Source of the DNA: Felixounavirus LF110P2
Direction: 5' to 3' (one strand)
Sequence record: OZ035782.1
Length of the DNA: 64,000 nucleotides
Shown: positions 1 through 64,000 of the stretch, in pieces
Layout: each line of letters starts with the position of its first letter
Position numbering within the stretch: the stretch's first letter is position 1
Made by a program: the position numbers and the translations under genes
Notes under the pieces: model-generated
What the model was told of the DNA's origin: nothing
What the model saw: only the letters and a program-made list of their open reading frames with translations
The model's database searches: none

Positions 1-29
1 CTGAATAATTCTATTTGCGGAGGTGCTTA

Positions 30-1631
30 ATGGACTTAAATGCTGTTAAGCAGAAGCGAGTGGAAGATGTTAGGAAAGTCCTAGCTGGAGAGTTGGGGCT
101 TTCTGATGAAGTAAAAGAAATTATCAAATCATTCGGTAAAGACCCCTCTAAATTCCTTCCAACTCAAATTCTGACTTTATTAAGATACACACCAGACCAA
201 GTTCGCCTCATCTTTAAATTGATGACTGATAAGAACTATGTAGCCCCTCAGCCGGGTTCTCAAGAGGTCTTTTTAAATACTAATGCTGACTTGGTTCTTT
301 ATGGTGGTGCTGCTGGTGCTGGTAAGACTGCCGCATTGTTAATGGACTCTTTAAGATTTATTGAAGACCCTAACTATAATGCTGTATATTTCCGTCGAAA
401 TACAACACAGCTACAAGGTGGTTTATGGCCTGCTGCAAAGAAACTATTTGGTAAGTTTGGTGGGATTCCTCACGAGCAGAAGATGACTATCACATTCCCT
501 TCTGGGGCAACTATCAAGTTTACCTACCTAGAACTTGAAAAGCACGCTGAAGGTCATCAGGGTATTGAATACTCAGCTATTTACTTTGACGAAGGTACAC
601 ACTTCTCTGCTTCACAGATTTCATACCTACAAACCCGTCTACGTTCTGGTGCTGAAGGTGATTCATACATGAAGATTTCCATGAACCCAGATAGAGACCA
701 TTTTATTTACGATTGGGTAGAACCATTCTTAGATGAAGAAGGTTATCCAGACCCTGAGAAGTGTGGTCGTATTCGTTGGTATGTAATGAATGATGGTGTG
801 ATGGTTTCTGATTGGGAGAGAGACAAGATTCTTGAAATGTTCCCTCTTGAGATTCCTCAAACATACACCTTCATCTCTGGTACGATTGATGATAACCCAA
901 TTCTTGACTTCTTAGAACCAAAGTATCGCGGTAAGTTGGAAAACAACACTCCTGTAAACGTTGCAAGACTTCGTTTCGGTAACTGGAAGGCTCGTGCAGA
1001 AGGTTCAAACTATTGGCAAAGACAATGGTGTGAGATTGTTGATTCACTCCCAGAAGATGTATTTGATGTTAGAGCATGGGACTTAGCAGCAACTTTACCA
1101 TCTGAGGTTAACCCTAATCCAGACTGGACAGCAGGTGTTAAGATGGGTAAATCTAAAAAAGACGGTTGCTATTATATCATTGATGTAGTAAGATTTAGAG
1201 ATAGACCCTCTGGAGTCGAAACACAAATTAATTTGACTGCTGAAAGTGACGGTAAGCGAACTGGTATTTTTATCCCTCAAGACCCAGGCGCTGCTGGTAA
1301 ATCCTACGCAACATCCCTCATCAGGAAACTTGCCGAGAAAGGCTATCGTGCAAGAGCTAAACCAACAAATAAAGATAAAGTTACCCGCTTTGCGGGATTT
1401 TCTGCTGCTTCTGAAGCTGGACTTGTGAAAGTCTTGAGAGGTAGTTGGAACGAAGCTTACTTTCAAGAGCTTGAAGGCTTTTGTGGTGATGGCAAAACTA
1501 AAGATGACCAAGTGGATGCTACCAGTGATGCTTTCAACAGTCTTAACGAAGTTAAATTATTCAAGCCACCATCAATGGGTGCTCACACAGATTTAGTGAG
1601 AGGAAACCCATATGAGGGGCTTAGACGTTGA
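30..1631 (+). CDS. terL: Terminase large subunit (ATPase/nuclease)
   Basis: Walker A P-loop GGAAGAGKT near residue 100 of the track ORF; size about 530 aa; sits immediately upstream of portal. Start moved to ATG at 30 because GGAGGTG RBS precedes it (track ORF starts at TTG 15). Confidence 0.8.
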   Translation: MDLNAVKQKRVEDVRKVLAGELGLSDEVKEIIKSFGKDPSKFLPTQILTLLRYTPDQVRLIFKLMTDKNYVAPQPGSQEVFLNTNADLVLYGGAAGAGKTAALLMDSLRFIEDPNYNAVYFRRNTTQLQGGLWPAAKKLFGKFGGIPHEQKMTITFPSGATIKFTYLELEKHAEGHQGIEYSAIYFDEGTHFSASQISYLQTRLRSGAEGDSYMKISMNPDRDHFIYDWVEPFLDEEGYPDPEKCGRIRWYVMNDGVMVSDWERDKILEMFPLEIPQTYTFISGTIDDNPILDFLEPKYRGKLENNTPVNVARLRFGNWKARAEGSNYWQRQWCEIVDSLPEDVFDVRAWDLAATLPSEVNPNPDWTAGVKMGKSKKDGCYYIIDVVRFRDRPSGVETQINLTAESDGKRTGIFIPQDPGAAGKSYATSLIRKLAEKGYRARAKPTNKDKVTRFAGFSAASEAGLVKVLRGSWNEAYFQELEGFCGDGKTKDDQVDATSDAFNSLNEVKLFKPPSMGAHTDLVRGNPYEGLRR

Positions 1632-1647
1632 TAGCTAGGTGAGAAGA

Positions 1648-3114
1648 ATGGCAGATATTACAGAAACACAAGAAAGCTTACCACCATTTAGAATGGGTGA
1701 AGTAGGTTCTTTGGGTCTGAAGGTTAAGAATGGAAGAATCTATGAAGAACCTCGTCAGGCACTAAGGTTCCCTGAAAGTATTAAAACTTTCCAATTAATG
1801 ATGCGTGACCCTGCTGTAGCAGCATCTGTAAATATTATTAAGATGTTTGTCAGAAAAGTCAACTGGAGATTCGTACCTCCAAAGGGGAAAGAGCAAGACC
1901 CTAAAATGCTTGAAAGAGCAGACTTCTTTAATTCTTTAATGGATGACATGGAGCATGATTGGGCAGATTTTATTAATTCTGTAATGTCATTCTGCACTTA
2001 TGGGTTCTGTGTTAACGAGAAAGTTTATAAGAAGCGACAGGGTAAAAAAGGAAAGTACCAGTCAAAATTTGATGATGGTCTAATTGGATGGGCTAAATTA
2101 CCAATCAGAAACCAATCAACACTTGATAAGTGGTATTTTGACGAAGACTTTAGAAAAGTTACTGGTGTTAGACAGAATCTGAGAAATGTTTCACATATTG
2201 CTGGAGCAATTAATCTTGGAGAAAGACCACTAACAAGAAAACTTCCACGAGCTAAATTCATGCTGTTTAAGTATGATGATGAATATGGAAACCCAGAAGG
2301 TCGTTCACCATTACTTAATGCCTATGTACCGTGGAAGTATAAAGTTCAGATTGAAGAGTACGAAGCTGTTGGTGTTTCAAGAGACTTGGTAGGTATGCCA
2401 AAGATTGGTTTACCACCAGATTATCTGGATGAAAATGCAGAACCTGAAAAGAAAGCTTTCGTACAATACTGCAAAACTGTTGTTAACGATATGATTGCTA
2501 ATGATAGAGCAGGTTTAATCTGGCCTAGATATATCGACCCAGATACTAAAGAGGATATTTTCGAGTTCTCATTAGTTTCTAGACAGGGTGCTAAAGCATA
2601 CGATACAGGCTCTATTATTGACAGATATTCCAAGCAGATTATGATGGCATTTATGTCAGATGTTCTTGCTATGGGTCAGTCAAAATACGGTTCATTCTCT
2701 CTTGCAGATTCTAAGACAAGCTTACTAGCAATGTCAGTAGACATCCTGCTGAAGCAAATTAAGAACGTAATTAACCGTGATTTAGTTGCACAGACTTATG
2801 CTCTTAATATGTGGGACGATGAAGAACATGTACAAATCACTTACGATGATATCGAAACTCCAGACCTTGAAGCAATTGGTTCTTATATCCAGAAGACTGT
2901 TGCAGTAGGTGCTTTGGAAGTTGACAAAGAGCTATCTAACAAGCTTAGAGAGCATATTGGTCTTCCTCCTGCTGATGAGTCTCAGCCAGTATCTGAAAAG
3001 CTTTCTCCAAATAGCCAAAGCCGTTCAGGAGATGGTTATAAGACCGCTGGAGAAGGTACTGCAAAGACACCTTCAGCGAAAGACCCAAGCACAGCAAATA
3101 AGGCAAATAAATAA
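1648..3114 (+). CDS. Portal protein
   Basis: About 490 aa ORF directly after terminase and before protease/capsid genes; position and size typical of portal. No motif independently recognised. ATG at 1648 preferred over GTG at 1639. Confidence 0.55.
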   Translation: MADITETQESLPPFRMGEVGSLGLKVKNGRIYEEPRQALRFPESIKTFQLMMRDPAVAASVNIIKMFVRKVNWRFVPPKGKEQDPKMLERADFFNSLMDDMEHDWADFINSVMSFCTYGFCVNEKVYKKRQGKKGKYQSKFDDGLIGWAKLPIRNQSTLDKWYFDEDFRKVTGVRQNLRNVSHIAGAINLGERPLTRKLPRAKFMLFKYDDEYGNPEGRSPLLNAYVPWKYKVQIEEYEAVGVSRDLVGMPKIGLPPDYLDENAEPEKKAFVQYCKTVVNDMIANDRAGLIWPRYIDPDTKEDIFEFSLVSRQGAKAYDTGSIIDRYSKQIMMAFMSDVLAMGQSKYGSFSLADSKTSLLAMSVDILLKQIKNVINRDLVAQTYALNMWDDEEHVQITYDDIETPDLEAIGSYIQKTVAVGALEVDKELSNKLREHIGLPPADESQPVSEKLSPNSQSRSGDGYKTAGEGTAKTPSAKDPSTANKANK

Positions 3115-3614
3115 TGGCTGAAGTTATCTCTATTTCAAATGCTACACGGGTGCATTCGTATAGAGGTGTTCTTATCATCACTGACAAGTTATCTGTAGAG
3201 GCTGGCTCAAGGGTCAGCCTTTCAGGTTATGTAAGTGATGGTGGAGCCTCTGACGTTTTCACTATTTGTAGGTTACTTGATGCACCAATGAGTGGAAAAC
3301 CGTTTATTTCAGGAAATTGTAGTGAAATTGTTAAAATTCCATTTGACAGTTCATGCCTTTTGGGTGTAAAGTTATATAACTGCGAGAATAAACGTATCAA
3401 TGTTAATAGCATTGAAGCCGCTTTCATTACCCTCGACACTGCATTTCAATCTCCAATGACAGTTAATAAAGAAACAAACAGACTTGAATACATTTTTTCA
3501 CAAAATGATTACAAAGTACTTGTCAAAGGCAAAGTATATGATATGATTGTAAATGTGGTAGATGAATCTGGTAACCATTCAACAGTCCTTAAACAAAAAG
3601 TAAGGTTTAATTAA
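3114..3614 (+). CDS. Hypothetical head-module protein
   Basis: Intact ORF with ATG overlapping portal stop; function not recognisable. Confidence 0.3.
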   Translation: MAEVISISNATRVHSYRGVLIITDKLSVEAGSRVSLSGYVSDGGASDVFTICRLLDAPMSGKPFISGNCSEIVKIPFDSSCLLGVKLYNCENKRINVNSIEAAFITLDTAFQSPMTVNKETNRLEYIFSQNDYKVLVKGKVYDMIVNVVDESGNHSTVLKQKVRFN

Positions 3615-3946
3615 TGGGAACATTAACTATTGATGGTAAGAATAAAATCCTCGCCACGCTAACCCCAACGACTATTATTTTACACAATGTAGACCCAACG
3701 GCAGACCCTACAGCAAATAAGGTTACTCAGCCAGTGGCTATTTATTTTTCTGAACCGGATAATGGCTTAATTGCCTCAGAAGATACAGTTAATATTACTG
3801 TTCCAGCTTCTGCAACGGTCTCACACTATAGCTTGTGGGATGCTAACGATAAATGCGTGGCAACTGGTGCTCTTAGCAAACCTCAATTCTTTGCTGAAGA
3901 AGGTACCTATGTTATCTCTTCAGTCTCTGTAGATTTAAACAAATAG
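3614..3946 (+). CDS. Hypothetical head-module protein
   Basis: Intact ORF, start overlaps upstream stop (TAATG); function unknown. Confidence 0.3.
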   Translation: MGTLTIDGKNKILATLTPTTIILHNVDPTADPTANKVTQPVAIYFSEPDNGLIASEDTVNITVPASATVSHYSLWDANDKCVATGALSKPQFFAEEGTYVISSVSVDLNK

Positions 3947-3957
3947 GGTGAGTAAAA

Positions 3958-5304
3958 ATGAGTTCGAATATCTTCAGACTTGCTGATAGATTATTCAACC
4001 AACCTTTACTAGCCACTGAATCATTAGCTCACTCAGCAGCAACTTATGTGAATAACAGATTGCTGGGTGATGTCCAAGCAGCAGTAAACTTTGATAAACC
4101 CAAAGGTGAAGCAAGAAGTCTTTTAAAAGTAAAAGATGACATTGCTATTATTCCTATTATGGGTGGTTTAACCCATCGTATGACATTCATTGATGCAATG
4201 TGTACAGGTGGATTAAGCTCTTATGAAGGTTTGCGTAGAGGCTTTGACGAAGCTTTAGCAGATGAGTCAATCAAGACTATTGTTCTGCACATCGATTCTG
4301 GTGGTGGTGAAGCTTCAGGTTGCTTTGAATTAGCACGTCACATTATGGCTTCAAGAGGCCAAAAGAAAATTATTGCTTATGTAGATGAGTTCGCTTGTTC
4401 CGCTGCATACGCTCTTGCATCTTCTGCTGAAGAAATTATTGCATCACCAGATGCAGATGTTGGTTCTATTGGTGTAATTATGGTTCATCAGGAATTAACT
4501 AAGGCATTTGAAAAGAATGGCGTAACAATTAACGTCATCAAAGCTGGTGAGTTTAAAGGTATGGGTTCACCATTCCAAGCACTCTCAGAAGAAAGCAAAG
4601 AAAGACTTCAAAAGAGAATTAATGATACCTACGCAACCTTTACAGGTTTTGTAGCCGAATCCCGTAATCTCTCTGAAGAAGCTGTAAAGAATACTGAGGC
4701 GAATGTTTATTCTGCTCAGGAAGCTCTTGAACTTGGTTTAATTAACTCAATCATGTCTCAAGATGATTTCTTAAATTACTTACAAGGTTCTGAAGAGGCT
4801 CCTGTAAGTTTAAACGTTAACAATTCAGGTGAAGAAATGACTGAACAAGAAAAGCAAGAACTAGAAGCTTTGCGTCTTCAGGTTGCTCAAATGAAAGCTA
4901 AAGAACAGGAAGCTGCTTTGTCAGATTTGACTAATAAGATTTCTGCTTCTGCTGAAGCTTTTGGATTTGATGCAAAAGAAGCTGCAACGACTATTTTAGG
5001 TGCTGGTCTTGATAACCCTCTGAGTGTTCTGTTTATGAATGCTATGGAAGGTGCTAACCAGAAACTTAATGAAACTATCGCGTCCCATGCTTCTGCAATG
5101 GAAGAAAAAGAATCAGAAATTACCAAGCTGAAAGAAACTGCTGGTGCTGTTCTTGAACATTCCAACGCTATGGAAGAAATGGGTAATGACGGCGAAGCTG
5201 ATTTGGTTGAAGAAGAAAAAGAACCAGCTAAGAATGCTTCCGAAGACACCGCTGAACAACGCAAACTGGCTCTCCAGAATGCTCTAAAATCTCTTATCAA
5301 ATAA
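3958..5304 (+). CDS. Prohead protease (S49/SppA-ClpP-like) fused to scaffold-like Ala/Glu-rich C-terminal region
   Basis: N-terminal half carries S49-type serine protease signatures (IPIMGGL..., HIDSGGGEASG, DEFACSAAYALA, GSIGV); C-terminal 150 aa is low-complexity Ala/Glu/Lys-rich helical sequence; located between portal and capsid. Confidence 0.6.
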   Translation: MSSNIFRLADRLFNQPLLATESLAHSAATYVNNRLLGDVQAAVNFDKPKGEARSLLKVKDDIAIIPIMGGLTHRMTFIDAMCTGGLSSYEGLRRGFDEALADESIKTIVLHIDSGGGEASGCFELARHIMASRGQKKIIAYVDEFACSAAYALASSAEEIIASPDADVGSIGVIMVHQELTKAFEKNGVTINVIKAGEFKGMGSPFQALSEESKERLQKRINDTYATFTGFVAESRNLSEEAVKNTEANVYSAQEALELGLINSIMSQDDFLNYLQGSEEAPVSLNVNNSGEEMTEQEKQELEALRLQVAQMKAKEQEAALSDLTNKISASAEAFGFDAKEAATTILGAGLDNPLSVLFMNAMEGANQKLNETIASHASAMEEKESEITKLKETAGAVLEHSNAMEEMGNDGEADLVEEEKEPAKNASEDTAEQRKLALQNALKSLIK

Positions 5305-5315
5305 GGAACACAATA

Positions 5316-5693
5316 ATGGCATATCAAGGTTTTACTAAGTTAGGTAACAGAGAACCTCTGAATGATATCATTCTTTGGGAACAGATTACCCCAACAGGTC
5401 ACTCTCGTAAAGAGTACACTCCAGTTGCTTCAACAGAATACCGTGTAGGTGAAGTTCTGAAAGCAGACGGTACTAAAGTTGCAGCAGGGGAAGAAGCTCA
5501 GGCTGACTCTGTATGTATCGTTAACTTCTACGCAGACTCACAACTGTCTTATCATGGTCAGTTGAAAGTGGTAGGCATCTACCGCGATGCAGAACTGAAA
5601 GACATGCTTACTCTTGAAGCAAGTGTTAATGCTGATAGTGTTAAGGCAGCTCTGGCTGCTAAAGGTATTGATTTCGTACCAACTGGCCTGTAA
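5316..5693 (+). CDS. Putative head decoration protein
   Basis: 125 aa ORF immediately upstream of major capsid gene; position and size only. Confidence 0.3.
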   Translation: MAYQGFTKLGNREPLNDIILWEQITPTGHSRKEYTPVASTEYRVGEVLKADGTKVAAGEEAQADSVCIVNFYADSQLSYHGQLKVVGIYRDAELKDMLTLEASVNADSVKAALAAKGIDFVPTGL

Positions 5694-5726
5694 TAACAAT
5701 AATAAGACATTCTGGAGAATTTTACA

Positions 5727-6833
5727 ATGTTGACTAATTCTGAAAAAAGCAGATTTTTCCTTGCTGACCTGACTGGTGAAGTCCAGTCTATCCCAAATAC
5801 TTATGGGTATATTTCCAACTTAGGTCTGTTCCGTTCAGCACCAATCACCCAAACTACTTTCCTTATGGACTTGACTGATTGGGATGTTAGCTTGCTTGAT
5901 GCGGTAGACCGTGATAGCCGTAAAGCAGAGACTAGCGCACCTGAGCGTGTTCGTCAAATCAGCTTCCCAATGATGTACTTCAAAGAAGTTGAAAGCATTA
6001 CTCCTGATGAAATTCAGGGTGTACGTCAGCCAGGCACTGCAAACGAACTAACTACTGAAGCTGTAGTACGTGCTAAGAAGCTGATGAAGATTCGTACCAA
6101 GTTCGATATTACTCGTGAGTTCCTGTTTATGCAAGCTCTGAAGGGTAAAGTTGTTGATGCTCGTGGTACTCTGTATGCTGACCTGTACAAGCAGTTCGAC
6201 GTTGAGAAGAAGACTGTTTACTTCGACCTTGACAACCCTAATGCTGACATCGACGCTTCTATTGAAGAACTGCGTATGCACATGGAAGACGAAGCTAAGA
6301 CTGGCACTGTAATCAACGGTGAAGAAATTCACGTAGTTGTTGACCGCTTATTCTTCAGCAAACTGGTTAAACACCCTAAGATTCGTGACGCTTATCTTGC
6401 ACAGCAGACTCCGCTGGCTTGGCAACAGATTACTGGTTCTCTGAGAACTGGTGGTACTGACGGCGTTCAGGCTCACATGAACACTTTCTACTACGGTGGT
6501 GTTAAGTTTGTCCAGTACAACGGTAAGTTCAAAGACAAGCGTGGTAAGGTTCACACTCTGGTGAGTATTGATAGTGTAGCAGCAACTGTTGGTGTAGGTC
6601 ATGCTTTCCCTAACGTTTCTATGCTGGGTGAAGCAAACAACATCTTCGAAGTGGCATATGGTCCATGTCCTAAGATGGGTTATGCAAATACACTTGGTCA
6701 GGAACTGTACGTATTCGAATACGAAAAAGACCGTGACGAAGGTATTGACTTTGAAGCTCACTCTTACATGCTGCCATACTGCACACGTCCTCAGTTGCTG
6801 GTAGACGTTCGTTCTGACGCTAAACCAGACTAA
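5727..6833 (+). CDS. Major capsid protein
   Basis: 368 aa ORF following protease and decoration genes with good RBS; position and size typical of HK97-fold capsid protein; no motif independently verified. Confidence 0.55.
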   Translation: MLTNSEKSRFFLADLTGEVQSIPNTYGYISNLGLFRSAPITQTTFLMDLTDWDVSLLDAVDRDSRKAETSAPERVRQISFPMMYFKEVESITPDEIQGVRQPGTANELTTEAVVRAKKLMKIRTKFDITREFLFMQALKGKVVDARGTLYADLYKQFDVEKKTVYFDLDNPNADIDASIEELRMHMEDEAKTGTVINGEEIHVVVDRLFFSKLVKHPKIRDAYLAQQTPLAWQQITGSLRTGGTDGVQAHMNTFYYGGVKFVQYNGKFKDKRGKVHTLVSIDSVAATVGVGHAFPNVSMLGEANNIFEVAYGPCPKMGYANTLGQELYVFEYEKDRDEGIDFEAHSYMLPYCTRPQLLVDVRSDAKPD

Positions 6834-6854
6834 TATTCTTAAGGAGGGTTATGA

Positions 6855-7304
6855 ATGTGCTATACAGGCGACCCAGCCAATAACCCTCTTGATAGAGTAA
6901 GAATCCTCTGCACAGACACCAATAATGATGAAATTCTTATTGAACAGTCTGTGCTAGAGTGGTTCTATCTAGAATCTGGAAAGGATGAAAAGAAAGCAGC
7001 CATCAAAGCTCTTAAATATTTACTCTTTCAAGTAGCCAAGATGGGAGATGAGAAGGTTGGTGGTGTTTATTTACGTAACTCTTCCAGATTCAAGTCTCTG
7101 AAAGCTGTTTATGACGACCTTGTTAAAAGCTCTGTTTCAGGACTACCCTATGCAGGTGGTATTAATCAGTGTGATATTGACATGCGTCGTCAAAATCCTT
7201 GCTCTGTCAAGAAATACACAGAATATGGTGATGCTGCCAGATACGAAGGCAGAGATTACTGCAACCGTGTTAATGGCGTATTTATTATCGAGCGAGATGA
7301 ATAA
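6855..7304 (+). CDS. Head-tail connector / neck protein (putative)
   Basis: ORF with strong RBS AAGGAGGG; position between capsid and sheath. Confidence 0.3.
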   Translation: MCYTGDPANNPLDRVRILCTDTNNDEILIEQSVLEWFYLESGKDEKKAAIKALKYLLFQVAKMGDEKVGGVYLRNSSRFKSLKAVYDDLVKSSVSGLPYAGGINQCDIDMRRQNPCSVKKYTEYGDAARYEGRDYCNRVNGVFIIERDE

Positions 7305-7786
7305 TGGTTAAAAGGGTTATTCACCCCGCTAGAGCAAAATTAGTCGGGGCTATGAAGAACTTGCAAACGGCTAATGCTCAAGTTGGGTATTTTCAAGAAC
7401 AAGGTCAACATAGCTCTGGTTTTTCTTATCCTGCTTTAATGTATTTACAAGAAGTTATTGGGGTTCCTTCAGCTTCTGGTAAAGTATATCGTAGGTTGTT
7501 TGAAATCACTATTATGCTAAACAAACAGACCTTGTTAGAGCAGACTAAGAAGAATCTATATAAGCAACTTAGCAGTCTCAACACAGACCCTTCAAATACC
7601 TTAGAAGCATTTGCAAAGAATACTCAAAAGGTAATTAAAAGGGGGTTTGGTAATTCTGCTATCCTCCCTCCTAACGCACCTTCCACAGTCAAGAAAAAAG
7701 GCTTTAATGCACCTCTTGTTGAGACAGGTGACTTAAGAGATAACCTTGCTTATAAAATTTCTACTAAGAAGGGTATTAAGAAATGA
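7304..7786 (+). CDS. Neck / head completion protein (putative)
   Basis: Translationally coupled ORF in head-tail joining region. Confidence 0.3.
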   Translation: MVKRVIHPARAKLVGAMKNLQTANAQVGYFQEQGQHSSGFSYPALMYLQEVIGVPSASGKVYRRLFEITIMLNKQTLLEQTKKNLYKQLSSLNTDPSNTLEAFAKNTQKVIKRGFGNSAILPPNAPSTVKKKGFNAPLVETGDLRDNLAYKISTKKGIKK

Positions 7787-8184
7787 GACTCTTAAACAGA
7801 CACAGCTTTGTAGTAAAGCGTAAAGTCTCTGAAGATGGTTATTATAATGATGATGGTGATTGGGTAGCTTCACAAGATATTGTAGAGGTTAACTGCAAAG
7901 GTAATATCCAGCCATATATCAAAGGTTCTGTAAAGAATGGTACACAGATTGCTTTACCGGAAGGTATTAGGCTTACCGATACAAGAATCCTGTATACCAC
8001 ATATAAACTTAGAACTTCAGATGATGTAGAGTGGAATGAGTCTGATATTGTTATGATTGATGGTCATGAGTATGAAGTATTTATGACTATGGATTGGTCA
8101 CAGCAATTAGCCCATACGTCCCATTATGAATATATCATTATTAGAAGGGATAAAATGAATGCAGTTAGAAACAGCAGAACTTGA
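7783..8184 (+). CDS. Neck / tail completion protein (putative)
   Basis: Overlapping (ATGA) start with upstream gene; position. Confidence 0.3.
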   Translation: MRLLNRHSFVVKRKVSEDGYYNDDGDWVASQDIVEVNCKGNIQPYIKGSVKNGTQIALPEGIRLTDTRILYTTYKLRTSDDVEWNESDIVMIDGHEYEVFMTMDWSQQLAHTSHYEYIIIRRDKMNAVRNSRT

Positions 8185-8758
8185 AAAAGGTCTAGTTAGA
8201 ACCTTAGTGGATGTTATTGGTCACAGATTAGCTCGTGATAAAAATAATAGGCCAAACGTAATTAGGGCTTACCCTTCTGATAACTCAAATGACAAAGGTT
8301 TAAAACCTGACCAGCCATTTATCACCGTATATTGTCAGGATGCTGCAACACCTTATGGTTGGGTTCTTGATAAGTTTGTTGAGGATGATGTAGTTTGCTA
8401 CAGAATTGCTTTTCAGATTCCAGTATTAATTACGGTGAATGGTAAAGGTGCTCACAGTATTATGCTTGAGCTTAAACAACGATTAGAGATGAGTTCAGTC
8501 AGAGATTTAATCCTTGAAGAAACAGGAGCTACAGTACTGGACACTGGAGCAATCCCAAATGATTACACTTATCTCAATACAGATTTCGAAAATTCTGCAC
8601 CTCTTGTTGTAACTCTTGTAAAAAACTCAGTCCTGAAAGATGAACGTGGAAGTATTATTGAGCGTGTCATTGTTGATGGTGAGTTAGTTTATGAAGAAGG
8701 ACAAGAGCCACCAGAATATATTATCCATCTAGATGTAGACTCCAAAGGGGTAAAATAA
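8159..8758 (+). CDS. Tail completion / sheath stabiliser (putative)
   Basis: ORF immediately upstream of sheath gene. Confidence 0.3.
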   Translation: MQLETAELEKGLVRTLVDVIGHRLARDKNNRPNVIRAYPSDNSNDKGLKPDQPFITVYCQDAATPYGWVLDKFVEDDVVCYRIAFQIPVLITVNGKGAHSIMLELKQRLEMSSVRDLILEETGATVLDTGAIPNDYTYLNTDFENSAPLVVTLVKNSVLKDERGSIIERVIVDGELVYEEGQEPPEYIIHLDVDSKGVK

Positions 8759-10111
8759 ATGTGGAATCCAATTGTTAATGTAGATATTACATTGAACACC
8801 GCAGGAACTACAAGAGAAGGTTTTGGTTTGCCACTATTCTTAGCTTCAACAGATAATTTTGAAGAAAGAGTACGTGGTTACACTTCCTTAACTGAAGTTG
8901 CTGAAGATTTCGATGAGAATACTGCTGCATATAAGGCTGCTAAACAACTTTGGAGTCAGACTCCTAAAGTAACTCAGCTTTATATTGGTAGACGTGCTAT
9001 GCAGTACACTGTATCAATTCCTAATGCCGTTGCTGAAAGTACAGACTACTCAATTACTGTAGCTGCTGGCGGTGGAATTTCTCAACCATATCAGTATACA
9101 GCACAAGCTGAAGACACTGCTGAAAACGTGTTGCAACAGTTTAAAACACAGATTGAAGCTGACCCAACAATCAAAGATAAGGTTTCTGTGAACGTAACTG
9201 GTAGCAATGGCTCTGCCACAATGATTATTACCAAAGCTGGTGATAATGACTTTGTGAAAGTAACAACTACAGCACAGACTGTGTATATTGCAAGTACAAC
9301 TGCCGATACAGCATCAACTGCTCTGGCAGCTATCGAAGCTTACTCTACTGACTGGTATTTCATTGCAGCAGAAGACAGAACTCAACAGTTTGTCTTAGCA
9401 ATGGCTTCTGAGATTCAGGCTCGCAAGAAAATCTTCTTTACAGCTAACTCCGATGTAACAGCCCTGCAAGGTACAGAATTAGCCAGTGCAAATGATGTTC
9501 CAGCACAGCTTGCTAAGAATATGTACACTCATACAGTTTGCTTGTGGCATCACGCAGCGGCAGAAGACTATCCAGAGATGGCATACATTGCTTATGGTGC
9601 TCCATATGATGCAGGTTCAATTGCTTGGGGTAATGCTCAGCTAACTGGTGTAGCAGCTTCTCTACAACCATCTAATCAGAGACCTCTGACAAGTATTCAG
9701 AAGTCTGCTTTAGATGTACGTCACTGTAACTTTATTGACCTTGATGGTGGTGTTCCAGTGGTTCGTAGAGGGATTACTTCTGGTGGGGAATGGATTGATA
9801 TCGTCCGTGGCGTTGACTGGTTAGAATCAGACCTGAAAACTTCTCTGAGAGACTTGCTAATTAATCAGAAGGGTGGTAAGATTACTTATGATGATACTGG
9901 TATTACCCGTATTCGTCAAGTCATTGAAACCTCTCTGCAAAGAGCAGTCAACAGAAACTTCCTGTCATCTTACACAGTTAATGTTCCTAAAGCCTCTCAA
10001 GTTGCTTTGGCAGACAAGAAAGCTCGTATCCTGAAAGATGTTACCTTCGCAGGTATCTTAGCAGGGGCTATCTTGGATGTTGACTTGAAAGGTACAGTGG
10101 CTTACGAATAA
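8759..10111 (+). CDS. Tail sheath protein
   Basis: 450 aa ORF followed directly by a 148 aa ORF (tube) and a strong terminator, the canonical sheath-tube pair of contractile tails. Confidence 0.5.
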   Translation: MWNPIVNVDITLNTAGTTREGFGLPLFLASTDNFEERVRGYTSLTEVAEDFDENTAAYKAAKQLWSQTPKVTQLYIGRRAMQYTVSIPNAVAESTDYSITVAAGGGISQPYQYTAQAEDTAENVLQQFKTQIEADPTIKDKVSVNVTGSNGSATMIITKAGDNDFVKVTTTAQTVYIASTTADTASTALAAIEAYSTDWYFIAAEDRTQQFVLAMASEIQARKKIFFTANSDVTALQGTELASANDVPAQLAKNMYTHTVCLWHHAAAEDYPEMAYIAYGAPYDAGSIAWGNAQLTGVAASLQPSNQRPLTSIQKSALDVRHCNFIDLDGGVPVVRRGITSGGEWIDIVRGVDWLESDLKTSLRDLLINQKGGKITYDDTGITRIRQVIETSLQRAVNRNFLSSYTVNVPKASQVALADKKARILKDVTFAGILAGAILDVDLKGTVAYE

Positions 10112-10126
10112 TAGAGGTAAATTGGA

Positions 10127-10573
10127 ATGGCTATGTATCAGCAATATTCCCCTAAAGACGTTGTATGTAGCTGGAATGGTATTGCCATTGAAGGCTTTGC
10201 CCCAGATTCATTCTTGCGTCTACAGAGAACATCACCACTTGTGACACCAGTTGTTGGTGCAGGTGGTCAGGTTGCTCTGACAAGAAATGCAGACAAGACA
10301 GGTACTATTGAGATTGAGTTAATGCAGACTTCTCTCTCTAACCAGATGCTCTCTGCAATTCAAGCTAAACAAGACAATATGGAACTTGAAGAAGATATCT
10401 CTTCTAACTTCGTAATCTACGACCCATCAGGCTCTGTTCTGGCAACTGGTATTAATGCTTGGTTGCAGGAATTACCACAGATTGAACTTGGTCGTGACCA
10501 GAACTCTAAAACTTGGATTTTTGGTTGTGAGAAGCTAGACTACACTTCTACAATTCCAGCGTCAAGTGTTTAA
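10127..10573 (+). CDS. Tail tube protein
   Basis: 148 aa ORF after sheath; followed by intrinsic terminator. Confidence 0.5.
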   Translation: MAMYQQYSPKDVVCSWNGIAIEGFAPDSFLRLQRTSPLVTPVVGAGGQVALTRNADKTGTIEIELMQTSLSNQMLSAIQAKQDNMELEEDISSNFVIYDPSGSVLATGINAWLQELPQIELGRDQNSKTWIFGCEKLDYTSTIPASSV

Positions 10574-10585
10574 TAAATCCTATAA

Positions 10586-10617
10586 GGGGGAGACTTTAAA
10601 AGGTCTTCCCCTTTTTT
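10586..10617 (+). terminator. Rho-independent terminator after sheath/tube genes
   Basis: GGGGGAGAC ... GTCTTCCCC inverted repeat followed by TTTTTT. Confidence 0.6.
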
Positions 10618-10646
10618 GTTTCTTTTAAAAGTATTAAGGAATCACA

Positions 10647-11045
10647 ATGAAAACAGAATCTAGAGTAATTAATGGCAAGAAAGTAAATATCGTTCTGCTT
10701 GGGGCAAGAGATGGTATTAAGATGTCTATGAAGTTGGGTAAAATTGTTGTTCCAACTTTTGCACAGATGCTGTCAAGTCTGACTGACAAGGGTAAGAAAG
10801 AAGCTCCAATGGTTCCATTTAAAGAACTTGTTGAAGCTTGTTTTGACAGAATTGAAGAAATTAACCTTGAAGAGATGGCTACCTTATTATTTCAAGGGGC
10901 AACTGTTGACGACTTCCCACTTAATATTGATACGTACTTCCAAGCAAACTACGGTGAATTTATTGATTACTTAGCATTTGCGCTGGAGGCAAACTTCGGA
11001 AGTTTTTTCGAAGCAAGCATTTTCAAAAGCCTAACTTCTCAGTAA
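10647..11045 (+). CDS. Tail assembly chaperone (G-like)
   Basis: Small ORF immediately upstream of tape measure gene; ends just after a T_TTT_TTC slippery heptamer. Confidence 0.5.
   Translation: MKTESRVINGKKVNIVLLGARDGIKMSMKLGKIVVPTFAQMLSSLTDKGKKEAPMVPFKELVEACFDRIEEINLEEMATLLFQGATVDDFPLNIDTYFQANYGEFIDYLAFALEANFGSFFEASIFKSLTSQ
11003..11009 (+). other. Candidate -1 programmed ribosomal frameshift site (T_TTT_TTC) of the tail chaperone pair
   Basis: Heptamer TTTTTTC lies in X_XXY_YYZ register of ORF 10647..11045 (codons AGT TTT TTC); the -1 frame from 11009 is open and in frame with ORF 11048..11287. Confidence 0.5.
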
Positions 11046-11047
11046 AC

Positions 11048-11286
11048 ATGGGTAACACTCTACAGACACCACTAACTGATGCTGCTGTAGAGGCAACCTA
11101 TGAAGAAGCAGACGAGATGAAATTTGTGCTTGCTATTTATGGTATGGAAGGGTGTAAAGAAACACTTGACCAACTCTTTGCTATGACATTCTCTGATTTA
11201 TTATCATTGAGACAATTTCTTGAAATTCAGAGGTCGTATAAAGAGGAAATTGCTTACAACGAACTTAGAAGAGCAGGAAAAATGTA

Positions 11287-11287
<1 letters not shown>
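11048..11287 (+). CDS. Tail assembly chaperone frameshift extension (GT-like) or small independent ORF
   Basis: 79 aa ORF in -1 frame relative to upstream chaperone, contiguous with it, directly before tape measure gene. Confidence 0.4.
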
Positions 11288-19303
<8,016 letters not shown>

Positions 19304-19305
19304 TA

Positions 19306-20493
19306 ATGGCGGTAGGTGAAATTCAAATTAGTGCCTTGCCTCAAGCAGCCTTACCAATTGACCTTAGTGATATCTTCCATCTTAAGCAGGGTATTGAGGA
19401 TAAGAGATGTACTCTTGAGCAATTACTTGCTCCACACTCAAGCCTAAGAAATAACCCTCATGGTGTTACTAAAACACAAATTGGTTTAGATAATGTTATT
19501 AATGCTCTTCAGTTAGTTGCTGCAAATAACTTATCAGATGTTGTTAATGTAGCTGAGGCAAGAGCAAATCTACAGATTATGTCTTCAGAAGAGGTTAATA
19601 ACCTTGTTCAACAGCATATTCAGGACAAGAGCAACCCACACAATACAACTAAGGCACAGGTTGGTTTAAGTAATGTTCAGAACTGGACAACATCTAACCT
19701 TTATAATGAGGATGCAGATAAGTACGCTACAGCAAGAGCAGTAAATAACTTGTACAAGGCTGTTCAGGCTTCCTATCCAGTAGGTACTATCCATCTTTCC
19801 ATGAACTCTGCAAACCCTTCTACGTATTTAATTTGTGGAGGAACTTGGGAGTTAGTTTCAAAAGGTAGGGCATTGGTTGGTTATGACTCTGATACAAGAC
19901 CAGCAGGCTCTGTATTTGGTGCTTCAACTGTCACTTTGTCAGTTAATAACATGCCACAACACTCACACTCTGTGTCTCTTAGTGGTGGTGGTCATGCTCA
20001 TAATGCAACTGTGTCAATTTCAGCTTTTGACTATGGAACTAAGACTACCAACTCTTTTGACTATGGAACTAAGACCACTAACACAACTGGTAACCATAAC
20101 CATGTTGGTAGTGGGTCAACAAGTTCTGCTGGTGCTCATAACCACAGATTGACCTATGAATCAGGTGGTGGTTTATCGGAAAGACCTGCAATGGTTTGGT
20201 CTTCAAGGAATGACCAATCATGGTACTCAGCAGATGCTGTCTGTGAAGTAGCTGGTGCACACACCCACTCTTTTAGCGTTACCACTAACACAACTGGTAA
20301 CCATAATCATACGGTGGGTATTGGTGCTCATAGCCATACAGTTGGTATTGGTTCACACACACACAGTGGTACTGTGACAGTTTCTTCTTCTGAGCATACA
20401 CATAGTGGAAACACTAATAGTGTTGGTGGTGGACAAGCTTTCAACATTGAACAGCCATCCTTCGTACTGTATGTATGGCAGAGAACAGCTTAA
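19306..20493 (+). CDS. Tail fibre protein with C-terminal His-x-His repeat receptor-binding tip
   Basis: C-terminal third is rich in HxH motifs (GNHNH, GAHNH, GAHTHS, GSHTHS, SEHTHS), as in T4 gp12/gp37-type fibre tips; shares a C-terminal module with the next gene and ends ...WQRTA. Confidence 0.6.
   Translation: MAVGEIQISALPQAALPIDLSDIFHLKQGIEDKRCTLEQLLAPHSSLRNNPHGVTKTQIGLDNVINALQLVAANNLSDVVNVAEARANLQIMSSEEVNNLVQQHIQDKSNPHNTTKAQVGLSNVQNWTTSNLYNEDADKYATARAVNNLYKAVQASYPVGTIHLSMNSANPSTYLICGGTWELVSKGRALVGYDSDTRPAGSVFGASTVTLSVNNMPQHSHSVSLSGGGHAHNATVSISAFDYGTKTTNSFDYGTKTTNTTGNHNHVGSGSTSSAGAHNHRLTYESGGGLSERPAMVWSSRNDQSWYSADAVCEVAGAHTHSFSVTTNTTGNHNHTVGIGAHSHTVGIGSHTHSGTVTVSSSEHTHSGNTNSVGGGQAFNIEQPSFVLYVWQRTA
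20026..20085 (+). repeat. Perfect-length 30-bp tandem duplication inside tail fibre gene (encodes FDYGTKTTNx twice)
   Basis: TTTGACTATGGAACTAAGACTACCAACTCT followed by TTTGACTATGGAACTAAGACCACTAACACA (27/30 identical). Confidence 0.8.
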
Positions 20494-20539
20494 TTTCTTT
20501 ACAGGGGCTTTATAGCCCCTTTTAAGAGGAAAATTTATA

Positions 20540-22927
20540 ATGGCAGATTACAAATTGAGTGAATTAAACTCAATCGATACAATCCGTTCAGATGACCTTC
20601 TTCATGTCAGAGTTAAAAAGAGACCTGAAATGCTGGGCGATGAAGACCGTCGAATGACCTATCAAGACTTCTTAGCATCTTTTAAACTTGAAAGATTTGT
20701 CCAGATTGCTGGTAGCACTATGACTGGTGACTTAGGGATTGTTAAGTTACTTTATGGTGGTAAGGCAGTCTTTGACCCAACAGGCTCTTCTGAGATTACT
20801 ATTGGGGATGTTTTAAAGACTTTCAAAATCAACGCAAATGGCCTTAAACTAACTATTGCAGATGCTTCAAGGTCGGCAACTGTTTATCATACTCTGAATA
20901 AACCAAGTCCTAATGAACTTGGGATGAGAACTAATGAAGAGAATGATGCAAGATATGCAAGGCTTGCTGTAACAAATAACTTCAACATTAGGCAAGCAAT
21001 TGTAACTGATGGTGAGCAGTTAACCCTTAAGAAAGCAACTAATGCAGGAGCTTCATATATTCAGGGTAGAGATGCTAATAACCAGCAAACGTGGTATGTT
21101 GGACAGGGAAATGCAAACAACACTAATGTTTATCTGTACAATCATGCCACTGGCTCAATGTTAACCCTTGACGCAACAGCGTCATTTAACAAGACACTAA
21201 GAGTCATGGGTCAAGTTCAACCTTCTGATTTCTCTAACTTAGATGCTAGATATTTTACTCAGACAGTAGCTAATCAGAGATTTGCGCAGTTAGCTGCTAA
21301 TAACAATTTCACTGGGACTAACACGTTTAGCAGAAACCTACTTATCATCAGTGACAGTGCTGCTTTAAGGTTGAAAAATACTGTAGCAAATGCTGCACTA
21401 TACGTTAAAGCCGAAGCTAATGATGGTTCTGGTAAGTGGTATGTAGGAAATGGTGATAATACACCTGCTGTATTCATCAGCAACTATGTGTATGGTTCTT
21501 ATCTTAGACTTGACAATGGACATGTCGCAGTAAACAATAATTTTAGAATCACTGGTCAAGTTCAACCTTCTGATTGGTCTAACATTGATTCTCGATACAT
21601 TCCAGCAGCTACTTTGAGTAATCTCCCTAAACTTAATGTGGCAAACACTTTCGTGAATGTGCAGACTATCGTATCAAATAACGAAGGTGTAGTATTAAAA
21701 AACTTGACACAGGGGCAGCCACAATATATCCGTGGTGTTGATACTGCGAATGTATCTAGGTGGTGGGTAGGTGTAGGTGGCACAAATTCTACTGATGTAG
21801 CCTTAAACAACAGCTACTCTGGGACTCAAATTACTCTTATGCCTTCAGCGATTAAGGCTAATAAGAATCTAACCATCACTGGTCAAGTTCAACCTTCTGA
21901 TTGGTCTAACTTAGATGCTAGATATTTTGTTAAAACTCAGTTATTAAACCAATCTTTAATGACTGTCTCTGTAGATAACCTTGGAAACCCTTCAGGTTTT
22001 AATCTTGGATATTCAGGTTTTGTCAGAAACAATGCGGTTACTAGTGGACTGAAAGAATTGGCAATTCATGTTGCTCACTCTAATAAGACTGCTGCACATG
22101 CAAGAGGAATCTCTTTTGTGTATGGCTCAAATGGACTGGCAACATTTACCTATGCCTATGACAAAAATGGTGACTATGCCGGAGAAGCACAGATTTATAC
22201 AACTGATTTTAAACCAACCCCTTCAGATATTGGTGCATACACTAAAGCTGAAACTGACCAGAAGATTGCACAGGCAGTAAGTGACTCTACAGACCTTAAC
22301 AAAATCTATCCAGTAGGTATTGTAACGTGGTTTAACAGTAACGTTAACCCTAATACAGCACTTCCTGGTCTAACTTGGACGTACCTGAACAATGGTGTTG
22401 GGAGAACTATTAGAATTGCAGCAGCAAATGGTTCAGATGTTGCTACAACTGGTGGTTCAGATTCTGTGACGTTAGCTGTTGGTAACTTGCCATCACACAC
22501 CCATAGTTTCTCTGCTACCACTTCATCTTTTGATTATGGTACGAAGGGGACTAACAGTACGGGTGGTCACACTCACTCCGTAAGTGGTACAACAAGTGCT
22601 GCTGGTAACCACGCTCACCACTTAGGTCTGCTATTGGTTAATGGTGGTGATGCTCAGTACGGTTATACAACTGTTAGCAATAACAAGACGAGAACTCTTG
22701 ACTGGCTTGACAGAACTGATAACAAGTTCCCTAACACTAACACAACTGGTAACCATACACACACATGGTCTGGTACTACAAGTAACACTGGTGCTCACAC
22801 CCACTCTGTAGGTATTGGTGCTCACACCCATACAGTTAGTGGTAACACTGGTGGTACAGGTTCTGGTTCATCATTTAGTGTTACTAACCAGTTCTACAAG
22901 TTAATGGCTTGGGTGAGAACTGCTTAA
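20540..22927 (+). CDS. Long tail fibre protein with internal repeats and His-x-His C-terminal tip
   Basis: 795 aa; three copies of GQVQPSD(W/F)SN(L/I)D(A/S)RY spaced about 110 aa apart; C-terminus has the same SFDYGTKxTN + HTHS/NHAH/NHTH module as the upstream fibre and ends ...WVRTA. Confidence 0.65.
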
Positions 22928-22934
22928 TCCCTTG

Positions 22935-22963
22935 TTGACTGATTGTTAAGATGGTGTTAATAT
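22935..22963 (+). promoter_or_regulatory. Sigma70-like promoter candidate (TTGACT-N17-TAATAT)
   Basis: TTGACT at 22935-22940, 17-nt spacer, TAATAT at 22958-22963, upstream of ORF 23007. Confidence 0.35.
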
Positions 22964-23006
22964 TCTTTATGGGTATTCTCACCATCTTGGCTGATGAGGT
23001 GATTAA

Positions 23007-23204
23007 ATGCCTACAATCCTAGCAATTCTTCTAAAAAATCTAGGTAGCTTCTTCTGGAAACTCATTTTATCCCTTCTAAGTGAATACATGATTGAGAAAG
23101 TGTTCTTTAAGCTTGCAAGATACCTTGCGAGTAAAACAGACACACCTATTGATGATGAGTTCGTAGATAACTTAGAAAAAGCTTTTAAGGGGGAGAATAA
23201 ATGA
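23007..23204 (+). CDS. Hypothetical small protein
   Basis: 65 aa ORF with RBS GAGGTG; amphipathic N-terminus. Confidence 0.25.
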   Translation: MPTILAILLKNLGSFFWKLILSLLSEYMIEKVFFKLARYLASKTDTPIDDEFVDNLEKAFKGENK

Positions 23205-23572
23205 AGTGGCTAGAGGAAGCTTTTAAAAATAATATTGGTGCAATTGTAGTTGGTATTTTTAGTGTTATTGGGATGTATACCACGATGCAAGTTTCAAGTG
23301 GTAAACAAGAAGTGTCTGTCACAACAAAGTTACAGCAGCTAGATAATTATTCCAAAAGTAACTATTCAGCTATTCGTGATTTACAGTCTGACATGAGACT
23401 GATTCAGCTAGGGATGGAGAACCAGAAAGTTCAGTTAGAGAATGTTAAGGGTGAAAACGCAAAACTTACTAAGACTCTCGATAAATTCTCTGACAGTGTG
23501 AACAATCTGGCTCAATCAGTATCAGCCTTGCAAGCTATTACTGAAAAGAACACAAAGAATACTGAAAGATAA
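23201..23572 (+). CDS. Membrane-anchored coiled-coil protein (function unknown; holin-like or fibre-associated)
   Basis: N-terminal hydrophobic helix IGAIVVGIFSVIGMY followed by heptad-like Q/L/N-rich sequence. Confidence 0.3.
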   Translation: MKWLEEAFKNNIGAIVVGIFSVIGMYTTMQVSSGKQEVSVTTKLQQLDNYSKSNYSAIRDLQSDMRLIQLGMENQKVQLENVKGENAKLTKTLDKFSDSVNNLAQSVSALQAITEKNTKNTER

Positions 23573-23579
23573 AATTTAA

Positions 23580-23605
23580 GGCTCCTTTTTACGGGAGCCT
23601 TTTTT
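23580..23605. terminator. Bidirectional intrinsic terminator between convergent modules
   Basis: GGCTCC ... GGAGCC hairpin followed by TTTTTT; sits between + strand structural genes and - strand thyA. Confidence 0.6.
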
Positions 23606-23608
23606 GTT

Positions 23609-24508
23609 TTACTTGCCTACTGACAAAGGTGCTTCAATCTTTCCTGCATGTTTGTAGTTGTTGATGCCACCAATAAAGTCACTTGCAGTAAGATGTTTTA
23701 AGTCACTTAAGGTGTTAAGTTGTACACCAATCTCAAAAGTAGGTGCATGGAACTCTTCATTGTTCATCAGTTCATAAACCTGCTTCATATGGTTCTGGTA
23801 AATCTGAGTATCTCCAAAGACACCTATCAAGTATCGTGGAGTGTATCCAGTCATCTTACAAAGAACTTCCAGAATAAAACCATAAGATGCAATATTAAAC
23901 GGGAGTCCTAAAAAGGTGTCTACTGAACGCTGATACCATTGCAAGTCAACTTCACCCTCATTAGTGATATAAATCTGAAACAGTACATGGCAAGGTGCTA
24001 AAGCCATCGAGTTAGCTGCAATATCTGCTGCATTCCAAGCATTAACAAGCATGTAACGGTCTGTGATATCACCTTTCATCTTCGTTACTAAGGTCTCTAA
24101 CTGGTCTACAACACAACCATTATGACCTTCAAAGTTTCTCCACTGAACCCCGTAGATTCTCCCACCTGCATCCTCTAACCAGTCTTGTTCAGAAGAATAG
24201 TTAGAGCTTAACCAGCGTTTAAAATCATCTGACCAGATAGTCCAGCGTTCCCCATCATTTTCACCCCAAGTTCGATAACGAAGTTCACCAAGTTTATTCT
24301 CACCATTCAGGAACCATAAAGCTTCCCCAATAACTTGCCTTGTAAACACCTGTTTAGATGTTAATAGTGGGAAACCAGTACGCATATCAAAACGAAACTG
24401 TGGTGGAGCAAATGCAGAGATAACATCTCCAGTTCGTGTAGTACGCAGTTCACCAACGGATAAAACATGATTCAGGATATTTTTGTAACTCAAATCAGCT
24501 TGTGACAT
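23609..24508 (-). CDS. thyA: Thymidylate synthase
   Basis: Active-site region ...LAPCHVLFQIY... and ...DTFLGLPFNIASY... are diagnostic ThyA motifs. Confidence 0.85.
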   Translation of the reverse strand: MSQADLSYKNILNHVLSVGELRTTRTGDVISAFAPPQFRFDMRTGFPLLTSKQVFTRQVIGEALWFLNGENKLGELRYRTWGENDGERWTIWSDDFKRWLSSNYSSEQDWLEDAGGRIYGVQWRNFEGHNGCVVDQLETLVTKMKGDITDRYMLVNAWNAADIAANSMALAPCHVLFQIYITNEGEVDLQWYQRSVDTFLGLPFNIASYGFILEVLCKMTGYTPRYLIGVFGDTQIYQNHMKQVYELMNNEEFHAPTFEIGVQLNTLSDLKHLTASDFIGGINNYKHAGKIEAPLSVGK

Positions 24509-24509
24509 A

Positions 24510-25055
24510 TCAAAAGTGCCCTTTTACTTGTGGAACATAAATCTCAAAGGTTGCTTTACCATCATCTGAGGGTCTTGACTGTACCTTTGCAAATACATGG
24601 CTATCATACAGTTTATCGAAGAAGTTTTCAAAAGGTAAATACACAGTGGCCTCTTCAGTAACTTTATGGAAAACTGTATGGAAAACTACACCAGCATACG
24701 GCAAAGCATTGACAAGAACACCTGCACCACCAATTACAAAGATATCTTCATCAATAGAGCTATCAAGGTACTTCAAAAATGCTCCAAAGGACTCTTTGCT
24801 GGCCTTAGCATACATTACATCTTCTTTACCAAAGTCTATACCAAAATATGGCACAGAGTTTGTTAAGATAAGGTTTTCACGTTCTGGTAAAGGCTTACTA
24901 CCCAGAGTCTTAAAAGTCTCATTACCCATCACTACTAAGTTATTTTTAGTGAGTCTCTTAAACTCTTGCATGTCCTGTTTATGTCGAGGCCACGGCATAC
25001 CAGTTGGAGTACCAAACTCACCATTTTCACCACTTGCAAAGATTAATTTAATCAT
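24510..25055 (-). CDS. Dihydrofolate reductase
   Basis: N-terminal IFASGENGEFG...MPWP... pattern and 181 aa size are typical of DHFR; adjacent to thyA. Confidence 0.7.
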   Translation of the reverse strand: MIKLIFASGENGEFGTPTGMPWPRHKQDMQEFKRLTKNNLVVMGNETFKTLGSKPLPERENLILTNSVPYFGIDFGKEDVMYAKASKESFGAFLKYLDSSIDEDIFVIGGAGVLVNALPYAGVVFHTVFHKVTEEATVYLPFENFFDKLYDSHVFAKVQSRPSDDGKATFEIYVPQVKGHF

Positions 25056-25312
25056 TTTGTAAATCCTTTCTTAATGAACCAGTTGATAACACTCTTCACA
25101 ACTTTACTACGATGGTAGATAAAATGTGGAGAGGGTTGGTATGAACCATAAGCCCAGAAAGCGATAATTTCATTACACCCTGTGCATCGGGTACTTTCTT
25201 CAGCAATATGACCGTTGACTATTTCACTTACCTCACCTTGTAAGTCTGTACACCCGCAATGTGGACAACGGATAGGTGTTCCATCAGACTCATAGCAGTG
25301 TTCAATTTTCAT
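25052..25312 (-). CDS. Small zinc-ribbon protein
   Basis: CPHCGC ... CTGC cysteine pairs; start overlaps the DHFR gene. Confidence 0.3.
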   Translation of the reverse strand: MKIEHCYESDGTPIRCPHCGCTDLQGEVSEIVNGHIAEESTRCTGCNEIIAFWAYGSYQPSPHFIYHRSKVVKSVINWFIKKGFTK

Positions 25313-25828
25313 CTATTTAACCTCAAAAACTGGCTCAAGAACCAATATAAAGTCTACACAGTCATCTTCTTCATCCAGAATACCATCAAAGTTCTTAGGA
25401 ACGAAGTCGAAGAGGCTCATAACAAAACAGTCAGAAGTGACCCTGATAGTTCCTCCCATGTTCTCTACAGTTAACACTGTACGGCTTTCTTTTACCTCCC
25501 TCAGAAGATTACCCACAAAGTCATCTAAGAAGTACTTCATCAGTGACTTAAAGCCTTTAGGATAATCTGTACCAGAGTATGTTTCAATCTGAGGAACAAG
25601 CTTAACATTTATACTAGTCTTTGTTAAGAATGCACTAGAGAACATACTATCAGGTAACTTACAAACAGTCTTTCCAGTACCTTCATGTTCAATCTCAACA
25701 AAACCAGCTTCGTCGCCACATGTAACTATTTTAAAAGATGCTTCATTCTCATACTGTGAAGCCATAAACTTTTTAAGCATCTCTTTAAGGAAATCTGCAT
25801 GAGCATCTTGTAAGTAGATATCAATCAT
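25313..25828 (-). CDS. Hypothetical protein
   Basis: Intact 171 aa ORF in operon context. Confidence 0.3.
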   Translation of the reverse strand: MIDIYLQDAHADFLKEMLKKFMASQYENEASFKIVTCGDEAGFVEIEHEGTGKTVCKLPDSMFSSAFLTKTSINVKLVPQIETYSGTDYPKGFKSLMKYFLDDFVGNLLREVKESRTVLTVENMGGTIRVTSDCFVMSLFDFVPKNFDGILDEEDDCVDFILVLEPVFEVK

Positions 25829-25841
25829 CGTTAATCACCTA

Positions 25842-26201
25842 TTATGGGAACAAGCACTTAATGTCGTCGTTTTTGAAAACAAAGCTTGTGTAGTTATGAC
25901 CGTCAACATCCAGCCAAACAGCCTGAACATCTACACCATCAAGATTCTGGTAAAGCTCTTTGATGAAGTGGTCTTTCACAATCTGACTGCTAGTTGTTTC
26001 CAGCTTAATGTTCGAGATTGCTGAACCTACAGCCATATAGCCCATGACACGTTTCTTCTCAGTATGCTTAATCTTACCATCTTTGTAAGCCATAATGAGA
26101 TTGGAAAGAATCTTCACACCATAATACTTCTCAAGGTGAGTAGGTACACCATAAAAGCCTAATGCGAAGTTTTCAGAGTGGATAATGTTTTCACGTTTCA
26201 T
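25842..26201 (-). CDS. Hypothetical protein
   Basis: Intact 119 aa ORF in operon context. Confidence 0.3.
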   Translation of the reverse strand: MKRENIIHSENFALGFYGVPTHLEKYYGVKILSNLIMAYKDGKIKHTEKKRVMGYMAVGSAISNIKLETTSSQIVKDHFIKELYQNLDGVDVQAVWLDVDGHNYTSFVFKNDDIKCLFP

Positions 26202-26202
26202 A

Positions 26203-26502
26203 TTAATCTGCCAACCTTAAATTGAAATTAACACCAAATTTTTCACATACTTCCAACATATACTCAAGGGAGACGTTACCAGTGAGATGGATTATGTTGG
26301 ATACACGAGCCTGAGAGATACCACAAATTTTAGCAACTTGCTCTTGAGAAAGACCTCTGGATTTAATCTCTCTCTTAAAACGATGTGCAACGAAGTCTCT
26401 CATTTCGTCTACATCCATTGGGCAAATATAACTTTCCATTTCAGCCTCTCTATCAGCCTCCCAATCATCTTGTGGGGCATAAGGGTCAAAAACCTCATTC
26501 AT
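26203..26502 (-). CDS. Helix-turn-helix (XRE-like) DNA-binding protein with acidic N-terminal extension
   Basis: LSQEQVAKICGISQARVSNI is a canonical HTH; N-terminal 40 aa is D/E-rich. Start set at internal ATG (MNEVF...). Confidence 0.5.
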   Translation of the reverse strand: MNEVFDPYAPQDDWEADREAEMESYICPMDVDEMRDFVAHRFKREIKSRGLSQEQVAKICGISQARVSNIIHLTGNVSLEYMLEVCEKFGVNFNLRLAD

Positions 26503-26707
26503 CTTTCTTCTTCCGTTTACGTGAAGTGTCAATCAACGAATCTATGTTTGTAGCCCTAACCTTTTCACGTCCATCGTTAAGATAATCATCAAGAGCCTTT
26601 TCAATCTGTGAATCATCTTGACAGATAACTGTAAAGACTGTAAAGCCATCTGTATCGTCAATTATCTTACCATAACCGCTTCTGGGATGTAACTTTTTAA
26701 GAGCCAT
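26495..26707 (-). CDS. Hypothetical small protein
   Basis: 70 aa ORF, basic C-terminal tail RKRKKKDE. Confidence 0.3.
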   Translation of the reverse strand: MALKKLHPRSGYGKIIDDTDGFTVFTVICQDDSQIEKALDDYLNDGREKVRATNIDSLIDTSRKRKKKDE

Positions 26708-26708
26708 A

Positions 26709-27092
26709 TCAAATACCTGTGCAGCTTCTGTTTTCTAAGAAATACTCAACACCGTACATAGCTTTTTGCATCAAATCTTCTTTAAACTGGATACGATGAT
26801 TGAGCATATCCTGTACATCAATATTATCATGGTGTTTCTCTTTAATATTTGCAGATTGCAGGAAATACTCTGCAAGAACGCGATATTGATAGTCAGTCAC
26901 CTTATCAGTCATCTCTGTCAAAGACTCTTCAGAGATTGGTTTTAGTAACTCACCATTAGCTAGAGCAACACCTTTTACAATCTGGCAAGTATCTTCTGGA
27001 ACACCTGACAAGTCCACATTTGGGAGTTCTGTTGCATTGACTGGTAAATTCATTGCCATAACCATTGCAGCAGCTAATAAAATCTTTTTCAT
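26709..27092 (-). CDS. Secreted/periplasmic protein (signal peptide)
   Basis: N-terminus MKKILLAAAMVMAMNLPVNA is a Sec-type signal peptide; first gene after the long non-coding leader. Confidence 0.4.
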   Translation of the reverse strand: MKKILLAAAMVMAMNLPVNATELPNVDLSGVPEDTCQIVKGVALANGELLKPISEESLTEMTDKVTDYQYRVLAEYFLQSANIKEKHHDNIDVQDMLNHRIQFKEDLMQKAMYGVEYFLENRSCTGI

Positions 27093-27137
27093 AATGACCT
27101 CAAAGTTATATTGAATTTTGTATTACATTGAGTATAA

Positions 27138-27184
27138 AAATAAGCTATAACACCTGACTTGTCAACAGATTTTATAGCTTATTT
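27138..27184. promoter_or_regulatory. 13-bp perfect inverted repeat (operator-like) flanking a TTGACA element
   Basis: AAATAAGCTATAA (27138-27150) and TTATAGCTTATTT (27172-27184) are exact reverse complements, separated by 21 nt containing TTGACA on the - strand. Confidence 0.45.
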
Positions 27185-27300
27185 GGCAGATTTTTTATAA
27201 GGCTACTGCCATCCTTCCATACATTACCTAACCAAGCCTAACATCACACAACCAGACCGAGCCGCACCCCGCCTTTTTAAAAGACCCTCTTAAAGACCTT

Positions 27301-27465
27301 TTAAAAAGGTAAGTCTCATTTTAATGTAGCTGAGACTAACTACCCACACCTTACCAAACCGTACCTGACCTTACCATGCCACACCTTACAACACCAAACA
27401 TTACTTAAAAACCTTCTTAGAAGACTCTTAAGTGATGCTGGTGAGTACCCGTTGGTTTATGCTGC
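27301..27465 (-). ncRNA. Candidate small non-coding RNA / structured leader (G+U-rich transcript)
   Basis: Defined only by a - strand promoter at 27468-27495 and a - strand terminator-like hairpin plus U-tract at 27301-27345; no ORF; + strand almost devoid of G. Confidence 0.15.
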
Positions 27466-27467
27466 TC

Positions 27468-27495
27468 AGTATACTCACCAAATTTTCTATGTCAA
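27468..27495 (-). promoter_or_regulatory. Sigma70-like promoter candidate on - strand (TTGACA-N16-TATACT)
   Basis: Reverse complement of 27468-27495 reads TTGACA, 16-nt spacer, TATACT. Confidence 0.35.
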
Positions 27496-27502
27496 CAACT
27501 TT

Positions 27503-28606
27503 TTATTCGTAGTCTCGAATAACTAACCCGACAGGGAACTGTAGAGACCCCTTACGAGTCATCTTCTGGAACTGAACCGTTAAAGGCTTCCCGATAAACT
27601 CTTCAGGATGCTCAGCAAGATACTGTTTCTTCTCATGAGTAGTCTTCCATGAGACATCTACAAAGACGTTAGGAAGAGTCTCTACAACGAACTTGCCATG
27701 ACCACGCTTATCAGTCTTTACACCAGTCACTTTAAACTCTTCAGTGTGCATCTTCTTGTGCTTAATCAAGAAATATGAACGGTGACCACACTCGTAGAAA
27801 GATTCTTCAGAGATTGAACGGTACATTGCACCTTCAAAATCAGCTTCAACCCATTTATCATGAGCTTCATCAAACTCTTCCCAAGAGTTAACACGACGAG
27901 ACTTGACAGGGACAACTCTACAGCCGTCTCTAAAGTCATTCAATGGTGAAGTCTCAATAATATCCCTACGCTCAGGCCACGTCTTAGTGCTGTCACAGAT
28001 ATCATACCAGTAAAACTTGAGTAAATGTCGGTCAGGATTGTCTTCATTTTTAATCATAGAGACAATATCTTCTAAGTCCAACCCATGAGCATAGATTTCA
28101 CCATCAAATTCATCAACATCTTTATGGAGCCTCAACATTGCCATAATGTCAGGTATTAGCTCAGTAGGAATTTTATAAATAGTGTTCTCACGAGAATATG
28201 CTGTAAATACGCTGCCAATACTTAAGTGTCTTGAAATTCTACAACGGACACCATCAAGTTTTGGTTGAGCATCAGCAGGGAACTTCAGATACTTTGCATG
28301 ACTAACCTTTGCAGCATCATGAGCAAGCTGCACACCTACCTTCTCAGTATTCTGTGCAGACTCTTTTGTGTAAGCATAGCCTTTGCGGTCAACCTGCTTT
28401 TTATACTTAGCAGCAACTTCAAAGAGAGCTTGCTGTTCAGCGTTACGCTCATTCTTTTTACCGATGTTTTTAGGTTCTGCTGTATACTCTTCAAACATCA
28501 TCTTGCCATTTTCTTTACCGTAGGTTGTAATAACTTTGTCACCTACAGCAACGCATGACCAGACGTTGAAAGAGCCGTCTTTATTTTGTTTGTACAGTAT
28601 TGTCAT
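27503..28606 (-). CDS. ATP-dependent DNA ligase
   Basis: Adenylation motif KLDGVRC (KxDGxR), then DGEIYAHG, EGAMYRS and FLIKHKK in the order of ligase motifs I, III, IV, V. Start set at ATG preceded by AGAGGA RBS. Confidence 0.6.
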   Translation of the reverse strand: MTILYKQNKDGSFNVWSCVAVGDKVITTYGKENGKMMFEEYTAEPKNIGKKNERNAEQQALFEVAAKYKKQVDRKGYAYTKESAQNTEKVGVQLAHDAAKVSHAKYLKFPADAQPKLDGVRCRISRHLSIGSVFTAYSRENTIYKIPTELIPDIMAMLRLHKDVDEFDGEIYAHGLDLEDIVSMIKNEDNPDRHLLKFYWYDICDSTKTWPERRDIIETSPLNDFRDGCRVVPVKSRRVNSWEEFDEAHDKWVEADFEGAMYRSISEESFYECGHRSYFLIKHKKMHTEEFKVTGVKTDKRGHGKFVVETLPNVFVDVSWKTTHEKKQYLAEHPEEFIGKPLTVQFQKMTRKGSLQFPVGLVIRDYE

Positions 28607-28607
28607 T

Positions 28608-28799
28608 TTATTCCTCTGAGTGATACCAAGTATTGCAAGCATTACATGCGTAAAGCTCTAAGTCATTTTTGTCTGGTTTATGGAAACAGTTTGCTCCGCA
28701 GTGGCAACGAAACGGCTTTCCACCAACTGTCAGAATGAAGGATTGAACCTTTCCATCAGGAGTCCGTACAGCATTTTTATGCTTGTCTTCTTTATTCAT
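28608..28799 (-). CDS. Small zinc-ribbon protein
   Basis: CHCGANC ... CNACN cysteine/histidine pairs; 63 aa. Confidence 0.3.
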   Translation of the reverse strand: MNKEDKHKNAVRTPDGKVQSFILTVGGKPFRCHCGANCFHKPDKNDLELYACNACNTWYHSEE

Positions 28800-28955
28800 T
28801 TGTGCTATTGCCTTTGTCAGATTTCATATAGGACATGTTACTATACCTTTTAATAAAATGTACAACGCATTTTGGTGTATCCTTTGAGTCTTTGATGTGC
28901 AATCTCTCGAAACTGTGTACTGTGAAGGTTGCATCTGTCATTGTTTGCTTAGGTT

Positions 28956-29162
28956 TCATTTTCTCTTACCACCAATCTCTACGTCAATAACTTGAACATC
29001 ACCAGCAACATCAAACTTATGAATGATGCTTTCCACAGTGTAAGTCCAACCCTCGATTCGAACCAACTCACCTTCTCGTGGGACGATTGGGTTACGTTGA
29101 GCTACGGTTGTAGTGGAGTGAACAACATCATAACAGTATATATAGTTCACTAGGACTTCCAT
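28956..29162 (-). CDS. Hypothetical small protein
   Basis: 68 aa from internal ATG with GAGGTG RBS. Confidence 0.3.
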   Translation of the reverse strand: MEVLVNYIYCYDVVHSTTTVAQRNPIVPREGELVRIEGWTYTVESIIHKFDVAGDVQVIDVEIGGKRK

Positions 29163-29172
29163 CTTGAACACC

Positions 29173-29409
29173 TCACTCAATAACAGTAGTGTGTGATTGA
29201 CCATTTTTGCCATAGCTATAAGATGTTGTTGTTTGAGAGTTTGGACACCTGACAACAACAATGTCTCTGCTTATGGCATCACCATGTAACTTATAGACTT
29301 TGCAATCTTGCATCTCTGGTGGGAGGCTATAAGAAGCGTTTTTGTCCTCGTAAGAGGGATTACAGCCAGATAGAAAGATAACACTAAGCACAATTACTGC
29401 TTTCCACAT
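29173..29409 (-). CDS. Small lipoprotein (lipobox LSGC)
   Basis: MWKAVIVLSVIFLSGC...: hydrophobic signal followed by L-S-G-C lipobox; AGGAGAAG RBS upstream of this ATG. Confidence 0.45.
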   Translation of the reverse strand: MWKAVIVLSVIFLSGCNPSYEDKNASYSLPPEMQDCKVYKLHGDAISRDIVVVRCPNSQTTTSYSYGKNGQSHTTVIE

Positions 29410-29422
29410 AATACTTCTCCTA

Positions 29423-29578
29423 TTACTGTTCACGATGTTCTACTTCTCTGTACGTTCGTCGATAGTTTATAATAAGCTGTGCTAACTCGTTGCTTTTAAC
29501 ATCTGAACGTAGAAGTTGCCAATCAAAACCTTTACCGACTCTTCCATACAAACTAAAGAATTTTACTTTGCGTTTCAT
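29423..29578 (-). CDS. Small basic ORF (51 aa), not in supplied track
   Basis: ATG preceded by GGAGATACC; translates MKRKVKFFSLYGRVGKGFDWQ...; fills the gap between flanking genes. Confidence 0.2.
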   Translation of the reverse strand: MKRKVKFFSLYGRVGKGFDWQLLRSDVKSNELAQLIINYRRTYREVEHREQ

Positions 29579-29595
29579 TTTGGTATCTCCAATAC

Positions 29596-29808
29596 TCAGA
29601 TGTCAATGCTAATACGTTCACCCTTAAGGACTCCTGTACGGTCCCTTGCAATCTTACCGTCAACAATAAGGATGTGTGCAGACCTTAAAGATTCGCCATT
29701 AAAAGCTTTTACGAACTTACAAGGCATTACCACAATAGACATCTCCTGAATCAACTCTGGAGTATAGCAATTGTCGTGAAGTTGCTGAATAACGTCTGCA
29801 AGTGTCAT
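29596..29808 (-). CDS. Small protein, paralogue of ORF 30011..30220
   Basis: MTLADVIQQL...DGKIARDRTGVLKGERISIDI versus MTLSEIEVQL...GGKIAKDKTRYLKGERVDIENLL. Confidence 0.35.
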   Translation of the reverse strand: MTLADVIQQLHDNCYTPELIQEMSIVVMPCKFVKAFNGESLRSAHILIVDGKIARDRTGVLKGERISIDI

Positions 29809-30014
29809 TTTTGATGTCTCCAATACTCAATGTCAATAAGTTCTTGTGCAATGCTTTTCAGATTACCTTTCAAGAAAACCTTCTCAGAACCTGAAAGAGA
29901 TGAATTGTCAATTAACCTGTTCATTCTCTCAAACAACTTCTGCTTACGGTTCTTGATAGTTTCCTTTGAAGCACCTTTCATCATCGCTGCATGGGTTCTT
30001 CCACGGTGACTCAT
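29805..30014 (-). CDS. Hypothetical small basic protein
   Basis: 69 aa ORF with 4-nt overlaps to both neighbours. Confidence 0.3.
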   Translation of the reverse strand: MSHRGRTHAAMMKGASKETIKNRKQKLFERMNRLIDNSSLSGSEKVFLKGNLKSIAQELIDIEYWRHQK

Positions 30015-30220
30015 AGCAAATTCTCGATGTCTACACGTTCACCTTTTAAGTACCTTGTCTTATCTTTTGCGATTTTCCCTCCAGCAATAAAGATATCTGC
30101 TATACGCAGAGCTTCAGGGTTTACTCTATAACCACTGCAAATAACAATAAGCATGTCTTCAATCTCTTTTTGAGAATAACCTGCACATTGCAACTGAACT
30201 TCAATCTCTGAAAGCGTCAT
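30011..30220 (-). CDS. Small protein, paralogue of ORF 29596..29808
   Basis: AGGAGGT RBS; shared N- and C-terminal sequence with the downstream paralogue. Confidence 0.35.
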   Translation of the reverse strand: MTLSEIEVQLQCAGYSQKEIEDMLIVICSGYRVNPEALRIADIFIAGGKIAKDKTRYLKGERVDIENLL

Positions 30221-30281
30221 GTGACCTCCTATACAAGATACAGTATAAGGTACTCTTCCATGAGCACCTTGTCAATACTAA

Positions 30282-32981
30282 TTAGTGAACCTCAAGCCAG
30301 CTTTTACCAACCTTACCAGTACCTGTAACAAGTGTTTCTTTCTTAAGACCTAAGTTCTTAGAAGCTTGTCCATAATACCAGTCAGTAACCGCTTTCACCT
30401 CTGCCGTCATGCTTTCTGGACATTCCCAACTCGTCTCATCGTGATATGCGCAGAGTAAACGAGCACCAATAGCTGGTTTGCGACCATTCAACTTCATCAA
30501 GCCTTCGTCAATCATACGACGACAAGCAAGGTTAATCGCCTCATTTTGAATCTGAGCCTCTGAACCCATCAAAAGATAGTTCAATAATTTGTGTGGAGAT
30601 TTACACCACAACCAAGCTCCAGCAACCTTTACAAAACCCCCTTTAGAGATTGCAGCAGTCTTACCAAACACCTCTTCAAGTGCCTTTTTAGTCGCTTTGT
30701 AGTCAGCTTCCAAGTCATCTAGCAGCTTCTTAATTTTAGGCAAACGAATAAAGTAAGTCTGTTTAGTCAGTGCACCTTCCTGAGTAGTTGCAGCCTTAAT
30801 TGTCTTAGCAAACTTCTCATCACCTGCACCGAACAGCAGTGCATAGATACCATTCTTAGCTTTCTTACGACCCTTACTAATCTCATGAAGAAGACTCTCA
30901 TCCTGAGTAGCTCGACAAGTCAAGATATCCTGCTCATCATTCAAGCTAAAGTAAATGCTGTTCAGTGTATGAGCATCAGTCCCTGAATAGACAACGTACA
31001 GGTCATTCTCAGAGTCATAGCGAAGGTACTTATCAATCTCTGGGTTGAGGTACTCATCAAAATGTTTGCAGTAATAGCGTCCATCCTCTTGACGAATAAA
31101 CTCAATCTCTTCTTTACCTTGCGTTACCGCTTTGGTGAAGTCTTTATCACCCATAAAGTTACAAAGAAGAACTAGCTGAGCTGAGTTCATATCTACAGAG
31201 ACAACGTTAGTACCTTCCTCACAAATCCACACTGCCCTCATTGGTTCCCCATAGACAGCAGCACCAGACGGTACGTTTACAATACCATATTGTGTCATAC
31301 GTCCAGTTGAAGTACCAAACACCATTGCACCAGCACTAAGGCGACCATCAGGACGAATCTGGTTCAACCAACCTTTTTCATCATCCTTTGAGTTCTCAAT
31401 AGTTCTGCGTCGGTGCATCAAAGTATAGTACTTAGCAATCTTCTGTCCAAGTTCACCTTCAATCGTATCATAAGATGACTCAGTAAGCTTTGGTGAAGTA
31501 CGGATTAAGCAAGGCTCAAGCAAATCTGTGTATTTTTTCACAGACCAGTTATGCTCAATGTACTGGACACCTTCATGTTCAACATAGTTCAAACCACACC
31601 GCTCAACCATTTCCTGCCACTTAGGATGTTTTGTAATCATCTTTTTATTGTCTTTGAAACGACAAACTTTAACAGGGCGACCATCTGAGTCTTTCTTGTA
31701 GTTCCAGTCATCTGGAATCCAACCAACTGATTTCAAGTAGTCTTTAACAACTGCTACCTGAGTCATACGAGAAACTTCAAACTCAATTGGTGTATACGGT
31801 GCATCAATCAAACCTGTGTAGCGACTTGACTCAAGTTCAAAGTGGTTAACAACATGACTGTTATAGTACTTCACAGTTTTAACTGTTTTTACTGGCTTCC
31901 AGTCTTTGCATTTCTTACCAATCTTTGCGTTCAACTCATTGCAAATTGCACGAGCATCCTTCATTGCTACAAAACCTTCTTTGTACTCTTCACCAGTTAC
32001 AGAGTTGGTTGGTGTATAGCAATTCCGCTTTTCAATGTTAAAAATCTTTGTAGTTGGCTTACCAAATGGCTTGATTTCATATGTCTGCATCTCACCGTTA
32101 CGTACCTGTTGACGATACTTTGTCTTAGGGTACTTGGTAATTCTCTTCAGTCCATCTGCATGACCAAATGCTTCAACATACTCATTCCAAGCTTTTGCAA
32201 ATTCTTCTCCAGTGACTTTACCTTTGGTCTTAATAGTTGGAGGAAGATGTGGTTCAACTTCTGAAGCAAGCTCATTAGTCAATTTGTCAAGTTCCTTTAC
32301 ATGGAACTCCATAAGCTCTTTATCAGCTTTCCAACCATTTATAGCCTGTTGACTCATCCAGAAAGATGTTTCTTTAGCTCGCATGTAGGTTTCATAAGTG
32401 TCTATGCCACACTTCTTCAGCTTGAGATATTCATTATCCAGTGCACGTTTAGTTTTGGCGTTAATACGGATATCTTCCACAACACGAGTGAAGATTTCTG
32501 CATTCCACACACCCCAATGTTCAATCTCTGGTTTACGTACACCAACACGCGCACCCCATGCAGCCAAGCCATGAGCACCTTTATAACCTTTTGGAGTTGG
32601 TCTATCCATCCACTGAACACGAGACTGGATAAGAGAATCCTGAAAGAAATTACTCCACGGCTTACACTTTGGATTATCAAAGTTCCATAAATCAGGTGCA
32701 ATGTGATTGAAAACCCACCAGTCATAACCGAGACCGTTATGGATGCAAAGACGTTTTGCCTTTAACGCAAACTCAATACCTTCGCGTAAGCCACCCTTAA
32801 TATACTTGGTATACTTGTGACCGAGTATAGGCTCATCTGTAAAGACCCATACAGGCGGCTCTTCATCGTCAGATTTATAGTCTGCGAAAGCCATTACGTG
32901 CACTTTAGTGAACTCAAGGAGTAAACCATCAGTTTCTGTATCACCAACTAAATGTAAGTTTTTAAAATCTACGTTTTCCAT
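30282..32981 (-). CDS. DNA polymerase, family A (Pol I-like) with 3'-5' exonuclease domain
   Basis: Exo I motif LVGDTETDGL near N-terminus; polymerase motif B-like RKKAKNGIYALLFGAG and motif C CAYHDE near C-terminus. Start set at MENVDFK preceded by GAGGGAG. Confidence 0.85.
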   Translation of the reverse strand: MENVDFKNLHLVGDTETDGLLLEFTKVHVMAFADYKSDDEEPPVWVFTDEPILGHKYTKYIKGGLREGIEFALKAKRLCIHNGLGYDWWVFNHIAPDLWNFDNPKCKPWSNFFQDSLIQSRVQWMDRPTPKGYKGAHGLAAWGARVGVRKPEIEHWGVWNAEIFTRVVEDIRINAKTKRALDNEYLKLKKCGIDTYETYMRAKETSFWMSQQAINGWKADKELMEFHVKELDKLTNELASEVEPHLPPTIKTKGKVTGEEFAKAWNEYVEAFGHADGLKRITKYPKTKYRQQVRNGEMQTYEIKPFGKPTTKIFNIEKRNCYTPTNSVTGEEYKEGFVAMKDARAICNELNAKIGKKCKDWKPVKTVKTVKYYNSHVVNHFELESSRYTGLIDAPYTPIEFEVSRMTQVAVVKDYLKSVGWIPDDWNYKKDSDGRPVKVCRFKDNKKMITKHPKWQEMVERCGLNYVEHEGVQYIEHNWSVKKYTDLLEPCLIRTSPKLTESSYDTIEGELGQKIAKYYTLMHRRRTIENSKDDEKGWLNQIRPDGRLSAGAMVFGTSTGRMTQYGIVNVPSGAAVYGEPMRAVWICEEGTNVVSVDMNSAQLVLLCNFMGDKDFTKAVTQGKEEIEFIRQEDGRYYCKHFDEYLNPEIDKYLRYDSENDLYVVYSGTDAHTLNSIYFSLNDEQDILTCRATQDESLLHEISKGRKKAKNGIYALLFGAGDEKFAKTIKAATTQEGALTKQTYFIRLPKIKKLLDDLEADYKATKKALEEVFGKTAAISKGGFVKVAGAWLWCKSPHKLLNYLLMGSEAQIQNEAINLACRRMIDEGLMKLNGRKPAIGARLLCAYHDETSWECPESMTAEVKAVTDWYYGQASKNLGLKKETLVTGTGKVGKSWLEVH

Positions 32982-33175
32982 TTTTACTCCCTCTAAAATC
33001 ATTAACCTCATACATTACTGCAAAAAATTATAAAAAGCAAGTTGACAATGCACTTGACAAGGTGTTAATCTTTGCGAAGTGGGTTTTTACTTAAAAGGTT
33101 ACTTAACAGCTTAACTATACAGATACTTTAAAACTCTTAAAAGATTATTTAATAGCTTTTAAAAAGCTTTAAAGT

Positions 33176-33194
33176 ATAACGTATAGAATACGTT
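33176..33194. promoter_or_regulatory. 8-bp inverted repeat TAACGTAT-aga-ATACGTTA in divergent intergenic region
   Basis: Perfect palindrome arms with 3-nt spacer, about 45 nt upstream of ORF 33239, inside a 227-bp AT-rich divergent region. Confidence 0.3.
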
Positions 33195-33238
33195 AAGATA
33201 AAAGATTAAAACTTAATAGTTACTTAAAAGAGGCTTAC

Positions 33239-33661
33239 ATGCAGAAAATGTTTGTTCACCCAGACATAGCTGACTTTGTTAGAGCTTTGCAGAAGTTGGA
33301 AGAACTTGACATTGCTGCTCAACGGGAATATGCTCACCATCACAGGAGAATGGTTGATATACAACATGAAATAGAGTTGTCTGAAAACTATGAAGATGAC
33401 TTAAAATGCTCTGTATTTGAGCATATGAAAGATGTTGCTACAGCAAGACGTAAAGCTAAAGACACAGTTGCTTTACTAGATTCTCTTAAAAAGAGGTTGC
33501 AAAGTGGTACAGACCTGTGTAATCTAGCGTCACTGATTAACGATGTTGAAACTTCTTGGGATAGGCACTATTATCCACGTTCTGAAAAGACACTTGACTT
33601 TTCTTCATCAGAAAACTTAAAATGTTCTAGAAAGAAACTTAACCAACTGAGAGAGAAATAA
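33239..33661 (+). CDS. Hypothetical protein
   Basis: 140 aa ORF, first gene of + strand early block. Confidence 0.3.
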   Translation: MQKMFVHPDIADFVRALQKLEELDIAAQREYAHHHRRMVDIQHEIELSENYEDDLKCSVFEHMKDVATARRKAKDTVALLDSLKKRLQSGTDLCNLASLINDVETSWDRHYYPRSEKTLDFSSSENLKCSRKKLNQLREK

Positions 33662-33662
33662 T

Positions 33663-34475
33663 ATGAATATCAATGTGGAACAGATGCTTGAAGAGAAAGG
33701 TGTTGATGAAGCATTCTTAATCAATGCCGTAGAAAGCATGGCTATGATTCTTCGTGGAAATAACTACACAGAACAGTTTATGCCTGCAAGCTACAACTTA
33801 CCTGAAGACAAGTCTGATAGTAGTGCTTTTGCAGAGCAGGTTAATATGATGCTGTGTGACAAAACGCTTGCTTTAGCATCTATCGTTGTAGGTGTCGATG
33901 CTCTTGCAGAGTTCATTTTTTATGAGATGCAGAAAAATGACTATATTGCCATGACATCTGAAGAAAAAGACTCGCTGCTGCTCTTAGATAATGATGAGCT
34001 AGTTGGCCTGTTAATTTCTTCAACGAGTGCTGTTATGGCTGCTCTTGAGAAGCGTATGAATGAGAAGTTGTCACGGTATGAAAAACTTGATTGGGGCGTA
34101 GAAGAATTAAACCCACGAATCAAAGAGATTATCCAGCAAACCAAAGCTTCTTTGGAAGAAGCTGTGAAAGATGATTATGTAGCTGGCATAGAACCACTAC
34201 AGGTGAAAGTTGCATTGATGATGCCAGCTATCTCTACGATGATGAATATCGTTGCATTAATCCAGCTTTCACAGATGATGGGTACAACCATCGAGTTCAT
34301 TGAGAGTATGACTGGTGGTGTCAGTATGCAAGCAATCAATGATGTTTTGGTGAGCATTGGAGCTTCAATCATTGAAGAGAAACTGCGCATTAACTTTGGT
34401 GACGATTTTGTGAAGCAAATCGCAGCTATGGCTGAAAAAGAACACTCACAGATTACCACTGAACAACTGCACTGA
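33663..34475 (+). CDS. Hypothetical protein
   Basis: 270 aa ORF, followed by terminator. Confidence 0.3.
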   Translation: MNINVEQMLEEKGVDEAFLINAVESMAMILRGNNYTEQFMPASYNLPEDKSDSSAFAEQVNMMLCDKTLALASIVVGVDALAEFIFYEMQKNDYIAMTSEEKDSLLLLDNDELVGLLISSTSAVMAALEKRMNEKLSRYEKLDWGVEELNPRIKEIIQQTKASLEEAVKDDYVAGIEPLQVKVALMMPAISTMMNIVALIQLSQMMGTTIEFIESMTGGVSMQAINDVLVSIGASIIEEKLRINFGDDFVKQIAAMAEKEHSQITTEQLH

Positions 34476-34494
34476 GTTTTTATAAATATTACAA

Positions 34495-34517
34495 GCCTCC
34501 TTAGTTGGGGGCTTTTT
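34495..34517 (+). terminator. Intrinsic terminator
   Basis: GCCTCC ttagtt GGGGGC hairpin (one G-U pair) followed by TTTTT. Confidence 0.5.
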
Positions 34518-34536
34518 AGTAATTAAGGGAGATAGA

Positions 34537-35280
34537 ATGAGTAATATTATCGCATTTACTGGAAAGGCACGCTCTGGAAAAGACACCTCATGTTCTATTG
34601 TGAAGAACATCTTAGAGGATGAGTACGGCTACAATGTTGCTGTAATGGCCTTTGCAGACAACCTTAAAATGTCTGCATCAAAGATATTTGACCTGACTTG
34701 GAATGACCTGTATGGTGAAACTAAAGAGACTCCACAGGTATTTGACTTATCATATCCTGAACTGATGTTTAAAGTTACGGAAGCTATGGAGTTCACCTTC
34801 AGAGATGAACGTTACCATATGGACTTCAAGCTTATGTCAGAGTTAACCGGACGATTAATCATGGAGCTTAAGAAGGTTGCTAAACCTACCCTATTAACAC
34901 GTCTGGGATTTAGTAAAAAGTATAAATTCTCATCAAGACAAATTCAACAGATTTGGGGTACTGAAGTTGTCCGTAAAGTAATGGGCGACAAGTTCTGGTC
35001 TAAAGACCTTGAAAAAAGAATGGTTAGATTCCATGAAATGTGCTCACTTAGAAATCAATATGGTTTTGTCTTAATCAGTGATTTAAGATTTGACTCTGAA
35101 GCTGAATGGCTGAGTAGATTTGCACACCAAACTATTGAAGTAAAAAGAGACAATGTGGACAAAGTTTCATCACATGTTTCAGAAAATGGGATTTCTACAA
35201 AATATGAGCGTGACATTATTCATAATAATGGTACTCTTGCAGACCTTGAGAACAAGCTAAGAGCCATCATTAAAGTTTAA
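34537..35280 (+). CDS. Deoxynucleoside monophosphate kinase-like P-loop protein
   Basis: N-terminal IIAFTGKARSGKDT resembles the T4 gene 1 dNMP kinase P-loop (as recalled). Confidence 0.45.
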   Translation: MSNIIAFTGKARSGKDTSCSIVKNILEDEYGYNVAVMAFADNLKMSASKIFDLTWNDLYGETKETPQVFDLSYPELMFKVTEAMEFTFRDERYHMDFKLMSELTGRLIMELKKVAKPTLLTRLGFSKKYKFSSRQIQQIWGTEVVRKVMGDKFWSKDLEKRMVRFHEMCSLRNQYGFVLISDLRFDSEAEWLSRFAHQTIEVKRDNVDKVSSHVSENGISTKYERDIIHNNGTLADLENKLRAIIKV

Positions 35281-35288
35281 AAGAGAGA

Positions 35289-35489
35289 ATGAAGATGAGA
35301 GTAAAAGACAATTTTAAAGTTATTGACCACCGTTTAGTGGAACTCTCATCTCTTTCCAATGAGGTAATGATTGAACGTCTTAAGAGAGTTGAATCACGAA
35401 GGAAAGAGATTGCAGATGAAATTCATGAACTGGACAAGATTGAAAATGGATTGAAGGCAGAACTACAACGAAGAGGTGCTAATGTCTAA
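35289..35489 (+). CDS. Hypothetical small coiled-coil protein
   Basis: 66 aa ORF directly upstream of primase-helicase. Confidence 0.25.
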   Translation: MKMRVKDNFKVIDHRLVELSSLSNEVMIERLKRVESRRKEIADEIHELDKIENGLKAELQRRGANV

Positions 35490-37467
35490 AGGTCGTAAAT
35501 TGAAAGAGGCTGGTCAGTTTGTTGGTCATTGCGCATGTCCACGTTGTGGTTCATCAGATGCTGGTTCAATCTATCATCATGACGATGATTCTTATTCAAT
35601 GACTTGCTTTAGTTGTAACAAAGGTTTCCCAGAGTGGGATTTTGATAAAGGACAAATTGTGAGCACTTATTCTACTGGTTCAGAAAATAAAAACCGTACT
35701 TTCCGTGGAATGGATTTAGACGATGTAAAAGAAAACCTAGAAGCAATGGACTTGAAAGATAGGAAGATTCCTGCAAAAGTCCTTGAACGCTTAGGTATCA
35801 AGGTTGACATTGACAGTGATGGTGAAATTGACGCGCATTTCTATCCAACTTACAAACGTAATGAAGATGGTAAGCTAGAGCACGTTGGCTACCGTGTTCG
35901 TCACCGTTACCCAGAAGACCATCCAAAAGAACACCTACGAGGTAAGTTAAAAGACTTTTCTGGTGGTGTTGGAGACATTAAAGGTGAACTGGCAATGTTC
36001 GGTTCATGGATTGCTCCAGAAGGTGGTAACCGTCTATTCATCTGGGAAGGTGAGATGGAATGTGCGACAGCAATCTATATGACTTCTCTTGCGATTAAGG
36101 ATAAATCTCGTCGTAAGAATTACTGTCACGTATCTGTTCCATCAGGTGCAAACATCAAGTCTATCAAAGATAACTATCAGTACATTACATCATTTGATGA
36201 GATTTACTTGTGCTTTGATAACGATGAAGCAGGTGCTAAAGCCACTAAAGATGCTGCTGGTATCCTACCTATTGAGAAGGTTCGTTTATTCCAGTATCCA
36301 GAAGGCGTAAAAGACCTTAACGAGTGGTGGACAAAGTTCTATAAAGAGAAAGACACAGTTCTGGAAGGATTTAAGCAGCGTATCTACAATGCACCTCGTT
36401 ACTGTCCTGCTGGTATCAAGAACTTTGCAGATGGTTTTGAGGCAATGAAGAATCGTGGTCAGATTCCATTGATTCCTTTCCCAGAATCTTTCGGAGATTT
36501 GAACAGGCTGACTTATGGTGGTTACGGTTTAGGTGAGATTACAACTATTGCAGCACCATCTTCAGTAGGTAAGTCAGCTTACACTCGTGAGATGATTTAT
36601 TCAGCTTGGAAAGAAACTGATTATAATATCGGTGTAATTCCTGTAGAAGATACCTATGAAGAGTTGATGGAGATGCTCTGTGCAATCCACCTGAGCAAGC
36701 AGATTTCTGAGATTCCTTATGACGAACGTGATTGGGATGAATTGAAGAAGGCACACGCAGAACTGTCTAAAGGTCGTCGTATCCACATCGTTGACCATCA
36801 AGGGGCAATTGACCAAGATAACTTGCTGGAGTTTGTTGACTATCTTGTTAACAGCTTAGACTGTAAGATTATTATTCTTGACCCTATTACGTTGGCTCTG
36901 TCACGTTCAGATACGGATGAAGAGGAAGTTTTATCTGAGCTATTGCGTCGTTGCAAACGCTACCAGTATGCACAGGTGAACGTCTGTCACGTTCGTAAGA
37001 GTGCAGGTGGTCAGAAGGCTAACTCTGAAGGTGGAGATATCTCTGAAGAGGATATTAAAGGTTCTGGTGCGTATTTCCAGATTTCTATGAACAACATTCT
37101 GTTAATGCGTAACAAGGTTGACCCAGACCCTGTTAAGAAAAACTTGACAAAAATCAAGTTAACTAAGTGTCGTCGTCATGGTAAGTCAACAGGTATTGCT
37201 GGTCATACTTGGTACAATCCAGATACAGGACGTCTTATCAAAGCTTCTGGATGTGGTGTTGATATTGATGGTGCAGCAGAAAATATTCGCCAGCAGTTTG
37301 GTATTGGTGAAGCTGAAGACCATTACGATGACTCTTTGCCACATTATGAGGACGAAGTGTTTGACCGTGAGACTGGTGAAGTCTATACTGAAGAGCAGCG
37401 TCAAAGCTCAACGATTCCACCTGTATTAAGTGAGGATGCAGATGACTGCCCGTTCGAAACTGAGTGA
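35482..37467 (+). CDS. DNA primase-helicase (T7 gp4-like)
   Basis: N-terminal zinc ribbon CACPRCGS...CFSCNKG; central primase-like region; C-terminal DnaB-family helicase with Walker A APSSVGKSAYT. ATG at 35482 preceded by AAGAGGTG. Confidence 0.8.
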   Translation: MSKGRKLKEAGQFVGHCACPRCGSSDAGSIYHHDDDSYSMTCFSCNKGFPEWDFDKGQIVSTYSTGSENKNRTFRGMDLDDVKENLEAMDLKDRKIPAKVLERLGIKVDIDSDGEIDAHFYPTYKRNEDGKLEHVGYRVRHRYPEDHPKEHLRGKLKDFSGGVGDIKGELAMFGSWIAPEGGNRLFIWEGEMECATAIYMTSLAIKDKSRRKNYCHVSVPSGANIKSIKDNYQYITSFDEIYLCFDNDEAGAKATKDAAGILPIEKVRLFQYPEGVKDLNEWWTKFYKEKDTVLEGFKQRIYNAPRYCPAGIKNFADGFEAMKNRGQIPLIPFPESFGDLNRLTYGGYGLGEITTIAAPSSVGKSAYTREMIYSAWKETDYNIGVIPVEDTYEELMEMLCAIHLSKQISEIPYDERDWDELKKAHAELSKGRRIHIVDHQGAIDQDNLLEFVDYLVNSLDCKIIILDPITLALSRSDTDEEEVLSELLRRCKRYQYAQVNVCHVRKSAGGQKANSEGGDISEEDIKGSGAYFQISMNNILLMRNKVDPDPVKKNLTKIKLTKCRRHGKSTGIAGHTWYNPDTGRLIKASGCGVDIDGAAENIRQQFGIGEAEDHYDDSLPHYEDEVFDRETGEVYTEEQRQSSTIPPVLSEDADDCPFETE

Positions 37468-37537
37468 TAGTTATAAAAGAGAGGGGTTCACACCATTCTT
37501 TGAAGAAAAAAGTTTAAATAAATTTCAGGAAGAGTGT

Positions 37538-37566
37538 TTGACAAAGATTGATAGGTTCTATAGAAT
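37538..37566 (+). promoter_or_regulatory. Sigma70-like promoter (TTGACA-N17-TAGAAT)
   Basis: Exact -35 TTGACA, 17-nt spacer, -10 TAGAAT. Confidence 0.45.
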
Positions 37567-37718
37567 GCTCCACATGAAATGCGATGGAGAAGTTGAAATA
37601 GAACAACAGTTCCATCAAAGTATGATTACAGTCATCATTACACTGCCTCAGCATAATATTGGTTGGCTGTTTATAATGAAAGAAAATGTGTTTGAATATC
37701 AAGTATATCGGAGAATAT

Positions 37719-37868
37719 CATGAAACACTCTAAAGCATTTGAAAAAGTTTTTGGGGATTCCTTAAAAGCCACTGCTGGAAAACCAGCAAAATACTATGAA
37801 GAAAAACGTGTAAGAACTGGAAAAACTGCACGTAAAGCAGCTTCTAAAGATAAGCACAACTTCCAGTA
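37719..37868 (+). CDS. Small basic ORF (49 aa), not in supplied track
   Basis: ATG preceded by GGAGAATATC; translates MKHSKAFEKVFGDSLKATAGKPAKYYEEKRVRTGKTARKAASKDKHNFQ. Confidence 0.2.
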
Positions 37869-37876
37869 ATTAGTAT

Positions 37877-37905
37877 TTGACAATAGAGTATCAACAAATT
37901 AGAAT
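37877..37905 (+). promoter_or_regulatory. Sigma70-like promoter (TTGACA-N17-TAGAAT) upstream of SSB-like gene
   Basis: Same -35/-10 hexamers and spacing as the promoter at 37538. Confidence 0.45.
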
Positions 37906-37941
37906 TGGTACTCTTCATAAATTGAGATAGAGGTTTAAATA

Positions 37942-38799
37942 ATGTCTAAAGTTGTTAAAATGAAAGCTCCGGTAGAGAAGTACAACGGTACTGAACGTCA
38001 AACTCTGCGTTACCTGCTGAAAGATGTCTGGTTTTATTACCTGAACACTTCACCACGTCCGGGAAAAGGTAAATCTATTGACAAGAAATTCCCAGGAAAA
38101 GATTGTAACTACAGCGTATCAATTCTGGCAGAAGACGGTAACAAACTCTTTAAAGAGTTTACTAAGTCTAAGAAGAACCCAGAAGGTTGGGATAAAGTTA
38201 CTACTGAAGCAGTTGATGCAGATGACTTCGAAGAGAAGTTTGGCTGCAAACCACCATTTGAAGCAGACACTTACTACATCTTGAAAGTAAGTCGTGCAGC
38301 AGCTTATAAAGATGGTGCTGTATGGACAGCTAAACAGTCATTCCCTGTAATGCTGATTGAAGAAGTGAATGGTAAGCGTGTAGCTGTTAAGCAGCCGATG
38401 AAGAAAATTAAAGCTCAAGCATCTGATAAACACGAAGATGACAAGAACTATGATGTAATTCATCCAGATATTGCAGTTGGTAACGGTTCTTTTGGTAGTG
38501 TGATTCTCTCTACTCACTTCTACACTTTTGAGAACAATGTTCTGACAAAACCTATTCAGGAACAGTTTATCATTGATACCCTTGTACCTTACACTGGTGG
38601 TAACGGTGCTAATGGTGAACCTGAACTGGATGAAGATGAACTGGCTATGCTTGGTCTTGATGGTGTCGAAGATAACGGTGAAATCACTGAAGAAGACGCA
38701 ACAGACCATAAATCTTCGAATGATTCTGATGATGGTGATGATGAAGATTTGCCAGACCCAGATGACGAAGAAGATGAAGACTTCGATACAGAAGATTAA
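37942..38799 (+). CDS. Single-stranded DNA-binding protein (acidic C-terminal tail)
   Basis: 285 aa with long D/E-rich C-terminal tail ending ...DEEDEDFDTED, the architecture of T7 gp2.5 / T4 gp32-type SSBs; sits next to primase-helicase. Confidence 0.45.
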   Translation: MSKVVKMKAPVEKYNGTERQTLRYLLKDVWFYYLNTSPRPGKGKSIDKKFPGKDCNYSVSILAEDGNKLFKEFTKSKKNPEGWDKVTTEAVDADDFEEKFGCKPPFEADTYYILKVSRAAAYKDGAVWTAKQSFPVMLIEEVNGKRVAVKQPMKKIKAQASDKHEDDKNYDVIHPDIAVGNGSFGSVILSTHFYTFENNVLTKPIQEQFIIDTLVPYTGGNGANGEPELDEDELAMLGLDGVEDNGEITEEDATDHKSSNDSDDGDDEDLPDPDDEEDEDFDTED

Positions 38800-38816
38800 T
38801 CTCTAAAGTTACTTTA

Positions 38817-38844
38817 AAGCCCTGTACTCCGTATGGGGCTTTTT
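38817..38844 (+). terminator. Intrinsic terminator (weak)
   Basis: AGCCC ... GGGCT hairpin followed by TTTTT. Confidence 0.35.
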
Positions 38845-38860
38845 CATATGGAGAGCCATA

Positions 38861-39907
38861 ATGGAGAAGTACACATTAACAAAACTTCCCGATTCAGTTA
38901 CACATGTCTTTATTGACTCTGACAGTATTGCCTATAAAGGTGCTTGTGTAGTTGAGAAAGCAAAATATAAATACGTCAATAAACTCACAGCAGAAGAATC
39001 TGAACCATTTGACAATGCGAAAGATGCTGCAAGATGGTTAGCAGACCAGAGAATCCTTGTGGAAGAACTTGGCCTGACATTTGATGAAGATGAATGGGAA
39101 AGACAGACTTGGAAAGAAGCTAAGAGTGAAAAAGAAGCTATCATGGCTACTCAACAGGTGCTTCAGGAATGGCTTAAGGTTGTTGGTAAAGAAAGAACTT
39201 GGGTAGGTTATTTAACAGAGAAAGGTGTGCATAAACATAAAGACATTAAAGGTCTTGAGCACCAATATCAAGGTAACCGTAAAGATGCTGTCACACCAAC
39301 ACACTTAGTTGCTTGTCGTGAATACCTTTTATCCAGACCAGAGTTCAAGCTCTTAAAGGGGGGCTTCGAAGCCGATTCAATCGTAATTGCTAAAGCTGAA
39401 AAGATGGGTAAGAAGGCTGCTCTTATGAGTATTGATAAAGACCTTCGACAAGCTGAAGGAACTTATTGTATTGATATGACTTATGAAAAATCACCACTAA
39501 TCTTTATTGCTGATAATAATGTTGGTGATATCTGGGATTGTCCTATCAAATCAAAACCAAAAGCTGCAAAAACAGTTGGTGTAGGTTTTAAGTTCTTGTG
39601 CTATCAGGCTGTTGCTGGAGATAATGCAGACAACTACTTCGGACTTAAAGGTGCTGGTAAAGTAGCTGTGATGAATGCTTTAGATGGTAAAGAGACCTAC
39701 AAAGAGTGTCTTGATGCTATCTATGAACTCTATGCTAAAAAAGACTCTTATACCTATGTGTCATGGGATGGACAGACTGTTACAAAGACACCGTTAGAGT
39801 TAATGGAACAGCATTTCTTCCTAGCTTATCAAGAGCGAAATAAATCAGATATTTTTTCATTTGAAAAGTATGGTTGGACTCCAAATGTTGACTCAGCAGA
39901 TACTTAA
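38861..39907 (+). CDS. 5'-3' exonuclease / flap endonuclease (RNase H-like)
   Basis: N-terminal acidic cluster FIDSDSIAY and H3TH-like motif AGDNADNYFGLKGAGKVAV match FEN/T4 RNase H family organisation. Confidence 0.5.
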   Translation: MEKYTLTKLPDSVTHVFIDSDSIAYKGACVVEKAKYKYVNKLTAEESEPFDNAKDAARWLADQRILVEELGLTFDEDEWERQTWKEAKSEKEAIMATQQVLQEWLKVVGKERTWVGYLTEKGVHKHKDIKGLEHQYQGNRKDAVTPTHLVACREYLLSRPEFKLLKGGFEADSIVIAKAEKMGKKAALMSIDKDLRQAEGTYCIDMTYEKSPLIFIADNNVGDIWDCPIKSKPKAAKTVGVGFKFLCYQAVAGDNADNYFGLKGAGKVAVMNALDGKETYKECLDAIYELYAKKDSYTYVSWDGQTVTKTPLELMEQHFFLAYQERNKSDIFSFEKYGWTPNVDSADT

Positions 39908-40385
39908 AGAATATCTACACTATGACCCCGAAACAGGGGTCTTTACGTGGATAAAGAAATCAGCTAACAGAACAGTTATAGGTTCCATTGCAGGTACACC
40001 ACATAAGCGAGGTTATATTAGGATAAAAATTAAAAGAAAACCCTATATGGCTCATGATTTAGCAATCCTGTACACAGACGGTTTCCTACCTAACAGAGTA
40101 GACCATCGAAACGGTATTACTAATGATAATCGGAGATTAAATCTAAGGGTTTGCACACAAGCTGAAAACTCTTGGAATAGAAGAACACACTCCAACAACA
40201 CATCTGGAGTTAAGGGTGTATCTTTCTATAAGGCTAACCAAAAATGGAAGGCCAGAGTTATGACACACGGAGTATCTCACTTTCTGGGGTATTTTGACAG
40301 TATTGAAGATGCCAAAGATGCAGTCACAAAGAAAAGAGAAGAACTACATAAAGATTTTTCAAATCACGGAGAAGCTTATGAATGA
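39870..40385 (+). CDS. HNH homing endonuclease with AP2-type DNA-binding domain
   Basis: HNH core VDHRNGITNDNRRLNLRVCTQAEN followed by AP2-like SGVKGVSFYKANQKWKARV...GYFDSIEDA; start overlaps the exonuclease gene. Confidence 0.6.
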   Translation: MVGLQMLTQQILKEYLHYDPETGVFTWIKKSANRTVIGSIAGTPHKRGYIRIKIKRKPYMAHDLAILYTDGFLPNRVDHRNGITNDNRRLNLRVCTQAENSWNRRTHSNNTSGVKGVSFYKANQKWKARVMTHGVSHFLGYFDSIEDAKDAVTKKREELHKDFSNHGEAYE

Positions 40386-40879
40386 AGATTAAAGGATTTG
40401 GCAATTGCCCCACCTACGGTCATTGGGTATCTTTATGTGGGGAAGTTGACCCCACTAAACATTTTGGCTTTGTCTATTTAGTACACTGTAAGAAGACTGG
40501 ACAATATTATATAGGAAAGAAACAGCTTAACAGTGTGACCAAAAGAAAAGTTGCTGGGAAGACTCGGAAGAAGGTAGTCACTAAGGAAAGTGATTGGATG
40601 ACTTACGAAACCTCTTCTGAGTATATTAAAAAAGATATTGAGAGCTTTGGAAAAGAATTTTTTGACTTTTACATTATTCAGACCTACTACACAAAAGGTG
40701 GCCTAGTCTATGGTGAAGCAAACCTTCAACATAAATTCGATGTAATGACAAAAAGGATTGACTCTAAGCTCAGACTCTTCTACAATGCCAATATTGCAGC
40801 AATTAAGTTTATCACTAAAGAAACTTATGAAGATGCTGAAAAAAGAATCCATAAGGTAATGAAAGCAAATTGTGCTTGA
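40382..40879 (+). CDS. GIY-YIG-like nuclease (putative second homing endonuclease)
   Basis: FVYLVHCKKTGQYYIGKK matches GIY-(10)-YIG spacing; downstream catalytic residues not confidently placed. Confidence 0.3.
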   Translation: MKIKGFGNCPTYGHWVSLCGEVDPTKHFGFVYLVHCKKTGQYYIGKKQLNSVTKRKVAGKTRKKVVTKESDWMTYETSSEYIKKDIESFGKEFFDFYIIQTYYTKGGLVYGEANLQHKFDVMTKRIDSKLRLFYNANIAAIKFITKETYEDAEKRIHKVMKANCA

Positions 40880-40885
40880 TAACTA

Positions 40886-41149
40886 TTGAGAGAGAATAAA
40901 ATGTTTAACAAAAGCAAAGCTGTGAGTCATGTAGCAAAAGTTGACAGCAAGATTGAAGAACTTGAGCGCATCCTTGCAAATGCCAGAGAGTCAATAATCA
41001 AAGAAGTTGAAGCTGTTGAATCTCAAATGCAGCACCTAATGCTTAAACGTCAAGAGCTACGTGAGCATCTAGAATATATTGAAACACGAGAGCTAAAAGT
41101 TAACAGATATTTTAAGGAGTCCGAATGTTTAACTCAAGAGAATCAGTAA
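40886..41149 (+). CDS. Hypothetical coiled-coil protein
   Basis: 87 aa helical ORF. Confidence 0.25.
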   Translation: MRENKMFNKSKAVSHVAKVDSKIEELERILANARESIIKEVEAVESQMQHLMLKRQELREHLEYIETRELKVNRYFKESECLTQENQ

Positions 41150-41880
41150 AAAACTGGAACCTTCGTTGTGGAAACACTCAAAAGCAACCTTACAGTGATG
41201 AGTATTGGGAATCTTTAAAATCTCAATCTCTGTGTATGCTTGAAGAAGCAAAAGAGCTTGTAAAAGCAATTGAAGAGAAAGACCCCATTGAGACACTGGA
41301 TGCTCAGGCAGATTTGCAATATGTTCTTGACGGTTTGATTTACCTGTCACAACATGACCATAACGGTGCTATGAAAGCTGTTTGCCGTAATAATGACCTG
41401 AAGTACACAGATGACTATGAAGAAGCTTTAAAACGTCTTGCAGACATTGAAAAGCGTACTGGTCAAGAGTGTATTATCAGAATGTCAGTAGTTGATGGTA
41501 AAGAGTGGTATGCGATTGTTCGTACAGCCGATGGGAAGATTATGAAGCAATCAAATCTCCCTAAAGTACAGCTTGGTGAATACATTGTAGAGCTTGAAAG
41601 CCAAGAACTTTTTGTGGTAGTATCTGAGACATGCGTTATCTGCAAAGGTATTGTAGGTAGCTTAAAGGATTTGGGTGTAGATGGTTTTGTAGAAGTTAAT
41701 CCAATTACCTCTAAAGCAGATAAAGACTTCTGTAAAGAGAACGGACTATGGATTGCAGATATTGTCTACTATGATGGTGAGCAGTTCCATGTAACCTCAT
41801 ACCCGAAACTGAATTATGATGCTAATAACCTGAAGTGCTGGTTAAAAGGGGTTGGTTATAATGGATTCACAGAACATTAA
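41125..41880 (+). CDS. Hypothetical protein with possible MazG-like NTP pyrophosphohydrolase N-terminal domain
   Basis: LEEAKELVKAIEEK...LDAQADLQYVLDGL resembles the EExxE...D MazG-type helical motif; weak. Confidence 0.25.
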   Translation: MFNSRESVKNWNLRCGNTQKQPYSDEYWESLKSQSLCMLEEAKELVKAIEEKDPIETLDAQADLQYVLDGLIYLSQHDHNGAMKAVCRNNDLKYTDDYEEALKRLADIEKRTGQECIIRMSVVDGKEWYAIVRTADGKIMKQSNLPKVQLGEYIVELESQELFVVVSETCVICKGIVGSLKDLGVDGFVEVNPITSKADKDFCKENGLWIADIVYYDGEQFHVTSYPKLNYDANNLKCWLKGVGYNGFTEH

Positions 41881-42184
41881 TAAAGAGGGTGTGGCTCAAA
41901 AGAGCCACTTCTCAAACTACAATATTTCTATGACGGTGTTTATGAATGACCCGTTACTAGAAAAATATGGTGAGACTCCAGATACACTTCTGGACAATGA
42001 ACAAGTTTTAAAAGCAGTCCTATACAAATACGGGATTGATATTGAGAAAGAATATTCCTTTGAAATCTGCCAACACAGGAATACTTTCGGTAAAGTTGTG
42101 ATGGCTCCACTCTTTATGGGTGTAGAAAGGACTGACTATGGTTGGTTGTATCTAAAAAGAAACTTGGAGAAATACCGTGTCTAA
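41852..42184 (+). CDS. Hypothetical protein
   Basis: 110 aa ORF. Confidence 0.25.
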   Translation: MVIMDSQNINKEGVAQKSHFSNYNISMTVFMNDPLLEKYGETPDTLLDNEQVLKAVLYKYGIDIEKEYSFEICQHRNTFGKVVMAPLFMGVERTDYGWLYLKRNLEKYRV

Positions 42185-42515
42185 AGCAAAAAAGCTATCT
42201 TATGATGATATTGTCTCAGGTGCTAAGTTAGGCGTTGACAGCCTCGGACAAGATGTTAAGCACGGGGACATAGTTATGTACTGTGATGACCGAAGAGGTA
42301 GAAGTGCAATCTTGTTTGGAAGAATTGTTTGCAAGATGCGAGGCAATTACGTTGTTGCAGACATGGATGTGAACGTTACACAAAAACTTGAAACACTTAT
42401 GGATGATAATACATCATCATGGTTCTCCCTGAATTGTATGCACACTTCTTCAGTCACAAAAGTAAGTGATAAGTTTTACGATATGTGGCAGAATGAGCAA
42501 ATTTTCAAGATTTAA
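42177..42515 (+). CDS. Hypothetical protein
   Basis: 112 aa ORF followed by terminator. Confidence 0.25.
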   Translation: MSKAKKLSYDDIVSGAKLGVDSLGQDVKHGDIVMYCDDRRGRSAILFGRIVCKMRGNYVVADMDVNVTQKLETLMDDNTSSWFSLNCMHTSSVTKVSDKFYDMWQNEQIFKI

Positions 42516-42521
42516 ACTAGG

Positions 42522-42544
42522 GAGCCTCTTCGGAGGCTCTTTTC
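42522..42544 (+). terminator. Intrinsic terminator upstream of nrdA
   Basis: GAGCCTC ttcg GAGGCTC perfect hairpin with tetraloop followed by TTTTC. Confidence 0.55.
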
Positions 42545-42561
42545 ATCTGTAGGATTCGAAA

Positions 42562-44796
42562 ATGATTAAGACAATTAAAAAATCAAATGGTACAGTAGTA
42601 AGCTTTGACCCAGAAAGACTGAATAAGTGGGCATCATGGGCAGATAAACGTGGAATTATCTGGTCAGAAGTCACTATGGAAGCTATGAAACGTGTCTATG
42701 AGGGTTGCACTACAAAAGAGATGCACCAAGCCATGATTGATGTTTGTGTTGATAAACAAACTCAAGAGTACTCAGATATGGCTGGACGACTGCTTTTGGG
42801 TATTATCTACAAAGAAGCCTTTGGAGGCTTTACTAAGGTTCCTACGCTGATTACCTTCGTTAAAAATATGGAGAGAGCAGGACTTTGGGAGAAGATGGAT
42901 TACTCACAGGAAGAGCTTGAATACCTGCAAGGTTACATCGTGCACTCAAAAGATATCTCTTACGGTTATGCAGTCTTGAAACAGTTCAGAGACAAGTATG
43001 GTATCCGTGATATTAAAACGGGAAGACTTTTTGAGTCACCACAATTTATGTTTATGGGTATGGCTATGAAAGCCTTTGAGAAGCAACCAAAGCACCGTAG
43101 ACTGCAAGATGTTATCAAGCTGTACACTTACCTATCTGACCTGAAGATTAACGCTCCTACGCCTTATTTAAACGGTTTGAGGGCAACTAAATCAGGTTAT
43201 GCGTCATGCTGCTTGATTAAGGCAAACGATACTGCTGAATCACTTGGTATTGCTGCAAAGGTTGCTTATGATATGACTACAAAGCAAGCTGGTATCGGTA
43301 TGCTGATGGAGACTCGCACTATTGGTGATGGTATCCGTCAAAACACTATCGAACACATGGGTAAACTGCCTTATTACAAGCTTGTACGTTCATCTGTAGA
43401 GGCAAACAAACAGAAGAGTCGTGGTGGTTCAGCTAATAACTTCTACACTGCTCTAGACCCGCAGATTGAAGATTTACTGCGTTTGAAGCACCCTACAACG
43501 GTTCCTTCTAAACGTATTAATGAGATGGACTACTCATTCGGCACAAACGATTATTTCTGGCAGTGTGTCCAGTATGATACAGATTGGTTGCTATTCTCTT
43601 ACAAAGATGCACCAAAACTCTATGACATGTTCTACACAGCATCTGCTGATGAGTTTGCTATGGCAGTTGGTCACGCAGTACATTCAGGAGTTAAGCACAG
43701 ACGAGTCAAGGCTCGTGAAATTGCTAAGCTGTTTATTCAACAGCGTTATGCTACAGGTCGTGTGTATCCATTCTTCACTAACAACGCAAACACACATACA
43801 CCATTTAAAGAACCATTGAAGATGTCAAATCTTTGTATGGAAATTGTGTTGCCAGTGTATGGTTTTGAGAAAGAGACAGACCTTTACAGAGACGATGCTG
43901 TGAAAGAGGATGGTGAGGTGGCTCTTTGCTTCCTAGCTAGTTTGGTTGCAGGGAGAATTTCAGAAGATGAATACGCTGACGTTGCTTATTATGCTCTTGC
44001 AATGGTTGACTCCGTTATTGACCTTATGGATTATCCGTATCCGTCGATGCGTAACCATGTTCAGAAGCGTCGTTCTGTTGGGATTGGCCTTACAAATGTG
44101 GCTCATTACCTTGCGAAGAACTACGTGAACTACTCTTCACGAGCAGGTAAAACGAAACTTCATGAACTTGCAGAGATGCACTCTTACTATCTGCATGAAG
44201 CCTCGCTGAGACTTGCTAAAGAGCGTGGCGTTCCAGAGTACATGAAGTTCACTAAGTATCCTGAAGGCTGGGTTCCTCCAAAGACAGCTAACAAGAAGAT
44301 TGATGAAAAGCATGATGCAAAACTACGATATGATTGGGATGACTTAGCACAACGTATCAAAGAAAATGGTGGAATCCGAAACTCTGTATTAGAAGCTTAC
44401 ATGCCTAATGAGAGTTCTTCACTAGCAACTAATACGACAAATGGTTTGTACCCAATTCGTGACTTTATTTTAACTAAAAAGTCTGCAACTGGTAACGTAC
44501 TGTTTATTGTTCCAGATTATGAAGAATTGAAGTATGTCTATGAAATTGCTTGGGATATCGACACCTTTGATATGATTGACTGTTATGCAATTGTTCAAAA
44601 GTTCACTGGTCAAGCTATCTCTTCAGACTTCTATGTTGACTATGCAAAGTCTAAGAAGGTATCATTGGCTCAAGCTTTGAAGTACATGATTTATGCCAAC
44701 TCGGTAGGTATGAAAACCATGTACTACCTTAACAGTCGCATTGGTGTAGGTAAATCTGCACTGCAAGATGCTTATTGCGAGGGCTGTGGTGTTTAG
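42562..44796 (+). CDS. nrdA: Ribonucleotide reductase class Ia large subunit
   Basis: N-terminal ATP-cone-like region (IKKSNGTVVSFDPERL); active-site region ...NLCMEIVLP...; 744 aa; followed by nrdB. Confidence 0.85.
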   Translation: MIKTIKKSNGTVVSFDPERLNKWASWADKRGIIWSEVTMEAMKRVYEGCTTKEMHQAMIDVCVDKQTQEYSDMAGRLLLGIIYKEAFGGFTKVPTLITFVKNMERAGLWEKMDYSQEELEYLQGYIVHSKDISYGYAVLKQFRDKYGIRDIKTGRLFESPQFMFMGMAMKAFEKQPKHRRLQDVIKLYTYLSDLKINAPTPYLNGLRATKSGYASCCLIKANDTAESLGIAAKVAYDMTTKQAGIGMLMETRTIGDGIRQNTIEHMGKLPYYKLVRSSVEANKQKSRGGSANNFYTALDPQIEDLLRLKHPTTVPSKRINEMDYSFGTNDYFWQCVQYDTDWLLFSYKDAPKLYDMFYTASADEFAMAVGHAVHSGVKHRRVKAREIAKLFIQQRYATGRVYPFFTNNANTHTPFKEPLKMSNLCMEIVLPVYGFEKETDLYRDDAVKEDGEVALCFLASLVAGRISEDEYADVAYYALAMVDSVIDLMDYPYPSMRNHVQKRRSVGIGLTNVAHYLAKNYVNYSSRAGKTKLHELAEMHSYYLHEASLRLAKERGVPEYMKFTKYPEGWVPPKTANKKIDEKHDAKLRYDWDDLAQRIKENGGIRNSVLEAYMPNESSSLATNTTNGLYPIRDFILTKKSATGNVLFIVPDYEELKYVYEIAWDIDTFDMIDCYAIVQKFTGQAISSDFYVDYAKSKKVSLAQALKYMIYANSVGMKTMYYLNSRIGVGKSALQDAYCEGCGV

Positions 44797-44809
44797 TTTT
44801 AACAACTAT

Positions 44810-44829
44810 GAGGGTCGTAAAAGACCCTC
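44810..44829 (+). other. Hairpin GAGGGTC-gtaaaa-GACCCTC between nrdA and nrdB (no U-tract)
   Basis: Perfect 7-bp stem; followed by A-rich sequence, so not a canonical + strand terminator. Confidence 0.3.
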
Positions 44830-44851
44830 TAAAAATAACTTTGGAGAGACC

Positions 44852-45109
44852 ATGAAAGATTTAATAGAAAAACATGAGCGACCTATATACTTGCTCCACA
44901 AGCCTCGGAAAACGATGTACTATGTGAGTAGCACAGATATGATGATAAAACAAAAGGATGACTCATGGGTTGCTGGTATCTCTTACATCTCTACAGCAGA
45001 TGGTAAAACCTACGCAAGACCTTATGAGATGTTCAACAAAGAAAATTGGGAAGTTTTAGACAGAAAACAAGCCTTAGAAATGATAAAGAAAGGAGAAATC
45101 ACGCTATGA
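44852..45109 (+). CDS. Hypothetical small protein between nrdA and nrdB
   Basis: 85 aa from ATG with GGAGAGACC RBS; track ORF 44768 start overlaps nrdA and is less likely. Confidence 0.25.
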   Translation: MKDLIEKHERPIYLLHKPRKTMYYVSSTDMMIKQKDDSWVAGISYISTADGKTYARPYEMFNKENWEVLDRKQALEMIKKGEITL

Positions 45110-46179
45110 TTAACCAGCACCCAATCTTTTTAGGTGGTGAGAGAAAAACTTTTGACTCACTTAATAAACACTACCCAAAAATCTTTGAGCTTTATAAACA
45201 ACAAAAAGCACAAGATTGGTCAGAAGATGAGTTCCCTTTTGAACAATCACGTCTTGATTTTGAGAGTGTTCCAGCATCAATGTCAGGTGTAATGCTTGAG
45301 ATTCTTAAGTGGCAGTGGGAAGCAGATACTCAAGTTGCTAAGAGTTTGGCATTTGCCTTTGCACCATTTATCTCTGATGACATCTATGCAACTGCAATTA
45401 TGAAGCAGTCTGAGATTGAAAACCTACATGCTCTTACTTACTCAGAGATTGTAAGGCAATGTATTAAAAACCCTGAAACAATCTTAGATGAGATTAACCA
45501 GAATGTTGCTGTACAAGACCGATTAAAAACTGTGAATCGTGTTCTTGAAGAATTACTGGATGAAGGTATAAACTATCGCCTGAGTTATGTGCGCGACTCA
45601 CTTCTGGACAAAGACCCTTTACACTTCCATAAAGTGATTCTAAAAGGTCTATTTGCAGTGACTGCACTTGAAGGTATATCTTTTATGGCATCCTTTGCAT
45701 GTACCTTTGCACTTGATGCTCAAGATAAATTTCAGGGTATTGCTCAAGCTGTCCAGAAAATTATGCTTGATGAAATCCTTCACACTAAAATTGATATTGA
45801 AGTTTTAAAAGAAACTTTAAGAGATGATGAGTGGCAGAAAGCTTTTCAACAAATTCTTCCAGAGATTAAAGTAATCTTAGATGAAGTAGTTGAAAGTGAA
45901 GAGAAATGGTCGTATTATATCTTCTCCGAAGGACGTGCTGTAGTTGGCTTAAATACAAAGCTTCTTCATGAGTGGGTTTACTATAATGCTGCCCCACTGT
46001 ATGATATGTTTGGCATTCCCAGAGATTTTGTAGCTCCTAAAGAACCACCTTTGAAGTACATGATTAAGAAGATGGAAATTGATAAAGAGCAGAATGCTAA
46101 TCAGGAGCAACAGAACGGTGCGTACCTATTGAATACTGTTGTAGATGATTTGAATAGTGGATTTTTAGAGGTTCCTTAA
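45106..46179 (+). CDS. nrdB: Ribonucleotide reductase class Ia small subunit
   Basis: 357 aa from MINQHPIF with AAAGGAGAAA RBS; position after nrdA; helical ferritin-like composition. Confidence 0.75.
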   Translation: MINQHPIFLGGERKTFDSLNKHYPKIFELYKQQKAQDWSEDEFPFEQSRLDFESVPASMSGVMLEILKWQWEADTQVAKSLAFAFAPFISDDIYATAIMKQSEIENLHALTYSEIVRQCIKNPETILDEINQNVAVQDRLKTVNRVLEELLDEGINYRLSYVRDSLLDKDPLHFHKVILKGLFAVTALEGISFMASFACTFALDAQDKFQGIAQAVQKIMLDEILHTKIDIEVLKETLRDDEWQKAFQQILPEIKVILDEVVESEEKWSYYIFSEGRAVVGLNTKLLHEWVYYNAAPLYDMFGIPRDFVAPKEPPLKYMIKKMEIDKEQNANQEQQNGAYLLNTVVDDLNSGFLEVP

Positions 46180-46421
46180 TGACTTATGTAATTTACTCCA
46201 AAACTGGATGCCCTCAGTGCGAGACTGCAAAGAATTTTGCAAAAGCTCGTGGTATTGACCATGTTGTGAGAATGTTAGGGCAGGACTATGAACTATCAGA
46301 CCTGATTGATATTGCACAGATGCCAGTTCGTCAGATGCCATTCATCATGAAAACTGATGGGCAAAACCTAAAACCTGTTGGTACGCTACAGAATTTTATG
46401 GCAGAGGTGAATAATGCTTAA
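46179..46421 (+). CDS. Glutaredoxin / NrdH-like redoxin
   Basis: Active-site CPQC in an 80 aa thioredoxin-fold-sized ORF directly after nrdB. Confidence 0.65.
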   Translation: MTYVIYSKTGCPQCETAKNFAKARGIDHVVRMLGQDYELSDLIDIAQMPVRQMPFIMKTDGQNLKPVGTLQNFMAEVNNA

Positions 46422-46620
46422 ACGCATTTGGGAAGGTTTTGTTGTTGATGCACCAGCTATTGTGATTGGTATGCTTATTGTTAACCTATTTACTGACTTT
46501 GAACAAGGTTCATTGTTTGGAGCCATGTTACTATGGGTTATCTTCGAAATATTAGAGATACAGTTAGGTATCACTGAAAAACTAAGAGAACTCTTTGCGA
46601 AGTTTTCTAAAAAGATTTAA
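46414..46620 (+). CDS. Small hydrophobic protein
   Basis: 68 aa with two hydrophobic segments; followed by terminator. Confidence 0.25.
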   Translation: MLKRIWEGFVVDAPAIVIGMLIVNLFTDFEQGSLFGAMLLWVIFEILEIQLGITEKLRELFAKFSKKI

Positions 46621-46627
46621 AATGAAA

Positions 46628-46649
46628 GGGTCTCTTCGGAGACCTTTTT
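46628..46649 (+). terminator. Intrinsic terminator
   Basis: GGGTCTC ttcg GAGACC hairpin followed by TTTTT. Confidence 0.55.
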
Positions 46650-46668
46650 AGCATGTAAAGGGGCAATA

Positions 46669-48813
46669 ATGAACAAAGTACAGATTATTAAAAAGAATGG
46701 CTCACTTGAAGAACCTGATATCAAAAAAGTTTTAGCAGCAGTCACAAAGTCAGCTAACAGAGTTGGTTATAAAGAGCTTCCACCAGATGTTACTCAAGCT
46801 CTTGAGTCAGCATTTATGAGGATTCTGGTAAAGTCCACTAAGCAGAATAATTTGCTAATTTCGGTAAATGATATTCACAGTATTGTTGAGGGTGCTTTGG
46901 CAGAAGTCAATCACGAGATTTATGAGTCTTACTCAACATATAGAAATTACCGTAAAGAGGTTGCTCAAAATTGGGATGAACTCTACCAGAAGACCAAAGA
47001 TACACTCTTCTTAGGCGACCGAGAAAACGCTAATTTTGACAGCAGTTTAATTTCTACAAAAGGCTCAATTATTCGTGGTTACCTGACTAAAGAAATCTTT
47101 AAACAGTACCATTTAACACCAGAGGAACTTGAAGCCATTGAAAAAGGATTTATCTATATCCATGATTTAAGAGACCTAATTTTTGGTGGTATCAACTGTT
47201 GCCTGTTTGACATTGGTAAAGTCCTGAAAGGTGGCTTTGAAATGTCTGGCATCGAATATTGTGAACCGAAGTCTGTGCTGTCAGCCTTACAGGTTATTGG
47301 TGATGTAGTTCTTTCAGCAACTGCACAGCAATTTGGTGGCTTTACTTTAGCAGAGATTGATAAGGTACTTGTACCGTATGCTAAGAAGTCTCTACGCTAT
47401 CATGCTGAGAAAGCAGCATCTTATGGTATTCCTAAAGAACATTACCATAATTATGTCATGGAGCAGCTACAGATTGAATTAACTCAAGGTTTTCAGTCAC
47501 TTGAAATGAAACTGAACACTGTACCTTGCAGCCGTGGTGATTTCGCATTCACAACTTTAACATTCGGGTTACTTGACTCAGATATGTCTAATGAAGACAA
47601 CCGACTACAATACATGATTGCAAGTACTCTCCTAGATGTTCGTATGAATGGACAAGGTAAGAGCAAGAAGCCTGTTGTATTCCCTAAACTGGTTTATATT
47701 CATGACCAGAAGAGACACGATGAGAATATCTGTCAAGGTCAACTGTACAGTAAAGCTATTGAGTGTTGCTCTAAAGCGATGTATCCAGATTTCTTAAGCG
47801 TATCTGGTCATGGTGCTGTAGCAGAAGCTTTTGAGCGTTCTGGCAAGGTAATTTCACCGATGGGTTGCAGAGCTTTCTTATCCCCATATCTTAACGAGAA
47901 TGGAGAAGAGTTCTACGTTGGACGTGCTAACATTGGTGCTGTATCTTTGAACTTGCCAATGATTTACCAGTATTCTAAAGAGAATGGTTTAGATTTCTGG
48001 AAAGAGCTTGATAAGTACCTAGAGATGATTCGCAGCTTCCACAAGAAACGCTACGAAATGATTGCTAATATGCCAGCAAGTTCTAACCCTCTTGCATTCA
48101 CACAAGGTGGTCTGTACAAAGGGACTAAGAAACCTACTGACAAGGTTGGTTGGGATATCGTGAAGTCCTTCACAGCTTCTTTTGGGGTTACTGCTCTTGA
48201 TGAGCTGTCTGTTCTTGCTGAAGGTAAACGACTTCATGAAGTTGGAAGCTATAGTTTTGCATACGATGTTCTGGCATACATTAACATGAAAACTGAAGAG
48301 TTTAAGAACGAAGATGGCTTCTTGTATGCGGTATATGGCACTCCAGCAGAATCACTTTGTGGAACTCAGTTAAAACAGTTCAGAGATATGTTTGGCGTTA
48401 TTAAAGGTGTCTCTGACAAGGAATATTTTACAAACAGTTTCCATATGAATGTTGCAGCAGATATCTCACCATTTGAGAAGCAGGACTTAGAAGAGCCATT
48501 CTTCCATATCTGTAGAGGCGGCAGAATCCAGTATGTGAGGGTAGCTAACCCAGAAAACTTACCAGCACTTAAAAGTTGTATTACAAGAGGGATGTTGAAG
48601 GGTTTTTATCAAGGACTTAACTTTGACTTAGCAATCTGTGAACATTGTGGTAACAGACCAAAGGCTGATGTTGAAGAATGTGAGGTTTGTCATTCACACG
48701 ATATCTCTGTGATTAACAGGGTGTGCGGGTACTTGTCATTCACAAAAATTAAAGGTCAGTCTCGAATGAATGACGCTAAGATGGCAGAAATTAAGGATAG
48801 GGTTTCTATGTAG
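46669..48813 (+). CDS. nrdD: Anaerobic ribonucleoside-triphosphate reductase (class III)
   Basis: C-terminal glycyl-radical signature RVCGYLSF preceded by a Cys cluster (CEHCG...CEVCH); 714 aa. Confidence 0.85.
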   Translation: MNKVQIIKKNGSLEEPDIKKVLAAVTKSANRVGYKELPPDVTQALESAFMRILVKSTKQNNLLISVNDIHSIVEGALAEVNHEIYESYSTYRNYRKEVAQNWDELYQKTKDTLFLGDRENANFDSSLISTKGSIIRGYLTKEIFKQYHLTPEELEAIEKGFIYIHDLRDLIFGGINCCLFDIGKVLKGGFEMSGIEYCEPKSVLSALQVIGDVVLSATAQQFGGFTLAEIDKVLVPYAKKSLRYHAEKAASYGIPKEHYHNYVMEQLQIELTQGFQSLEMKLNTVPCSRGDFAFTTLTFGLLDSDMSNEDNRLQYMIASTLLDVRMNGQGKSKKPVVFPKLVYIHDQKRHDENICQGQLYSKAIECCSKAMYPDFLSVSGHGAVAEAFERSGKVISPMGCRAFLSPYLNENGEEFYVGRANIGAVSLNLPMIYQYSKENGLDFWKELDKYLEMIRSFHKKRYEMIANMPASSNPLAFTQGGLYKGTKKPTDKVGWDIVKSFTASFGVTALDELSVLAEGKRLHEVGSYSFAYDVLAYINMKTEEFKNEDGFLYAVYGTPAESLCGTQLKQFRDMFGVIKGVSDKEYFTNSFHMNVAADISPFEKQDLEEPFFHICRGGRIQYVRVANPENLPALKSCITRGMLKGFYQGLNFDLAICEHCGNRPKADVEECEVCHSHDISVINRVCGYLSFTKIKGQSRMNDAKMAEIKDRVSM

Positions 48814-48820
48814 AATACAA

Positions 48821-49399
48821 ATGAATTACGAACTAATATATAATGCAATTATTAAAAAGGCACATTCTGAAAGGGGTGTGCCTCTCACATACTACAAATG
48901 TCAAGGTAAGGGTTATGAAAGACACCATATCATACCAGTATGTCTAGGTGGCGATAAAATTAGTGGAGATAACATTGCTTTACTTACACCTAGAGAGCAT
49001 TATATAGCTCATAAATTACTGGTTAAGATGTATCCAAACAATCATAAGTTATGGTTTGCATGGAGCAGGTTAGCTCATGATGGCCTAGATAGGAAAATAT
49101 CATCCAGAGACTATGAAAAGGTAAGGGCTTTAAACTCGAAAGCTCTATCGATTGTGAATAAAGGTAGGGTTTTCACTGAAGAGCATCGAAGACGATTAGG
49201 AGAAGCTCAAATAGGTAATACAAAGTCAAAAGGTTGTAAAAGGTCTATGGAAACAAGGAAGAAGATGTCAGAAGCCGGAAAAAAGCCAAAGAAAAAGAAA
49301 ACTTGCCCGCATTGTGGCATGACTGGTGGTGCTGGTAACATGACTCGATATCATTTTGACAATTGTAAGAAAAAAAAAATAACCTTATGTAAAACTTGA
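48821..49399 (+). CDS. HNH homing endonuclease (free-standing, between nrdD and nrdG)
   Basis: HNH core YERHHIIPVCLGGDKISGDNIALLTPREHYIAHKLL; C-terminal zinc knuckle CPHCG and Lys-rich tail. Confidence 0.6.
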   Translation: MNYELIYNAIIKKAHSERGVPLTYYKCQGKGYERHHIIPVCLGGDKISGDNIALLTPREHYIAHKLLVKMYPNNHKLWFAWSRLAHDGLDRKISSRDYEKVRALNSKALSIVNKGRVFTEEHRRRLGEAQIGNTKSKGCKRSMETRKKMSEAGKKPKKKKTCPHCGMTGGAGNMTRYHFDNCKKKKITLCKT

Positions 49400-49454
49400 C
49401 AAGGTGGTGTGGGTCTTGATAGGCTTACATCACCTTTTTATTTGGAGTTACATT

Positions 49455-49790
49455 ATGGACTTGTGGCTTTATGTAGCAGTTTGTGGGATTGTATGTCTGA
49501 TAATCTTATTTATTCTTGGAATAATGCGATTTAGAGACATCATACAGTCAGATTTTTTGCCTGAGTTTGCCATGATGGTTGGAGTTATTGCACTTTGTGT
49601 CTTGGCGGTGTTCTATTCATACAAAACTGTGATATGGATGAAGTCAAACAATTGTGTAAAAACTCATCAACATCGTGAGGTTACTTATTTTGTGAGTGTA
49701 CTTAGTGGGAACACCACTGTACTTGTCCCACAAACTTCTGTAGAGTATCTTTACACATGTGATAATGGTAAAACTATATGGTGGAATTAA
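49455..49790 (+). CDS. Small membrane protein
   Basis: Two hydrophobic helices; ATG preceded by GGAG (track ORF starts at GTG 49404). Confidence 0.3.
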   Translation: MDLWLYVAVCGIVCLIILFILGIMRFRDIIQSDFLPEFAMMVGVIALCVLAVFYSYKTVIWMKSNNCVKTHQHREVTYFVSVLSGNTTVLVPQTSVEYLYTCDNGKTIWWN

Positions 49791-49993
49791 CAATGGCAAC
49801 ACTCTTAAAGGTATTGACACCCACACTACACATAGTAATCTTCTTCTTTGGGGTTAGTGTTATGGTATGGGGTTTTTCAGACCCACAATGGAGTTTATCA
49901 TATCATGGACAAATGGATTTATGGTCATGCTTCAAACCATTTTTAGGGTTAGCTATAGCATTCAGTGCATTACCAACTAGGGTGAAATTATGA
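49778..49993 (+). CDS. Small membrane protein
   Basis: 71 aa, hydrophobic. Confidence 0.25.
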   Translation: MVELTMATLLKVLTPTLHIVIFFFGVSVMVWGFSDPQWSLSYHGQMDLWSCFKPFLGLAIAFSALPTRVKL

Positions 49994-50385
49994 TTAAGTT
50001 GAGCAAAAAACAGTTAGAGTGGATTAAAGATTACGCCTCAGAGTGTGGCTCTTGCGAAAAGAATCACGTAAGATATTCAACATTCCATACAACCTTCGCA
50101 TTGTACATAGGTGACAACGTTCTAAGTGATTCCGTAGAAGATGGTGTAGCGTTGCCTAATGAATTGCTTGACAAATTAGCTGTAGTCACTGGAACTTGGT
50201 CTGAAGAAGACGGTCATGAATTATCTGATGATGTTGTCTTCTACAGTATTGAAAATATTATGAATCCAGAGTACATTATGCTAATGACTTGTGCACAAGA
50301 CTGTGTACCATTACAAAACTTCATCAAAGAGCACTGTGAAGAGTTTATTACTAAACAGGTTCCTTGTCAGGTAGTGTTTGAATAA
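49990..50385 (+). CDS. Hypothetical Cys-containing protein
   Basis: 131 aa ORF. Confidence 0.3.
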   Translation: MIKLSKKQLEWIKDYASECGSCEKNHVRYSTFHTTFALYIGDNVLSDSVEDGVALPNELLDKLAVVTGTWSEEDGHELSDDVVFYSIENIMNPEYIMLMTCAQDCVPLQNFIKEHCEEFITKQVPCQVVFE

Positions 50386-50420
50386 GTAAAAGGCTTAAAT
50401 AATATTGGTGAGGTAACTAG

Positions 50421-50906
50421 ATGAATTACATGGAGATTAGACCATTTGACACAGCTAATGGTGAAGGGGTTCGTGTAAGTCTCTTCGTAGCTGGCTGTAA
50501 ACATCACTGTGAAGGTTGCTTTAACAGGGAGTCTTGGAAGTTTAATGCTGGTAAAGTATTTACTTATGCAAACCTTTATGGCATTCTAAGACTTTTGGAA
50601 GATGACTCTTTAAGTGGGCTGTCTATCCTCGGTGGAGAACCATTGGATGACCGTAACATTGGAGAAGTCACTAAGATTTGTCAGAAGGTTAAATCAATCT
50701 ATCCAGAGAAATCTATCTGGCTCTGGACAGGTTTTCAGTTACATGAAAAAATTCACCTTGATGTGATGAAATATGTTGACGTGGTGATTGATGGTAAGTA
50801 TGATTCATCTAAACCAACAGTTAAACCATATCGTGGTTCTGATAACCAAAACCTCTGGAGAAAAGAGTATGGGTGGCAAGGTGATTGTCAGTGGAGAGCA
50901 GAGTGA
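50421..50906 (+). CDS. nrdG: Anaerobic ribonucleotide reductase activating protein (radical SAM)
   Basis: CKHHCEGC radical-SAM CxxxCxxC cluster near N-terminus; about 160 aa; near nrdD. Confidence 0.75.
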   Translation: MNYMEIRPFDTANGEGVRVSLFVAGCKHHCEGCFNRESWKFNAGKVFTYANLYGILRLLEDDSLSGLSILGGEPLDDRNIGEVTKICQKVKSIYPEKSIWLWTGFQLHEKIHLDVMKYVDVVIDGKYDSSKPTVKPYRGSDNQNLWRKEYGWQGDCQWRAE

Positions 50907-51004
50907 TTATTCTGGCAAATGGACTAAGGTATAACTCCAATTGGTATCACTGAAGAAGAACTTCATAAGTTCTGTATTAAACTTTAATGAGAGAGAGACT
51001 AAAA

Positions 51005-51271
51005 ATGGGAATTTTAGGTAATATGAAAGCTGGATTCTTGAAGGCACTGGAAAAAGCAGCAGCAATTGTTTCTATGACTGGAAAGCAGGTCGGTGTAGAT
51101 GCTTCAGTGGTTGCACAGGTTCTTGCAAGCCAAATTGAACAGCAGCCTTACATCTACGTAGGCCGTGGTAAAGGTGGTAAGAAACAAGCCCACCGTCCGT
51201 CTGGTGCAGCAGCTATTAAACGAGCAGCTAAGAAAGCTCGTAACCGTAAACGTAATAAGAAGGCTAAATAA
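51005..51271 (+). CDS. Small protein with highly basic C-terminal tail
   Basis: C-terminus KRAAKKARNRKRNKKAK; start chosen at second ATG after GAGAGAGAGA. Confidence 0.3.
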   Translation: MGILGNMKAGFLKALEKAAAIVSMTGKQVGVDASVVAQVLASQIEQQPYIYVGRGKGGKKQAHRPSGAAAIKRAAKKARNRKRNKKAK

Positions 51272-51273
51272 TC

Positions 51274-51594
51274 ATGAGCAAAGTTTATAACACTCGCAAA
51301 TTACAGATTTTCGTACTGTGCCAGTTTATGGCTAAAGAATACAACTTCTACTATTGTGGTACAGGTTTTATTAGTGATGATGATGGCTCATACCTCCCAT
51401 TTAAAGAAGCTGTAAAGCTCTTTAATGAAGAGAAAAGCTCTAAGAAAGATATTGAAAAGGTTAAGCTAACCTACAGCAAGAAAGATAAGAAGATTATCTG
51501 CCTAGATAACTTTGTGAAAGTTACTGGAGAAGCAAAAGAGTTTATGGATGAGAGTGAGATTTCATTCACAAGCATCTTGAAAGTAGCTCAGTAA
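51274..51594 (+). CDS. Hypothetical protein
   Basis: 106 aa ORF. Confidence 0.3.
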   Translation: MSKVYNTRKLQIFVLCQFMAKEYNFYYCGTGFISDDDGSYLPFKEAVKLFNEEKSSKKDIEKVKLTYSKKDKKIICLDNFVKVTGEAKEFMDESEISFTSILKVAQ

Positions 51595-51607
51595 ACAGAT
51601 ACTATAA

Positions 51608-51631
51608 GGGGACTGTAAAGGTTCCCTTTTT
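51608..51631 (+). terminator. Intrinsic terminator
   Basis: GGGGAC tgtaaag GTTCCC hairpin (one G-U pair) followed by TTTTT. Confidence 0.45.
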
Positions 51632-51645
51632 ATTTTGGAGATGAT

Positions 51646-52161
51646 ATGTATCTGTCAAACCTGAAACGTTCGGTTGCAATGTCAGTTCTAAGACTCAGCT
51701 TTGATGAGCGTCAAGAATTTATAGACTCCCACAAATATGACCCTTCAAATTCTAATCACATGGTTCTTTGGAATCGTGATAACTTCCGTGAAAGAGCACT
51801 TGTCCGTTATTACCCACACTACACAATAGATAACCTGTATGAATGGTGTGTTGTTAAGAACACCATTGCAACACTGAACAATCTTTGCAGGTATACGGGT
51901 AAGCAAACATTTACACTAGGCCACCACAAACCTGTTACAAAGGGTGGTGAGCATCACTGTGCAAACTGGTTTATCCAGACTAAACTTGATAACCAGAAGC
52001 AAGGAGATAACCTTCTAAGCACACCTAAGATGACCTATGAAGAGCAAGAGAAATATATCAAAAACAATATGCCAGATGTGCTTGACAACAACTATACAGA
52101 TTTGGCAATATCTCTCTTGTTGAAGTTCGAGACAGTTTATAGGGCAACTTATAATGGCTAA
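51646..52161 (+). CDS. Hypothetical protein, possible HNH-like nuclease
   Basis: GHHKPVTKGGEHHCANWF...N..Q is HNH-like but degenerate. Confidence 0.25.
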   Translation: MYLSNLKRSVAMSVLRLSFDERQEFIDSHKYDPSNSNHMVLWNRDNFRERALVRYYPHYTIDNLYEWCVVKNTIATLNNLCRYTGKQTFTLGHHKPVTKGGEHHCANWFIQTKLDNQKQGDNLLSTPKMTYEEQEKYIKNNMPDVLDNNYTDLAISLLLKFETVYRATYNG

Positions 52162-52432
52162 AGAGAAGTGGGAGATTTTACCATTAGTCAGTGAAGGTGG
52201 TAATGGTTGTGAGATGTACATGATACGTGGTCATGTTCCAGAACCAATTGCACTTGAGATGGTAAACAACTTTACAGATGGCTCTTACAAAGACTTAGGA
52301 GAGCCAACTATAAAGCAGCAATGGGTAAAGCCTGTACCAGACAGCACAGGTAACTGTAGTGTACTTTATCACGTTGTAGACCCTGCAAAATGCAAATCTG
52401 CAATGGCAGTAACAAACGTAACTTTTGATTGA
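52154..52432 (+). CDS. Hypothetical protein
   Basis: 92 aa ORF. Confidence 0.3.
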   Translation: MAKEKWEILPLVSEGGNGCEMYMIRGHVPEPIALEMVNNFTDGSYKDLGEPTIKQQWVKPVPDSTGNCSVLYHVVDPAKCKSAMAVTNVTFD

Positions 52433-52443
52433 GAGAGAAAACT

Positions 52444-53325
52444 ATGAAAACATCTATCCGTGTTACAGTTCATTCACCAACTAAAGGGACTCATGAAGAA
52501 GAGTTTAACATCGTCCAATTCCCTTCTGGTGAGATTGGTGGACACTTTTCGCCAGAGTTTGTTGATTTTACTGCTTATGCAGCATCATCTATCAACAATG
52601 TGATTATGATTGTAAAAGGTTATGATAAAGATACATTGTTTGCTGTGGCACTTGCTAAAGAGGCGGTGGATAACTTAGTACCTCATAAGTTTGCTATGAA
52701 GACCATTATCTTTTACTATTTGCCAAATGCACGTTATGACCGTCACATGTTTAAAGGTGATGCAGCAGCTTTGAAAGTGTTTGCACAACAGGTTAATGCA
52801 ATGGGTTTTGATGCAGTCTGTGCAGTTGACCCTCACAGCTATGTACCAGATAACCTGTTTAACTGCTTCCAGAGTATTCCTCAAAAGGAAATTGCAGTCC
52901 ACTATGCAAATGACCCACTGATTGATTACTTAGTAGCCCCAGATGCAGGTGCTGCTAAGAAGATTGCAGAGACTGCTAAAGAGGTGGATAAACCATACAT
53001 CACAATGTCTAAAGTGCGTAACCTTAAGACTGGTGAAATTACTGGTATGCGAATCCTTGATGATGTTGATTTGACAGATAAAACCGTCATGATTCTGGAT
53101 GATATCTGTGATGGTGGTCGAACCTTCATAGAAGCAGCGAAACATCTTCGTGAAGCAGGTGCAAAACGTGTGGAACTTTATGTAACACATGGTATCTTCT
53201 CTAAAGATGTTGAAAACCTTCTTGACAATGGTATCGACCATATTTACACTACAAACTCTTTAGGCGAAGCTAAAGACCGTGGCTTAACACATTACAGTCA
53301 AGTTACTGTAGCAAACCTTGATTGA
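52444..53325 (+). CDS. prs: Ribose-phosphate pyrophosphokinase (PRPP synthetase)
   Basis: PRPP-binding loop VMILDDICDGGRT and overall size about 295 aa; ATG at 52444 preceded by GAGAGAGAAA. Confidence 0.7.
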   Translation: MKTSIRVTVHSPTKGTHEEEFNIVQFPSGEIGGHFSPEFVDFTAYAASSINNVIMIVKGYDKDTLFAVALAKEAVDNLVPHKFAMKTIIFYYLPNARYDRHMFKGDAAALKVFAQQVNAMGFDAVCAVDPHSYVPDNLFNCFQSIPQKEIAVHYANDPLIDYLVAPDAGAAKKIAETAKEVDKPYITMSKVRNLKTGEITGMRILDDVDLTDKTVMILDDICDGGRTFIEAAKHLREAGAKRVELYVTHGIFSKDVENLLDNGIDHIYTTNSLGEAKDRGLTHYSQVTVANLD

Positions 53326-53334
53326 AAGTTTATA

Positions 53335-53355
53335 GGGGCTTAAAAGCCCCATTTT
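53335..53355 (+). terminator. Intrinsic terminator (weak U-tract)
   Basis: GGGGCT taaa AGCCCC hairpin followed by ATTTT. Confidence 0.4.
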
Positions 53356-53370
53356 GAGAGAGATTAAAAG

Positions 53371-55152
53371 ATGACTAAATCACTTTATGCAGTACCAGCA
53401 GGTTTAAACGCAGATGCTTACAAATCTGGTCATGTTTACCAGTACCCTAGTGCAACAGAGTACTTGATGTTCAACCTGACACCACGTAGTGACAAATGGT
53501 TTAACAGCCCCTTAGCAATTGATGGTGTAGTAGCTTTTGGTATTCAACGTTTCGTTAAAGATTACTTGATAGACCACTGGAACGCCACTTTCTTTGAACG
53601 TGATAAAAAAGAAGCCATTGATGAAATCTTAGAAGTCATGAATGGTGTTCTGGGTAAAGATGCTATCGGTCGAGAGCATTGGGAAGCACTTCACGACTTA
53701 GGTTATCTACCAGTTGAAGTATACGCTGTAGAAGAAGGCACAGTTGTTCCAATGCGTGTCCCGATGATTGTCTTTCAGAACACTGTTTCAGGTTTTCATT
53801 GGGTAGCGGGGTATCTGGAAGATGCTTTCTCTGCTGAAATTTGGAAGGCTTGCACCATTGCAACTATTGCATTGCATTACAAACGCATCTGTAAGAAGTG
53901 GGCTGACCTTACTTGTGACAATGACTTACATTTACCTTATCAGTGCCATGATTTTGCTATGCGTGGTATGTCCGGCTTTACTGATGACGCATTTAACGCT
54001 GTAGGTCACTTAACCAGCTTTAAAGGAACTGATAGCTTCCCTGCTGTGTATACGGCTAAACGAATCTATGGACAGTCCTACCCAATCTCTGATATTGGTA
54101 GCTCTGTACCAGCCACTGAGCACTCTGTAATGTGTGCAAACATTGCTTGGAAAGGTGGCAATGAGTTGATTGAAGAAGAAAGACGCTTTAAAGGTGAGTT
54201 ACAAACCTTCCGTCGTTTCTTAACAGAAACTTACCCAACTGGTATTGCAAGTGTTGTTTCAGATACTTATAACTTCTGGAGAACTGTGTCAGAAATCTTA
54301 CCAGCACTCCGTAAAGAAATTATGGAACGTGATGGTAAACTGGTAATTCGTCCTGACTCTGGAGACCCTGTACATATTGTCACAGGTTATAAAGCAATCC
54401 ACTTAGAGTGTGCTAAAAAGGCTTATTATGAGCACCTAAGCAAGCTGGAAGCTAGTGACACAATGCTGAATGCTGTTCTGAACATGAAGCTTGAAAACAT
54501 CAACTATGGTATTGCTGGATGGCTACTGTCAGAAGGCTACGAAATGGTTGTTGACAGAGAAGACTTTGAAGCTGCTGATACGGTGCTGTTGAAGAATGCT
54601 TATATGGTTGGCTCTGCAAACGTTGTAACACGTCCTGTAGCGGAGATTGATGGAGCTATTAAGACACTGTACAACATCTTTGGGGGAACTATTAACTCTA
54701 AAGGGTTTAAGGTACTGGATGAGCACATCGGCCTTATCTATGGTGACTCTATCACACTGGAACGTGCAAACGAAATCCTGAAGCGTCTGTATGAAATGGG
54801 TTTTGCAAGCTCTAACGTAGTGTTTGGTGTAGGCTCTTACACTTACCAGTACATGACTCGTGACACCTTTGCATTTGCTGTCAAAGCAACTCTTGCAAGC
54901 ATTGGTGGTAAAGAGATTATGCTTGCAAAAGACCCTAAAACAGATAGTGGTGTTAAGAAATCTGCCTTTGGTGGTGTAGCACCTATGTGGGATGGTGATA
55001 AGCTGAAAGCTGTAGATGGCTATGGGTTCCAGAGTTTTGCAGATGTACTTGACCACCCAGCTTGTGCCTTACGTTTAGTCTTTAGTGACTCTGAGCAGTT
55101 CGGTTACACAACTCTTGGTGATATTCGAAATAATATTGACAAGCAGCTTTAA
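53371..55152 (+). CDS. nadV: Nicotinamide phosphoribosyltransferase (Nampt/NadV)
   Basis: 593 aa; internal region ...GIASVVSDTYNFW...LVIRPDSGDP... typical of Nampt family; adjacent to prs. Confidence 0.75.
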   Translation: MTKSLYAVPAGLNADAYKSGHVYQYPSATEYLMFNLTPRSDKWFNSPLAIDGVVAFGIQRFVKDYLIDHWNATFFERDKKEAIDEILEVMNGVLGKDAIGREHWEALHDLGYLPVEVYAVEEGTVVPMRVPMIVFQNTVSGFHWVAGYLEDAFSAEIWKACTIATIALHYKRICKKWADLTCDNDLHLPYQCHDFAMRGMSGFTDDAFNAVGHLTSFKGTDSFPAVYTAKRIYGQSYPISDIGSSVPATEHSVMCANIAWKGGNELIEEERRFKGELQTFRRFLTETYPTGIASVVSDTYNFWRTVSEILPALRKEIMERDGKLVIRPDSGDPVHIVTGYKAIHLECAKKAYYEHLSKLEASDTMLNAVLNMKLENINYGIAGWLLSEGYEMVVDREDFEAADTVLLKNAYMVGSANVVTRPVAEIDGAIKTLYNIFGGTINSKGFKVLDEHIGLIYGDSITLERANEILKRLYEMGFASSNVVFGVGSYTYQYMTRDTFAFAVKATLASIGGKEIMLAKDPKTDSGVKKSAFGGVAPMWDGDKLKAVDGYGFQSFADVLDHPACALRLVFSDSEQFGYTTLGDIRNNIDKQL

Positions 55153-55167
55153 AAGTATATGATAAGA

Positions 55168-55188
55168 GGCTCCTACGGGAGCCTTTTT
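55168..55188 (+). terminator. Intrinsic terminator
   Basis: GGCTCC tacg GGAGCC hairpin followed by TTTTT. Confidence 0.6.
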
Positions 55189-55205
55189 AATTTCTGGAGA
55201 AGACT

Positions 55206-55541
55206 ATGAAAATCAAAGAAATGAACATCAACATTGTCTTAGAAGAACGTTGGGAGAACATCAAGAAGCCTGAAGATGGCCATAAGTTTCTTAACAAAAT
55301 TTTAGTAGCAGCTAAAGAAGAACTAACTGGCAAGGTCGCAGCAGCAATTACAATAAAGGTCTGTGTAAAAGGTCTTCCAGATAATCACCAATTTGCACTT
55401 GACGAGTTTAAAGAAAGCTTCTACAATCCAAACAAACAGATGCTTGAAAGTAACTTTGCAGTGTCTACAAGTATCGTCCATGACAGAAGCTTTATCCTTT
55501 ACAAGAATATGAGAGGTGAGTCATGCAAGCATATTGGATAG
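55206..55541 (+). CDS. Hypothetical protein
   Basis: 111 aa ORF. Confidence 0.3.
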   Translation: MKIKEMNINIVLEERWENIKKPEDGHKFLNKILVAAKEELTGKVAAAITIKVCVKGLPDNHQFALDEFKESFYNPNKQMLESNFAVSTSIVHDRSFILYKNMRGESCKHIG

Positions 55542-55702
55542 AAATTTTACTGTCACTTGGTAGTGTAGCAGTATTTGTCTACCTCCTTTGTAAGTACTTT
55601 GCAGAGCACAAAAAATGTGACTACTGTAATGGAGAGGGGTGCATAAGGGCAGGTTGTTGCCCTATGTGTGGTGGTTCTGGTAAAATGTTTAATAAGTAAT
55701 TT
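55526..55702 (+). CDS. Small membrane-anchored zinc-ribbon ORF (58 aa), not in supplied track
   Basis: MQAYWIEILLSLGSVAVFVYLL... then CDYCNGEGC...CCPMCGG. Confidence 0.2.
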
Positions 55703-55727
55703 AACAGTAAACTAAGAGGAAAGTATT

Positions 55728-58094
55728 ATGCGCATGGTAAATGACCACGCAGAAGTGATTAAGAGTTCAACTTCTTTGGAGACATCTCAAGCACAGATTA
55801 CAATGACACCTGAAATGTTCAGTCTTCTGAGTTCTGGTGTATATACCTTTAAAGAAAGGGCAGTGATTCGTGAACTGTCATGTAACGCAGTAGATGCTCA
55901 GAAAGAAGCTGGAAAAGAGAATATTCCGTTCCATGTGCATTTACCTACTCGTTTTGAACCTTACTTTGAAGTCCGTGATTTTGGCACTGGATTGACTCAT
56001 GATAAAGTTATGAGTTTGTACCTAAACTACGGGGCTTCTACGAAGAATGACTCTAATGACTACATTGGTGCAATGGGTATCGGCTCAAAATCTCCATTTG
56101 CAATTGCTCAGTCATTCACAGTGTCTAGCTATGTTGACGGTGTTGTTAATAAGTACTCTGTTTATCTTGAGAATGGTATCCCTCAAGTAACTAAGCTAAC
56201 CACTAACCCAACAAAAGAACCTAATGGTTTAGCTGTACGTGTAGCAGTTGCTGACCACCGTATTTCAAAGTTCTTTGAAGAGGCTGGTAATGTATACTCA
56301 TACTTTGCTGTAAAACCAGAGAGTAATGTGGAGTATAATGATATATTAGCAGATATGGATGTGATTGCTCGTGAAGAAGGTGTCTATGATGCCATGACTC
56401 ATAAGCATAGCTGGCGTTCAAGCAGCAATAGAACAGAGTTTAACGTGGTTATGGGTAATATTGCCTACCCAGTTAATATGGAGGCATTACTTGGTGATGA
56501 TTTCTTCAAAGTCTTGCCAGAATTTTTCCGTAGGAGCGTAGACCTTGTAAACATCTACATGCCTATTGGCTCAGTTGCTATTGCAGCTTCTCGTGAAGCA
56601 TTGCAGATGAATGACACGACAAAAAATGTTATCATCGAGGCTACTAAAAAGATAACTGAAGCAATTACAAAGGATGTTATCAAGAAAGTTAACAGTCAAC
56701 CTACACTCATGGATGCTGCACAGGCTTATGCTGAGTTACGTTTGAACTCACGAGAGATGTTTAATGCTGTGTGTCCAAAGCTAGAGTGGGGAGGCGTTAA
56801 GCTTGATTCTCTGGAAGAAGAATTGCTAAACATTCGTCGTGGAATTATCTACGCAGAAGACGGCTCAGTCATCTATGAACGTGATGGTAAGGGTAATATT
56901 AAGGTTGACAGGAACGGAAACAATATCCCTAAAGTAGATTATCTTTATGACCCAGTTGCTTATGTTAAGTTTAACTCTTTAGAAAGTAAGATTCGTGCAA
57001 CAGCACTTTCCTACACTCAAGAGGCAAGTATGTTCAATATCTTTGGCGCAATGCGTAAAAGCCAAATTGAACAGTTTTTGTTTGTTATAAACGACCGTCG
57101 CAATAAAAATGGTACTGAGAAGACTGTAGGACGCAATCAGATTCTGCGTGGTGCATGTCGAGACTATGCCAGTGAGTCTAGTCTGTTTCACAGATATAAT
57201 GGCATTGTGTTTGTATTCTCGACTGAAAAAGAGTTAGATGATTTAATCAATCTACACAAACTTGATAAAAGCTTGTTAAAGATTGTGAAAATGTCTGATA
57301 AGGAGCACCATTACCAGCGTAAAGAAGCTGTAAGGGGTGTTGTAAAACTCTGGAAAGCTGTTCCAGCAGAAGGTGTAGCTTCCTATAAAGAGGTTTCAGA
57401 GGACTTTGATACAATTGAAGAGCCTCAGCTTTACATTAAGGCAGTTGGCGACACAGTTGATGGCGAATGTTTTTGCTCATCTCCAGAAGATGTAGCCAAG
57501 TCAGTTGCTAATGTTACAGGGAAGACAGTCTATGTTTTCCGAAAAGCAAATTGGAAAAAGATACCAGAAGACTGGATTGAAGTAGATGAGAAACTCTTGA
57601 ACGACAGCTTAACTGATGTTCATTGGATTAATCATAACAGATATATGACACGCATCTACATGAATGGTGTTCTTGACCTGACAAGCAGTTGGATTATTGC
57701 CAGAAACTTTACGTTCAATAACAGGAAGATTTCTCGTGGCTATTGCTATTCACGGGATACAAACAAAACTATCTTCCTAGAAGGAAATGAAGATGCTGTA
57801 GAGGCAATGTTTGGTAAAATCCAATACGTTGCTGCACCATTTGCATACACTTATACTATTAGTGTATTAAAAACTTTGAAAGACTGTCTTGACAATGATA
57901 CAAAGCTTTACAAGAAAATTAAGAAAGCTGGTGACCGTATGGTCATTAAGGTGACAAACTACCTTTCAAAAAGAAAACAAGAAAACTTCTTGCTTTCTCA
58001 TTTGGATTGGAATAAAGTGTCACCCATCGAAGTGAGTAAGTTCTTAGGCTTTGATGTAAAATGTGTTCCAGAAGGGACTACAATTTACGATTAA
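55728..58094 (+). CDS. rIIA: rIIA-like protein (GHKL-type ATPase domain)
   Basis: N-terminal Bergerat-fold motifs IRELSCNAVDA (N box), RDFGTGL (G1), IGAMGIGSKSPF (G2), and ...MPIGSVAIAASREAL..., matching T4 rIIA as recalled; followed by rIIB-like gene. Confidence 0.7.
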   Translation: MRMVNDHAEVIKSSTSLETSQAQITMTPEMFSLLSSGVYTFKERAVIRELSCNAVDAQKEAGKENIPFHVHLPTRFEPYFEVRDFGTGLTHDKVMSLYLNYGASTKNDSNDYIGAMGIGSKSPFAIAQSFTVSSYVDGVVNKYSVYLENGIPQVTKLTTNPTKEPNGLAVRVAVADHRISKFFEEAGNVYSYFAVKPESNVEYNDILADMDVIAREEGVYDAMTHKHSWRSSSNRTEFNVVMGNIAYPVNMEALLGDDFFKVLPEFFRRSVDLVNIYMPIGSVAIAASREALQMNDTTKNVIIEATKKITEAITKDVIKKVNSQPTLMDAAQAYAELRLNSREMFNAVCPKLEWGGVKLDSLEEELLNIRRGIIYAEDGSVIYERDGKGNIKVDRNGNNIPKVDYLYDPVAYVKFNSLESKIRATALSYTQEASMFNIFGAMRKSQIEQFLFVINDRRNKNGTEKTVGRNQILRGACRDYASESSLFHRYNGIVFVFSTEKELDDLINLHKLDKSLLKIVKMSDKEHHYQRKEAVRGVVKLWKAVPAEGVASYKEVSEDFDTIEEPQLYIKAVGDTVDGECFCSSPEDVAKSVANVTGKTVYVFRKANWKKIPEDWIEVDEKLLNDSLTDVHWINHNRYMTRIYMNGVLDLTSSWIIARNFTFNNRKISRGYCYSRDTNKTIFLEGNEDAVEAMFGKIQYVAAPFAYTYTISVLKTLKDCLDNDTKLYKKIKKAGDRMVIKVTNYLSKRKQENFLLSHLDWNKVSPIEVSKFLGFDVKCVPEGTTIYD

Positions 58095-58104
58095 AGTGTT
58101 TGAC

Positions 58105-58124
58105 AAGGGGCTTCAAAGCCCCTT
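58105..58124 (+). other. Hairpin AAGGGGCTT-caa-AGCCCCTT overlapping a TTGACA element after rIIA
   Basis: Perfect 8-bp stem; upstream TTGACA at 58100-58105; no U-tract downstream. Confidence 0.3.
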
Positions 58125-58173
58125 AAAATGGCATCACAAAATGATTTATTAACTAACAAGAGAGAGTAATAAG

Positions 58174-59283
58174 ATGACTACTAAAACTAAAGCACAGATT
58201 GACGCAGAAATTTACAAACTGGTTAAAGAGGGCAAGCTGACTAAAACCGCTATTGCACAGAAATTTAACACCTCAACCCGTTCAGTCGGTCGTGCTGTAG
58301 AGCGTCATGAAGCAACCTTAAAAGGGAATAAGAAGGTGACTTCTACACCAGCTACGAAGACTTTGAAGCAAGTTGCTAAGACCTTTAAAAAGAAAGCTGA
58401 CAAACCAGTTGAAAAGGTTGTTAAAGATGCTGTACAGAAAGCTCCAGTAAATAAACTGCATGAAGCTATGCAGAAAGATGACAAGATTGAGTACATGATT
58501 ACTGGTGACTCTGTAATTATGACTTACGGTTCAGAGTCTGAAATTGTTGAATCTACTCATCCGAACTATCAAGAGATTGTAGTTCATGTTGTGAAAGGTG
58601 AGTTTAAGAAAGCCTTTGAACTGATGAACATTCGTAAGTCTATCGAAAACTTCACTCAGGGTGCTATCACAATCAAAGGCGACAAACTATTCTACGGTGC
58701 TGTTGAGATGCGTTCTACTCTGGTTGACCGTATTCTTCACATGATGAAGACTGGAGATAAAGGTTTCGAACGCCTTGTGATGTTCTTCGAAAAACTGATG
58801 GAAAACCCATCTAAAGATTCCGTAGAACAACTTTGGGGCTTCGTATCTCACCTTGATGTTGAAATTGATGAAGAAGGCTACATCATTGGTTGGAAGAAAG
58901 TATCTACTCGTGAAGGCAAGCTGGTTGACTCCCACACCTACAGAGTACCTAATGATTTGGGTAACATTGTAGAAATGCCACGTTGGATGGTTGATAATAA
59001 CCGTAACGTGACTTGCTCTCAAGGTCTTCATGTTGGTGCTTGGGATTATGTTCGTTGTTTCTCAGGTGATACAATTCTGAAGGTTCGTGTCCATCCACGA
59101 GACGTTGTATCCGTACCAACTGATTACAACGATATGAAGATGCGCTCGTCTCGTTATGAAGTTGCAGCAATCGTTGATAATCAACGTAAAGTGCTGAAAG
59201 CATGGGATGGCAAGACTGAAGCTTTACATGTCATCGTTGGTACTGCTGGAGAACTTATCTCCCAACGTAAACGTGAAATCTAA
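58174..59283 (+). CDS. rIIB: rIIB-like protein
   Basis: C-terminal ...SQGLHVGAWDY...KVRVHPRDVVSVPTDYNDMKMRSSRYEV... matches the conserved rIIB C-terminal region as recalled from T4. Confidence 0.7.
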   Translation: MTTKTKAQIDAEIYKLVKEGKLTKTAIAQKFNTSTRSVGRAVERHEATLKGNKKVTSTPATKTLKQVAKTFKKKADKPVEKVVKDAVQKAPVNKLHEAMQKDDKIEYMITGDSVIMTYGSESEIVESTHPNYQEIVVHVVKGEFKKAFELMNIRKSIENFTQGAITIKGDKLFYGAVEMRSTLVDRILHMMKTGDKGFERLVMFFEKLMENPSKDSVEQLWGFVSHLDVEIDEEGYIIGWKKVSTREGKLVDSHTYRVPNDLGNIVEMPRWMVDNNRNVTCSQGLHVGAWDYVRCFSGDTILKVRVHPRDVVSVPTDYNDMKMRSSRYEVAAIVDNQRKVLKAWDGKTEALHVIVGTAGELISQRKREI

Positions 59284-59300
59284 TAAGTAATTTCTTAAAA

Positions 59301-59322
59301 GGCTGCTTCGGCGGCCTTTTTT
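59301..59322 (+). terminator. Intrinsic terminator
   Basis: GGCTGC ttcg GCGGCC hairpin followed by TTTTTT. Confidence 0.55.
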
Positions 59323-59346
59323 ATTTGTATTTTGTGCAGAGTGCTG

Positions 59347-59352
59347 TATAAT
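59347..59352 (+). promoter_or_regulatory. Consensus -10 hexamer TATAAT upstream of ORF 59384
   Basis: Perfect TATAAT 32 nt upstream of the ATG, with weak -35 TTTGTA at 17-nt spacing. Confidence 0.3.
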
Positions 59353-59383
59353 TGTTGTCACGATAAACTAAACAGGAGAACCA

Positions 59384-59932
59384 ATGAAGAAATTGATTCT
59401 AGGTTTGTGCTTAATGTTTACAGCACACTTATCTTATGCAGTTGACTGCCCAGAGCTATCAATTAGCCAAAAAGTAAACATGTTAAAAGCTTACCAGTAT
59501 GGTGAGAATAACATGGGTAAAGGTTGGGGTATCACTCTAGCTGCTATAGCCTTACAAGAGTCAGAGTTAGGTCTGAAGGTAGAGAATAAAAAGACACATG
59601 ATTATGGTATTTTCCAGAATCACTTGAAGACTGTTGTAAAGCGTAACAAAATTAGTCCTAATGTGGCTAAAAAGAAACTCTTAAGAGACTTTGACTATGC
59701 TGCAAAGGAAACGCACAAAGAACTTGAATTTTGGACAAAGGTGCATGGTCAGCCAAAGTCAAAGAAAACTTTACAAAAAGTTTTAGCATCATATAATGCT
59801 GGGTATTCGTACAGAATCCCTAAAGCTAAAAAATATTCTCAAGATGTCTATAACAACATGAAAGTTATCGCTCAATGTGAATTTGCAACAAACATTTCTA
59901 AGGTAAATCATGAAAAAATTAAGAAAGTCTGA
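59384..59932 (+). CDS. Secreted lysozyme-like / lytic transglycosylase-domain protein (endolysin candidate)
   Basis: Signal peptide MKKLILGLCLMFTAHLSYA, then ...LAAIALQESELG...DYGIFQ... resembling the SLT catalytic Glu-Ser and GLMQ-like motif. Confidence 0.35.
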   Translation: MKKLILGLCLMFTAHLSYAVDCPELSISQKVNMLKAYQYGENNMGKGWGITLAAIALQESELGLKVENKKTHDYGIFQNHLKTVVKRNKISPNVAKKKLLRDFDYAAKETHKELEFWTKVHGQPKSKKTLQKVLASYNAGYSYRIPKAKKYSQDVYNNMKVIAQCEFATNISKVNHEKIKKV

Positions 59933-60605
59933 TGAAGTACTGTGTCATGCTTATGACTTACATCCTCATGAGTTAGGTCTTGATTCCTGTGTATGGACTC
60001 CAGAACAGTGTAGGGATTTTGAAGACACTGCAAGAGAAGTTGTATGTTCACTTGAAGAGTTTCACACATCAGAGCCAATTGTGAATGTTGTAGATAAAGA
60101 GACTGGACAAACTATAGGGGTAAGTCGTGATAGTTTAGTCATAGTCAATAAAGACCTTGTAGAAAAAGGTAACCTCATCTTAGCAGATATTGATGGTGTT
60201 CTTACAAATTTTAATCACGAAGATTGCTCAACGGAATTGACTGATGGGTCATTCTCACAGTACACTAATCTTCTTGACTCTGTAAGAGCAAAACCAACGT
60301 ATGTTTTTAGTATTATTGATGCAATTGCTAATCATGCTGCCATTGGACTCTTGACAGCGAGAGGTGAATCTCAGAGAATACCTACTGAGATGTTTTTAAG
60401 GCATAACATAGAGCATGACTACATGCTTTTTATGCGTGGTTTTGGAACTAACTCTATAAGTGCAGAAAGTTTGAAAGTGAGGATGATTCAGTCTTGCATC
60501 CTGCCTTACTTTAATATAGTATGTTTTATAGAAGACACAGAGAAGAATGTGCAGAAGGTGAACAGAATCCTTCCACACATTAAAACCATGTTAGTTAAAC
60601 ATTGA
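59910..60605 (+). CDS. Hypothetical protein, possible HAD-like hydrolase
   Basis: LILADIDGVLTNF resembles HAD motif I (DxDG); other motifs not placed. Confidence 0.25.
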   Translation: MKKLRKSDEVLCHAYDLHPHELGLDSCVWTPEQCRDFEDTAREVVCSLEEFHTSEPIVNVVDKETGQTIGVSRDSLVIVNKDLVEKGNLILADIDGVLTNFNHEDCSTELTDGSFSQYTNLLDSVRAKPTYVFSIIDAIANHAAIGLLTARGESQRIPTEMFLRHNIEHDYMLFMRGFGTNSISAESLKVRMIQSCILPYFNIVCFIEDTEKNVQKVNRILPHIKTMLVKH

Positions 60606-60615
60606 GAGAAAACTT

Positions 60616-61080
60616 ATGAACAATATCATTACGGTAGCACTGGACGATACGGTAAACAAATCCGCAGTAGTTCGTAAAATGATTCAAGGTAACTTTGAAG
60701 GTAAAATTTTTCGTGCTGTTAATGTAAAAGCTGATGGCAGCATTCGTGAATATCGTGCATTGTTGAACGTTAAGAAGCACGTAAAAGGTGTTGGTTCAAC
60801 GACTGCACACAAAGAAAACCTGATGACTATCTATGATATGGGTAAGGCTTCAGAGTTAGGTGCTGAAGGTATCGTTAAAGAAGGTGCTCCGTATCGCTCT
60901 TTCAATCTGGAAACTACTCTTATGCTTTCCTTTACAAGTGGTTCCAAAACAATCACTTATCTCTTTACTGATGCTGCAACGGTATCTGCTATTAAGGATA
61001 GCACTGTCAAAGCTGGCGTAGTTGCTGCTGCAAAAGCTTCTTCGATGGCTGCGAATATCCTTGCTAAAGTCCTCGGTTAA
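60616..61080 (+). CDS. Hypothetical protein
   Basis: 154 aa ORF followed by terminator. Confidence 0.3.
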   Translation: MNNIITVALDDTVNKSAVVRKMIQGNFEGKIFRAVNVKADGSIREYRALLNVKKHVKGVGSTTAHKENLMTIYDMGKASELGAEGIVKEGAPYRSFNLETTLMLSFTSGSKTITYLFTDAATVSAIKDSTVKAGVVAAAKASSMAANILAKVLG

Positions 61081-61092
61081 GGTTAAGATACA

Positions 61093-61113
61093 GGCTCCTT
61101 CGGGAGCCTTTTT
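61093..61113 (+). terminator. Intrinsic terminator
   Basis: GGCTCC ttcg GGAGCC hairpin followed by TTTTT. Confidence 0.6.
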
Positions 61114-61132
61114 CATTTCAGGAGATTGTTAA

Positions 61133-61480
61133 ATGACATTTAAAGAGTTCTGTCAAGCTACTTTCATAATTGTTTTCTTAGTTGGGGCGGGTGTCTGGGG
61201 AGGGTACTCTTACAGAGACTACCAAGTTGCTGAAACTGAGCTAAACAATCAAAAGCTCATAAGTGTTGCTAAAGATGCTTATCAGGAAGGATTAGTTACA
61301 CTGAGCGCCAATTACAAAAATGATTTGAAAGATGTGCTTGCTAAGAATAAGCACACAAAAGAGGTACTAACATATGAAAAAACTAAGCCAGAGTTTTATA
61401 ATGTTTGTGTTACTGATAATTATGTCAGGGTGTTCAACGAACAAAGTGAACAGTACATTCAAAAACTCCCAAGTAAGTGA
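61133..61480 (+). CDS. i-spanin (Rz-like, inner-membrane spanin subunit)
   Basis: N-terminal TM helix FIIVFLVGAGVWGGY followed by charged helical periplasmic domain; an overlapping +1-frame lipoprotein ORF begins inside it. Confidence 0.5.
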   Translation: MTFKEFCQATFIIVFLVGAGVWGGYSYRDYQVAETELNNQKLISVAKDAYQEGLVTLSANYKNDLKDVLAKNKHTKEVLTYEKTKPEFYNVCVTDNYVRVFNEQSEQYIQKLPSK

Positions 61481-61643
61481 GAGTGATAAGTACACTCAAG
61501 AAGAATCACGGTATATCATCAAAGGCAACACAGGCAGTGATGTAGCAGCAGCACTTGAGTTCTACCGTGACGGCTTTTACCAGTGTACAATTAAAGCTAA
61601 TAACCTTATTGACATGATTTTATTAGGGAATAAGCAGCAATGA
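61374..61643 (+). CDS. o-spanin (Rz1-like outer-membrane lipoprotein), overlapped with i-spanin
   Basis: MKKLSQSFIMFVLLIIMSGC: signal sequence with lipobox ending in Cys; AGAGGT RBS; starts within the i-spanin gene in another frame. Confidence 0.5.
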   Translation: MKKLSQSFIMFVLLIIMSGCSTNKVNSTFKNSQVSESDKYTQEESRYIIKGNTGSDVAAALEFYRDGFYQCTIKANNLIDMILLGNKQQ

Positions 61644-61909
61644 CAGAGAATCAAGACACTTTCTATGTAGAAGGTTACTTACTGTTGCCACGACCAAAAG
61701 AAACTTATATGCGAATCGATTTCTTACCAACCATTATGGATAATGTGATGTGTCATATCTTTATGCAAGGTGTCACAGCACAGCTTAAGCATGTTGGTAA
61801 AGATTGCAAAATAAAGGTTGACACTCATCCAGAAATCAAAGAGAATCACTACACATGGTTCTTACCAGATTCTAAAGAAATCTTAGCAGTTCTTAAAACG
61901 AGGAAGTAA
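61640..61909 (+). CDS. Hypothetical protein
   Basis: 89 aa ORF. Confidence 0.3.
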   Translation: MTENQDTFYVEGYLLLPRPKETYMRIDFLPTIMDNVMCHIFMQGVTAQLKHVGKDCKIKVDTHPEIKENHYTWFLPDSKEILAVLKTRK

Positions 61910-61911
61910 CT

Positions 61912-62238
61912 ATGCAGATTAATGGAAGAGACTTTGTAGCCGTTTACTACGAGAAAGATAAAGAAGTTGGCGTAGCACAAGTAACTTACGGCAATGGTAA
62001 GTGGCTATATGGAACAATTGCAGTGGTCGGAACAAGAAGTGACACAAAAACTTTTAAAGATTGTGTTGACCTTCTTGAAGAATCCATTCAGAATCATTGG
62101 TGTCTGATATGGATGACTGACAACGAAGTGATAGAACGCTTCAAAAAGATTGATATCAACATTGATAGTATTGAGCATGTTGATTTATATGAGCTAACTG
62201 AGAAGGTAAACTATGAAAGTAATACTAGCCAGAGATAA
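61912..62238 (+). CDS. Hypothetical protein
   Basis: 108 aa ORF with AGGAAG RBS. Confidence 0.3.
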   Translation: MQINGRDFVAVYYEKDKEVGVAQVTYGNGKWLYGTIAVVGTRSDTKTFKDCVDLLEESIQNHWCLIWMTDNEVIERFKKIDINIDSIEHVDLYELTEKVNYESNTSQR

Positions 62239-62440
62239 AAAGACACGAAAGCTTATCAGGTCAGCAGTGTTCATTGGACGAAATGAGGTCATCCCATTTA
62301 CAGCAAATGATGTGATAGCTTACAGGAAGAACTTAGTATTCACTGACTGCTTACGTGGCTTCATCTCTGAACCATTGGAAGACTTTAAAAGTCGTTGTGG
62401 TAAAGGTATCATCATTCAAGAGGCAATTATTCATGGCTGA
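62213..62440 (+). CDS. Hypothetical protein
   Basis: 75 aa ORF. Confidence 0.25.
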   Translation: MKVILARDKKTRKLIRSAVFIGRNEVIPFTANDVIAYRKNLVFTDCLRGFISEPLEDFKSRCGKGIIIQEAIIHG

Positions 62441-62633
62441 CTTCTGTAAAGATTGTTCTATCGAAATGTTCGGACGTGATACAGGTGACTTAAAAGGTCT
62501 TATCACTGAAGATGACTTTAAAGCTGGCTACGCAATGCCAGTAATCTGTGAAGGTTGTGGGTGCATCTGGGTAGACCACGAAGGGCAACGTGTAAAACCT
62601 TCAGAAGATAAAGAATCTTGGGAGAGATGTTAA
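62433..62633 (+). CDS. Small Cys-rich protein
   Basis: MADFCKDCSIEMF...ICEGCGC; start at internal ATG with AGAGG RBS. Confidence 0.25.
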   Translation: MADFCKDCSIEMFGRDTGDLKGLITEDDFKAGYAMPVICEGCGCIWVDHEGQRVKPSEDKESWERC

Positions 62634-63419
62634 ATGGGTATTGTAAAAATCATCAATGGCGATATCTTTGCAGCATTTGATAAAGGTAAGTTTGACATCA
62701 TTGGTCACGGTTGCAACTGTATGAATTTAATGGGTGCAGGTATCGCTGACAAGATTTCTAAACTTTACCCAAAAGCATATGAGACCGATACAGAAGTTTA
62801 CCTCTATGCAGGTGGTATAGGTCACAAACCCTGTGAAAATCTACTGGGTAATTTCTCTGTAGCACGTTTAGAACAAGGCCGTATAGCTAACCTTTACACT
62901 CAGCTTAAGACTGGTAAAGATGCCCGATACAGTGCTTTAGAGTCATCTTTGAAACAACTTAACAGATACTGTGAAGTCAATCAGTTGAAGAAAGTTGGGT
63001 TACCTATGATTGGTGCAGGTATCGGTGGACTAGACCCTCAAGCCGTCACAGTTATCATTAATCAGGTGATGAAGAGTGTAGATGTGTATCTTTATGTCTA
63101 CGAAGGAGAGATGTACCACAAGTTACGCTCAGGTTGGAAGAACTACTGTGAACCAGAATACTTTGCAGGTGTAGCAGTGTTCACAGATGATACAGTTACC
63201 CTCTTCAGACGAAGAAAAGGTAAGATACATCAAAGTAACCCTCCGGTTGAAAAGATGTCTCTAAGTAACGCTCTAGTTACCCACCTGTCGAAGAGCAATC
63301 ACAGGATTGCAGTAACATTTGGCAGTGATGCAGATACTTACATCTATGCAAGAACTGATGAGGATATCGAGACAGTTTTCTCTTCGCCAGAAGTTACCTT
63401 CTTAGACGCAAAGAACTAA
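62634..63419 (+). CDS. Macro-domain (ADP-ribose binding/processing) protein
   Basis: N-terminal GDIF...DIIGHGCNCMNLMGAGIA and second glycine motif LPMIGAGIGGLDP match the two conserved macro-domain loops. Confidence 0.45.
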   Translation: MGIVKIINGDIFAAFDKGKFDIIGHGCNCMNLMGAGIADKISKLYPKAYETDTEVYLYAGGIGHKPCENLLGNFSVARLEQGRIANLYTQLKTGKDARYSALESSLKQLNRYCEVNQLKKVGLPMIGAGIGGLDPQAVTVIINQVMKSVDVYLYVYEGEMYHKLRSGWKNYCEPEYFAGVAVFTDDTVTLFRRRKGKIHQSNPPVEKMSLSNALVTHLSKSNHRIAVTFGSDADTYIYARTDEDIETVFSSPEVTFLDAKN

Positions 63420-63450
63420 GAAACTTCGTAGGATATTCACAATAGACTAA

Positions 63451-63493
63451 GCCTTTCTTATCTGGTAAATTTTTCAGGTAAGGAGGGCTTTTT
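63451..63493 (+). terminator. Terminator-like hairpin with U-tract after macro-domain gene
   Basis: GCCTTTCTT pairs with AAGGAGGGC (two G-U pairs) around a 20-nt loop, followed by TTTTT. Confidence 0.3.
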
Positions 63494-63685
63494 CATTTCA
63501 GAATTGTGCAGGTATATTTCTATAGAGAAATCTGTAGAGAAAATTTTGAACTCCAAAGAGAAAATTCATTTTCAAATTGTGCAGGTAATCTCCAAAGGGC
63601 TTTTTCATTTTCAAAACGTGCAGACCCCGCTCAGGTCGGGCAAGAAAAATCATTTTAGAATCGTGCAGGTAGGTTTTTATAGAGA
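63487..63685 (+). repeat. Cluster of four direct repeats, core TCATTTT(C)A(R)AA(T/C)(Y)GTGCAG(GTA)
   Basis: Copies at about 63494-63515, 63567-63589, 63604-63625 and 63649-63670; two are preceded by CTCCAAAG(A/G)G and two followed by TATAGAGA. Confidence 0.6.
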
Positions 63686-63766
63686 GCCAGACCAACCCCT
63701 CTCCCCCTCTTACTCCCCCTCAGATAAAGAGCTTTACCACTAAATCCTAAATTGGAGAACTTAAAA

Positions 63767-64000
63767 ATGGCTATTATCAAAAACGTTGTAATTGCTGCAA
63801 AAACTCGTGATGACGCTCGCGTTATGGCTAAAAAGTTATGCGGGAAAGTGGTTGACAACGGAAAACAATCTGCTGTAAGGTGGGGCGTGAAGGCTGATAA
63901 ACAGTTGAAGTTAAAAAATTCACCGATAAACCTTTTTACATGTGTAAACACTATCGGGAAGACAAATGTATACACGAAAAAGGCATACATTAGACGCGTA
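63767..64000 (+). CDS. Hypothetical protein, 5' part only (runs off window end)
   Basis: ATG at 63767 preceded by TTGGAGAAC; open frame to end of window (MAIIKNVVIAAKTRDDARVMAKKL...). Confidence 0.35.
   Translation, partial: MAIIKNVVIAAKTRDDARVMAKKLCGKVVDNGKQSAVRWGVKADKQLKLKNSPINLFTCVNTIGKTNVYTKKAYIRRV

What the first reader, a model, noticed from the sequence alone, without database searches (positions are those of the whole stretch)
38861..40879. Two different homing-endonuclease-like genes in tandem after the exonuclease gene
An HNH-AP2 endonuclease (39870-40385) is followed immediately by a GIY-YIG-like ORF (40382-40879) with overlapping stop/start, both inserted after the FEN/RNase H-like gene. 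Tandem selfish endonucleases of different families suggest sequential invasion of an insertion hotspot.
Basis: partly seen in the sequence, partly recalled or inferred. Interest (0 to 1): 0.4.

Follow-up and report, generated by a model that had tools for sequence, protein, structure and literature searches.

The report
Mobile HNH endonuclease beside core nuclease
In this Felix O1-like phage, a selfish HNH-AP2 homing-endonuclease gene sits exactly between the exonuclease gene and a small GIY-YIG nuclease gene, but only the HNH gene is mobile; the GIY-YIG gene is a fixed, strongly conserved core gene of the whole phage subfamily, so the locus is an ordinary though very clean example of phage mosaicism.

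Summary
The window is Felixounavirus LF110P2. The three ORFs are real and the domain calls hold. The exonuclease is a 5'-3' exonuclease/FEN. The middle ORF is HNH plus AP2 (Pfam; AlphaFold model matches I-HmuI and plant AP2 domains). The third ORF has a GIY-YIG fold (PF19835; best structural match is the I-TevI catalytic domain).

Only the HNH gene behaves as a selfish element.
- It is a 491-nt insert (39878-40368) present in about 35% of related phages.
- It occurs as three deep lineages (52-58% aa identity) at the identical site.
- A metagenomic phage is identical to the window over 2.4 kb on the left and, bar two mismatches, 1.9 kb on the right. It lacks the insert and carries a different version of the last 59 nt of the exonuclease gene.
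- One HNH lineage is 97.6% identical between two phages whose flanking genes are only 76-82% identical.

The GIY-YIG ORF is not a recent invader. It is single-copy and syntenic in essentially every Ounavirinae genome. It overlaps the exonuclease stop codon wherever HNH is absent. It is under very strong purifying selection (dN/dS 0.01-0.05). It lacks any DNA-binding domain. In unrelated uncultured phages it again sits next to an exonuclease gene.

The parts
38861..39907 (+). 5'-3' exonuclease / FEN-like gene (348 aa). This is the host gene whose 3' end carries the insertion site.
   Evidence: ORF. phrog_107 exonuclease 5e-62. Weak Pfam/NCBIfam 5'-3' exonuclease and Pol I N-terminal matches. 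Annotated as exodeoxyribonuclease in relatives.
39819..39877 (+). HNH-linked version of the last 59 nt of the exonuclease gene before the insertion point. I read it as a co-conversion tract. It differs at 19 of 59 positions from the HNH-free isogenic allele.
   Evidence: The window and L021 show 0 mismatches over 37391-39818, then 19/59 mismatches. The exonuclease C-terminus reads ...FFLAYQERNKSDIFSFEKYGW versus ...FWIAYQERNPKDNFSFKKYNW.
39878..40368 (+). The 491-nt HNH insert, lying between TGG and GAG of the naive junction AATTGG|GAGCCGTGTATGAATGAAGATTAAAGG.
   Evidence: Length difference and junctions are. vB_SflM_004 (L010) has naive-type sequence right up to both ends of the insert. Coordinates were read.
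39885..40385 (+). HNH-AP2 free-standing homing endonuclease gene (166 aa from the conserved ATG; upstream in-frame starts at 39861 and 39870). Its first 23 nt overlap the exonuclease 3' end.
   Evidence: dN/dS is 0.06-0.30 within and between lineages.
39924..39941 (+). Perfect hairpin GACCCC-gaaaca-GGGGTC inside the HNH 5' coding region (encoding DPETGV). It is built from rare codons and is nucleotide-invariant in all HNH lineages and in two distant paralogues.
   Evidence: Codon usage: CCC 3% of Pro, GGG 7% of Gly, GTC 11% of Val.
40098..40178 (+). HNH catalytic motif (V72 D73 H74 ... N82 ... N86 L87 R88 ... N95 ... N98).
   Evidence: Invariant in lineages A, B and C. H74, R88 and N98 are invariant in 45 homologues. 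Aligns to the I-HmuI motif.
40197..40349 (+). AP2-type DNA-binding domain (residues ~105-155; three strands plus a helix).
40368..40371 (+). GGAG Shine-Dalgarno sequence for the GIY-YIG gene, 10 nt before its ATG. It is supplied by the 3' end of the HNH cassette and mimics the GGGAG at the same spacing in the naive allele.
   Evidence: Read directly from the sequence. Its function is inferred.
40382..40879 (+). Domain-only SegE-type GIY-YIG nuclease gene (165 aa). It is a core gene of Ounavirinae and is mislabelled 'NAD synthetase' by PHROG 447.
40442..40795 (+). GIY-YIG catalytic domain (residues 21-138). Invariant residues are Y32 (GIY), Y43-x-G45 (YIG), E112 and N135. A basic beta-hairpin insert spans residues 50-69 and contains R62.
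   Evidence: Pfam envelope. Invariant columns. hhalign to I-TevI aligns Y32 with Y6, Y43 with Y17 and R62 roughly with R27. Secondary structure.

Best explanation
The locus is a free-standing HNH-AP2 homing endonuclease gene (HEG) inserted at the junction between two resident phage genes. These are the 5'-3' exonuclease gene and a conserved small GIY-YIG nuclease gene.

Shown by comparison:
- The ancestral state in Ounavirinae is exonuclease followed by GIY-YIG, with overlapping stop and start codons.
- In about a third of Felixounavirus/Mooglevirus genomes a 491-nt cassette (window 39878-40368) sits between TGG and GAG of the junction TGG|GAGCC..TATGAATGAAGATTAAAGG, which is invariant across three genera.
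- The cassette replaces the last seven exonuclease codons (EPCMNED becomes TPNVDSADT).
- It places the HNH start inside the exonuclease 3' end.
- It ends with its own GGAG-N10-ATG, so the GIY-YIG gene keeps a ribosome-binding site and an ATGA stop/start overlap.

Inferred mechanism: during mixed infection the HNH-AP2 protein binds, through its AP2 domain, and nicks or cuts the intact junction of an HNH-free co-infecting genome. Recombinational repair from the HNH-carrying genome then copies in the cassette plus a variable stretch of flanking DNA. Here that stretch is 59 nt upstream and at most about 43 nt downstream. The occupied allele is immune because the insert splits the site.

The GIY-YIG ORF is not part of the mobile element. 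It is a vertically inherited, catalytically intact, domain-only nuclease. Most likely it works with the neighbouring exonuclease in phage DNA metabolism, for example by nicking or cutting host or branched DNA that the exonuclease then degrades. That functional role is inference only.
For: (1) Presence/absence polymorphism.
- A 1.3-kb query across the locus covers at least 80% in only 48 of 297 records. Most records match over about 807 nt, with about 494 nt missing.
- Lineage-specific searches give 27 (A/A2) + 43 (C, including Felix O1) + 21 (B) records carrying the HNH. That compares with 257 records holding the exonuclease at >=60% aa identity.
- In IMG/VR, 12 of 28 complete loci carry the HNH.

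(2) Near-isogenic pair. L021 is identical to the window over 37391-39818 (0 mismatches in 2428 nt). It has 2 mismatches over 40412-42270. It differs only in 39819-40411.

(3) Horizontal transfer. Between Moogle and vB_SflM_004 the HNH is 97.6% nt identical (dS 0.02). The flanking genes are far more diverged: exonuclease 81.8% (dS 1.28), GIY-YIG 78.8% (dS 2.5), MazG 76.1%. The recipient has naive-type flanks up to both insert ends.

(4) Local divergence peaks around the site while distal genes are near-identical. For window versus VSe11, dS is 0.65 for the exonuclease, 0.61 for GIY-YIG and 0.04 for MazG. HNH-free alleles L024 and L026 retain HNH-type upstream tracts.

(5) The HNH gene looks functional. 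The catalytic motif is invariant and dN/dS is 0.06-0.30. The fold matches I-HmuI plus AP2.

(6) The GIY-YIG ORF behaves as a core gene.
- It has one copy per record (767 places in 764 records). It is >=80% identical in 252 records, 60-80% in 44 further Ounavirinae, and present in 28 of 28 IMG/VR loci.
- It is syntenic and overlaps the exonuclease in Suspvirus, Mooglevirus, Kolesnikvirus and Pectobacterium phage Wc4-1.
- Its dN/dS is 0.014-0.053, lower than the exonuclease (0.03-0.16) and MazG (0.10-0.17).
- Catalytic Y32, Y43, E112 and N135 are invariant in 45 diverse homologues.

(7) Recurrent pairing with an exonuclease gene. In 32 of 50 uncultured-phage loci the order is FEN, then domain-only GIY-YIG (overlapping), followed by a primase-helicase gene in the 27 loci where one was found. 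In six or seven others the order is primase, GIY-YIG, PD-(D/E)XK exonuclease.
Against: - No cleavage activity, target site or homing frequency has been measured for this or any Felixounavirus HNH.
- The direction of the window/L021 difference (gain or loss) cannot be read from two sequences.
- Record counts include RefSeq/GenBank duplicates and closely related isolates.
- One HNH pair has dN/dS above 1 (Moogle versus vB_SflM_004). This rests on very few substitutions and on an altered C-terminus.
- Copies with single-base frameshifts exist: the HNH in Si3 and the GIY-YIG in EC6. These could be sequencing errors or decay.
- The catalytic Arg of the GIY-YIG domain is only tentatively placed at R62. 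That column is basic (R or K) but not invariant.
- An ancient, now fixed homing origin of the GIY-YIG gene cannot be excluded. The same Pfam domain does occur in true multi-domain homing endonucleases, such as the RB16 359-aa protein between nrdC and nrdD.
- HEGs also cluster near replication genes, so adjacency to exonuclease genes is not proof of a shared function.
Confidence: 0.85

Rival explanations
1. Both ORFs are selfish homing endonuclease genes of different families that invaded the same hotspot one after the other. The GIY-YIG gene is simply the older invader and has since gone to fixation.
For: - The ORF belongs to PF19835, the SegE-type GIY-YIG domain.
- The same domain heads genuine multi-domain homing endonucleases: the RB16 359-aa protein between nrdC and nrdD and the NUMOD3-bearing P0070.
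- HEGs of different classes are often found adjacent in phages (PMC10448857).
- GenBank annotators call it 'GIY-YIG homing endonuclease'.
Against: - There is no presence/absence polymorphism across about 296 Ounavirinae records or 28/28 IMG/VR loci.
- Its divergence is congruent with its neighbours.
- Its dN/dS of 0.01-0.05 is the strongest constraint in the locus. A fixed HEG with no empty targets left would be expected to decay.
- It has no DNA-binding or NUMOD domain.
- The overlap with the exonuclease is conserved across four genera.
- The exonuclease/GIY-YIG pairing recurs in unrelated phages.
Confidence: 0.08
2. The HNH gene is an ancestral resident that is simply being lost by deletion in many lineages. 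On this view the polymorphism reflects decay, not active homing.
For: - All three HNH lineages share identical boundaries and near-identical 5' and 3' ends. This fits one ancient insertion.
- HNH-free alleles L024 and L026 carry HNH-type upstream tracts that look like footprints of loss.
- The direction of the window/L021 difference is unknown.
Against: - All outgroup genera and species (Suspvirus, Kolesnikvirus, Wc4-1 and Mooglevirus mordin) have the uninterrupted exonuclease/GIY-YIG overlap.
- HNH-free junctions are identical to the base across three genera, which independent deletions would not produce.
- The A2 allele is 97.6% identical between phages whose flanks are about 80% identical, and it sits in naive-type flanks. 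That requires lateral acquisition.
- The gene is under purifying selection.
Confidence: 0.05
3. The two nucleases form one functional unit, for example an HNH nickase plus a GIY-YIG nickase that together make the double-strand break, and they move or act together.
For: - They are adjacent, co-oriented and share a stop/start overlap.
- I-HmuI-type HNH enzymes are nickases (established knowledge of PDB 1U3E).
- Trans-acting help between phage endonucleases is known, as with mobE and I-TevIII (PMC2790892, listed).
Against: - The GIY-YIG gene exists without the HNH gene in about 65% of genomes and in all outgroups.
- The HNH moved between genera alone, leaving the recipient's own GIY-YIG allele in place.
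- HNH paralogues at a second site, downstream of the DNA polymerase gene, have no GIY-YIG partner.
Confidence: 0.02

Closest known systems
I-HmuI and the HNH-AP2 family of phage homing endonucleases (Pfam HNH_3 + AP2; 'IPA-HNH' relatives in ICP1)
   Same: - Same two-domain architecture: an N-terminal HNH nuclease followed by a C-terminal AP2 DNA-binding domain.
- The catalytic DH...N...N motif is conserved.
- The HNH+AP2 combination is described as a HEG family in phages, cyanobacteria and protists (PMC10448857).
   Different: - I-HmuI is intron-encoded in a DNA polymerase gene and uses other DNA-binding modules.
- This gene is free-standing, is not in an intron, and its target and cleavage chemistry are untested.
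Phage T4 mobE and the seg genes (free-standing HEGs inserted between conserved genes, e.g. mobE between nrdA and nrdB)
   Same: - A free-standing endonuclease gene lodged between two conserved DNA-metabolism genes.
- Sporadic distribution among close relatives.
- Co-conversion of flanking markers and local peaks of divergence.
- The general model is as in PMC2790892 (listed).
   Different: - Here the insert lies inside a stop/start overlap. It therefore has to re-create the C-terminus of the upstream gene and the ribosome-binding site of the downstream gene.
- Three deep allelic lineages share one site.
- There are no experimental data.
The six HNH endonuclease genes reported in phage Felix O1 (Whichard et al. 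2010, PMC3185647)
   Same: Felix O1 itself carries the lineage-C allele at this very site, 100% identical to the VSe11 allele. The gene in the window is therefore an allele of one of those six already-noted genes.
   Different: - That paper listed the genes without showing mobility, insertion boundaries or allelic lineages.
- It did not mention the GIY-YIG ORF.
Phage T4 SegE (founder of Pfam PF19835) and other Seg-type GIY-YIG homing endonucleases
   Same: - The 165-aa protein matches PF19835 over residues 21-138 (E 9e-28).
- It has the GIY-YIG fold closest to I-TevI.
- The catalytic Tyr, Tyr, Glu and Asn are present.
   Different: - No C-terminal DNA-binding region or NUMOD motif.
- No sporadic distribution and no sign of mobility.
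- It belongs to a large set of single-domain members of 130-180 aa. More than 7,000 proteins match the profile.
Phage T4 endonuclease II (DenA), a 136-aa domain-only GIY-YIG nuclease that starts host DNA breakdown
   Same: - A small stand-alone GIY-YIG nuclease without a separate DNA-binding domain, encoded by a lytic phage among nucleotide-metabolism genes.
- EndoII biology is described in PMC2764454.
   Different: - A different sequence family: there is no sequence-level match.
- The match is a weaker structural neighbour than I-TevI.
- A role in host DNA degradation is only a hypothesis here.

Membership tests
Free-standing HNH homing endonuclease gene | HNH (beta-beta-alpha-metal) nuclease domain with the catalytic His and Asn residues intact | tested here: met
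Free-standing HNH homing endonuclease gene | Separate sequence-specific DNA-binding module (here AP2) | tested here: met
Free-standing HNH homing endonuclease gene | Sporadic presence among otherwise near-identical genomes, with a precise empty site | tested here: met
   About 91 of 257 records carry it, and 12 of 28 IMG/VR loci. L021 is an isogenic empty allele. The empty junction is identical in 20 loci from 3 genera.
Free-standing HNH homing endonuclease gene | Gene history incongruent with its flanks (lateral movement) and co-conversion of flanking DNA | tested here: met
   HNH is 97.6% nt identical where the flanks are 76-82% identical (Moogle versus vB_SflM_004). A 59-nt linked upstream tract and divergence peaks centre on the site.
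Free-standing HNH homing endonuclease gene | Site-specific cleavage of the cognate endonuclease-free allele and super-Mendelian inheritance | not testable with these tools
   This needs protein biochemistry and phage crosses. No published assay for felixounavirus HNH genes was found.
GIY-YIG nuclease superfamily | GIY-YIG alpha/beta fold | tested here: met
GIY-YIG nuclease superfamily | Catalytic residues: Tyr of GIY, Tyr of YIG, Arg, Glu, Asn | tested here: inconclusive
   Y32, Y43, E112 and N135 are invariant in 45 diverse homologues. hhalign puts Y32 on I-TevI Y6 and Y43 on Y17. The Arg is only tentatively R62, in a basic but not invariant column. E112 aligning with E75 and N135 with N90 rests on spacing, not on superposition.
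GIY-YIG (Seg-type) homing endonuclease | C-terminal DNA-binding region (NUMOD, helix-turn-helix or zinc finger) conferring site specificity | tested here: not met
   PF19835 is the only domain and spans 21-138 of 165 aa. 43 of 45 family members scanned are single-domain, and one has NUMOD3. Nearly all of the more than 7,000 profile hits listed are 130-180 aa.
GIY-YIG (Seg-type) homing endonuclease | Sporadic distribution or mobility among related genomes | tested here: not met
   One copy in essentially every Ounavirinae record and in 28/28 IMG/VR loci. Synteny is conserved in four genera. Divergence is congruent with the flanks, and dN/dS is 0.014-0.053.
T4 EndoII-like host-DNA-degrading nuclease | Stand-alone GIY-YIG nuclease of a lytic phage acting non-site-specifically on host DNA | not testable with these tools
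NAD synthetase (label of PHROG 447 and of many GenBank records) | NAD synthase / amidotransferase domain | tested here: not met
   No such Pfam or NCBIfam match. PF19835 is the only hit, and the fold is GIY-YIG. The label is a propagated misannotation.

The most novel reading that the evidence does not exclude
Two things are not excluded by the evidence.

(a) The 165-aa protein may represent a very large, uncharacterised class of domain-only SegE-type GIY-YIG nucleases (more than 7,000 proteins). On this reading they are housekeeping partners of phage exonucleases rather than homing endonucleases. They are fixed in Ounavirinae, and one copy per record is found in several hundred T4-like cyanophage records. 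They are repeatedly encoded next to a FEN or PD-(D/E)XK exonuclease gene. Their role could be a T7 gp3/gp6-like or T4 EndoII-like endonuclease-plus-exonuclease pair for host-DNA scavenging or for removing DNA branches.

(b) The rare-codon hairpin GACCCCgaaacaGGGGTC is nucleotide-identical in five HNH-AP2 lineages that share only 33-58% protein identity. It may be a dedicated cis-regulatory or recombination element of this HEG family.
Probability: 0.4. Interest if true: 0.5.

Novelty: new member of a known kind. Interest (0 to 1): 0.3.

Why it matters
For the finding as posed, it matters little. HNH homing endonuclease genes are already known to litter Felix O1-like genomes, and this is an allele of one of them.

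Three things have practical value.
- The locus is an unusually clean natural experiment. It offers an isogenic plus/minus pair, a transfer between genera with base-precise junctions, and three allelic lineages at one site. It could be used directly to measure homing and co-conversion in a therapeutic-phage genus. It also explains why whole-genome phylogenies of these phages break down around the exonuclease gene.
- Hundreds of database records label the neighbouring gene 'NAD synthetase' or 'GIY-YIG homing endonuclease'. Both labels are probably wrong. It is a core, domain-only GIY-YIG nuclease whose recurrent pairing with exonuclease genes gives a testable functional hypothesis.
- The insert shows how a selfish gene can sit inside a translational-coupling overlap. 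It does so by bringing its own copy of the upstream gene's tail and of the downstream gene's ribosome-binding site.

Tried and rejected
- **First homologue search for the GIY-YIG ORF.** It returned only 13 proteins. A profile seeded with translated metagenomic relatives was needed to reach the family.
- **The MAFFT multiple alignment of the locus.** It misplaced the gap for HNH-free alleles. Junctions were re-derived from exact prefix/suffix comparison.
- **An own promoter or terminator for the HNH cassette.** The consensus scan found nothing beyond chance inside 39700-40500. The only strong sigma-70-like sites are upstream, at 37538 and 37877.
- **The hairpin as an intrinsic terminator.** Rejected: there is no T-run after it.
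- **The hairpin as a sequestered ribosome-binding site.** Rejected: it lies 39-56 nt downstream of the start codon. A weaker predicted stem does enclose the ATG, but support is modest (z = -3.1).
- **HNH paralogues elsewhere in the window.** None was found, even at E <= 1.
- **A defence-system identity.** PADLOC gave only 'homing endonuclease' for the HNH ORF and nothing for the GIY-YIG ORF.
- **The 'NAD synthetase' label.** Rejected.
- **A packaging-type HNH (terminase-associated).** Considered and rejected on position, on the AP2 domain and on sporadic distribution.
- **The N-terminal C9/H14/C19 of the GIY-YIG protein as a zinc knuckle.** Rejected: only W15 is invariant in that region.
Full report
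**Identity of the window and check of the observation**

The window is Felixounavirus LF110P2 (OZ035766.1), 100% identical at the same coordinates. It belongs to the Felix O1-like myoviruses, subfamily Ounavirinae.

- The exonuclease gene is 38861-39907.
- The middle ORF is open from 39861, has ATGs at 39870 and 39885, and stops at 40385.
- The third ORF is 40382-40879. Its ATG overlaps the previous stop as ATGA.

Profile searches support the domain calls.
- HNH_3 scores above Pfam's threshold, AP2 below it, and SegE_GIY-YIG (PF19835) reaches 97 bits.
- PHROG families name the first two ORFs 'HNH endonuclease' and 'exonuclease'. The third is named, oddly, 'NAD synthetase'.

There is one correction. 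The start conserved in all alleles is the ATG at 39885, because the ATG at 39870 is absent in vB_SflM_004.

**The ancestral arrangement**

In every Ounavirinae genome without the HNH gene, the GIY-YIG ORF follows the exonuclease gene directly and overlaps its stop codon. The overlap is 11 nt in Felixounavirus finno and momo, Suspvirus SUSP1 and Mooglevirus mordin. It is 8 nt in Kolesnikvirus phiEa21-4 and Pectobacterium phage Wc4-1. In all of them the pair is followed by a small ORF and a MazG-like gene. The exonuclease/GIY-YIG pair is therefore ancestral for the subfamily, and the HNH gene is the derived insertion.

**The HNH gene is mobile**

Four independent lines of evidence agree.

First, occupancy is partial.
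- Most relatives match a 1.3-kb query across the locus with about 494 nt missing.
- Lineage-specific searches find the HNH core in 27 (A/A2), 43 (C, including Felix O1 itself) and 21 (B) records.
- For comparison, 257 records hold the exonuclease at >=60% aa identity. Occupancy is therefore about 35%.
- In IMG/VR, 12 of 28 complete loci are occupied.

Second, there is a near-isogenic pair. The metagenomic contig IMGVR_UViG_3300045988_009833 (L021) has no mismatch with the window over 37391-39818 (2428 nt). It has two mismatches over 40412-42270. The genomes differ only between 39819 and 40411. That interval holds 19 substitutions in the last 59 nt of the exonuclease gene before the insertion point, the 491-nt insert, and one SNP.

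Third, there is lateral transfer. The A2 allele is 97.6% identical (dS 0.02) between Citrobacter phage Moogle and Shigella phage vB_SflM_004. Their exonuclease, GIY-YIG and MazG genes are only 82%, 79% and 76% identical (dS 1.1-2.5). In vB_SflM_004 the flanks are of the naive type right up to both ends of the insert. This fixes the insertion between TGG and GAG, equivalent to window 39877|39878 and 40368|40369.

Fourth, divergence peaks locally. Carriers of different alleles are 71-89% identical across several hundred nucleotides of the exonuclease gene, and sometimes across the GIY-YIG 5' end. They are 96-100% identical further out. The breakpoints vary between phages. For example, HY02 has a window-like exonuclease gene with a lineage-B HNH. 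Two HNH-free alleles (L024, L026) retain HNH-type upstream sequence, as expected after loss or partial conversion.

A single metagenome (3300045988) contains empty, A, A2, B and C alleles, so these phages co-circulate.

**Anatomy of the insert**

The empty site TGGGAGCC...TATGAATGAAGATTAAAGG is invariant in 20 HNH-free loci from three genera. It is presumably conserved because it encodes the exonuclease tail, the ribosome-binding site and the first codons of the GIY-YIG gene all at once. A conserved site of this kind is the sort of target that homing endonucleases favour.

The cassette has three effects on its neighbours.
- It changes the exonuclease C-terminus from ...NWEPCMNED to ...GWTPNVDSADT.
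- It starts the HNH ORF 23 nt before the new exonuclease stop codon.
- It ends with CACGGAGAAGCTTATGAATGA. This reproduces the GGAG-N10-ATG geometry of the naive GGGAGCCGTGTATGAATGA.

The downstream core gene therefore keeps its translation signals. That this preserves its expression is inference.

The three HNH lineages are 52-58% identical in protein. They share the same boundaries, the same first ~22 residues and a similar last ~25 residues. All keep the VDH...DN...NLR...N...N motif and the AP2 core, and they evolve under purifying selection (dN/dS 0.06-0.30). Identical boundaries favour one old invasion followed by diversification and allele replacement over three independent invasions. 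I cannot prove this.

**Mechanism**

By analogy with I-HmuI, mobE and the seg genes, the most likely mechanism runs as follows. The protein binds the intact junction of a co-infecting HNH-free genome through its AP2 domain and nicks or cuts nearby. Recombinational repair then copies in the cassette with a variable length of flank. The occupied allele is immune because the site is split.

The polymorphism, the boundaries, the transfer and the conversion tracts are shown. Cleavage, target and immunity are inferred.

**The GIY-YIG ORF is not a mobile element**

Several observations point the same way.
- tblastn finds one copy per record (767 places in 764 records). It is >=80% identical in 252 records and 60-80% in 44 further Ounavirinae. 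That compares with 257 records carrying the exonuclease.
- All 28 IMG/VR loci have it.
- Its synonymous divergence matches or exceeds that of its neighbours.
- Its dN/dS of 0.014-0.053 is the lowest in the locus.
- It consists of the catalytic domain only (residues 21-138 of 165), with a basic beta-hairpin insert at residues 50-69.
- Y32, Y43, E112 and N135 are invariant across 45 diverse homologues. They align to I-TevI Y6 and Y17 and, by spacing, to E75 and N90. The Arg is tentatively R62 (the I-TevI sequence was verified against 1MK0).

A profile search finds more than 7,000 relatives. Almost all are single-domain proteins of 130-180 aa. A minority carry DNA-binding modules and look like true homing endonucleases: P0070 with NUMOD3, and the RB16 359-aa protein between nrdC and nrdD.

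The genomic context of distant relatives is informative.
- In 32 of 50 loci from uncultured phages (GIY-YIG 39-46% identical to the window's), the gene overlaps the end of a 237-241-aa 5'-3' exonuclease gene, and in the 27 loci where one was found a primase-helicase gene follows.
- In six or seven loci it lies between a primase gene and a PD-(D/E)XK exonuclease gene.
- In two it lies near a T4 RNase H-like gene.
- Several hundred cyanomyovirus records carry one copy each, for example next to the nrdA/B region in S-RIM2.

I therefore read it as a housekeeping nuclease linked to the exonuclease. It may be an endonuclease/exonuclease pair analogous to T7 gp3/gp6 or to T4 EndoII with its exonucleases. 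That role is hypothesis, at roughly 40% confidence.

The 'NAD synthetase' label has no support.

**What is known, and novelty**

- Whichard et al. listed six HNH endonuclease genes in Felix O1 without analysing mobility (PMC3185647). Felix O1 carries the lineage-C allele at this site.
- HNH+AP2 is a recognised HEG family.
- Adjacent HEGs of different classes and HEG-driven mosaicism are described for other phages (PMC10448857; PMC8594841).

The HNH element is thus a new, well-resolved member of a known kind. The re-reading of the GIY-YIG neighbour as a core gene, and the conserved hairpin, are modest additions.

**Side observations**

The 23-nt sequence TATGACCCCGAAACAGGGGTCTT contains a perfect 6-bp stem and is built from codons that are rare in this phage (CCC 3% of Pro, GGG 7% of Gly, GTC 11% of Val). 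It is exact in all lineages at this site. It is also exact at the 5' end of two other HNH-AP2 paralogues (33-41% identical in protein).

Those paralogues occupy a second site directly downstream of the DNA polymerase gene in relatives. The window has a small duplicated ORF there instead. Notably, the contig that is HNH-free at the exonuclease site (L021) is occupied at the polymerase site (L096).

**Verdict**

The element is ordinary in kind, and interest is low to moderate.

Noticed in passing
window 39921-39943 (hairpin stem 39924-39929 / 36-41); also L096, L099, L102, L104, L105, L108, L113: The 23-nt motif TATGACCCCGAAACAGGGGTCTT is a perfect GC hairpin made of rare codons (CCC 3% of Pro, GGG 7% of Gly). 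It is nucleotide-identical in HNH lineages A, A2, B and C. It is also identical at the 5' end of two other HNH-AP2 paralogues that are only 33-41% identical in protein. This suggests selection at the RNA or DNA level, or repeated gene conversion. Its function is unknown.
   Followed up: partly
window 30011-30286 (downstream of the DNA polymerase gene 30282-33011, minus strand): This is a second homing site. Relatives carry an HNH-AP2 paralogue here whose start overlaps the polymerase stop codon. Type X is in L102, L096, L099 and L104; type Y is in L105, L108 and L113. The window instead has a 69-aa phrog_4230 ORF (30011-30220), a paralogue of 29596-29823. The contig that lacks the HNH at the exonuclease site (L021) is occupied at this site (L096).
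   Followed up: partly
L044-L075, L078-L090 (uncultured-phage loci): Distant domain-only PF19835 genes sit in a conserved order with replication genes. In 32 of 50 loci the order is FEN (237-241 aa), then GIY-YIG with overlap, followed in 27 of them by a primase-helicase gene. In six or seven loci it is primase, GIY-YIG, PD-(D/E)XK exonuclease. This is a recurrent nuclease pair in replication modules.
   Followed up: partly
window 40382-40879 and many GenBank/RefSeq records: PHROG 447 and many phage records call this protein 'NAD synthetase'. No NAD synthase domain is detectable, and the fold is GIY-YIG. This is a propagated misannotation that also affects hundreds of cyanophage records.
   Followed up: yes
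L008 (Pectobacterium phage Wc4-1) about 2470-2500, versus window 39871-39887: The Wc4-1 exonuclease gene ends ...TATGGATGGACACCAAATGAGTAA, with the GIY-YIG start codon inside CCAAATG. The left end of the HNH insert is ACWCCAAATG, with the HNH start at the same ATG. Either the HNH-linked exonuclease tail (WTPN) is an old variant, or the cassette took over a pre-existing coupled start. This is unexplained.
   Followed up: no
L003/L043 (phage EC6) GIY-YIG ORF; L031 (phage Si3) HNH ORF: There are single-base frameshifts in homopolymer runs. An extra A splits the EC6 GIY-YIG ORF in two. A missing C in the hairpin C-run disrupts the Si3 HNH 5' end. These could be sequencing errors or early decay.
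   Followed up: no
L102 4337-5774, versus window about 27270-27370 (next to the ATP-dependent DNA ligase gene 27503-28642): A relative carries about 1.4 kb that is absent from the window, with two ORFs of unknown function (phrog_5926, phrog_4652). This is another presence/absence polymorphism in the replication region.
   Followed up: no
window 37942-38799: A 285-aa protein of unknown function (phrog_3877) has a long acidic C-terminal tail. It is encoded between the T7-like primase-helicase gene and the exonuclease gene. Its position and tail recall T7 gp2.5-type single-stranded-DNA-binding proteins. This was not tested.
   Followed up: no
window 37538-37566 and 37877-37905: Two near-consensus sigma-70-type promoters (TTGACA-17-TAGAAT, 11 of 12 matches) lie upstream of the 285-aa gene. 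They are the only strong promoter-like sites near the locus. The exonuclease, HNH and GIY-YIG genes may therefore be read from them or from phage-specific promoters that the scan does not cover.
   Followed up: no

Follow-up and report, generated by a model that had tools for sequence, protein, structure and literature searches.

Introduction

NAD+ reconstitution pathway 1 (NARP1) was described in 2024 in a phage of the genus Felixounavirus, Bas63 (JohannRWettstein, MZ501086). Its Adps enzyme turns ADP-ribose (ADPR) into ADPR-PP, and Namat joins ADPR-PP to nicotinamide to yield NAD+ (bioRxiv 10.1101/2024.02.11.579819). Bas63 genes 79-80 were reported as a single operon of two genes and deleted together, and their loss resulted in approximately 20-fold fewer plaques on cells carrying SIR2-HerA. 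With pncC and nadR removed from the host, wild-type Bas63 could still defeat SIR2-HerA; infected cells regained NAD+ without need of either host gene, and ADPR-PP was detected in infected cells only when SIR2-HerA was present (bioRxiv 10.1101/2024.02.11.579819). NARP1 phages caused no rise in NAD+ in defense-free cells. The Bas63 protein purified poorly, and the enzymology comes from other homologues: the purified Prs-like enzyme of Bacillus phage SpbetaL1 acts on ADPR, not ribose-5-phosphate, and gave no product in a canonical Prs assay, while SpbetaL1 homologues convert ADPR, ATP, and nicotinamide to NAD+ in vitro (bioRxiv 10.1101/2024.02.11.579819). Conversion of ADPR to ADPR-PP has also been shown for Adps of Vibrio phage ICP1 (PMC13586617). 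[quoted passage not shown]

Related systems vary the partners of these enzymes. NARP2 of Vibrio phage KVP40 (NadV, a Nampt, and NatV, an NMNAT/Nudix protein) is likewise an NAD+-restoring counter-defense with a Nampt-fold enzyme acting on nicotinamide; here PRPP is converted to NMN and an Nmnat is required. In the published survey, phages with a KVP40-type Nampt encoded an Nmnat as well in 94% of cases, 97% of Adps-clade genes adjoined a Namat gene, and no phage with both NARP1 and NARP2 was found (bioRxiv 10.1101/2024.02.11.579819). NARP1-AP adds to Adps and Namat the Macro-domain protein Adpp, a phosphatase for the ADPR-1''-phosphate produced by aRES-type defense (bioRxiv 10.64898/2026.01.28.702374), and a RyDEP-extended form of NARP1 has also been reported (bioRxiv 10.64898/2026.05.28.727677).

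Here we characterize a gene pair of Felixounavirus LF110P2 (OZ035766.1; 87,144 bp). Coordinates are those of the window, the 64,000-nucleotide stretch in which the pair was noticed, and all features lie on its forward strand. An earlier note on the window had interpreted the genes as a PRPP synthetase (Prs) and a Nampt (NadV) that salvage nicotinamide by way of NMN.

Results and Discussion

Both ORFs proposed in the earlier note are present: adps at 52444-53325, encoding a 293-aa PRPP-synthetase-like protein (putative ADP-ribose pyrophosphokinase), and namat at 53371-55152, encoding a 593-aa Nampt-like protein (putative nicotinamide ADP-ribose transferase), on the same strand with a spacer of 45 nt. 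The mechanical start of the adps ORF is a TTG at 52429; the length of 293 aa is counted from the ATG at 52444, equivalent to the annotated start of Bas63 gene 79. The purine run GAGAGAGA lies upstream of adps and of namat. NrdG is encoded upstream (50421-50906), genes for proteins of 171 and 92 aa (51646-52432) lie directly 5' of the pair, and rIIA is found downstream. Profile searches with Pfam, NCBIfam, and PHROG bore out the family-level assignment to Prs and Nampt. Adps matches Pfam Pribosyltran and Pribosyl_synth, phrog_619 (1.7e-98), and NCBIfam TIGR01251, a broad subfamily model for ribose-phosphate diphosphokinase (127 bits; cut-off, 113). It falls far below every Prs equivalog cut-off, the best equivalog, NF002095, scoring 106 bits versus 296. 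Namat matches Pfam NAPRTase and NAMPT_N, phrog_448 (7.5e-202), and NCBIfam PRK09198 (468 bits; cut-off, 405).

On sequence comparison, the LF110P2 pair is orthologous to Bas63 genes 79-80, the operon that led to the discovery of NARP1. Adps is identical to Bas63_0079 at 235 of 293 positions (80%) over its full length, and Namat to Bas63_0080 at 585 of 593 (99%), both alignments being free of gaps. The Bas63 genes have the same order and lengths (882 and 1782 nt) and also reside between nrdG and rIIA. Bas63 carries an additional 345-nt gene past the terminator, bas63_0081, that is missing in LF110P2. The adps-namat pairing is retained in Ounavirinae relatives at 42-46% identity.

Adps displays 31% identity to the structurally characterized ICP1 Adps and 24% to E. 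coli Prs (b1207). Residues R97, H131, D167, K190, D219, D220, and D223 align with ICP1 R87, H121, D161, K185, D212, D213, and D216, whose catalytic or acceptor roles are published (PMC13586617). The PP-loop region (aa 219-228; 53098-53127), predicted from the ICP1 alignment and the residue roles assigned there (PMC13586617) to bind the terminal ribose and the ATP pyrophosphate donor, reads DDICDGGRTF in LF110P2, DDICDGAASF in ICP1, and DDMIDTGGTL in E. coli Prs. Thus, DDICDG is common to the two phage proteins but not E. coli Prs, whereas the residues that follow differ (GGRT versus AAS). A remodeled PP loop, with the donor site rewired, has been described as conserved across Adps homologues. 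The C-terminal alpha11-alpha12 regulatory/filament module of Prs is missing from all three phage proteins, which show a gap of roughly 20 residues relative to the E. coli enzyme. Contacts to the adenine of ADPR are less clearly matched: ICP1 F92 aligns with M102, which F103 adjoins, and ICP1 F18, contributed by the neighboring protomer, corresponds to F26 through an F-[SP]-[SD] motif only, not in the MAFFT alignment. Judged by identities and profile scores, Adps appears to fall, within the PRPP-synthetase family, in the phage Adps clade, near an experimentally validated member, and its gene adjoins namat as do most genes of that clade.

For Namat, SpbetaL1 Namat is the nearest solved structure both by sequence and by fold. 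The best PDB sequence matches are 9W5W and 9W5X (approximately 3e-128, compared with approximately 1e-40 for human NAMPT), and the AF2 model (pLDDT 93) is most similar to 9W5X (TM 0.95, normalized to target). The catalytic core is complete, with D15, Y17, F195, R198, D221, H251, R327, and D329 corresponding to SpbetaL1 D13, Y15, F189, R192, D215, the catalytic His, R306, and D308. All of these residues are invariant in a 29-sequence alignment, and all but D15 and Y17 in a 30-sequence alignment. A putative selectivity-clamp helix (SCH), GSYTYQYMTRD (aa 488-498; 54832-54864), conforms to the published consensus GS-X-phi-X-phi-X-phi-TRD (PMC12774641), with Y490 and Y494 predicted to stack on adenine. 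The same segment is GSFTYQYNTRD in SpbetaL1 Namat, and GAQTYQRNTRD and GGALLQKVDRD in the genuine Nampts of H. ducreyi (NadV) and Xanthomonas, respectively. The two stacking positions are therefore aromatic in LF110P2 Namat but Q/R or A/K in genuine Nampts. Alignment with SpbetaL1 also places a candidate selectivity-clamp loop (SCL), S40-D41-K42-W43, at 53488-53499, where K42 aligns with SpbetaL1 R40. By the published rule, of which Bas63 Namat is the example, Lys or Tyr at the third position means that the next residue stacks (PMC12774641). The LF110P2 stretch is identical to that of Bas63, with Lys third and an aromatic residue fourth.

The earlier note had found no NMN adenylyltransferase in the window, and this holds for the entire genome. 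With filters off, phmmer searches of all six-frame ORFs of 50 aa or more from the whole genome, using E. coli NadD and NadR as queries, detected no NMNAT (best E, 0.38); with the NadR query, no NadR-like enzyme emerged of the kind that accompanies PnuC in NARP3. An E. coli Prs query recovered the adps ORF at 1.4e-15 in the same search. Regular expressions for the NMNAT motif and the Nudix box gave no match in ORFs of the 87,144-bp genome. Absence of an Nmnat fits the published lack of phages combining NARP1 with NARP2. Pfam searches of the ORFs on either side of the pair (49990-52432 and 55206-58094) revealed no RyR-type domain, and no Macro-domain phosphatase (Adpp) was present there or in the 45-nt spacer.

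Collectively, the orthology with Bas63 genes 79-80 and the conserved specificity residues, both observed in LF110P2, along with the chemistry and phenotype established in the literature, indicate that the pair is very probably the Felixounavirus NARP1 operon, rebuilding NAD+ from ADPR and nicotinamide. The homologues that supplied the enzymology, SpbetaL1 and ICP1, have approximately 31-38% identity to the LF110P2 proteins, and we infer by analogy that the latter act like their SpbetaL1, ICP1, and Bas63 counterparts. A host NADase effector with a SIR2, TIR, or SEFIR domain, such as those of SIR2-HerA/Nezha, DSR1, DSR2, type I Thoeris, and others, would cleave NAD+ to ADPR and nicotinamide. Adps, with its PRPP-synthetase fold, would move the beta,gamma-pyrophosphate of ATP onto the terminal ribose of ADPR to form ADPR-PP, and would not make PRPP from ribose-5-phosphate. 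Namat, a Nampt fold with an adenine clamp at the active-site entrance, is predicted by its 99% identity to Bas63_0080 to prefer ADPR-PP, and would couple it with nicotinamide to produce NAD+ directly in one step with release of PPi. PRPP, NMN, and an NMN adenylyltransferase would all be unneeded, and ATP would be the sole input besides the cleavage products. Some NMN formation by LF110P2 Namat is possible, because SpbetaL1 Namat retains PRPP-to-NMN activity.

This interpretation keeps the role that the earlier note gave the pair, countering NAD+-depleting Sir2/TIR/SEFIR defense, since the orthologous Bas63 operon restores NAD+ and aids plating. It replaces the route. Were the proteins a genuine PRPP synthetase and a genuine Nampt (NadV), NMN would have to be finished by host NadR, or by PncC and then NadD and NadE, and the locus would amount to NARP2-like salvage without its own NMNAT; we regard this model as very improbable. 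Scores of TIGR01251 and PRK09198 above cut-offs and the Pfam matches (Pribosyl_synth, NAPRTase, NAMPT_N) agree with such salvage, as do the names under which the public records annotate the pair, but Prs and Nampt profiles cannot separate the two mechanisms because they also match Adps and Namat. Synthesis of NMN from PRPP by SpbetaL1 Namat in vitro (PMC12774641) is a further point in favor of salvage. Such salvage is also what annotation had led Osterman et al. to expect of the Bas63 operon, and their tests did not bear it out (bioRxiv 10.1101/2024.02.11.579819). Against it, the Bas63 operon works without host pncC and nadR and yields ADPR-PP, and the SpbetaL1 Prs homologue is inactive in the canonical assay (bioRxiv 10.1101/2024.02.11.579819). 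LF110P2 itself encodes a Namat with an adenine clamp, a feature missing from genuine Nampts, and an Adps under every Prs equivalog threshold and devoid of the Prs C-terminal module. Moreover, a KVP40-type Nampt would be expected to have an Nmnat companion, as in 94% of such phages (bioRxiv 10.1101/2024.02.11.579819), and LF110P2 has none. The earlier note left the final step to a host enzyme or a gene outside the window. Namat makes NAD+ itself from ADPR-PP in NARP1, and the LF110P2 proteins carry the specificity features, so the supposed missing last step would not exist.

A pair embedded in a block of nucleotide-metabolism genes, with the ribonucleotide reductase gene for NrdG nearby and, as annotated in Bas63, genes for NrdD (likewise ribonucleotide reductase) and polynucleotide kinase, might alternatively serve as a general booster that supplies PRPP for phage nucleotide synthesis and has no dedicated anti-defense role. 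We consider this scarcely credible. Such a booster is at odds with the lack of a rise in NAD+ after infection by NARP1 phages of cells without a defense system and with the appearance of ADPR-PP only when SIR2-HerA is present, and the 97% adjacency of Adps and Namat genes is hard to reconcile with PRPP for general use (bioRxiv 10.1101/2024.02.11.579819).

Expression of the NARP1 pair was also reassessed. A terminator scan called an intrinsic terminator at the operon end (55164-55187; 10 pairs and a T tail; -17.1 kcal/mol, z = -3.2), confirming one of two terminators previously claimed. The other, between the genes, was upheld only in part: a hairpin with a 6-bp stem and 4-nt loop followed by AUUUU does exist at 53335-53355 (GGGGCU-UAAA-AGCCCC at 53335-53350; fold of spacer, -12.6 kcal/mol, z = -2.9), but it was not called in the scan. 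Both elements are conserved in Bas63, the intergenic hairpin with one loop change. Because the latter has a tract of only 4 U, escaped the scan, and is absent from relatives with an HNH gene in the adps-namat spacer, the proposal that each gene has its own terminator and dedicated expression is poorly supported. The hairpin could at best terminate or attenuate transcription weakly, or else act in RNA stability. A terminator-like hairpin upstream (51606-51628; called in the scan with 9 pairs and a T tail; -14.1 kcal/mol, z = -2.1) would likely mark the 5' boundary of a transcription unit that would then hold the pair and the genes for the 171- and 92-aa proteins.

Compared with characterized systems, the LF110P2 operon is expected to share the two-enzyme chemistry of SpbetaL1 NARP1 (9W5W, 9W5X; PMC12774641). 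The Namat core and SCH are common to both, while identity is approximately 38%, the SCL stacker is Arg40 in SpbetaL1 as opposed to K42-W43, and two insertions are specific to the LF110P2 side. ICP1 Adps, solved by crystallography and cryo-EM (PMC13586617), has in common a PRPS-like fold, the catalytic residues, DDICDG, and loss of the C-terminal helices; it differs in overall sequence, the rest of the PP loop, the F92 equivalent (one residue off), and an N-terminal region that aligns poorly. The KVP40 system differs from LF110P2 in that the latter has an Adps partner, an adenine clamp, and no Nmnat or Nudix protein. NARP1-AP and RyDEP-extended NARP1 contain the same core pair, but the LF110P2 spacer has no third gene and the flanking ORFs no RyR-type domain. 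Canonical Prs shares fold and pyrophosphoryl transfer with Adps, which lacks the regulatory C-terminus, and Nampt/NadV enzymes (H. ducreyi 9KE8, Xanthomonas 7YQO, human NAMPT) share the fold and phosphoribosyl-type transfer to nicotinamide with Namat, but not the SCH aromatic pair.

NARP1 is a general phage strategy that repairs damage from many unrelated NAD+-depleting systems rather than inhibiting each, and the LF110P2 locus adds nothing new to this strategy, already established in the same genus. For phage therapy, the operon predicts that LF110P2 withstands NAD+ depletion by SIR2, TIR, and SEFIR effectors, whereas continued sensitivity to aRES-type defense would be expected because no Adpp phosphatase was found in the spacer or the flanking ORFs. 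The strain names LF110, LF82, and NRG857C suggest adherent-invasive E. coli hosts. The practical lesson concerns annotation: nearly all public Felixounavirus records, along with Pfam and NCBIfam, use "ribose-phosphate pyrophosphokinase" and "nicotinamide/nicotinate phosphoribosyltransferase," names that misdirect to the wrong pathway and an imaginary missing NMNAT.

Two minor features of the LF110P2 enzymes stand out, a Namat insertion and a swapped Adps N-terminal domain. Relative to SpbetaL1 Namat and Nampt, an insertion of approximately 85 aa (aa 343-427; 54397-54651) forms a compact alpha/beta mini-domain found only in Ounavirinae-type Namat. It is confidently folded and conserved in length, is absent from all characterized Namat and Nampt enzymes, and had no detectable structural relative. 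A second insertion, approximately 15 aa long and located at about 258-275, is likewise not found in the crystallized SpbetaL1 enzyme. The mini-domain could be a docking or regulatory module linking Namat to Adps or a host factor; alternatively, mini-domain and Adps allele could have diversified to evade a host factor that inhibits or senses NARP1 enzymes. That the mini-domain and the exchange of the Adps N-terminal allele together belong to a part of the NAD+ arms race not yet described is a speculation we think improbable.

The N-terminal domain of LF110P2 Adps is a different allele from that of Bas63, with 57% identity over aa 1-60. At the DNA level, identity to Bas63 is 66-78% over 52400-52899 and 95-99% on both sides. 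The allelic replacement is thus sharply bounded, and may be related to the Namat mini-domain.

A gene pair orthologous to the founding NARP1 operon

The window corresponds to the first 64 kb of the 87,144-bp genome of Felixounavirus LF110P2, OZ035766.1 (100% identity, same coordinates). An earlier note had assigned a PRPP synthetase and a Nampt to two adjacent genes, and both plus-strand ORFs are present: adps (52444-53325, 293 aa counted from ATG) and namat (53371-55152, 593 aa). A mechanical ORF call opened adps with TTG at 52429. The ATG is preferred because it agrees with the Bas63 annotation and is preceded by the purine run GAGAGAGA. At the family level, profile searches confirmed the assignments. 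Adps matched Pfam Pribosyltran and Pribosyl_synth, TIGR01251 (127 bits versus a cut-off of 113) and phrog_619 (1.7e-98), and Namat matched NAPRTase and NAMPT_N, PRK09198 (468 bits versus a cut-off of 405) and phrog_448 (7.5e-202). The same pair occurs in about 257 phage records, almost all of Felix-O1-like phages of Escherichia, Salmonella, Shigella and Citrobacter, under the names "ribose-phosphate pyrophosphokinase" and "nicotinamide/nicotinate phosphoribosyltransferase".

A Prs-like gene immediately 5' of a Nampt-like gene is the arrangement in which NAD+ reconstitution pathway 1 (NARP1) was found in phage (bioRxiv 10.1101/2024.02.11.579819). Osterman et al. started from genes 79-80 of the BASEL phage Bas63 (JohannRWettstein) and, like the earlier note, initially expected PRPP to be converted to NMN, an expectation that failed. 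The purified SpbetaL1 Prs-like homologue used ADP-ribose and ATP as substrates and gave no product in a Prs assay, and the Nampt-like enzyme made NAD+ from ADPR-pyrophosphate (ADPR-PP) and nicotinamide. Deletion of the Bas63 operon reduced plating on SIR2-HerA cells about 20-fold, wild-type Bas63 still restored NAD+ when the host had neither pncC nor nadR, and ADPR-PP appeared in infected cells solely when the defence system was present (bioRxiv 10.1101/2024.02.11.579819).

Bas63 (MZ501086) is a Felixounavirus of 87.1 kb with genes 79 and 80 lying, as in the window, between nrdG and rIIA and having identical lengths. Gap-free alignments show 235/293 identical residues for Adps (80%) and 585/593 for Namat (99%). 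Thus, as judged by genus, position, gene length and protein identity, the window locus is orthologous to the founding NARP1 operon and represents a routine case of an already-known system, with residual novelty confined to an uncharacterised Namat insertion domain and an Adps domain swap. Literature on the Bas63 orthologue upholds the proposed role in countering NAD+-depleting defence and had already settled the chemistry against the PRPP-to-NMN route.

Specificity features of Adps and Namat

In Adps of phage ICP1, the acceptor residues are R87, H121, D161, D212, D213 and D216, catalysis involves K185, the PP loop is remodelled and the Prs C-terminal regulatory helices are lost (PMC13586617). 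When window Adps was aligned with its Bas63 and ICP1 counterparts and E. coli Prs, the corresponding residues were R97, H131, D167, K190, D219, D220 and D223. The window and ICP1 proteins share DDICDG, whereas E. coli Prs has DDMIDT, and both lack the Prs C-terminal module. Aromatic adenine contacts are less certain: ICP1 F92 lies opposite M102, with F103 beside it, and F18 pairs with F26 by motif only. Window Adps scored below every equivalog-level Prs model (e.g. 106 bits versus a cut-off of 296), passing only the broad subfamily model. PADLOC returned weak matches (E ~1e-6) of its PRTase domain to the defence toxins ShosT and PsyrT, also of PRTase fold, which we take as fold resemblance only.

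The Namat "selectivity clamp" binds the ADPR-PP adenine (PMC12774641). Window Namat has GSYTYQYMTRD at aa 488-498 and S40-D41-K42-W43. Where its clamp helix carries the adenine-stacking pair Y490 and Y494, the residues of genuine Nampts are Q/R in H. ducreyi NadV and A/K in Xanthomonas. The catalytic core is complete (D15, Y17, F195, R198, D221, H251, R327 and D329). By sequence, SpbetaL1 Namat comes closest among solved structures (9W5W and 9W5X, ~3e-128), versus 5.6e-52 for a Xanthomonas Nampt structure and ~1e-40 for mammalian NAMPT. The AlphaFold2 model (pLDDT 93, pTM 0.91) likewise best matched 9W5X, at a target-normalised TM-score of 0.95.

Other NAD+ reconstitution pathways

The earlier note had found no NMN adenylyltransferase (NMNAT) in the window and inferred a missing final step. 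The absence extends to the whole genome, the other 23 kb included: a filters-off phmmer search of every six-frame ORF of 50 aa or longer with E. coli NadD and NadR reached no better than E = 0.38, while an E. coli Prs query, the positive control, recovered the Adps ORF at 1.4e-15, and NMNAT and Nudix-box regular expressions had no match. The missing step falls away, since NARP1 makes NAD+ directly and needs no NMNAT. The same searches rule out NARP2 (Nampt plus Nmnat) and, together with its published composition of PnuC and a NadR-like enzyme (PMC13464706), NARP3. The three-gene NARP1-AP, with a Macro-domain phosphatase, and RyDEP-extended NARP1 are ruled out by the 45-nt adps-namat spacer and by neighbouring ORFs (49990-52432 and 55206-58094) that match no Macro or RyR-type Pfam domain.

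Transcription signals and locus variation

Each gene had been credited with its own terminator. Downstream of namat this holds, with a convincing predicted plus-strand terminator at 55164-55187 (10 bp and a T-run, scanner-called, -17 kcal/mol). Between the genes, a real 6-bp plus-strand hairpin (53335-53350) is followed by AUUUU, with only four U, and the scanner makes no call. Bas63 keeps it with one loop change. Pinkbiff, Salmonella phage SB18 and Pectobacterium phage Arno162 have a free-standing HNH homing-endonuclease gene of ~165 aa between adps and namat (positions 2391-2882, 3493-3990 and 3497-3991 of their respective loci L010, L014 and L015), and pinkbiff, the HNH-gene relative checked at the sequence level, has no hairpin between the two genes. 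There is thus no good support for dedicated expression of the individual genes. The HNH gene, of HNH_3/AP2 type, occupies this spot in many relatives, including distant Ounavirinae; the window and Bas63 instead have an "empty" 45-nt spacer with the hairpin (window 53326-53370).

A scanner-called, terminator-like plus-strand hairpin at 51606-51628 suggests that the transcription unit may start upstream of adps and include genes for 171-aa and 92-aa proteins. The 171-aa protein (51646-52161, phrog_3500) contains GHHKPVTKGGEHHCANWFIQTKLDNQKQGDN, a degenerate HNH-like motif, and is kept in SB18 (46% identity), two genes 5' of adps. Its conservation there equals that of Adps and Namat, an unusual level for a mobile endonuclease. 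The intervening 92-aa gene is not conserved.

Against Bas63, window 52400-52899 (Adps aa 1 to ~155) is a sharply bounded mosaic of 66-78% DNA identity, with flanks at 98-99% directly upstream and ~95-98% downstream; two allele groups of the Adps N-terminal domain circulate in Felixounaviruses. Bas63 has an additional 345-nt hypothetical gene right after the namat terminator (bas63_0081, 7509-7853 of Bas63 locus L006), where the window has a 350-nt alignment gap at ~55200. In Salmonella phage ST11 (MF370225, L011 1500-4349), adps is truncated and the namat annotation is split into two overlapping CDSs, probably through a frameshift, pseudogene formation or sequencing error; a namat broken in this way would account for the PHROG families of half-length Namat (phrog_16547, phrog_15800). 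Finally, Bas63 and the window phage apparently differ in nrdD intron or endonuclease content, since Bas63 NrdD is annotated as a two-piece joined CDS with a homing-endonuclease gene in between (bas63_0067, 0068; L006 1-1517), whereas in the window (46669-49399) a 714-aa ORF runs unbroken and a 209-aa ORF comes after it.

What the first reader, a model, noticed from the sequence alone, without database searches (positions are those of the whole stretch)
59384..61643. Lysis neighbourhood: signal-peptide SLT/lysozyme-like protein plus overlapped spanin pair, holin not identified
The i-spanin/o-spanin pair shows the overlapped architecture (lipoprotein ORF in +1 frame starting inside the TM-anchored ORF). 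The only muralytic-looking protein nearby carries a cleavable-looking Sec signal rather than a cytoplasmic or SAR-type N-terminus, which would make it a secreted endolysin. No classical holin with two or three TM helices is apparent between them; the membrane ORFs at 23201-23572, 46414-46620 or 49455-49993 are alternatives.
Basis: partly seen in the sequence, partly recalled or inferred. Interest (0 to 1): 0.4.

Follow-up and report, generated by a model that had tools for sequence, protein, structure and literature searches.

The report
Felix O1-type spanins plus Vs.1-like transglycosylase
This stretch of a Felix O1-type phage carries a genuine, already catalogued spanin pair and a secreted cell-wall-cutting protein related to phage T4 Vs.1, but that protein is not the phage's main lysis enzyme, because an ordinary lysozyme-type endolysin lies elsewhere in the same genome.

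Summary
The window is bases 1-64000 of Felixounavirus LF110P2 (OZ035766.1, 100% identity).

- **ORF 59384-59932:** 182 aa, with a short cleavable-type signal peptide and an SLT/GH23 domain.
- **Spanin pair:** an i-spanin (61133-61480) and a lipoprotein o-spanin (61374-61643) that starts in the +1 frame inside it and runs past its end. Kongari et al. 2018 already list this Felix O1 pair as 'overlapped'.

The same genome encodes a canonical soluble GH24 endolysin (Pfam Phage_lysozyme, E 3.9e-41) at 76167-76631 (-), outside the window. It is the counterpart of Felix O1 gp35.

ORF 59384 is a homolog of T4 Vs.1 (32% identity, E 2e-16). This signal-peptide, SLT-like family occurs in more than 2,000 phage records and sits beside a separate endolysin in all three genomes checked. 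Its function has never been tested.

Published descriptions of Felix O1-like phages say their lysis genes are scattered, not in a cassette. The holin is unproven.

Verdict: ordinary and largely known. The role of the Vs.1 family remains open.

The parts
59297..59320 (+). Intrinsic terminator after rIIB (10-bp stem, T-run). It separates rIIB from the SLT-like gene.
   Evidence: sequence read
59347..59352 (+). Perfect TATAAT -10 hexamer. An AGGAGA ribosome-binding site at 59374-59379 lies ahead of the ATG at 59384. This is a candidate own promoter; the -35 is poor and the scan did not flag it.
   Evidence: sequence read; inference
59384..59932 (+). Vs.1-family, Sec-exported GH23/SLT-like lytic transglycosylase (182 aa). 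The signal peptide is encoded by about 59384-59440. The catalytic Glu is E59, and Cys22/Cys165 form a probable periplasmic disulfide.
59910..60605 (+). 'Polynucleotide kinase' family gene (phrog_3970). Only the HAD 3'-phosphatase-like part (DIDGVLT) is recognisable. Not a lysis gene.
60616..61080 (+). Ounavirinae-restricted 154-aa protein of unknown function (phrog_2267). No TMD and no significant fold match. Not evidently a lysis gene.
61092..61109 (+). Intrinsic terminator just upstream of the i-spanin ribosome-binding site. Spanin expression therefore needs read-through.
61133..61480 (+). i-spanin (115 aa): N-terminal TMD at residues 6-24 and a periplasmic domain carrying Cys92.
61374..61643 (+). 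o-spanin (89 aa): lipoprotein signal with lipobox MSGC (Cys20), Ser at +2, periplasmic Cys71 and no proline. It lies in the +1 frame and has the overlapped architecture.
23201..23572 (+). Best holin candidate (123 aa, counterpart of Felix O1 gp79): a single N-terminal TMD and a roughly 95-aa hydrophilic C-terminal domain. Relatives annotate it as holin or putative holin. Unproven.
46414..46620 (+). Rival holin candidate (68 aa, counterpart of Felix O1 gp116): two TMDs and a charged C-terminus. It lies between the glutaredoxin and nrdD genes.

Best explanation
The region is part of the rIIA-side transcription unit of a Felix O1-type myovirus whose lysis genes are scattered, as in T4.

**Shown**
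- 61133-61480 and 61374-61643 have every sequence hallmark of a two-component spanin of the overlapped type: an inner-membrane-anchored subunit and an outer-membrane lipoprotein.
- ORF 59384 has a GH23/SLT fold with an intact catalytic-motif set and a short signal-peptide-like N-terminus.
- ORF 59384 is a homolog of T4 Vs.1.
- The genome separately encodes a soluble GH24 endolysin.

**Inferred**
- By analogy with other spanin pairs, the two subunits link across the periplasm and destroy the outer membrane once the wall is gone.
- The protein is exported by Sec, cleaved after Ala19, and stabilised by a Cys22-Cys165 disulfide.
- It cuts glycan strands from the periplasmic side as a lytic transglycosylase.
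- It acts as an accessory wall-remodelling or lysis-assisting enzyme. Possible roles are loosening the sacculus locally or priming it.
- The principal lysis pathway is holin, then GH24 endolysin (76167-76631, minus strand, outside the window), then spanins.
- The holin is most likely 23201-23572, with T4 T-like topology, but it is unproven.
For: **Identity of the window**
- 100% match to OZ035766.1 at the same coordinates.

**Spanins**
- PHROG Rz-like spanin, E 2e-41.
- TMD, lipobox, Ser at +2, one periplasmic Cys in each protein, +1 frame with 107-nt overlap.
- A ribosome-binding site lies before the o-spanin ATG.
- Relatives annotate the pair as i-/o-spanin.
- Kongari et al. 2018 list Felix01, FO1a and UAB_phi87 among overlapped two-component spanins.

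**SLT-like protein**
- Invariant E59, Q78, Y137-N138-x-G140 and Y151; S60 and G75 nearly invariant.
- AF2 pLDDT 84.7, with GH23 fold matches.
- Profile hit to the T3SS transglycosylase EtgA, E 7e-4.
- T4 Vs.1: 32% identity, E 2e-16, same length, also signal-bearing. Vs.1 itself passes the Pfam SLT cut-off.
- Cys22 and Cys165 are present together or absent together in all full-length homologs.
- 2123 phage records carry a homolog.

**Not the main endolysin**
- GH24 Phage_lysozyme, E 3.9e-41, and phrog_7 endolysin, E 1.7e-56, in the same genome.
- Felix O1 gp35 is named as the lysin.
- T4 carries both e and vs.1. A distant homolog's contig also carries a separate Phage_lysozyme gene.
- Established knowledge: T4 e mutants do not lyse although vs.1 is present.

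**Scattered lysis genes**
- Stated in the Moogle, Meda and Felix O1 genome papers.
Against: - No experiment exists for any Vs.1-family member, so the accessory role is inference.
- Felix O1 RT-PCR puts ORF 3 in the same 25-min class as the lysin (ORF 35) and i-spanin (ORF 6). ORF 3 is taken to be this gene by gene order. The timing therefore does not separate it from lysis functions.
- A 188-aa signal-peptide SLT protein is the experimentally supported endolysin of Campylobacter Fletchervirus phages. The architecture can therefore serve as a true endolysin.
- This sequence alone scores below Pfam's SLT threshold.
- The signal-peptide call rests on heuristics, not a trained predictor.
- The GH24 protein's role as the endolysin in vivo is itself inferred from family and in-vitro work on relatives, not from phage genetics.
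Confidence: 0.73

Rival explanations
1. ORF 59384 is a true signal-peptide endolysin. It is exported by Sec, held inactive on the energised membrane, and activated when a holin depolarises the membrane. It acts redundantly with, or instead of, the GH24 enzyme.
For: - The signal peptide plus SLT architecture is the same as the Fletchervirus F352 Lys. That protein lyses E. coli only with its holin and is blocked by azide.
- Several relatives annotate the gene as 'putative lysin'.
- Felix O1 ORF 3 peaks with lysin ORF 35 at 25 min.
Against: - A canonical GH24 endolysin is present in the same genome.
- F352 Lys shows no detectable sequence relationship to this family beyond the signal peptide.
- Its homolog Vs.1 coexists with e in T4. 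By established knowledge, T4 e mutants fail to lyse.
- The family sat beside a separate endolysin in each of the three genomes checked.
- No holin is adjacent.
Confidence: 0.13
2. ORF 59384 has a periplasmic role that is not lytic. It could exclude superinfecting phages or interfere with their entry, or it could bind or modify peptidoglycan, with little or no role in releasing progeny.
For: - It sits in a block of accessory genes with T4 counterparts: rIIA, rIIB, a PNK-like gene and a Macro/Tk.4-like gene.
- The same order is kept in a relative only 37% identical.
- Export begins well before lysis if the gene is transcribed by host RNA polymerase from its own TATAAT.
- Its nearest cellular relatives are 'specialised' transglycosylases that open local gaps without lysing the cell, namely EtgA and IagB.
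Against: - The catalytic motif set is strictly conserved, so it is very probably an active enzyme.
- No exclusion phenotype is known for T4 vs.1. No paper found gives any phenotype.
Confidence: 0.12
3. The spanin pair is a chance off-frame ORF, not a real o-spanin gene.
For: - Off-frame ORFs of 84-114 aa occur by chance in this AT-rich sequence.
- There is no sequence similarity to T4 PseT.3/PseT.2.
- The mature part contains no proline, unlike lambda Rz1.
Against: - A complete lipoprotein signal (KK n-region, hydrophobic core, lipobox MSGC) lies exactly at the ORF start, behind a ribosome-binding site.
- It belongs to a conserved protein family (phrog_4180, E 3e-51; weak Rz-like phrog_456).
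- It is annotated in relatives and listed in the spanin census.
Confidence: 0.02

Closest known systems
Felix O1 / UAB_Phi87 two-component spanin, overlapped class (Kongari et al. 2018; P2 LysB/LysC is the tested prototype of the class)
   Same: - Same genes, 96-98% DNA identity to annotated relatives.
- i-spanin with an N-terminal TMD, and a lipoprotein o-spanin that starts inside it in the +1 frame and runs past its stop.
- One periplasmic Cys in each protein.
   Different: - Nothing material.
- The mature o-spanin has no proline, and there is no sequence similarity to lambda Rz/Rz1 or T4 PseT.3/PseT.2.
Phage T4 Vs.1 (NP_049725, 181 aa; 'Vs.1 conserved transglycosylase SLT domain protein' in T4-like genomes)
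   Same: - Homologous: 32% identity, E 2e-16.
- Same length, signal-peptide-like N-terminus and SLT motifs.
- Coexists with a separate endolysin.
- Function untested; Nolan et al. 2006 say only 'some role in cell lysis'.
   Different: - The Felix-type proteins carry a Cys22/Cys165 pair that T4 Vs.1 lacks.
- The gene neighbours differ: rIIB and a PNK-like gene here, vs and regB in T4.
Specialised lytic transglycosylases of secretion systems (EtgA, IagB/IpgF, VirB1 class)
   Same: - Small (150-190 aa), Sec-exported, single-domain GH23 enzymes.
- EtgA is the best solved-structure sequence match (E 7e-4). A homolog shows a weak IagB hit.
   Different: - Similarity is remote, so this is not a member of those equivalogs.
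- No secretion apparatus partner is present, and the context is a phage.
Campylobacter Fletchervirus F352 Lys (signal-peptide SLT endolysin)
   Same: - Same architecture and size: signal peptide plus SLT, 188 aa.
- Phage with scattered lysis genes and an overlapped spanin pair.
   Different: - No detectable sequence relationship beyond the signal peptide.
- In F352 it was the only non-virion muralytic domain reported, whereas here a GH24 endolysin is present.
Felix O1 gp35 / LysO1-type endolysin (GH24, T4 lysozyme-like)
   Same: - The genome's counterpart (76167-76631, minus strand) is 154 aa and soluble.
- It has the E-8-D-5-T triad and Pfam Phage_lysozyme at E 3.9e-41.
   Different: - It lies outside the window and outside the finding.

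Membership tests
Two-component spanin, overlapped architecture | i-spanin: type II inner-membrane protein with a single N-terminal TMD and a periplasmic domain | tested here: met
   Hydrophobic segment at residues 6-24, remainder hydrophilic. phrog_1152 Rz-like spanin, E 2e-41.
Two-component spanin, overlapped architecture | o-spanin: outer-membrane lipoprotein signal (lipobox with Cys, no Asp at +2) | tested here: met
   MKKLSQSFIMFVLLIIMSG|C with lipobox MSGC, Cys20 and Ser at +2. This is a regular-expression and hydropathy check, not a trained predictor.
Two-component spanin, overlapped architecture | o-spanin gene starts inside the i-spanin gene in another frame and ends beyond it | tested here: met
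   Offset 241 nt (+1 frame), 107-nt overlap, and it ends 163 nt after the i-spanin stop.
Two-component spanin, overlapped architecture | Periplasmic cysteines available for intermolecular disulfides | tested here: met
   i-spanin Cys92 and o-spanin Cys71.
Two-component spanin, overlapped architecture | Required for outer-membrane disruption at lysis | not testable with these tools
   Needs phage genetics: a spherical-cell phenotype with Mg2+.
GH23 / family 1 lytic transglycosylase (Pfam SLT PF01464) | Catalytic Glu in an E-S motif, plus the G-x-x-Q and (A/S)-Y-N-x-G motifs | tested here: met
   E59, Q78, Y137-N138-x-G140 and Y151 are invariant, and S60 and G75 nearly invariant, in 15 homologs.
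GH23 / family 1 lytic transglycosylase (Pfam SLT PF01464) | Score above Pfam's gathering threshold | tested here: not met
   18.9 bits against a cut-off of 21.3 for this sequence. T4 Vs.1 scores 25.1 and passes, and distant homologs carry a precomputed PF01464 assignment.
GH23 / family 1 lytic transglycosylase (Pfam SLT PF01464) | Goose-lysozyme/SLT fold | tested here: met
   AF2 pLDDT 84.7. All top Foldseek PDB matches are GH23 at probability 1.0, although E-values are modest (4.6e-3 and weaker) and TM is about 0.5. Viral SLT proteins match at E 1.5e-9.
GH23 / family 1 lytic transglycosylase (Pfam SLT PF01464) | Cleaves MurNAc-GlcNAc bonds and forms 1,6-anhydroMurNAc | not testable with these tools
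   Needs an enzyme assay with muropeptide analysis.
T4 Vs.1 family | Sequence homology over the full length, with the same architecture | tested here: met
   BLASTP E 2e-16, 32% identity over residues 1-155, 181 vs 182 aa. T4-like genomes are among the 2123 tblastn hits.
Endolysin, signal-peptide (SP) type | Muralytic domain preceded by a cleavable Sec signal | tested here: met
   n-region MKK, an 11-residue hydrophobic core and an SYA|V site. Residues 1-19 lie outside the fold.
Endolysin, signal-peptide (SP) type | It is the muralytic enzyme responsible for lysis (the genome has no other endolysin) | tested here: not met
   A soluble GH24 endolysin is present at OZ035766.1 76167-76631 (-).
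Endolysin, signal-peptide (SP) type | Lysis depends on holin-triggered activation | not testable with these tools
   Needs a co-expression experiment.
SAR endolysin | An uncleaved, weakly hydrophobic, Gly/Ala/Ser-rich N-terminal TMD of about 20 residues | tested here: not met
   The hydrophobic core is only 11 residues (LILGLCLMFTA), Leu/Ile/Phe-rich, and followed by a small-x-small cleavage motif.
Canonical soluble GH24 endolysin (for the gene outside the window) | Phage_lysozyme domain with the E-8aa-D-5aa-T triad and no export signal | tested here: met
   PF00959 E 3.9e-41 and phrog_7 E 1.7e-56. E15, D24 and T30 were read from the sequence, and the N-terminus is not hydrophobic.
Class III (T4 T-like) holin, for 23201-23572 | A single N-terminal TMD with a large periplasmic C-terminal domain | tested here: met
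   TMD at about residues 12-28, followed by a roughly 95-residue hydrophilic tail.
Class III (T4 T-like) holin, for 23201-23572 | Homology to a known holin family | tested here: not met
   phrog_4038 'unknown function'. There is no holin Pfam hit, only a sub-threshold DivIC match. The holin labels in relatives are predictions.
Class III (T4 T-like) holin, for 23201-23572 | Membrane permeabilisation that times lysis | not testable with these tools
   Needs expression and genetic tests. The Meda genome paper states that no holin was identified.

The most novel reading that the evidence does not exclude
The Vs.1 family may be a general, unrecognised fourth player in envelope disruption by large virulent myoviruses. 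The family is conserved from T4-like phages through Felix O1-like phages and Ackermannviridae to jumbo phages. On this reading it is a Sec-exported transglycosylase that locally opens or pre-weakens the sacculus before holin triggering. That could let spanin complexes thread through the peptidoglycan mesh, or make lysis fast on highly cross-linked, non-growing cells.
Probability: 0.1. Interest if true: 0.6.

Novelty: already known. Interest (0 to 1): 0.2.

Why it matters
**For annotation**
- The 'putative lysin' label that relatives give this gene should not be read as the endolysin.
- Anyone mining Felixounavirus genomes for enzybiotics should take the GH24 gene, the gp35/LysO1 type.
- 'Lysis neighbourhood' is a misnomer for this region.

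**The one open point**
- The Vs.1 family is a signal-peptide-bearing transglycosylase-like protein kept in more than 2,000 sequenced phage records.
- It sat next to a separate endolysin in each of the three genomes checked.
- It has no assigned role and no experimental record that I could find.
- A knockout in T4 or a Felix O1-type phage would be cheap and informative.

The holin of Felix O1-type phages also remains unidentified by experiment.

Tried and rejected
1. I looked for the canonical lysin inside the window by tblastn with the Andreotti proteins. It is absent; only the holin candidate matched. It was then found in the rest of the record.
2. Single-sequence search of ORF 59384 against PDB sequences found nothing. 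Only the family profile reached EtgA and g-type lysozymes.
3. The afdb50 fold library was unavailable.
4. I tested whether the spanins and the PNK-like gene are homologs of T4 PseT.3, PseT.2 and PseT, since the T4 spanin genes also neighbour pseT. The spanins show no similarity, and the PNK-like gene shows only a marginal HAD-motif match. The adjacency is not evidence of common descent.
5. I tested whether the experimentally studied Fletchervirus SP-SLT endolysin belongs to the same family. There is no detectable similarity, so it is an analogue only.
7. I checked two small membrane ORFs next to the SLT gene in a distant relative for holin family membership. None was found.
8. A 'Campylobacter coli' homolog turned out to lie on a chimallin-bearing jumbo-phage contig, so it is not evidence of a bacterial origin.
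9. Literature searches found nothing functional for Vs.1 and no paper linking Felixounavirus with a lytic transglycosylase.
10. Two early scripts failed because locus files were not yet available.
Full report
**What the window is.**
- Megablast of 58000-63500 gives a 100% match at identical coordinates to Felixounavirus LF110P2 (OZ035766.1, 87,144 bp, unannotated). A further 236 records cover at least 80% of the query. These are Felix O1-like myoviruses of Escherichia, Salmonella, Shigella and Citrobacter.
- The window is therefore bases 1-64000 of that genome.

**Checking the observation.**
- The ORFs are as described. The order is rIIA (55728-58094), rIIB (58174-59283), ORF 59384-59932 (182 aa), ORF 59910-60605 (231 aa), ORF 60616-61080 (154 aa), ORF 61133-61480 (115 aa) and ORF 61374-61643 (89 aa).
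- The 182-aa protein begins MKKLILGLCLMFTAHLSYA|VDCPEL. It has a two-Lys n-region, an 11-residue Leu/Ile/Phe-rich core, Ser and Ala at -3/-1, and no lipobox. This is the pattern of a cleaved Sec signal, not of a SAR domain.
- Its Pfam SLT match is weak and below the curated cut-off (E 1.2e-3; 18.9 vs 21.3 bits). PHROGs places it in phrog_600, 'unknown function'.
- The 115-aa protein has one N-terminal TMD (residues 6-24) and hits phrog_1152 'Rz-like spanin' at E 2e-41.
- The 89-aa protein has a complete lipoprotein signal with lipobox MSGC, Cys20 and Ser at +2. It lies in the +1 frame, overlaps the i-spanin gene by 107 nt and runs 163 nt beyond it. An AAGAGG ribosome-binding site precedes its ATG.
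- Each spanin has one periplasmic Cys. No membrane protein is encoded between 59384 and 61133.
- One correction: '49455-49993' is two ORFs, not one.

**The spanins are real and already catalogued.**
- RefSeq and GenBank relatives annotate the same two genes as Rz-like spanin or i-/o-spanin.
- The spanin census of Kongari et al. 2018 lists 'Felix01, FO1a, UAB_phi87' among overlapped two-component spanins.
- They show no sequence similarity to T4 PseT.3 and PseT.2.

**The endolysin question.**
- The annotated relative Andreotti carries two 'putative lysin' genes. One is the homolog of ORF 59384. The other is a 154-aa protein next to an Ig-domain tail protein.
- The second gene is not in the window. 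It is in the rest of the same genome, at locus L005 12167-12631 (-), which is OZ035766.1 76167-76631.
- It matches Pfam Phage_lysozyme at E 3.9e-41 and phrog_7 'endolysin' at E 1.7e-56.
- It has the T4-lysozyme-type E15-(8)-D24-(5)-T30 triad and no hydrophobic N-terminus. It is therefore a soluble, holin-dependent endolysin.
- It corresponds to Felix O1 gp35, which Whichard et al. [quoted passage not shown]
- The genome announcements for Moogle and Meda say the same. They report an endolysin (soluble lysozyme or glycoside hydrolase) and spanins 'scattered around the genome'. The holin is only putative in Moogle and was not identified in Meda.

**What ORF 59384 is.**
- A search of 5.8 billion proteins found 21 relatives, the more distant of which carry a Pfam SLT assignment.
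- In the alignment E59, Q78, Y137-N138-x-G140 and Y151 are invariant, and S60 and G75 nearly so. From established knowledge, these are the signature motifs of family 1 lytic transglycosylases.
- Cys22 and Cys165 are present together or absent together in every full-length sequence. That fits a periplasmic disulfide.
- The AlphaFold model is confident (pLDDT 84.7, core above 95) and leaves residues 1-19 unstructured.
- Its best solved-structure matches are all GH23: cod and ostrich goose-type lysozymes, the Ralstonia GH23 chitinase, EtgA, Cj0843, MltD and phiKZ gp144. The family profile hits EtgA at E 7e-4.
- A profile search of 1.84 billion cluster representatives returns 1,268 relatives. Most of the 150 listed are 160-195 aa.
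- tblastn finds the gene in 2,123 phage records. These include Felixounaviruses, T4-like phages of many hosts, Ackermannviridae, and Vibrio, Aeromonas and Shewanella myoviruses.
- The T4 member is Vs.1, which lies between vs and regB. It is 181 aa, begins with its own signal-like MRKALLAGLLAISMMAHS, and is 32% identical at E 2e-16. It passes the Pfam SLT cut-off.
- Nolan et al. 2006 noted the marginal SLT match of Vs.1 orthologs and suggested 'some role in cell lysis'. I found no experimental work.
- A homolog labelled Campylobacter coli lies on a chimallin-bearing contig, so it comes from a jumbo phage.

**Why it is probably not the main endolysin.**
- In all three genomes I examined the family coexists with a separate endolysin: this genome (GH24), T4 (e), and a metagenomic phage carrying a distant homolog (Phage_lysozyme).
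- From established T4 genetics, e mutants fail to lyse although vs.1 is intact.
- The gene sits in a conserved block of T4-like accessory genes, in the order rIIA, rIIB, Vs.1-like, HAD/PNK-like and, further on, a Macro-domain protein like T4 Tk.4. The same order is kept in a relative whose Vs.1-like protein is only 37% identical.
- It has its own upstream terminator, a perfect TATAAT and a strong ribosome-binding site.

- The 188-aa endolysin of Campylobacter Fletchervirus phage F352 is a signal peptide plus an SLT domain. It lyses E. coli only together with its holin and is blocked by azide.
- That is the same architecture, but I could detect no sequence relationship. In F352 it was the only non-virion muralytic domain reported.
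- In Felix O1 RT-PCR, ORFs 1, 3, 4, 6 and 35 all peak at 25 min. By gene order from rIIA, which is gene 1, ORF 3 is this gene and ORF 6 is the i-spanin. The numbering is my inference.
- An auxiliary lysis role therefore cannot be excluded.

**The holin.**
- 23201-23572 is 98% identical to Andreotti's 'holin'. It is labelled holin or putative holin in Moogle, Mordin, BPS17W1 and others, and 'hypothetical' in many more.
- It has one N-terminal TMD and a long hydrophilic tail, which is T4 T-like topology. It matches no holin family.
- It is the counterpart of Felix O1 gp79, one of five candidates named by Whichard et al.. Oddly for a holin, gp79 peaked at 5 min in their RT-PCR.
- 46414-46620 is the counterpart of gp116. 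It is 68 aa, with two TMDs and a charged C-terminus, and is the class II-like rival.
- Neither candidate has been tested.

**The two genes in between.**
- ORF 59910-60605 belongs to a 'polynucleotide kinase' PHROG but aligns only with the HAD phosphatase half of T4 PseT.
- ORF 60616-61080 is confined to Ounavirinae, has no TMD and has no significant fold match.
- Neither looks like a lysis gene.

**Verdict.**
- The 'secreted endolysin' reading is not supported as the phage's lysis enzyme.
- The gene is a Vs.1-family, Sec-exported transglycosylase-like protein of unknown role.
- The overall finding is ordinary. The residual interest is the untested function of a very widespread phage protein family, plus the still-unidentified Felix O1 holin.

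Noticed in passing
window 59910-60605: The gene labelled 'polynucleotide kinase' (phrog_3970) aligns only to the HAD 3'-phosphatase half of T4 PseT (DIDGVLT motif). It has no Pfam hit and no recognisable kinase P-loop, so the kinase label may be overstated.
   Followed up: partly
[not shown]
   Followed up: partly
window 55728-63419; L011 1-11497: The block rIIA, rIIB, Vs.1-like, HAD/PNK-like and, further on, a Macro-domain protein (62634-63419, like T4 Tk.4) keeps the same order in a metagenomic relative whose Vs.1-like protein is only 37% identical. It gathers counterparts of several T4 accessory genes that are dispersed in T4.
   Followed up: partly
L011 6398-6905: In that distant relative, two small multi-TMD ORFs (92 and 75 aa) lie between rIIB and the SLT-like gene. 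They match no holin PHROG. If they were holin-like, this would hint at a lysis link for the SLT gene.
   Followed up: partly
window 46414-46620: A 68-aa protein with two TMDs and a charged C-terminus (class II holin-like topology) lies between the glutaredoxin and nrdD genes. It is the counterpart of Felix O1 gp116, one of the published holin candidates.
   Followed up: partly
window 23007-23204: A 65-aa ORF (phrog_402, unknown function) with a hydrophobic N-terminus ends in an ATGA overlap with the start of the holin candidate 23201-23572. It could be a partner or antiholin-like gene.
   Followed up: no
window 23201-23572 (Felix O1 gp79): Published Felix O1 RT-PCR shows ORF 79, the holin candidate, maximally expressed at 5 min after infection. 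It was not in the 60-min (late) class, which is unexpected for a holin placed after the tail-fibre genes.
   Followed up: no
window 61092-61132: A strong intrinsic terminator ends only 14 nt before the i-spanin ribosome-binding site, with no promoter-like site between. Spanin expression must therefore rely on terminator read-through.
   Followed up: no
L005 11317-11724 (OZ035766.1 75317-75724, minus strand): The homolog of the Andreotti gene annotated 'D-alanyl-D-alanine carboxypeptidase', two genes from the endolysin, has no Pfam hit and falls in an unknown-function PHROG. That label looks unsupported.
   Followed up: partly
L006 (GCA_053226485.1 contig, 214,766 bp): A contig filed under Campylobacter coli carries a phiKZ-type chimallin gene next to a Vs.1-family SLT gene. 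It is probably a jumbo-phage genome inside a bacterial assembly.
   Followed up: no
window 48770-49399: A 209-aa ORF begins 44 nt before the stop of the 714-aa nrdD-like ORF (46669-48813). It is rich in Cys/His and Lys/Arg motifs typical of HNH homing endonucleases. Relatives have the anaerobic reductase gene interrupted by a homing endonuclease.
   Followed up: no

Follow-up and report, generated by a model that had tools for sequence, protein, structure and literature searches.

Felix O1-like phages are widely used in Salmonella typing, biocontrol and therapy. In the stretch of Felixounavirus LF110P2 DNA analysed here (record OZ035782.1, 64,000 nucleotides, referred to below as the window) a cluster of direct repeats occupies non-coding DNA close to the right end, and the question raised by this locus is what recognises these repeats and in which process they take part. 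A first-pass annotation, made from the letters of the window, had put forward phage-specific promoters, iterons or packaging-related sequence as possible answers.

The repeat array and its surroundings

Four exact matches to TCATTTYNRAANNGTGCAG were found, all of them on the + strand (63493–63511, 63566–63584, 63605–63623 and 63650–63668). With up to two mismatches allowed, the whole window gave 5 matches against 0.41 expected, a number that none of 100 shuffled sequences reached, and no further match was found in the remaining 23 kb of the 87-kb genome. The four core copies described in the first-pass annotation are thus all where it had placed them near the window end, on the same strand and far above chance, and the genome-wide search confines the motif to a single locus, so that it does not behave as a motif of random frequency. 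The extended flanks were recovered as well, CTCCAAAGAG and CTCCAAAGGG preceding copies 2 and 3, respectively, and TATAGAGA following copies 1 and 4. A weight matrix derived exclusively from phages of other genera (Erwinia, Hafnia and Moogle-type) scored the four copies at 25.7–33 bits and the next best site of the 87-kb genome at 14.6; on shuffled genomes its scores went up to 24 bits.

Three elements make up each repeat unit: a genus-specific G-rich box (about 10 nt), an A-run or T-run of 5 nt and the bipartite core, TTCATTT-N7-GTGCA. An alignment of 46 distinct copies from 18 genomes revealed two highly conserved blocks, TTCATTT and GTGCA, separated by seven moderately conserved bases. The centres of the blocks are placed about 12 bp apart, close to one helical turn, with information peaks at positions −13 to −8 and 0 to +4. 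Neither palindromes nor inverted repeats of note were found in the array. The start-to-start spacings are 73, 39 and 45 bp here, 37, 37 and 39 bp in phiEa21-4 and 55, 43 and 53 bp in Zyzzx.

The array is embedded in a non-coding region of about 500 bp with A/T windows of 72–78% (Table 1). The A/T content reaches 72–74% between copies 1 and 2, and a 78% window found 160 bp downstream in the full-length record corresponds to the upstream element of a promoter that is deleted in the window. In full-length relatives this strong promoter lies 185 bp downstream of the array. On the left side the macro-domain gene always directly precedes the array, with the same gene order in all genera examined, and is followed by a terminator annotated as such in phage ASO1A. 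Its 17-bp stem includes G-U pairs, so that it would be active only on + strand RNA, and its T-run continues into copy 1. The DnaA-like box at the ATATTCACA site is present in Felix O1, SUSP2 and ESh22 (7/9) and absent in Moogle. The CTATAGAG and CTGTAGAG boxes belong to an 8-mer family that is clustered in the 1.6-kb region holding the terminal repeat (see below), and in the Hafnia phage the same boxes stand after copy 4.

A TTGTGCAG sequence at 59332, just upstream of a TATAAT at 59347, had also been regarded as related to the array. Both sequences exist, but the 8-mer occurs at chance frequency (4 found, 3.6 expected), the site reaches only 12–14 bits on the matrix and it falls within the spacer of a TTGTAT-16-TATAAT promoter, unrelated to the array. 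In this segment (59300–59352) the terminator GGCTGCTTCGGCGGCCTTTTTT comes first, and TTGTAT-16-TATAAT, which looks like an ordinary sigma-70 promoter, lies between it and the gene at 59384.

Table 1. Features at and around the repeat array (window coordinates unless another record is named).
Feature	Position	Strand	Remarks
Macro-domain protein gene	62634..63419	+	261 aa; Pfam Macro, E = 1.2e-7
ATATTCACA, 8/9 match to the DnaA box TTATNCACA	63433..63441	+	weak lead only
Rho-independent terminator of the upstream operon	about 63449..63495	+	−25.8 kcal/mol, z = −6.1
Repeat copy 1, core TTTCATTTCAGAATTGTGCAGG	63491..63512	+	29.9–31 bits
Two CTATAGAG / CTGTAGAG boxes, 12 bp apart	63520..63539	+	after copy 1
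Repeat unit 2: box CTCCAAAGAG, A-run, core ATTCATTTTCAAATTGTGCAGG	63551..63585	+	33–34 bits
Repeat unit 3: box CTCCAAAGGG, T-run, core TTTCATTTTCAAAACGTGCAGA	63590..63624	+	29.5–31 bits
Repeat unit 4: box GTCGGGCAAG (Erwinia-phage type), A-run, core AATCATTTTAGAATCGTGCAGG	63635..63669	+	25.7–28.5 bits
TATAGAGAG box	63678..63686	+	after copy 4
C-rich tract CCCCTCTCCCCCTCTTACTCCCCCTC	63696..63721	+	part of a 14+3+14 mirror repeat (whole left arm and centre, 9 nt of its right arm)
Deletion junction	63721..63722	.	missing bases are 63722–64364 of OZ035766.1
Leader and Shine-Dalgarno cassette (AGATAAAGAGCTTTACCACTAAATCCTAAATTGGAGA), start of the next small early gene	63722..64000	+	ATG at 63767; gene runs off the window
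Early-gene cassettes	63722–63766; L002 2320–2410, 2690–2790, 3300–3395, 4560–4650		

A 643-bp difference from the full-length record

By megablast, positions 60000–64000 are 100% identical to the Felixounavirus LF110P2 record OZ035766.1 at the same coordinates, and 257 records, mostly of Felix O1-like phages, matched this segment. OZ035766.1 (read as locus L002 in Table 1) is the full-length record referred to here. The sole difference between the two consists of 643 further bases in the record after window base 63721. This deletion takes out the rest of the C-rich tract (the right part of its mirror repeat), the early promoter TTGACT-17-TAGTAT and the A/T-rich element upstream of it, one promoter-hairpin and a gene of 127 aa; its left edge lies in the right arm of the mirror repeat and its right edge at the foot of the first promoter hairpin. 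No contiguous match over the junction was found among 50,697 phage records, and the missing bases are present in every related record examined, in some of them as a different allele. Their absence represents either a true deletion variant or an artefact of assembly or editing. Once they are gone, the gene at 63767 is left with no obvious promoter. An IMG/VR locus (L141) stops 8 nt beyond the right deletion junction of the window.

A 6.7-kb block, about 7.7% of the genome, forms the right end and has the array at its inner edge. It is made up of small hypervariable early genes, all transcribed toward the end from promoter-hairpin-leader cassettes. A near-identical cassette precedes each of these genes and comprises TTTACA, a hairpin GGGGCTTA...TAAGCCCC with TAAAGT inside it, AGATAAAGAGCTTTACCACTAAATCCTAAACTGGAGA and the ATG. 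These cassettes resemble the gene-shuffling promoter-stem-loop cassettes of T4-type phages.

The C-rich tract

The polypyrimidine tract reported downstream of the repeats is present, but it cannot be called strictly C/T-only, as 25 of its 26 bases are pyrimidines and an A occupies position 63712. Its pure pyrimidine run of 16 nt is no longer than those of shuffled sequences (mean longest run 17), and what is unusual in the tract is its C-richness and its mirror symmetry. In the full-length record it forms an exact C/T mirror repeat, CCCCTCTCCCCCTC-TTA-CTCCCCCTCTCCCC (14+3+14), whose − strand reads GGGG-AGA-GGGGG-AGTAAGA-GGGGG-AGA-GGGG and is a canonical G-quadruplex motif (four G-runs of at least 3, loops of up to 7), of which that genome has only two. 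The deletion leaves three G-runs in the window, so that the motif is complete in the full-length record only. The other canonical motif, GGGGCGGGTGTCTGGGGAGGG, is located at 61184–61204 (+) of the window, in the coding region around 61.2 kb.

Two alleles were seen after copy 4. Allele A carries the C-rich mirror repeat, and allele B (L134, L135 and L160, about 3530–3600, the counterpart of window positions 63670–63721) carries GGTGGGTGCAGGTGGGGATGTCGCCATTTCTCACAAGG..., a sequence rich in G on the + strand and in part a duplicate of GTGCAGGT; the two alleles rejoin at AAAAGTCAA(G/C)AGAAAAATTTGTAGCGG. Many Felixounavirus genomes match a 306-bp query of the region only to position 255, that is, through copy 4, and at the position of the tract the Hafnia phage shows only a G-poor stretch. 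The tract is thus allele-specific, with neither the commoner allele nor distant genera carrying it, and the array does not require it. Two IMG/VR contigs (L142 and L143) end inside the tract at ...CTCTTACTCC, in the latter with the Nextera adapter CTGTCTCTTATACACATCT following directly, and the tract seems to break assemblies or sequencing.

Conservation across the Ounavirinae

The 306-bp query matched 289 phage records, with the Erwinia and Hafnia phages at 73–79% identity, and in none of the records examined is the array annotated as a repeat or binding site. Three to four copies, in the same order and place, are found in Felixounavirus, Suspvirus, Mooglevirus, Kolesnikvirus and the Hafnia phage Zyzzx. 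The order of elements, as read in Felix O1, SUSP2, Moogle, ESh22, phiEa21-4, PMBT37 and Zyzzx, runs from the macro-domain gene and the terminator through three to four direct repeats and a C-rich or G-poor stretch to the motif AAAAGTCAAG (lacking in phiEa21-4) and on to a strong sigma-70 promoter and a small early gene. It is also kept in the closer 27 of the 29 IMG/VR loci found via the macro protein; at the two distant ones (41% identity) no array was found. A motif scan of IMG/VR detected arrays in Ounavirinae-type contigs (84–90 kb) only, and elsewhere single chance hits. No similarity of the array to plasmid origins or E. coli genomes was found. One IMG/VR locus (L149) continues with GC-rich, bacteria-like sequence after copy 3 and is likely a chimera. 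The papers on Felix O1, wV8 and UAB_Phi87 make no mention of the array, and the Bas63 PhageMaP preprint gives no intergenic result for Bas63. Few non-coding elements of the subfamily are conserved as well as this array.

Among 18 distinct Felixounavirus sequences the cores show a nucleotide diversity of 0.026, the terminator one of 0.017 and the spacers one of 0.069, and the values for the macro gene are 0.027, 0.016 and 0.128 at codon positions 1, 2 and 3, respectively. By comparison with codon positions 1 and 2, the cores are constrained like non-synonymous positions and are under purifying selection. These selection data argue against the array being a mere leftover of duplication.

Phages of E. 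coli, Salmonella and Citrobacter have GTGCAGGT at the 3′ end of the core, those of Erwinia have GTGCATAG there and the Hafnia phage has GTGCTTAT. Within a genome the form is the same in every copy, and the upstream box is likewise genus-specific. This concerted change by genus suggests that the partner of the array is probably phage-encoded and co-evolving with it, and not an invariant host factor. Single copies can decay, as seen in a point change of one core in L134 and L160 and in the three copies of L026 and L122.

The genome ends

A role in packaging or at the termini, as first proposed, is at odds with the terminal repeats mapped by experiment in relatives, which lie 6.1 kb further right and outside the window. 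The Ro111lw record carries an exact 613-bp repeat at both ends that maps to L002 7815–8394 (69,814–70,393 of OZ035766.1), and for Pr103Blw a 581-bp terminal repeat was obtained with PhageTerm. In UAB_Phi87 the Bal31-sensitive SpeI fragments measure 4322 and 2819 bp (PMC4837284). Only the interval 13013–19581 of an in-silico SpeI digest fits these fragments, which places a terminal repeat of about 573 bp at 15260–15833 of the record. The 542-bp duplication that ends UAB_Phi87 JN225449.1 / NC_027360.1 was rejected as the terminal repeat, which it would put in the tRNA region, 21 kb away; the SpeI digest set against the Bal31 fragments, together with the Ro111lw record, identifies it as an apparent assembly overlap. 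In that record (loci L006, L007, L164 and L167) the first 542 bp are exactly repeated at the end, inside the tRNA cluster, and this overlap could mislead users of the record.

Judged by homology to Ro111lw and UAB_Phi87, the true direct terminal repeat of about 600 bp sits inside a 1.6-kb non-coding region outside the window (OZ035766.1 69,337–70,980; L002 7338–8981). This region, placed at the convergence of + and − strand gene blocks and conserved across the Ounavirinae, is packed with units of about 11-bp period (CTTGTTAG, CTGTTAAG, CTTAAAAG and CTATAGAG) in both orientations. In the phages garuso and pinkbiff it is marked by two short 'repeat_region' features only.

Probable protein binding and a possible role in replication

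The bipartite asymmetric core of about one helical turn, the A- and T-runs that favour bending, the common orientation of the copies, the selection acting on them and their genus-wise specificity argue for an element that is bound by protein at the DNA level. The array probably provides docking sites for a sequence-specific DNA-binding protein, itself probably encoded by the phage, with several copies bound. Iterons in the broad sense of a putative protein-binding repeat array, one of the first proposals for this locus, gain strength from the selection on the cores, their asymmetric two-block build, their conservation across genera and the flanks that change in concert. In the stricter sense the correspondence is partial: iteron origins have three or more direct repeats of about 17–22 bp, all facing one way at a single locus, and the array has four such copies on the + strand; it lacks the regular close spacing of about two helical turns, and it is flanked by the macro-domain gene and non-conserved small ORFs in the place of a cognate initiator encoded alongside.

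The best explanation overall, which we put forward tentatively, is an iteron-like, probably protein-bound array whose most likely, though still doubtful, role is in replication initiation. In this scenario one asymmetric DNA-binding protein, or a monomer with two domains, would contact two successive major grooves of each core. The resulting nucleoprotein complex would be placed just after the terminator of the operon running from rIIA to the macro gene, at the inner edge of the early block of about 6.7 kb. Loading of the protein beside A/T-rich, structure-prone DNA and a strong early promoter could open the duplex, and the opened duplex might then be used by the T7-like primase-helicase and polymerase of the phage.

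As for the role by itself, a replication origin is the leading guess, and a doubtful one. It is prompted by a unique direct-repeat array that lies in conserved non-coding DNA beside an A/T-rich stretch and a strong promoter, a combination that is the classical signature of phage origins; the mirror-repeat and G4 tract of full-length relatives adds to this origin-like setting. Several observations weaken it. The replisome is T7-like, with a Toprim + DnaB_C primase-helicase resembling T7 gp4 and a PolA-type polymerase, and T7-like replisomes usually use transcription-primed origins without iterons. There is no evident initiator gene: none is annotated anywhere in the genome, the flanking small ORFs have no Pfam match, and the first downstream gene, whose counterpart in the closest record lies within the 643 bp deleted from the window, is not conserved across genera. 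The spacing of the array (37–77 bp) is wider and less regular than that of classical iterons. The cumulative GC skew is also silent, with no inflection at 63.5 kb and a course dominated by the direction of transcription. Moreover, there is a second, much larger non-coding repeat region at 69.3–71.0 kb, which contains the terminal repeat and could just as well house an origin. Against the best explanation also counts that the C-rich tract and the adjoining promoter are dispensable or replaceable. Scans for DnaA, IHF, Fis and GATC consensus sites gave no conserved sites in the array, the 8/9 DnaA-box matches inside the cores being limited to phiEa21-4. No mapped replication origin or entry mechanism for Felix O1-like phages was found in the searchable literature.

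The cumulative GC skew turns in a divergent intergenic region at 33090–33177, between the − and + strand gene blocks. This region contains repeats of the CTTAAAAG type together with an inverted repeat of 27 nt whose motif family is that seen in the terminal-repeat region, and may be a further regulatory or origin candidate.

Alternative roles of the array

Binding of a phage regulator to the four sites as an operator or insulator array for early transcription is on balance unlikely. Such a complex would stop read-through from the upstream operon or would switch the innermost early promoter or promoters on and off, for instance in early shut-off. The location of the array, after a strong terminator and ahead of the early block's first strong sigma-70 promoter, would suit this function, the phage encodes a 99-aa HTH_3 regulator, and the timing of Felix O1 transcription was left open in the genome paper (PMC3185647). 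However, the sites are placed 90–210 bp upstream of the promoter without overlapping it, more than 10 similar promoter cassettes further downstream in the early block have no such sites, and in the window the promoter is deleted yet the array is intact. The asymmetry of the sites is also unlike the palindromic targets that are usual for HTH_3 dimers.

A T5-like injection-stop boundary appears improbable. The array would then delimit, on the inner side, a terminal segment entering the cell or being expressed ahead of the rest, and a host or virion protein bound there would pause DNA entry or isolate the segment topologically. With the terminal repeat at 69,814–70,393, the array does bound the 6.7-kb end block of early genes described above, and the phiEa21-4 cores carry the 8/9 DnaA boxes mentioned above. 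[quoted passage not shown] Nevertheless, the T5 mechanism is itself hypothetical, the cores of E. coli and Salmonella phages have no DnaA boxes, and neither the inverted repeats or palindromes of T5 nor the paired DnaA boxes that they contain are found in the array. Besides, we know of no report of two-step DNA entry for Felix O1-like phages. There is accordingly little expectation that the array acts as a cis-acting inner boundary of a 6.7-kb 'host-takeover' block, as an entry-pause or domain-barrier site; if it did, the Felix O1-like myoviruses would deliver or express their genome in two steps.

Tandem promoters, used by sigma-70 or by a phage-modified polymerase and firing rightward into the early genes, are highly improbable. 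Copy 1 here does match TTTTCA-17-TATATT at 9 of 12 sigma-70 positions, and the deletion leaves no other obvious promoter for the gene at 63767. This match is gone in Felix O1 itself, though, and across copies and genera (46 distinct copies) the information at the would-be −10 positions is close to zero. The motif is confined to one locus and missing from every other gene start, which speaks against the phage-specific promoters first suggested, and promoter-like matches in the region are no more numerous than in shuffled sequences. According to the Felix O1 genome paper (PMC3185647), the phage has no RNA polymerase of its own and no apparent protein altering the promoter specificity of the host polymerase.

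Just as slim is the chance of an RNA-level element in read-through transcripts, in which the repeats and the C-rich tract would, for instance, load Rho or be recognised by an RNA-binding protein. The + strand RNA does have unusually little structure (both strands fold worse than shuffled sequences, z = +1.7 and +1.55), over 46 nt the tract contains 25 C and 2 G, and the Hafnia phage has a long G-poor stretch at the same place. On the other hand, a very strong terminator precedes the region, in allele B the C-rich tract gives way to G-rich sequence on the same strand, and the repeat cores are tied to no known RNA motif, all matches of the region in an Rfam search being far below the family gathering scores.

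A packaging signal or physical genome end at the array, which would agree with the repeat clusters that often mark pac or cos regions, is already contradicted and has a negligible chance, because the UAB_Phi87 fragments fit only an end within the 1.6-kb repeat region and the terminal repeats of Ro111lw and Pr103Blw are those given above. The small terminase subunit has not been identified in these phages (PMC3185647), a point that would leave room for such a signal.

Further candidates were discarded as well. Coding sequence was rejected as none of the frames open in Felix-like genomes stays open in phiEa21-4 or Zyzzx, and the repeat spacings are not multiples of three. In a by-eye comparison with the consensus sites of CRP, OmpR, MarA/Rob, sigma-54, sigma-E and LacI half-sites, the core fails on invariant bases or on spacing. 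The adjacent genes were rejected as the source of the cognate binder, as they have no DNA-binding domains and are not conserved.

The identity of the protein that binds the array would give a handle on replication or on early-gene control, and with this protein known the array would be flagged as a site to spare when these phages are engineered. No such consequences would follow if it were merely a duplication leftover.

Comparison with known systems

In kind, the array would belong to the familiar class of protein-binding repeat arrays. The polypurine-polypyrimidine tracts that form H-DNA or G-quadruplexes resemble the neighbouring C-rich tract in its exact 14+3+14 C/T mirror repeat in the full-length record; the tract differs from them in being shortened in the window and missing where the commoner allele is carried.

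The injection stop signal region of T5, Repeat Region 3 in its left terminal repeat, shares with the array its conserved untranslated repeats, its position at the inner edge of an end block of about 8% of the genome and the hypervariable adjoining genes transcribed toward the end. In T5 this region spans 1.2 kb within the long terminal repeat and contains palindromes, inverted repeats and 8 DnaA boxes, whereas the array has four direct repeats, shows DnaA-like boxes in one genus and lies outside a short terminal repeat.

The origins of the lactococcal and streptococcal phages c2, sk1, phi31 and Sfi21 are non-coding repeat clusters beside early promoters. They have no sequence similarity to the array, and they were confirmed by plasmid replication or by titration ('Per'). 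Several non-coding direct repeats beside early promoters of a virulent phage are common to both, and those origins were recognised by the same kind of sequence signature.

The closest terms of comparison for the iteron-like array favoured here are the iteron origins, such as lambda ori with its O protein, P1 oriR, P4 ori/crr, those of iteron plasmids and the T4 oriE repeats. Their repeats are spaced by about 22 bp, whereas the array has units of about 40 bp spaced by 37–77 bp, no adjoining initiator gene, no conserved DnaA or IHF sites and a T7-like replisome. In both, a unique non-coding locus carries three or four asymmetric repeats of about 20 bp that all face the same way, A/T-rich bent DNA and a promoter are nearby, and the repeats change in concert between related replicons.
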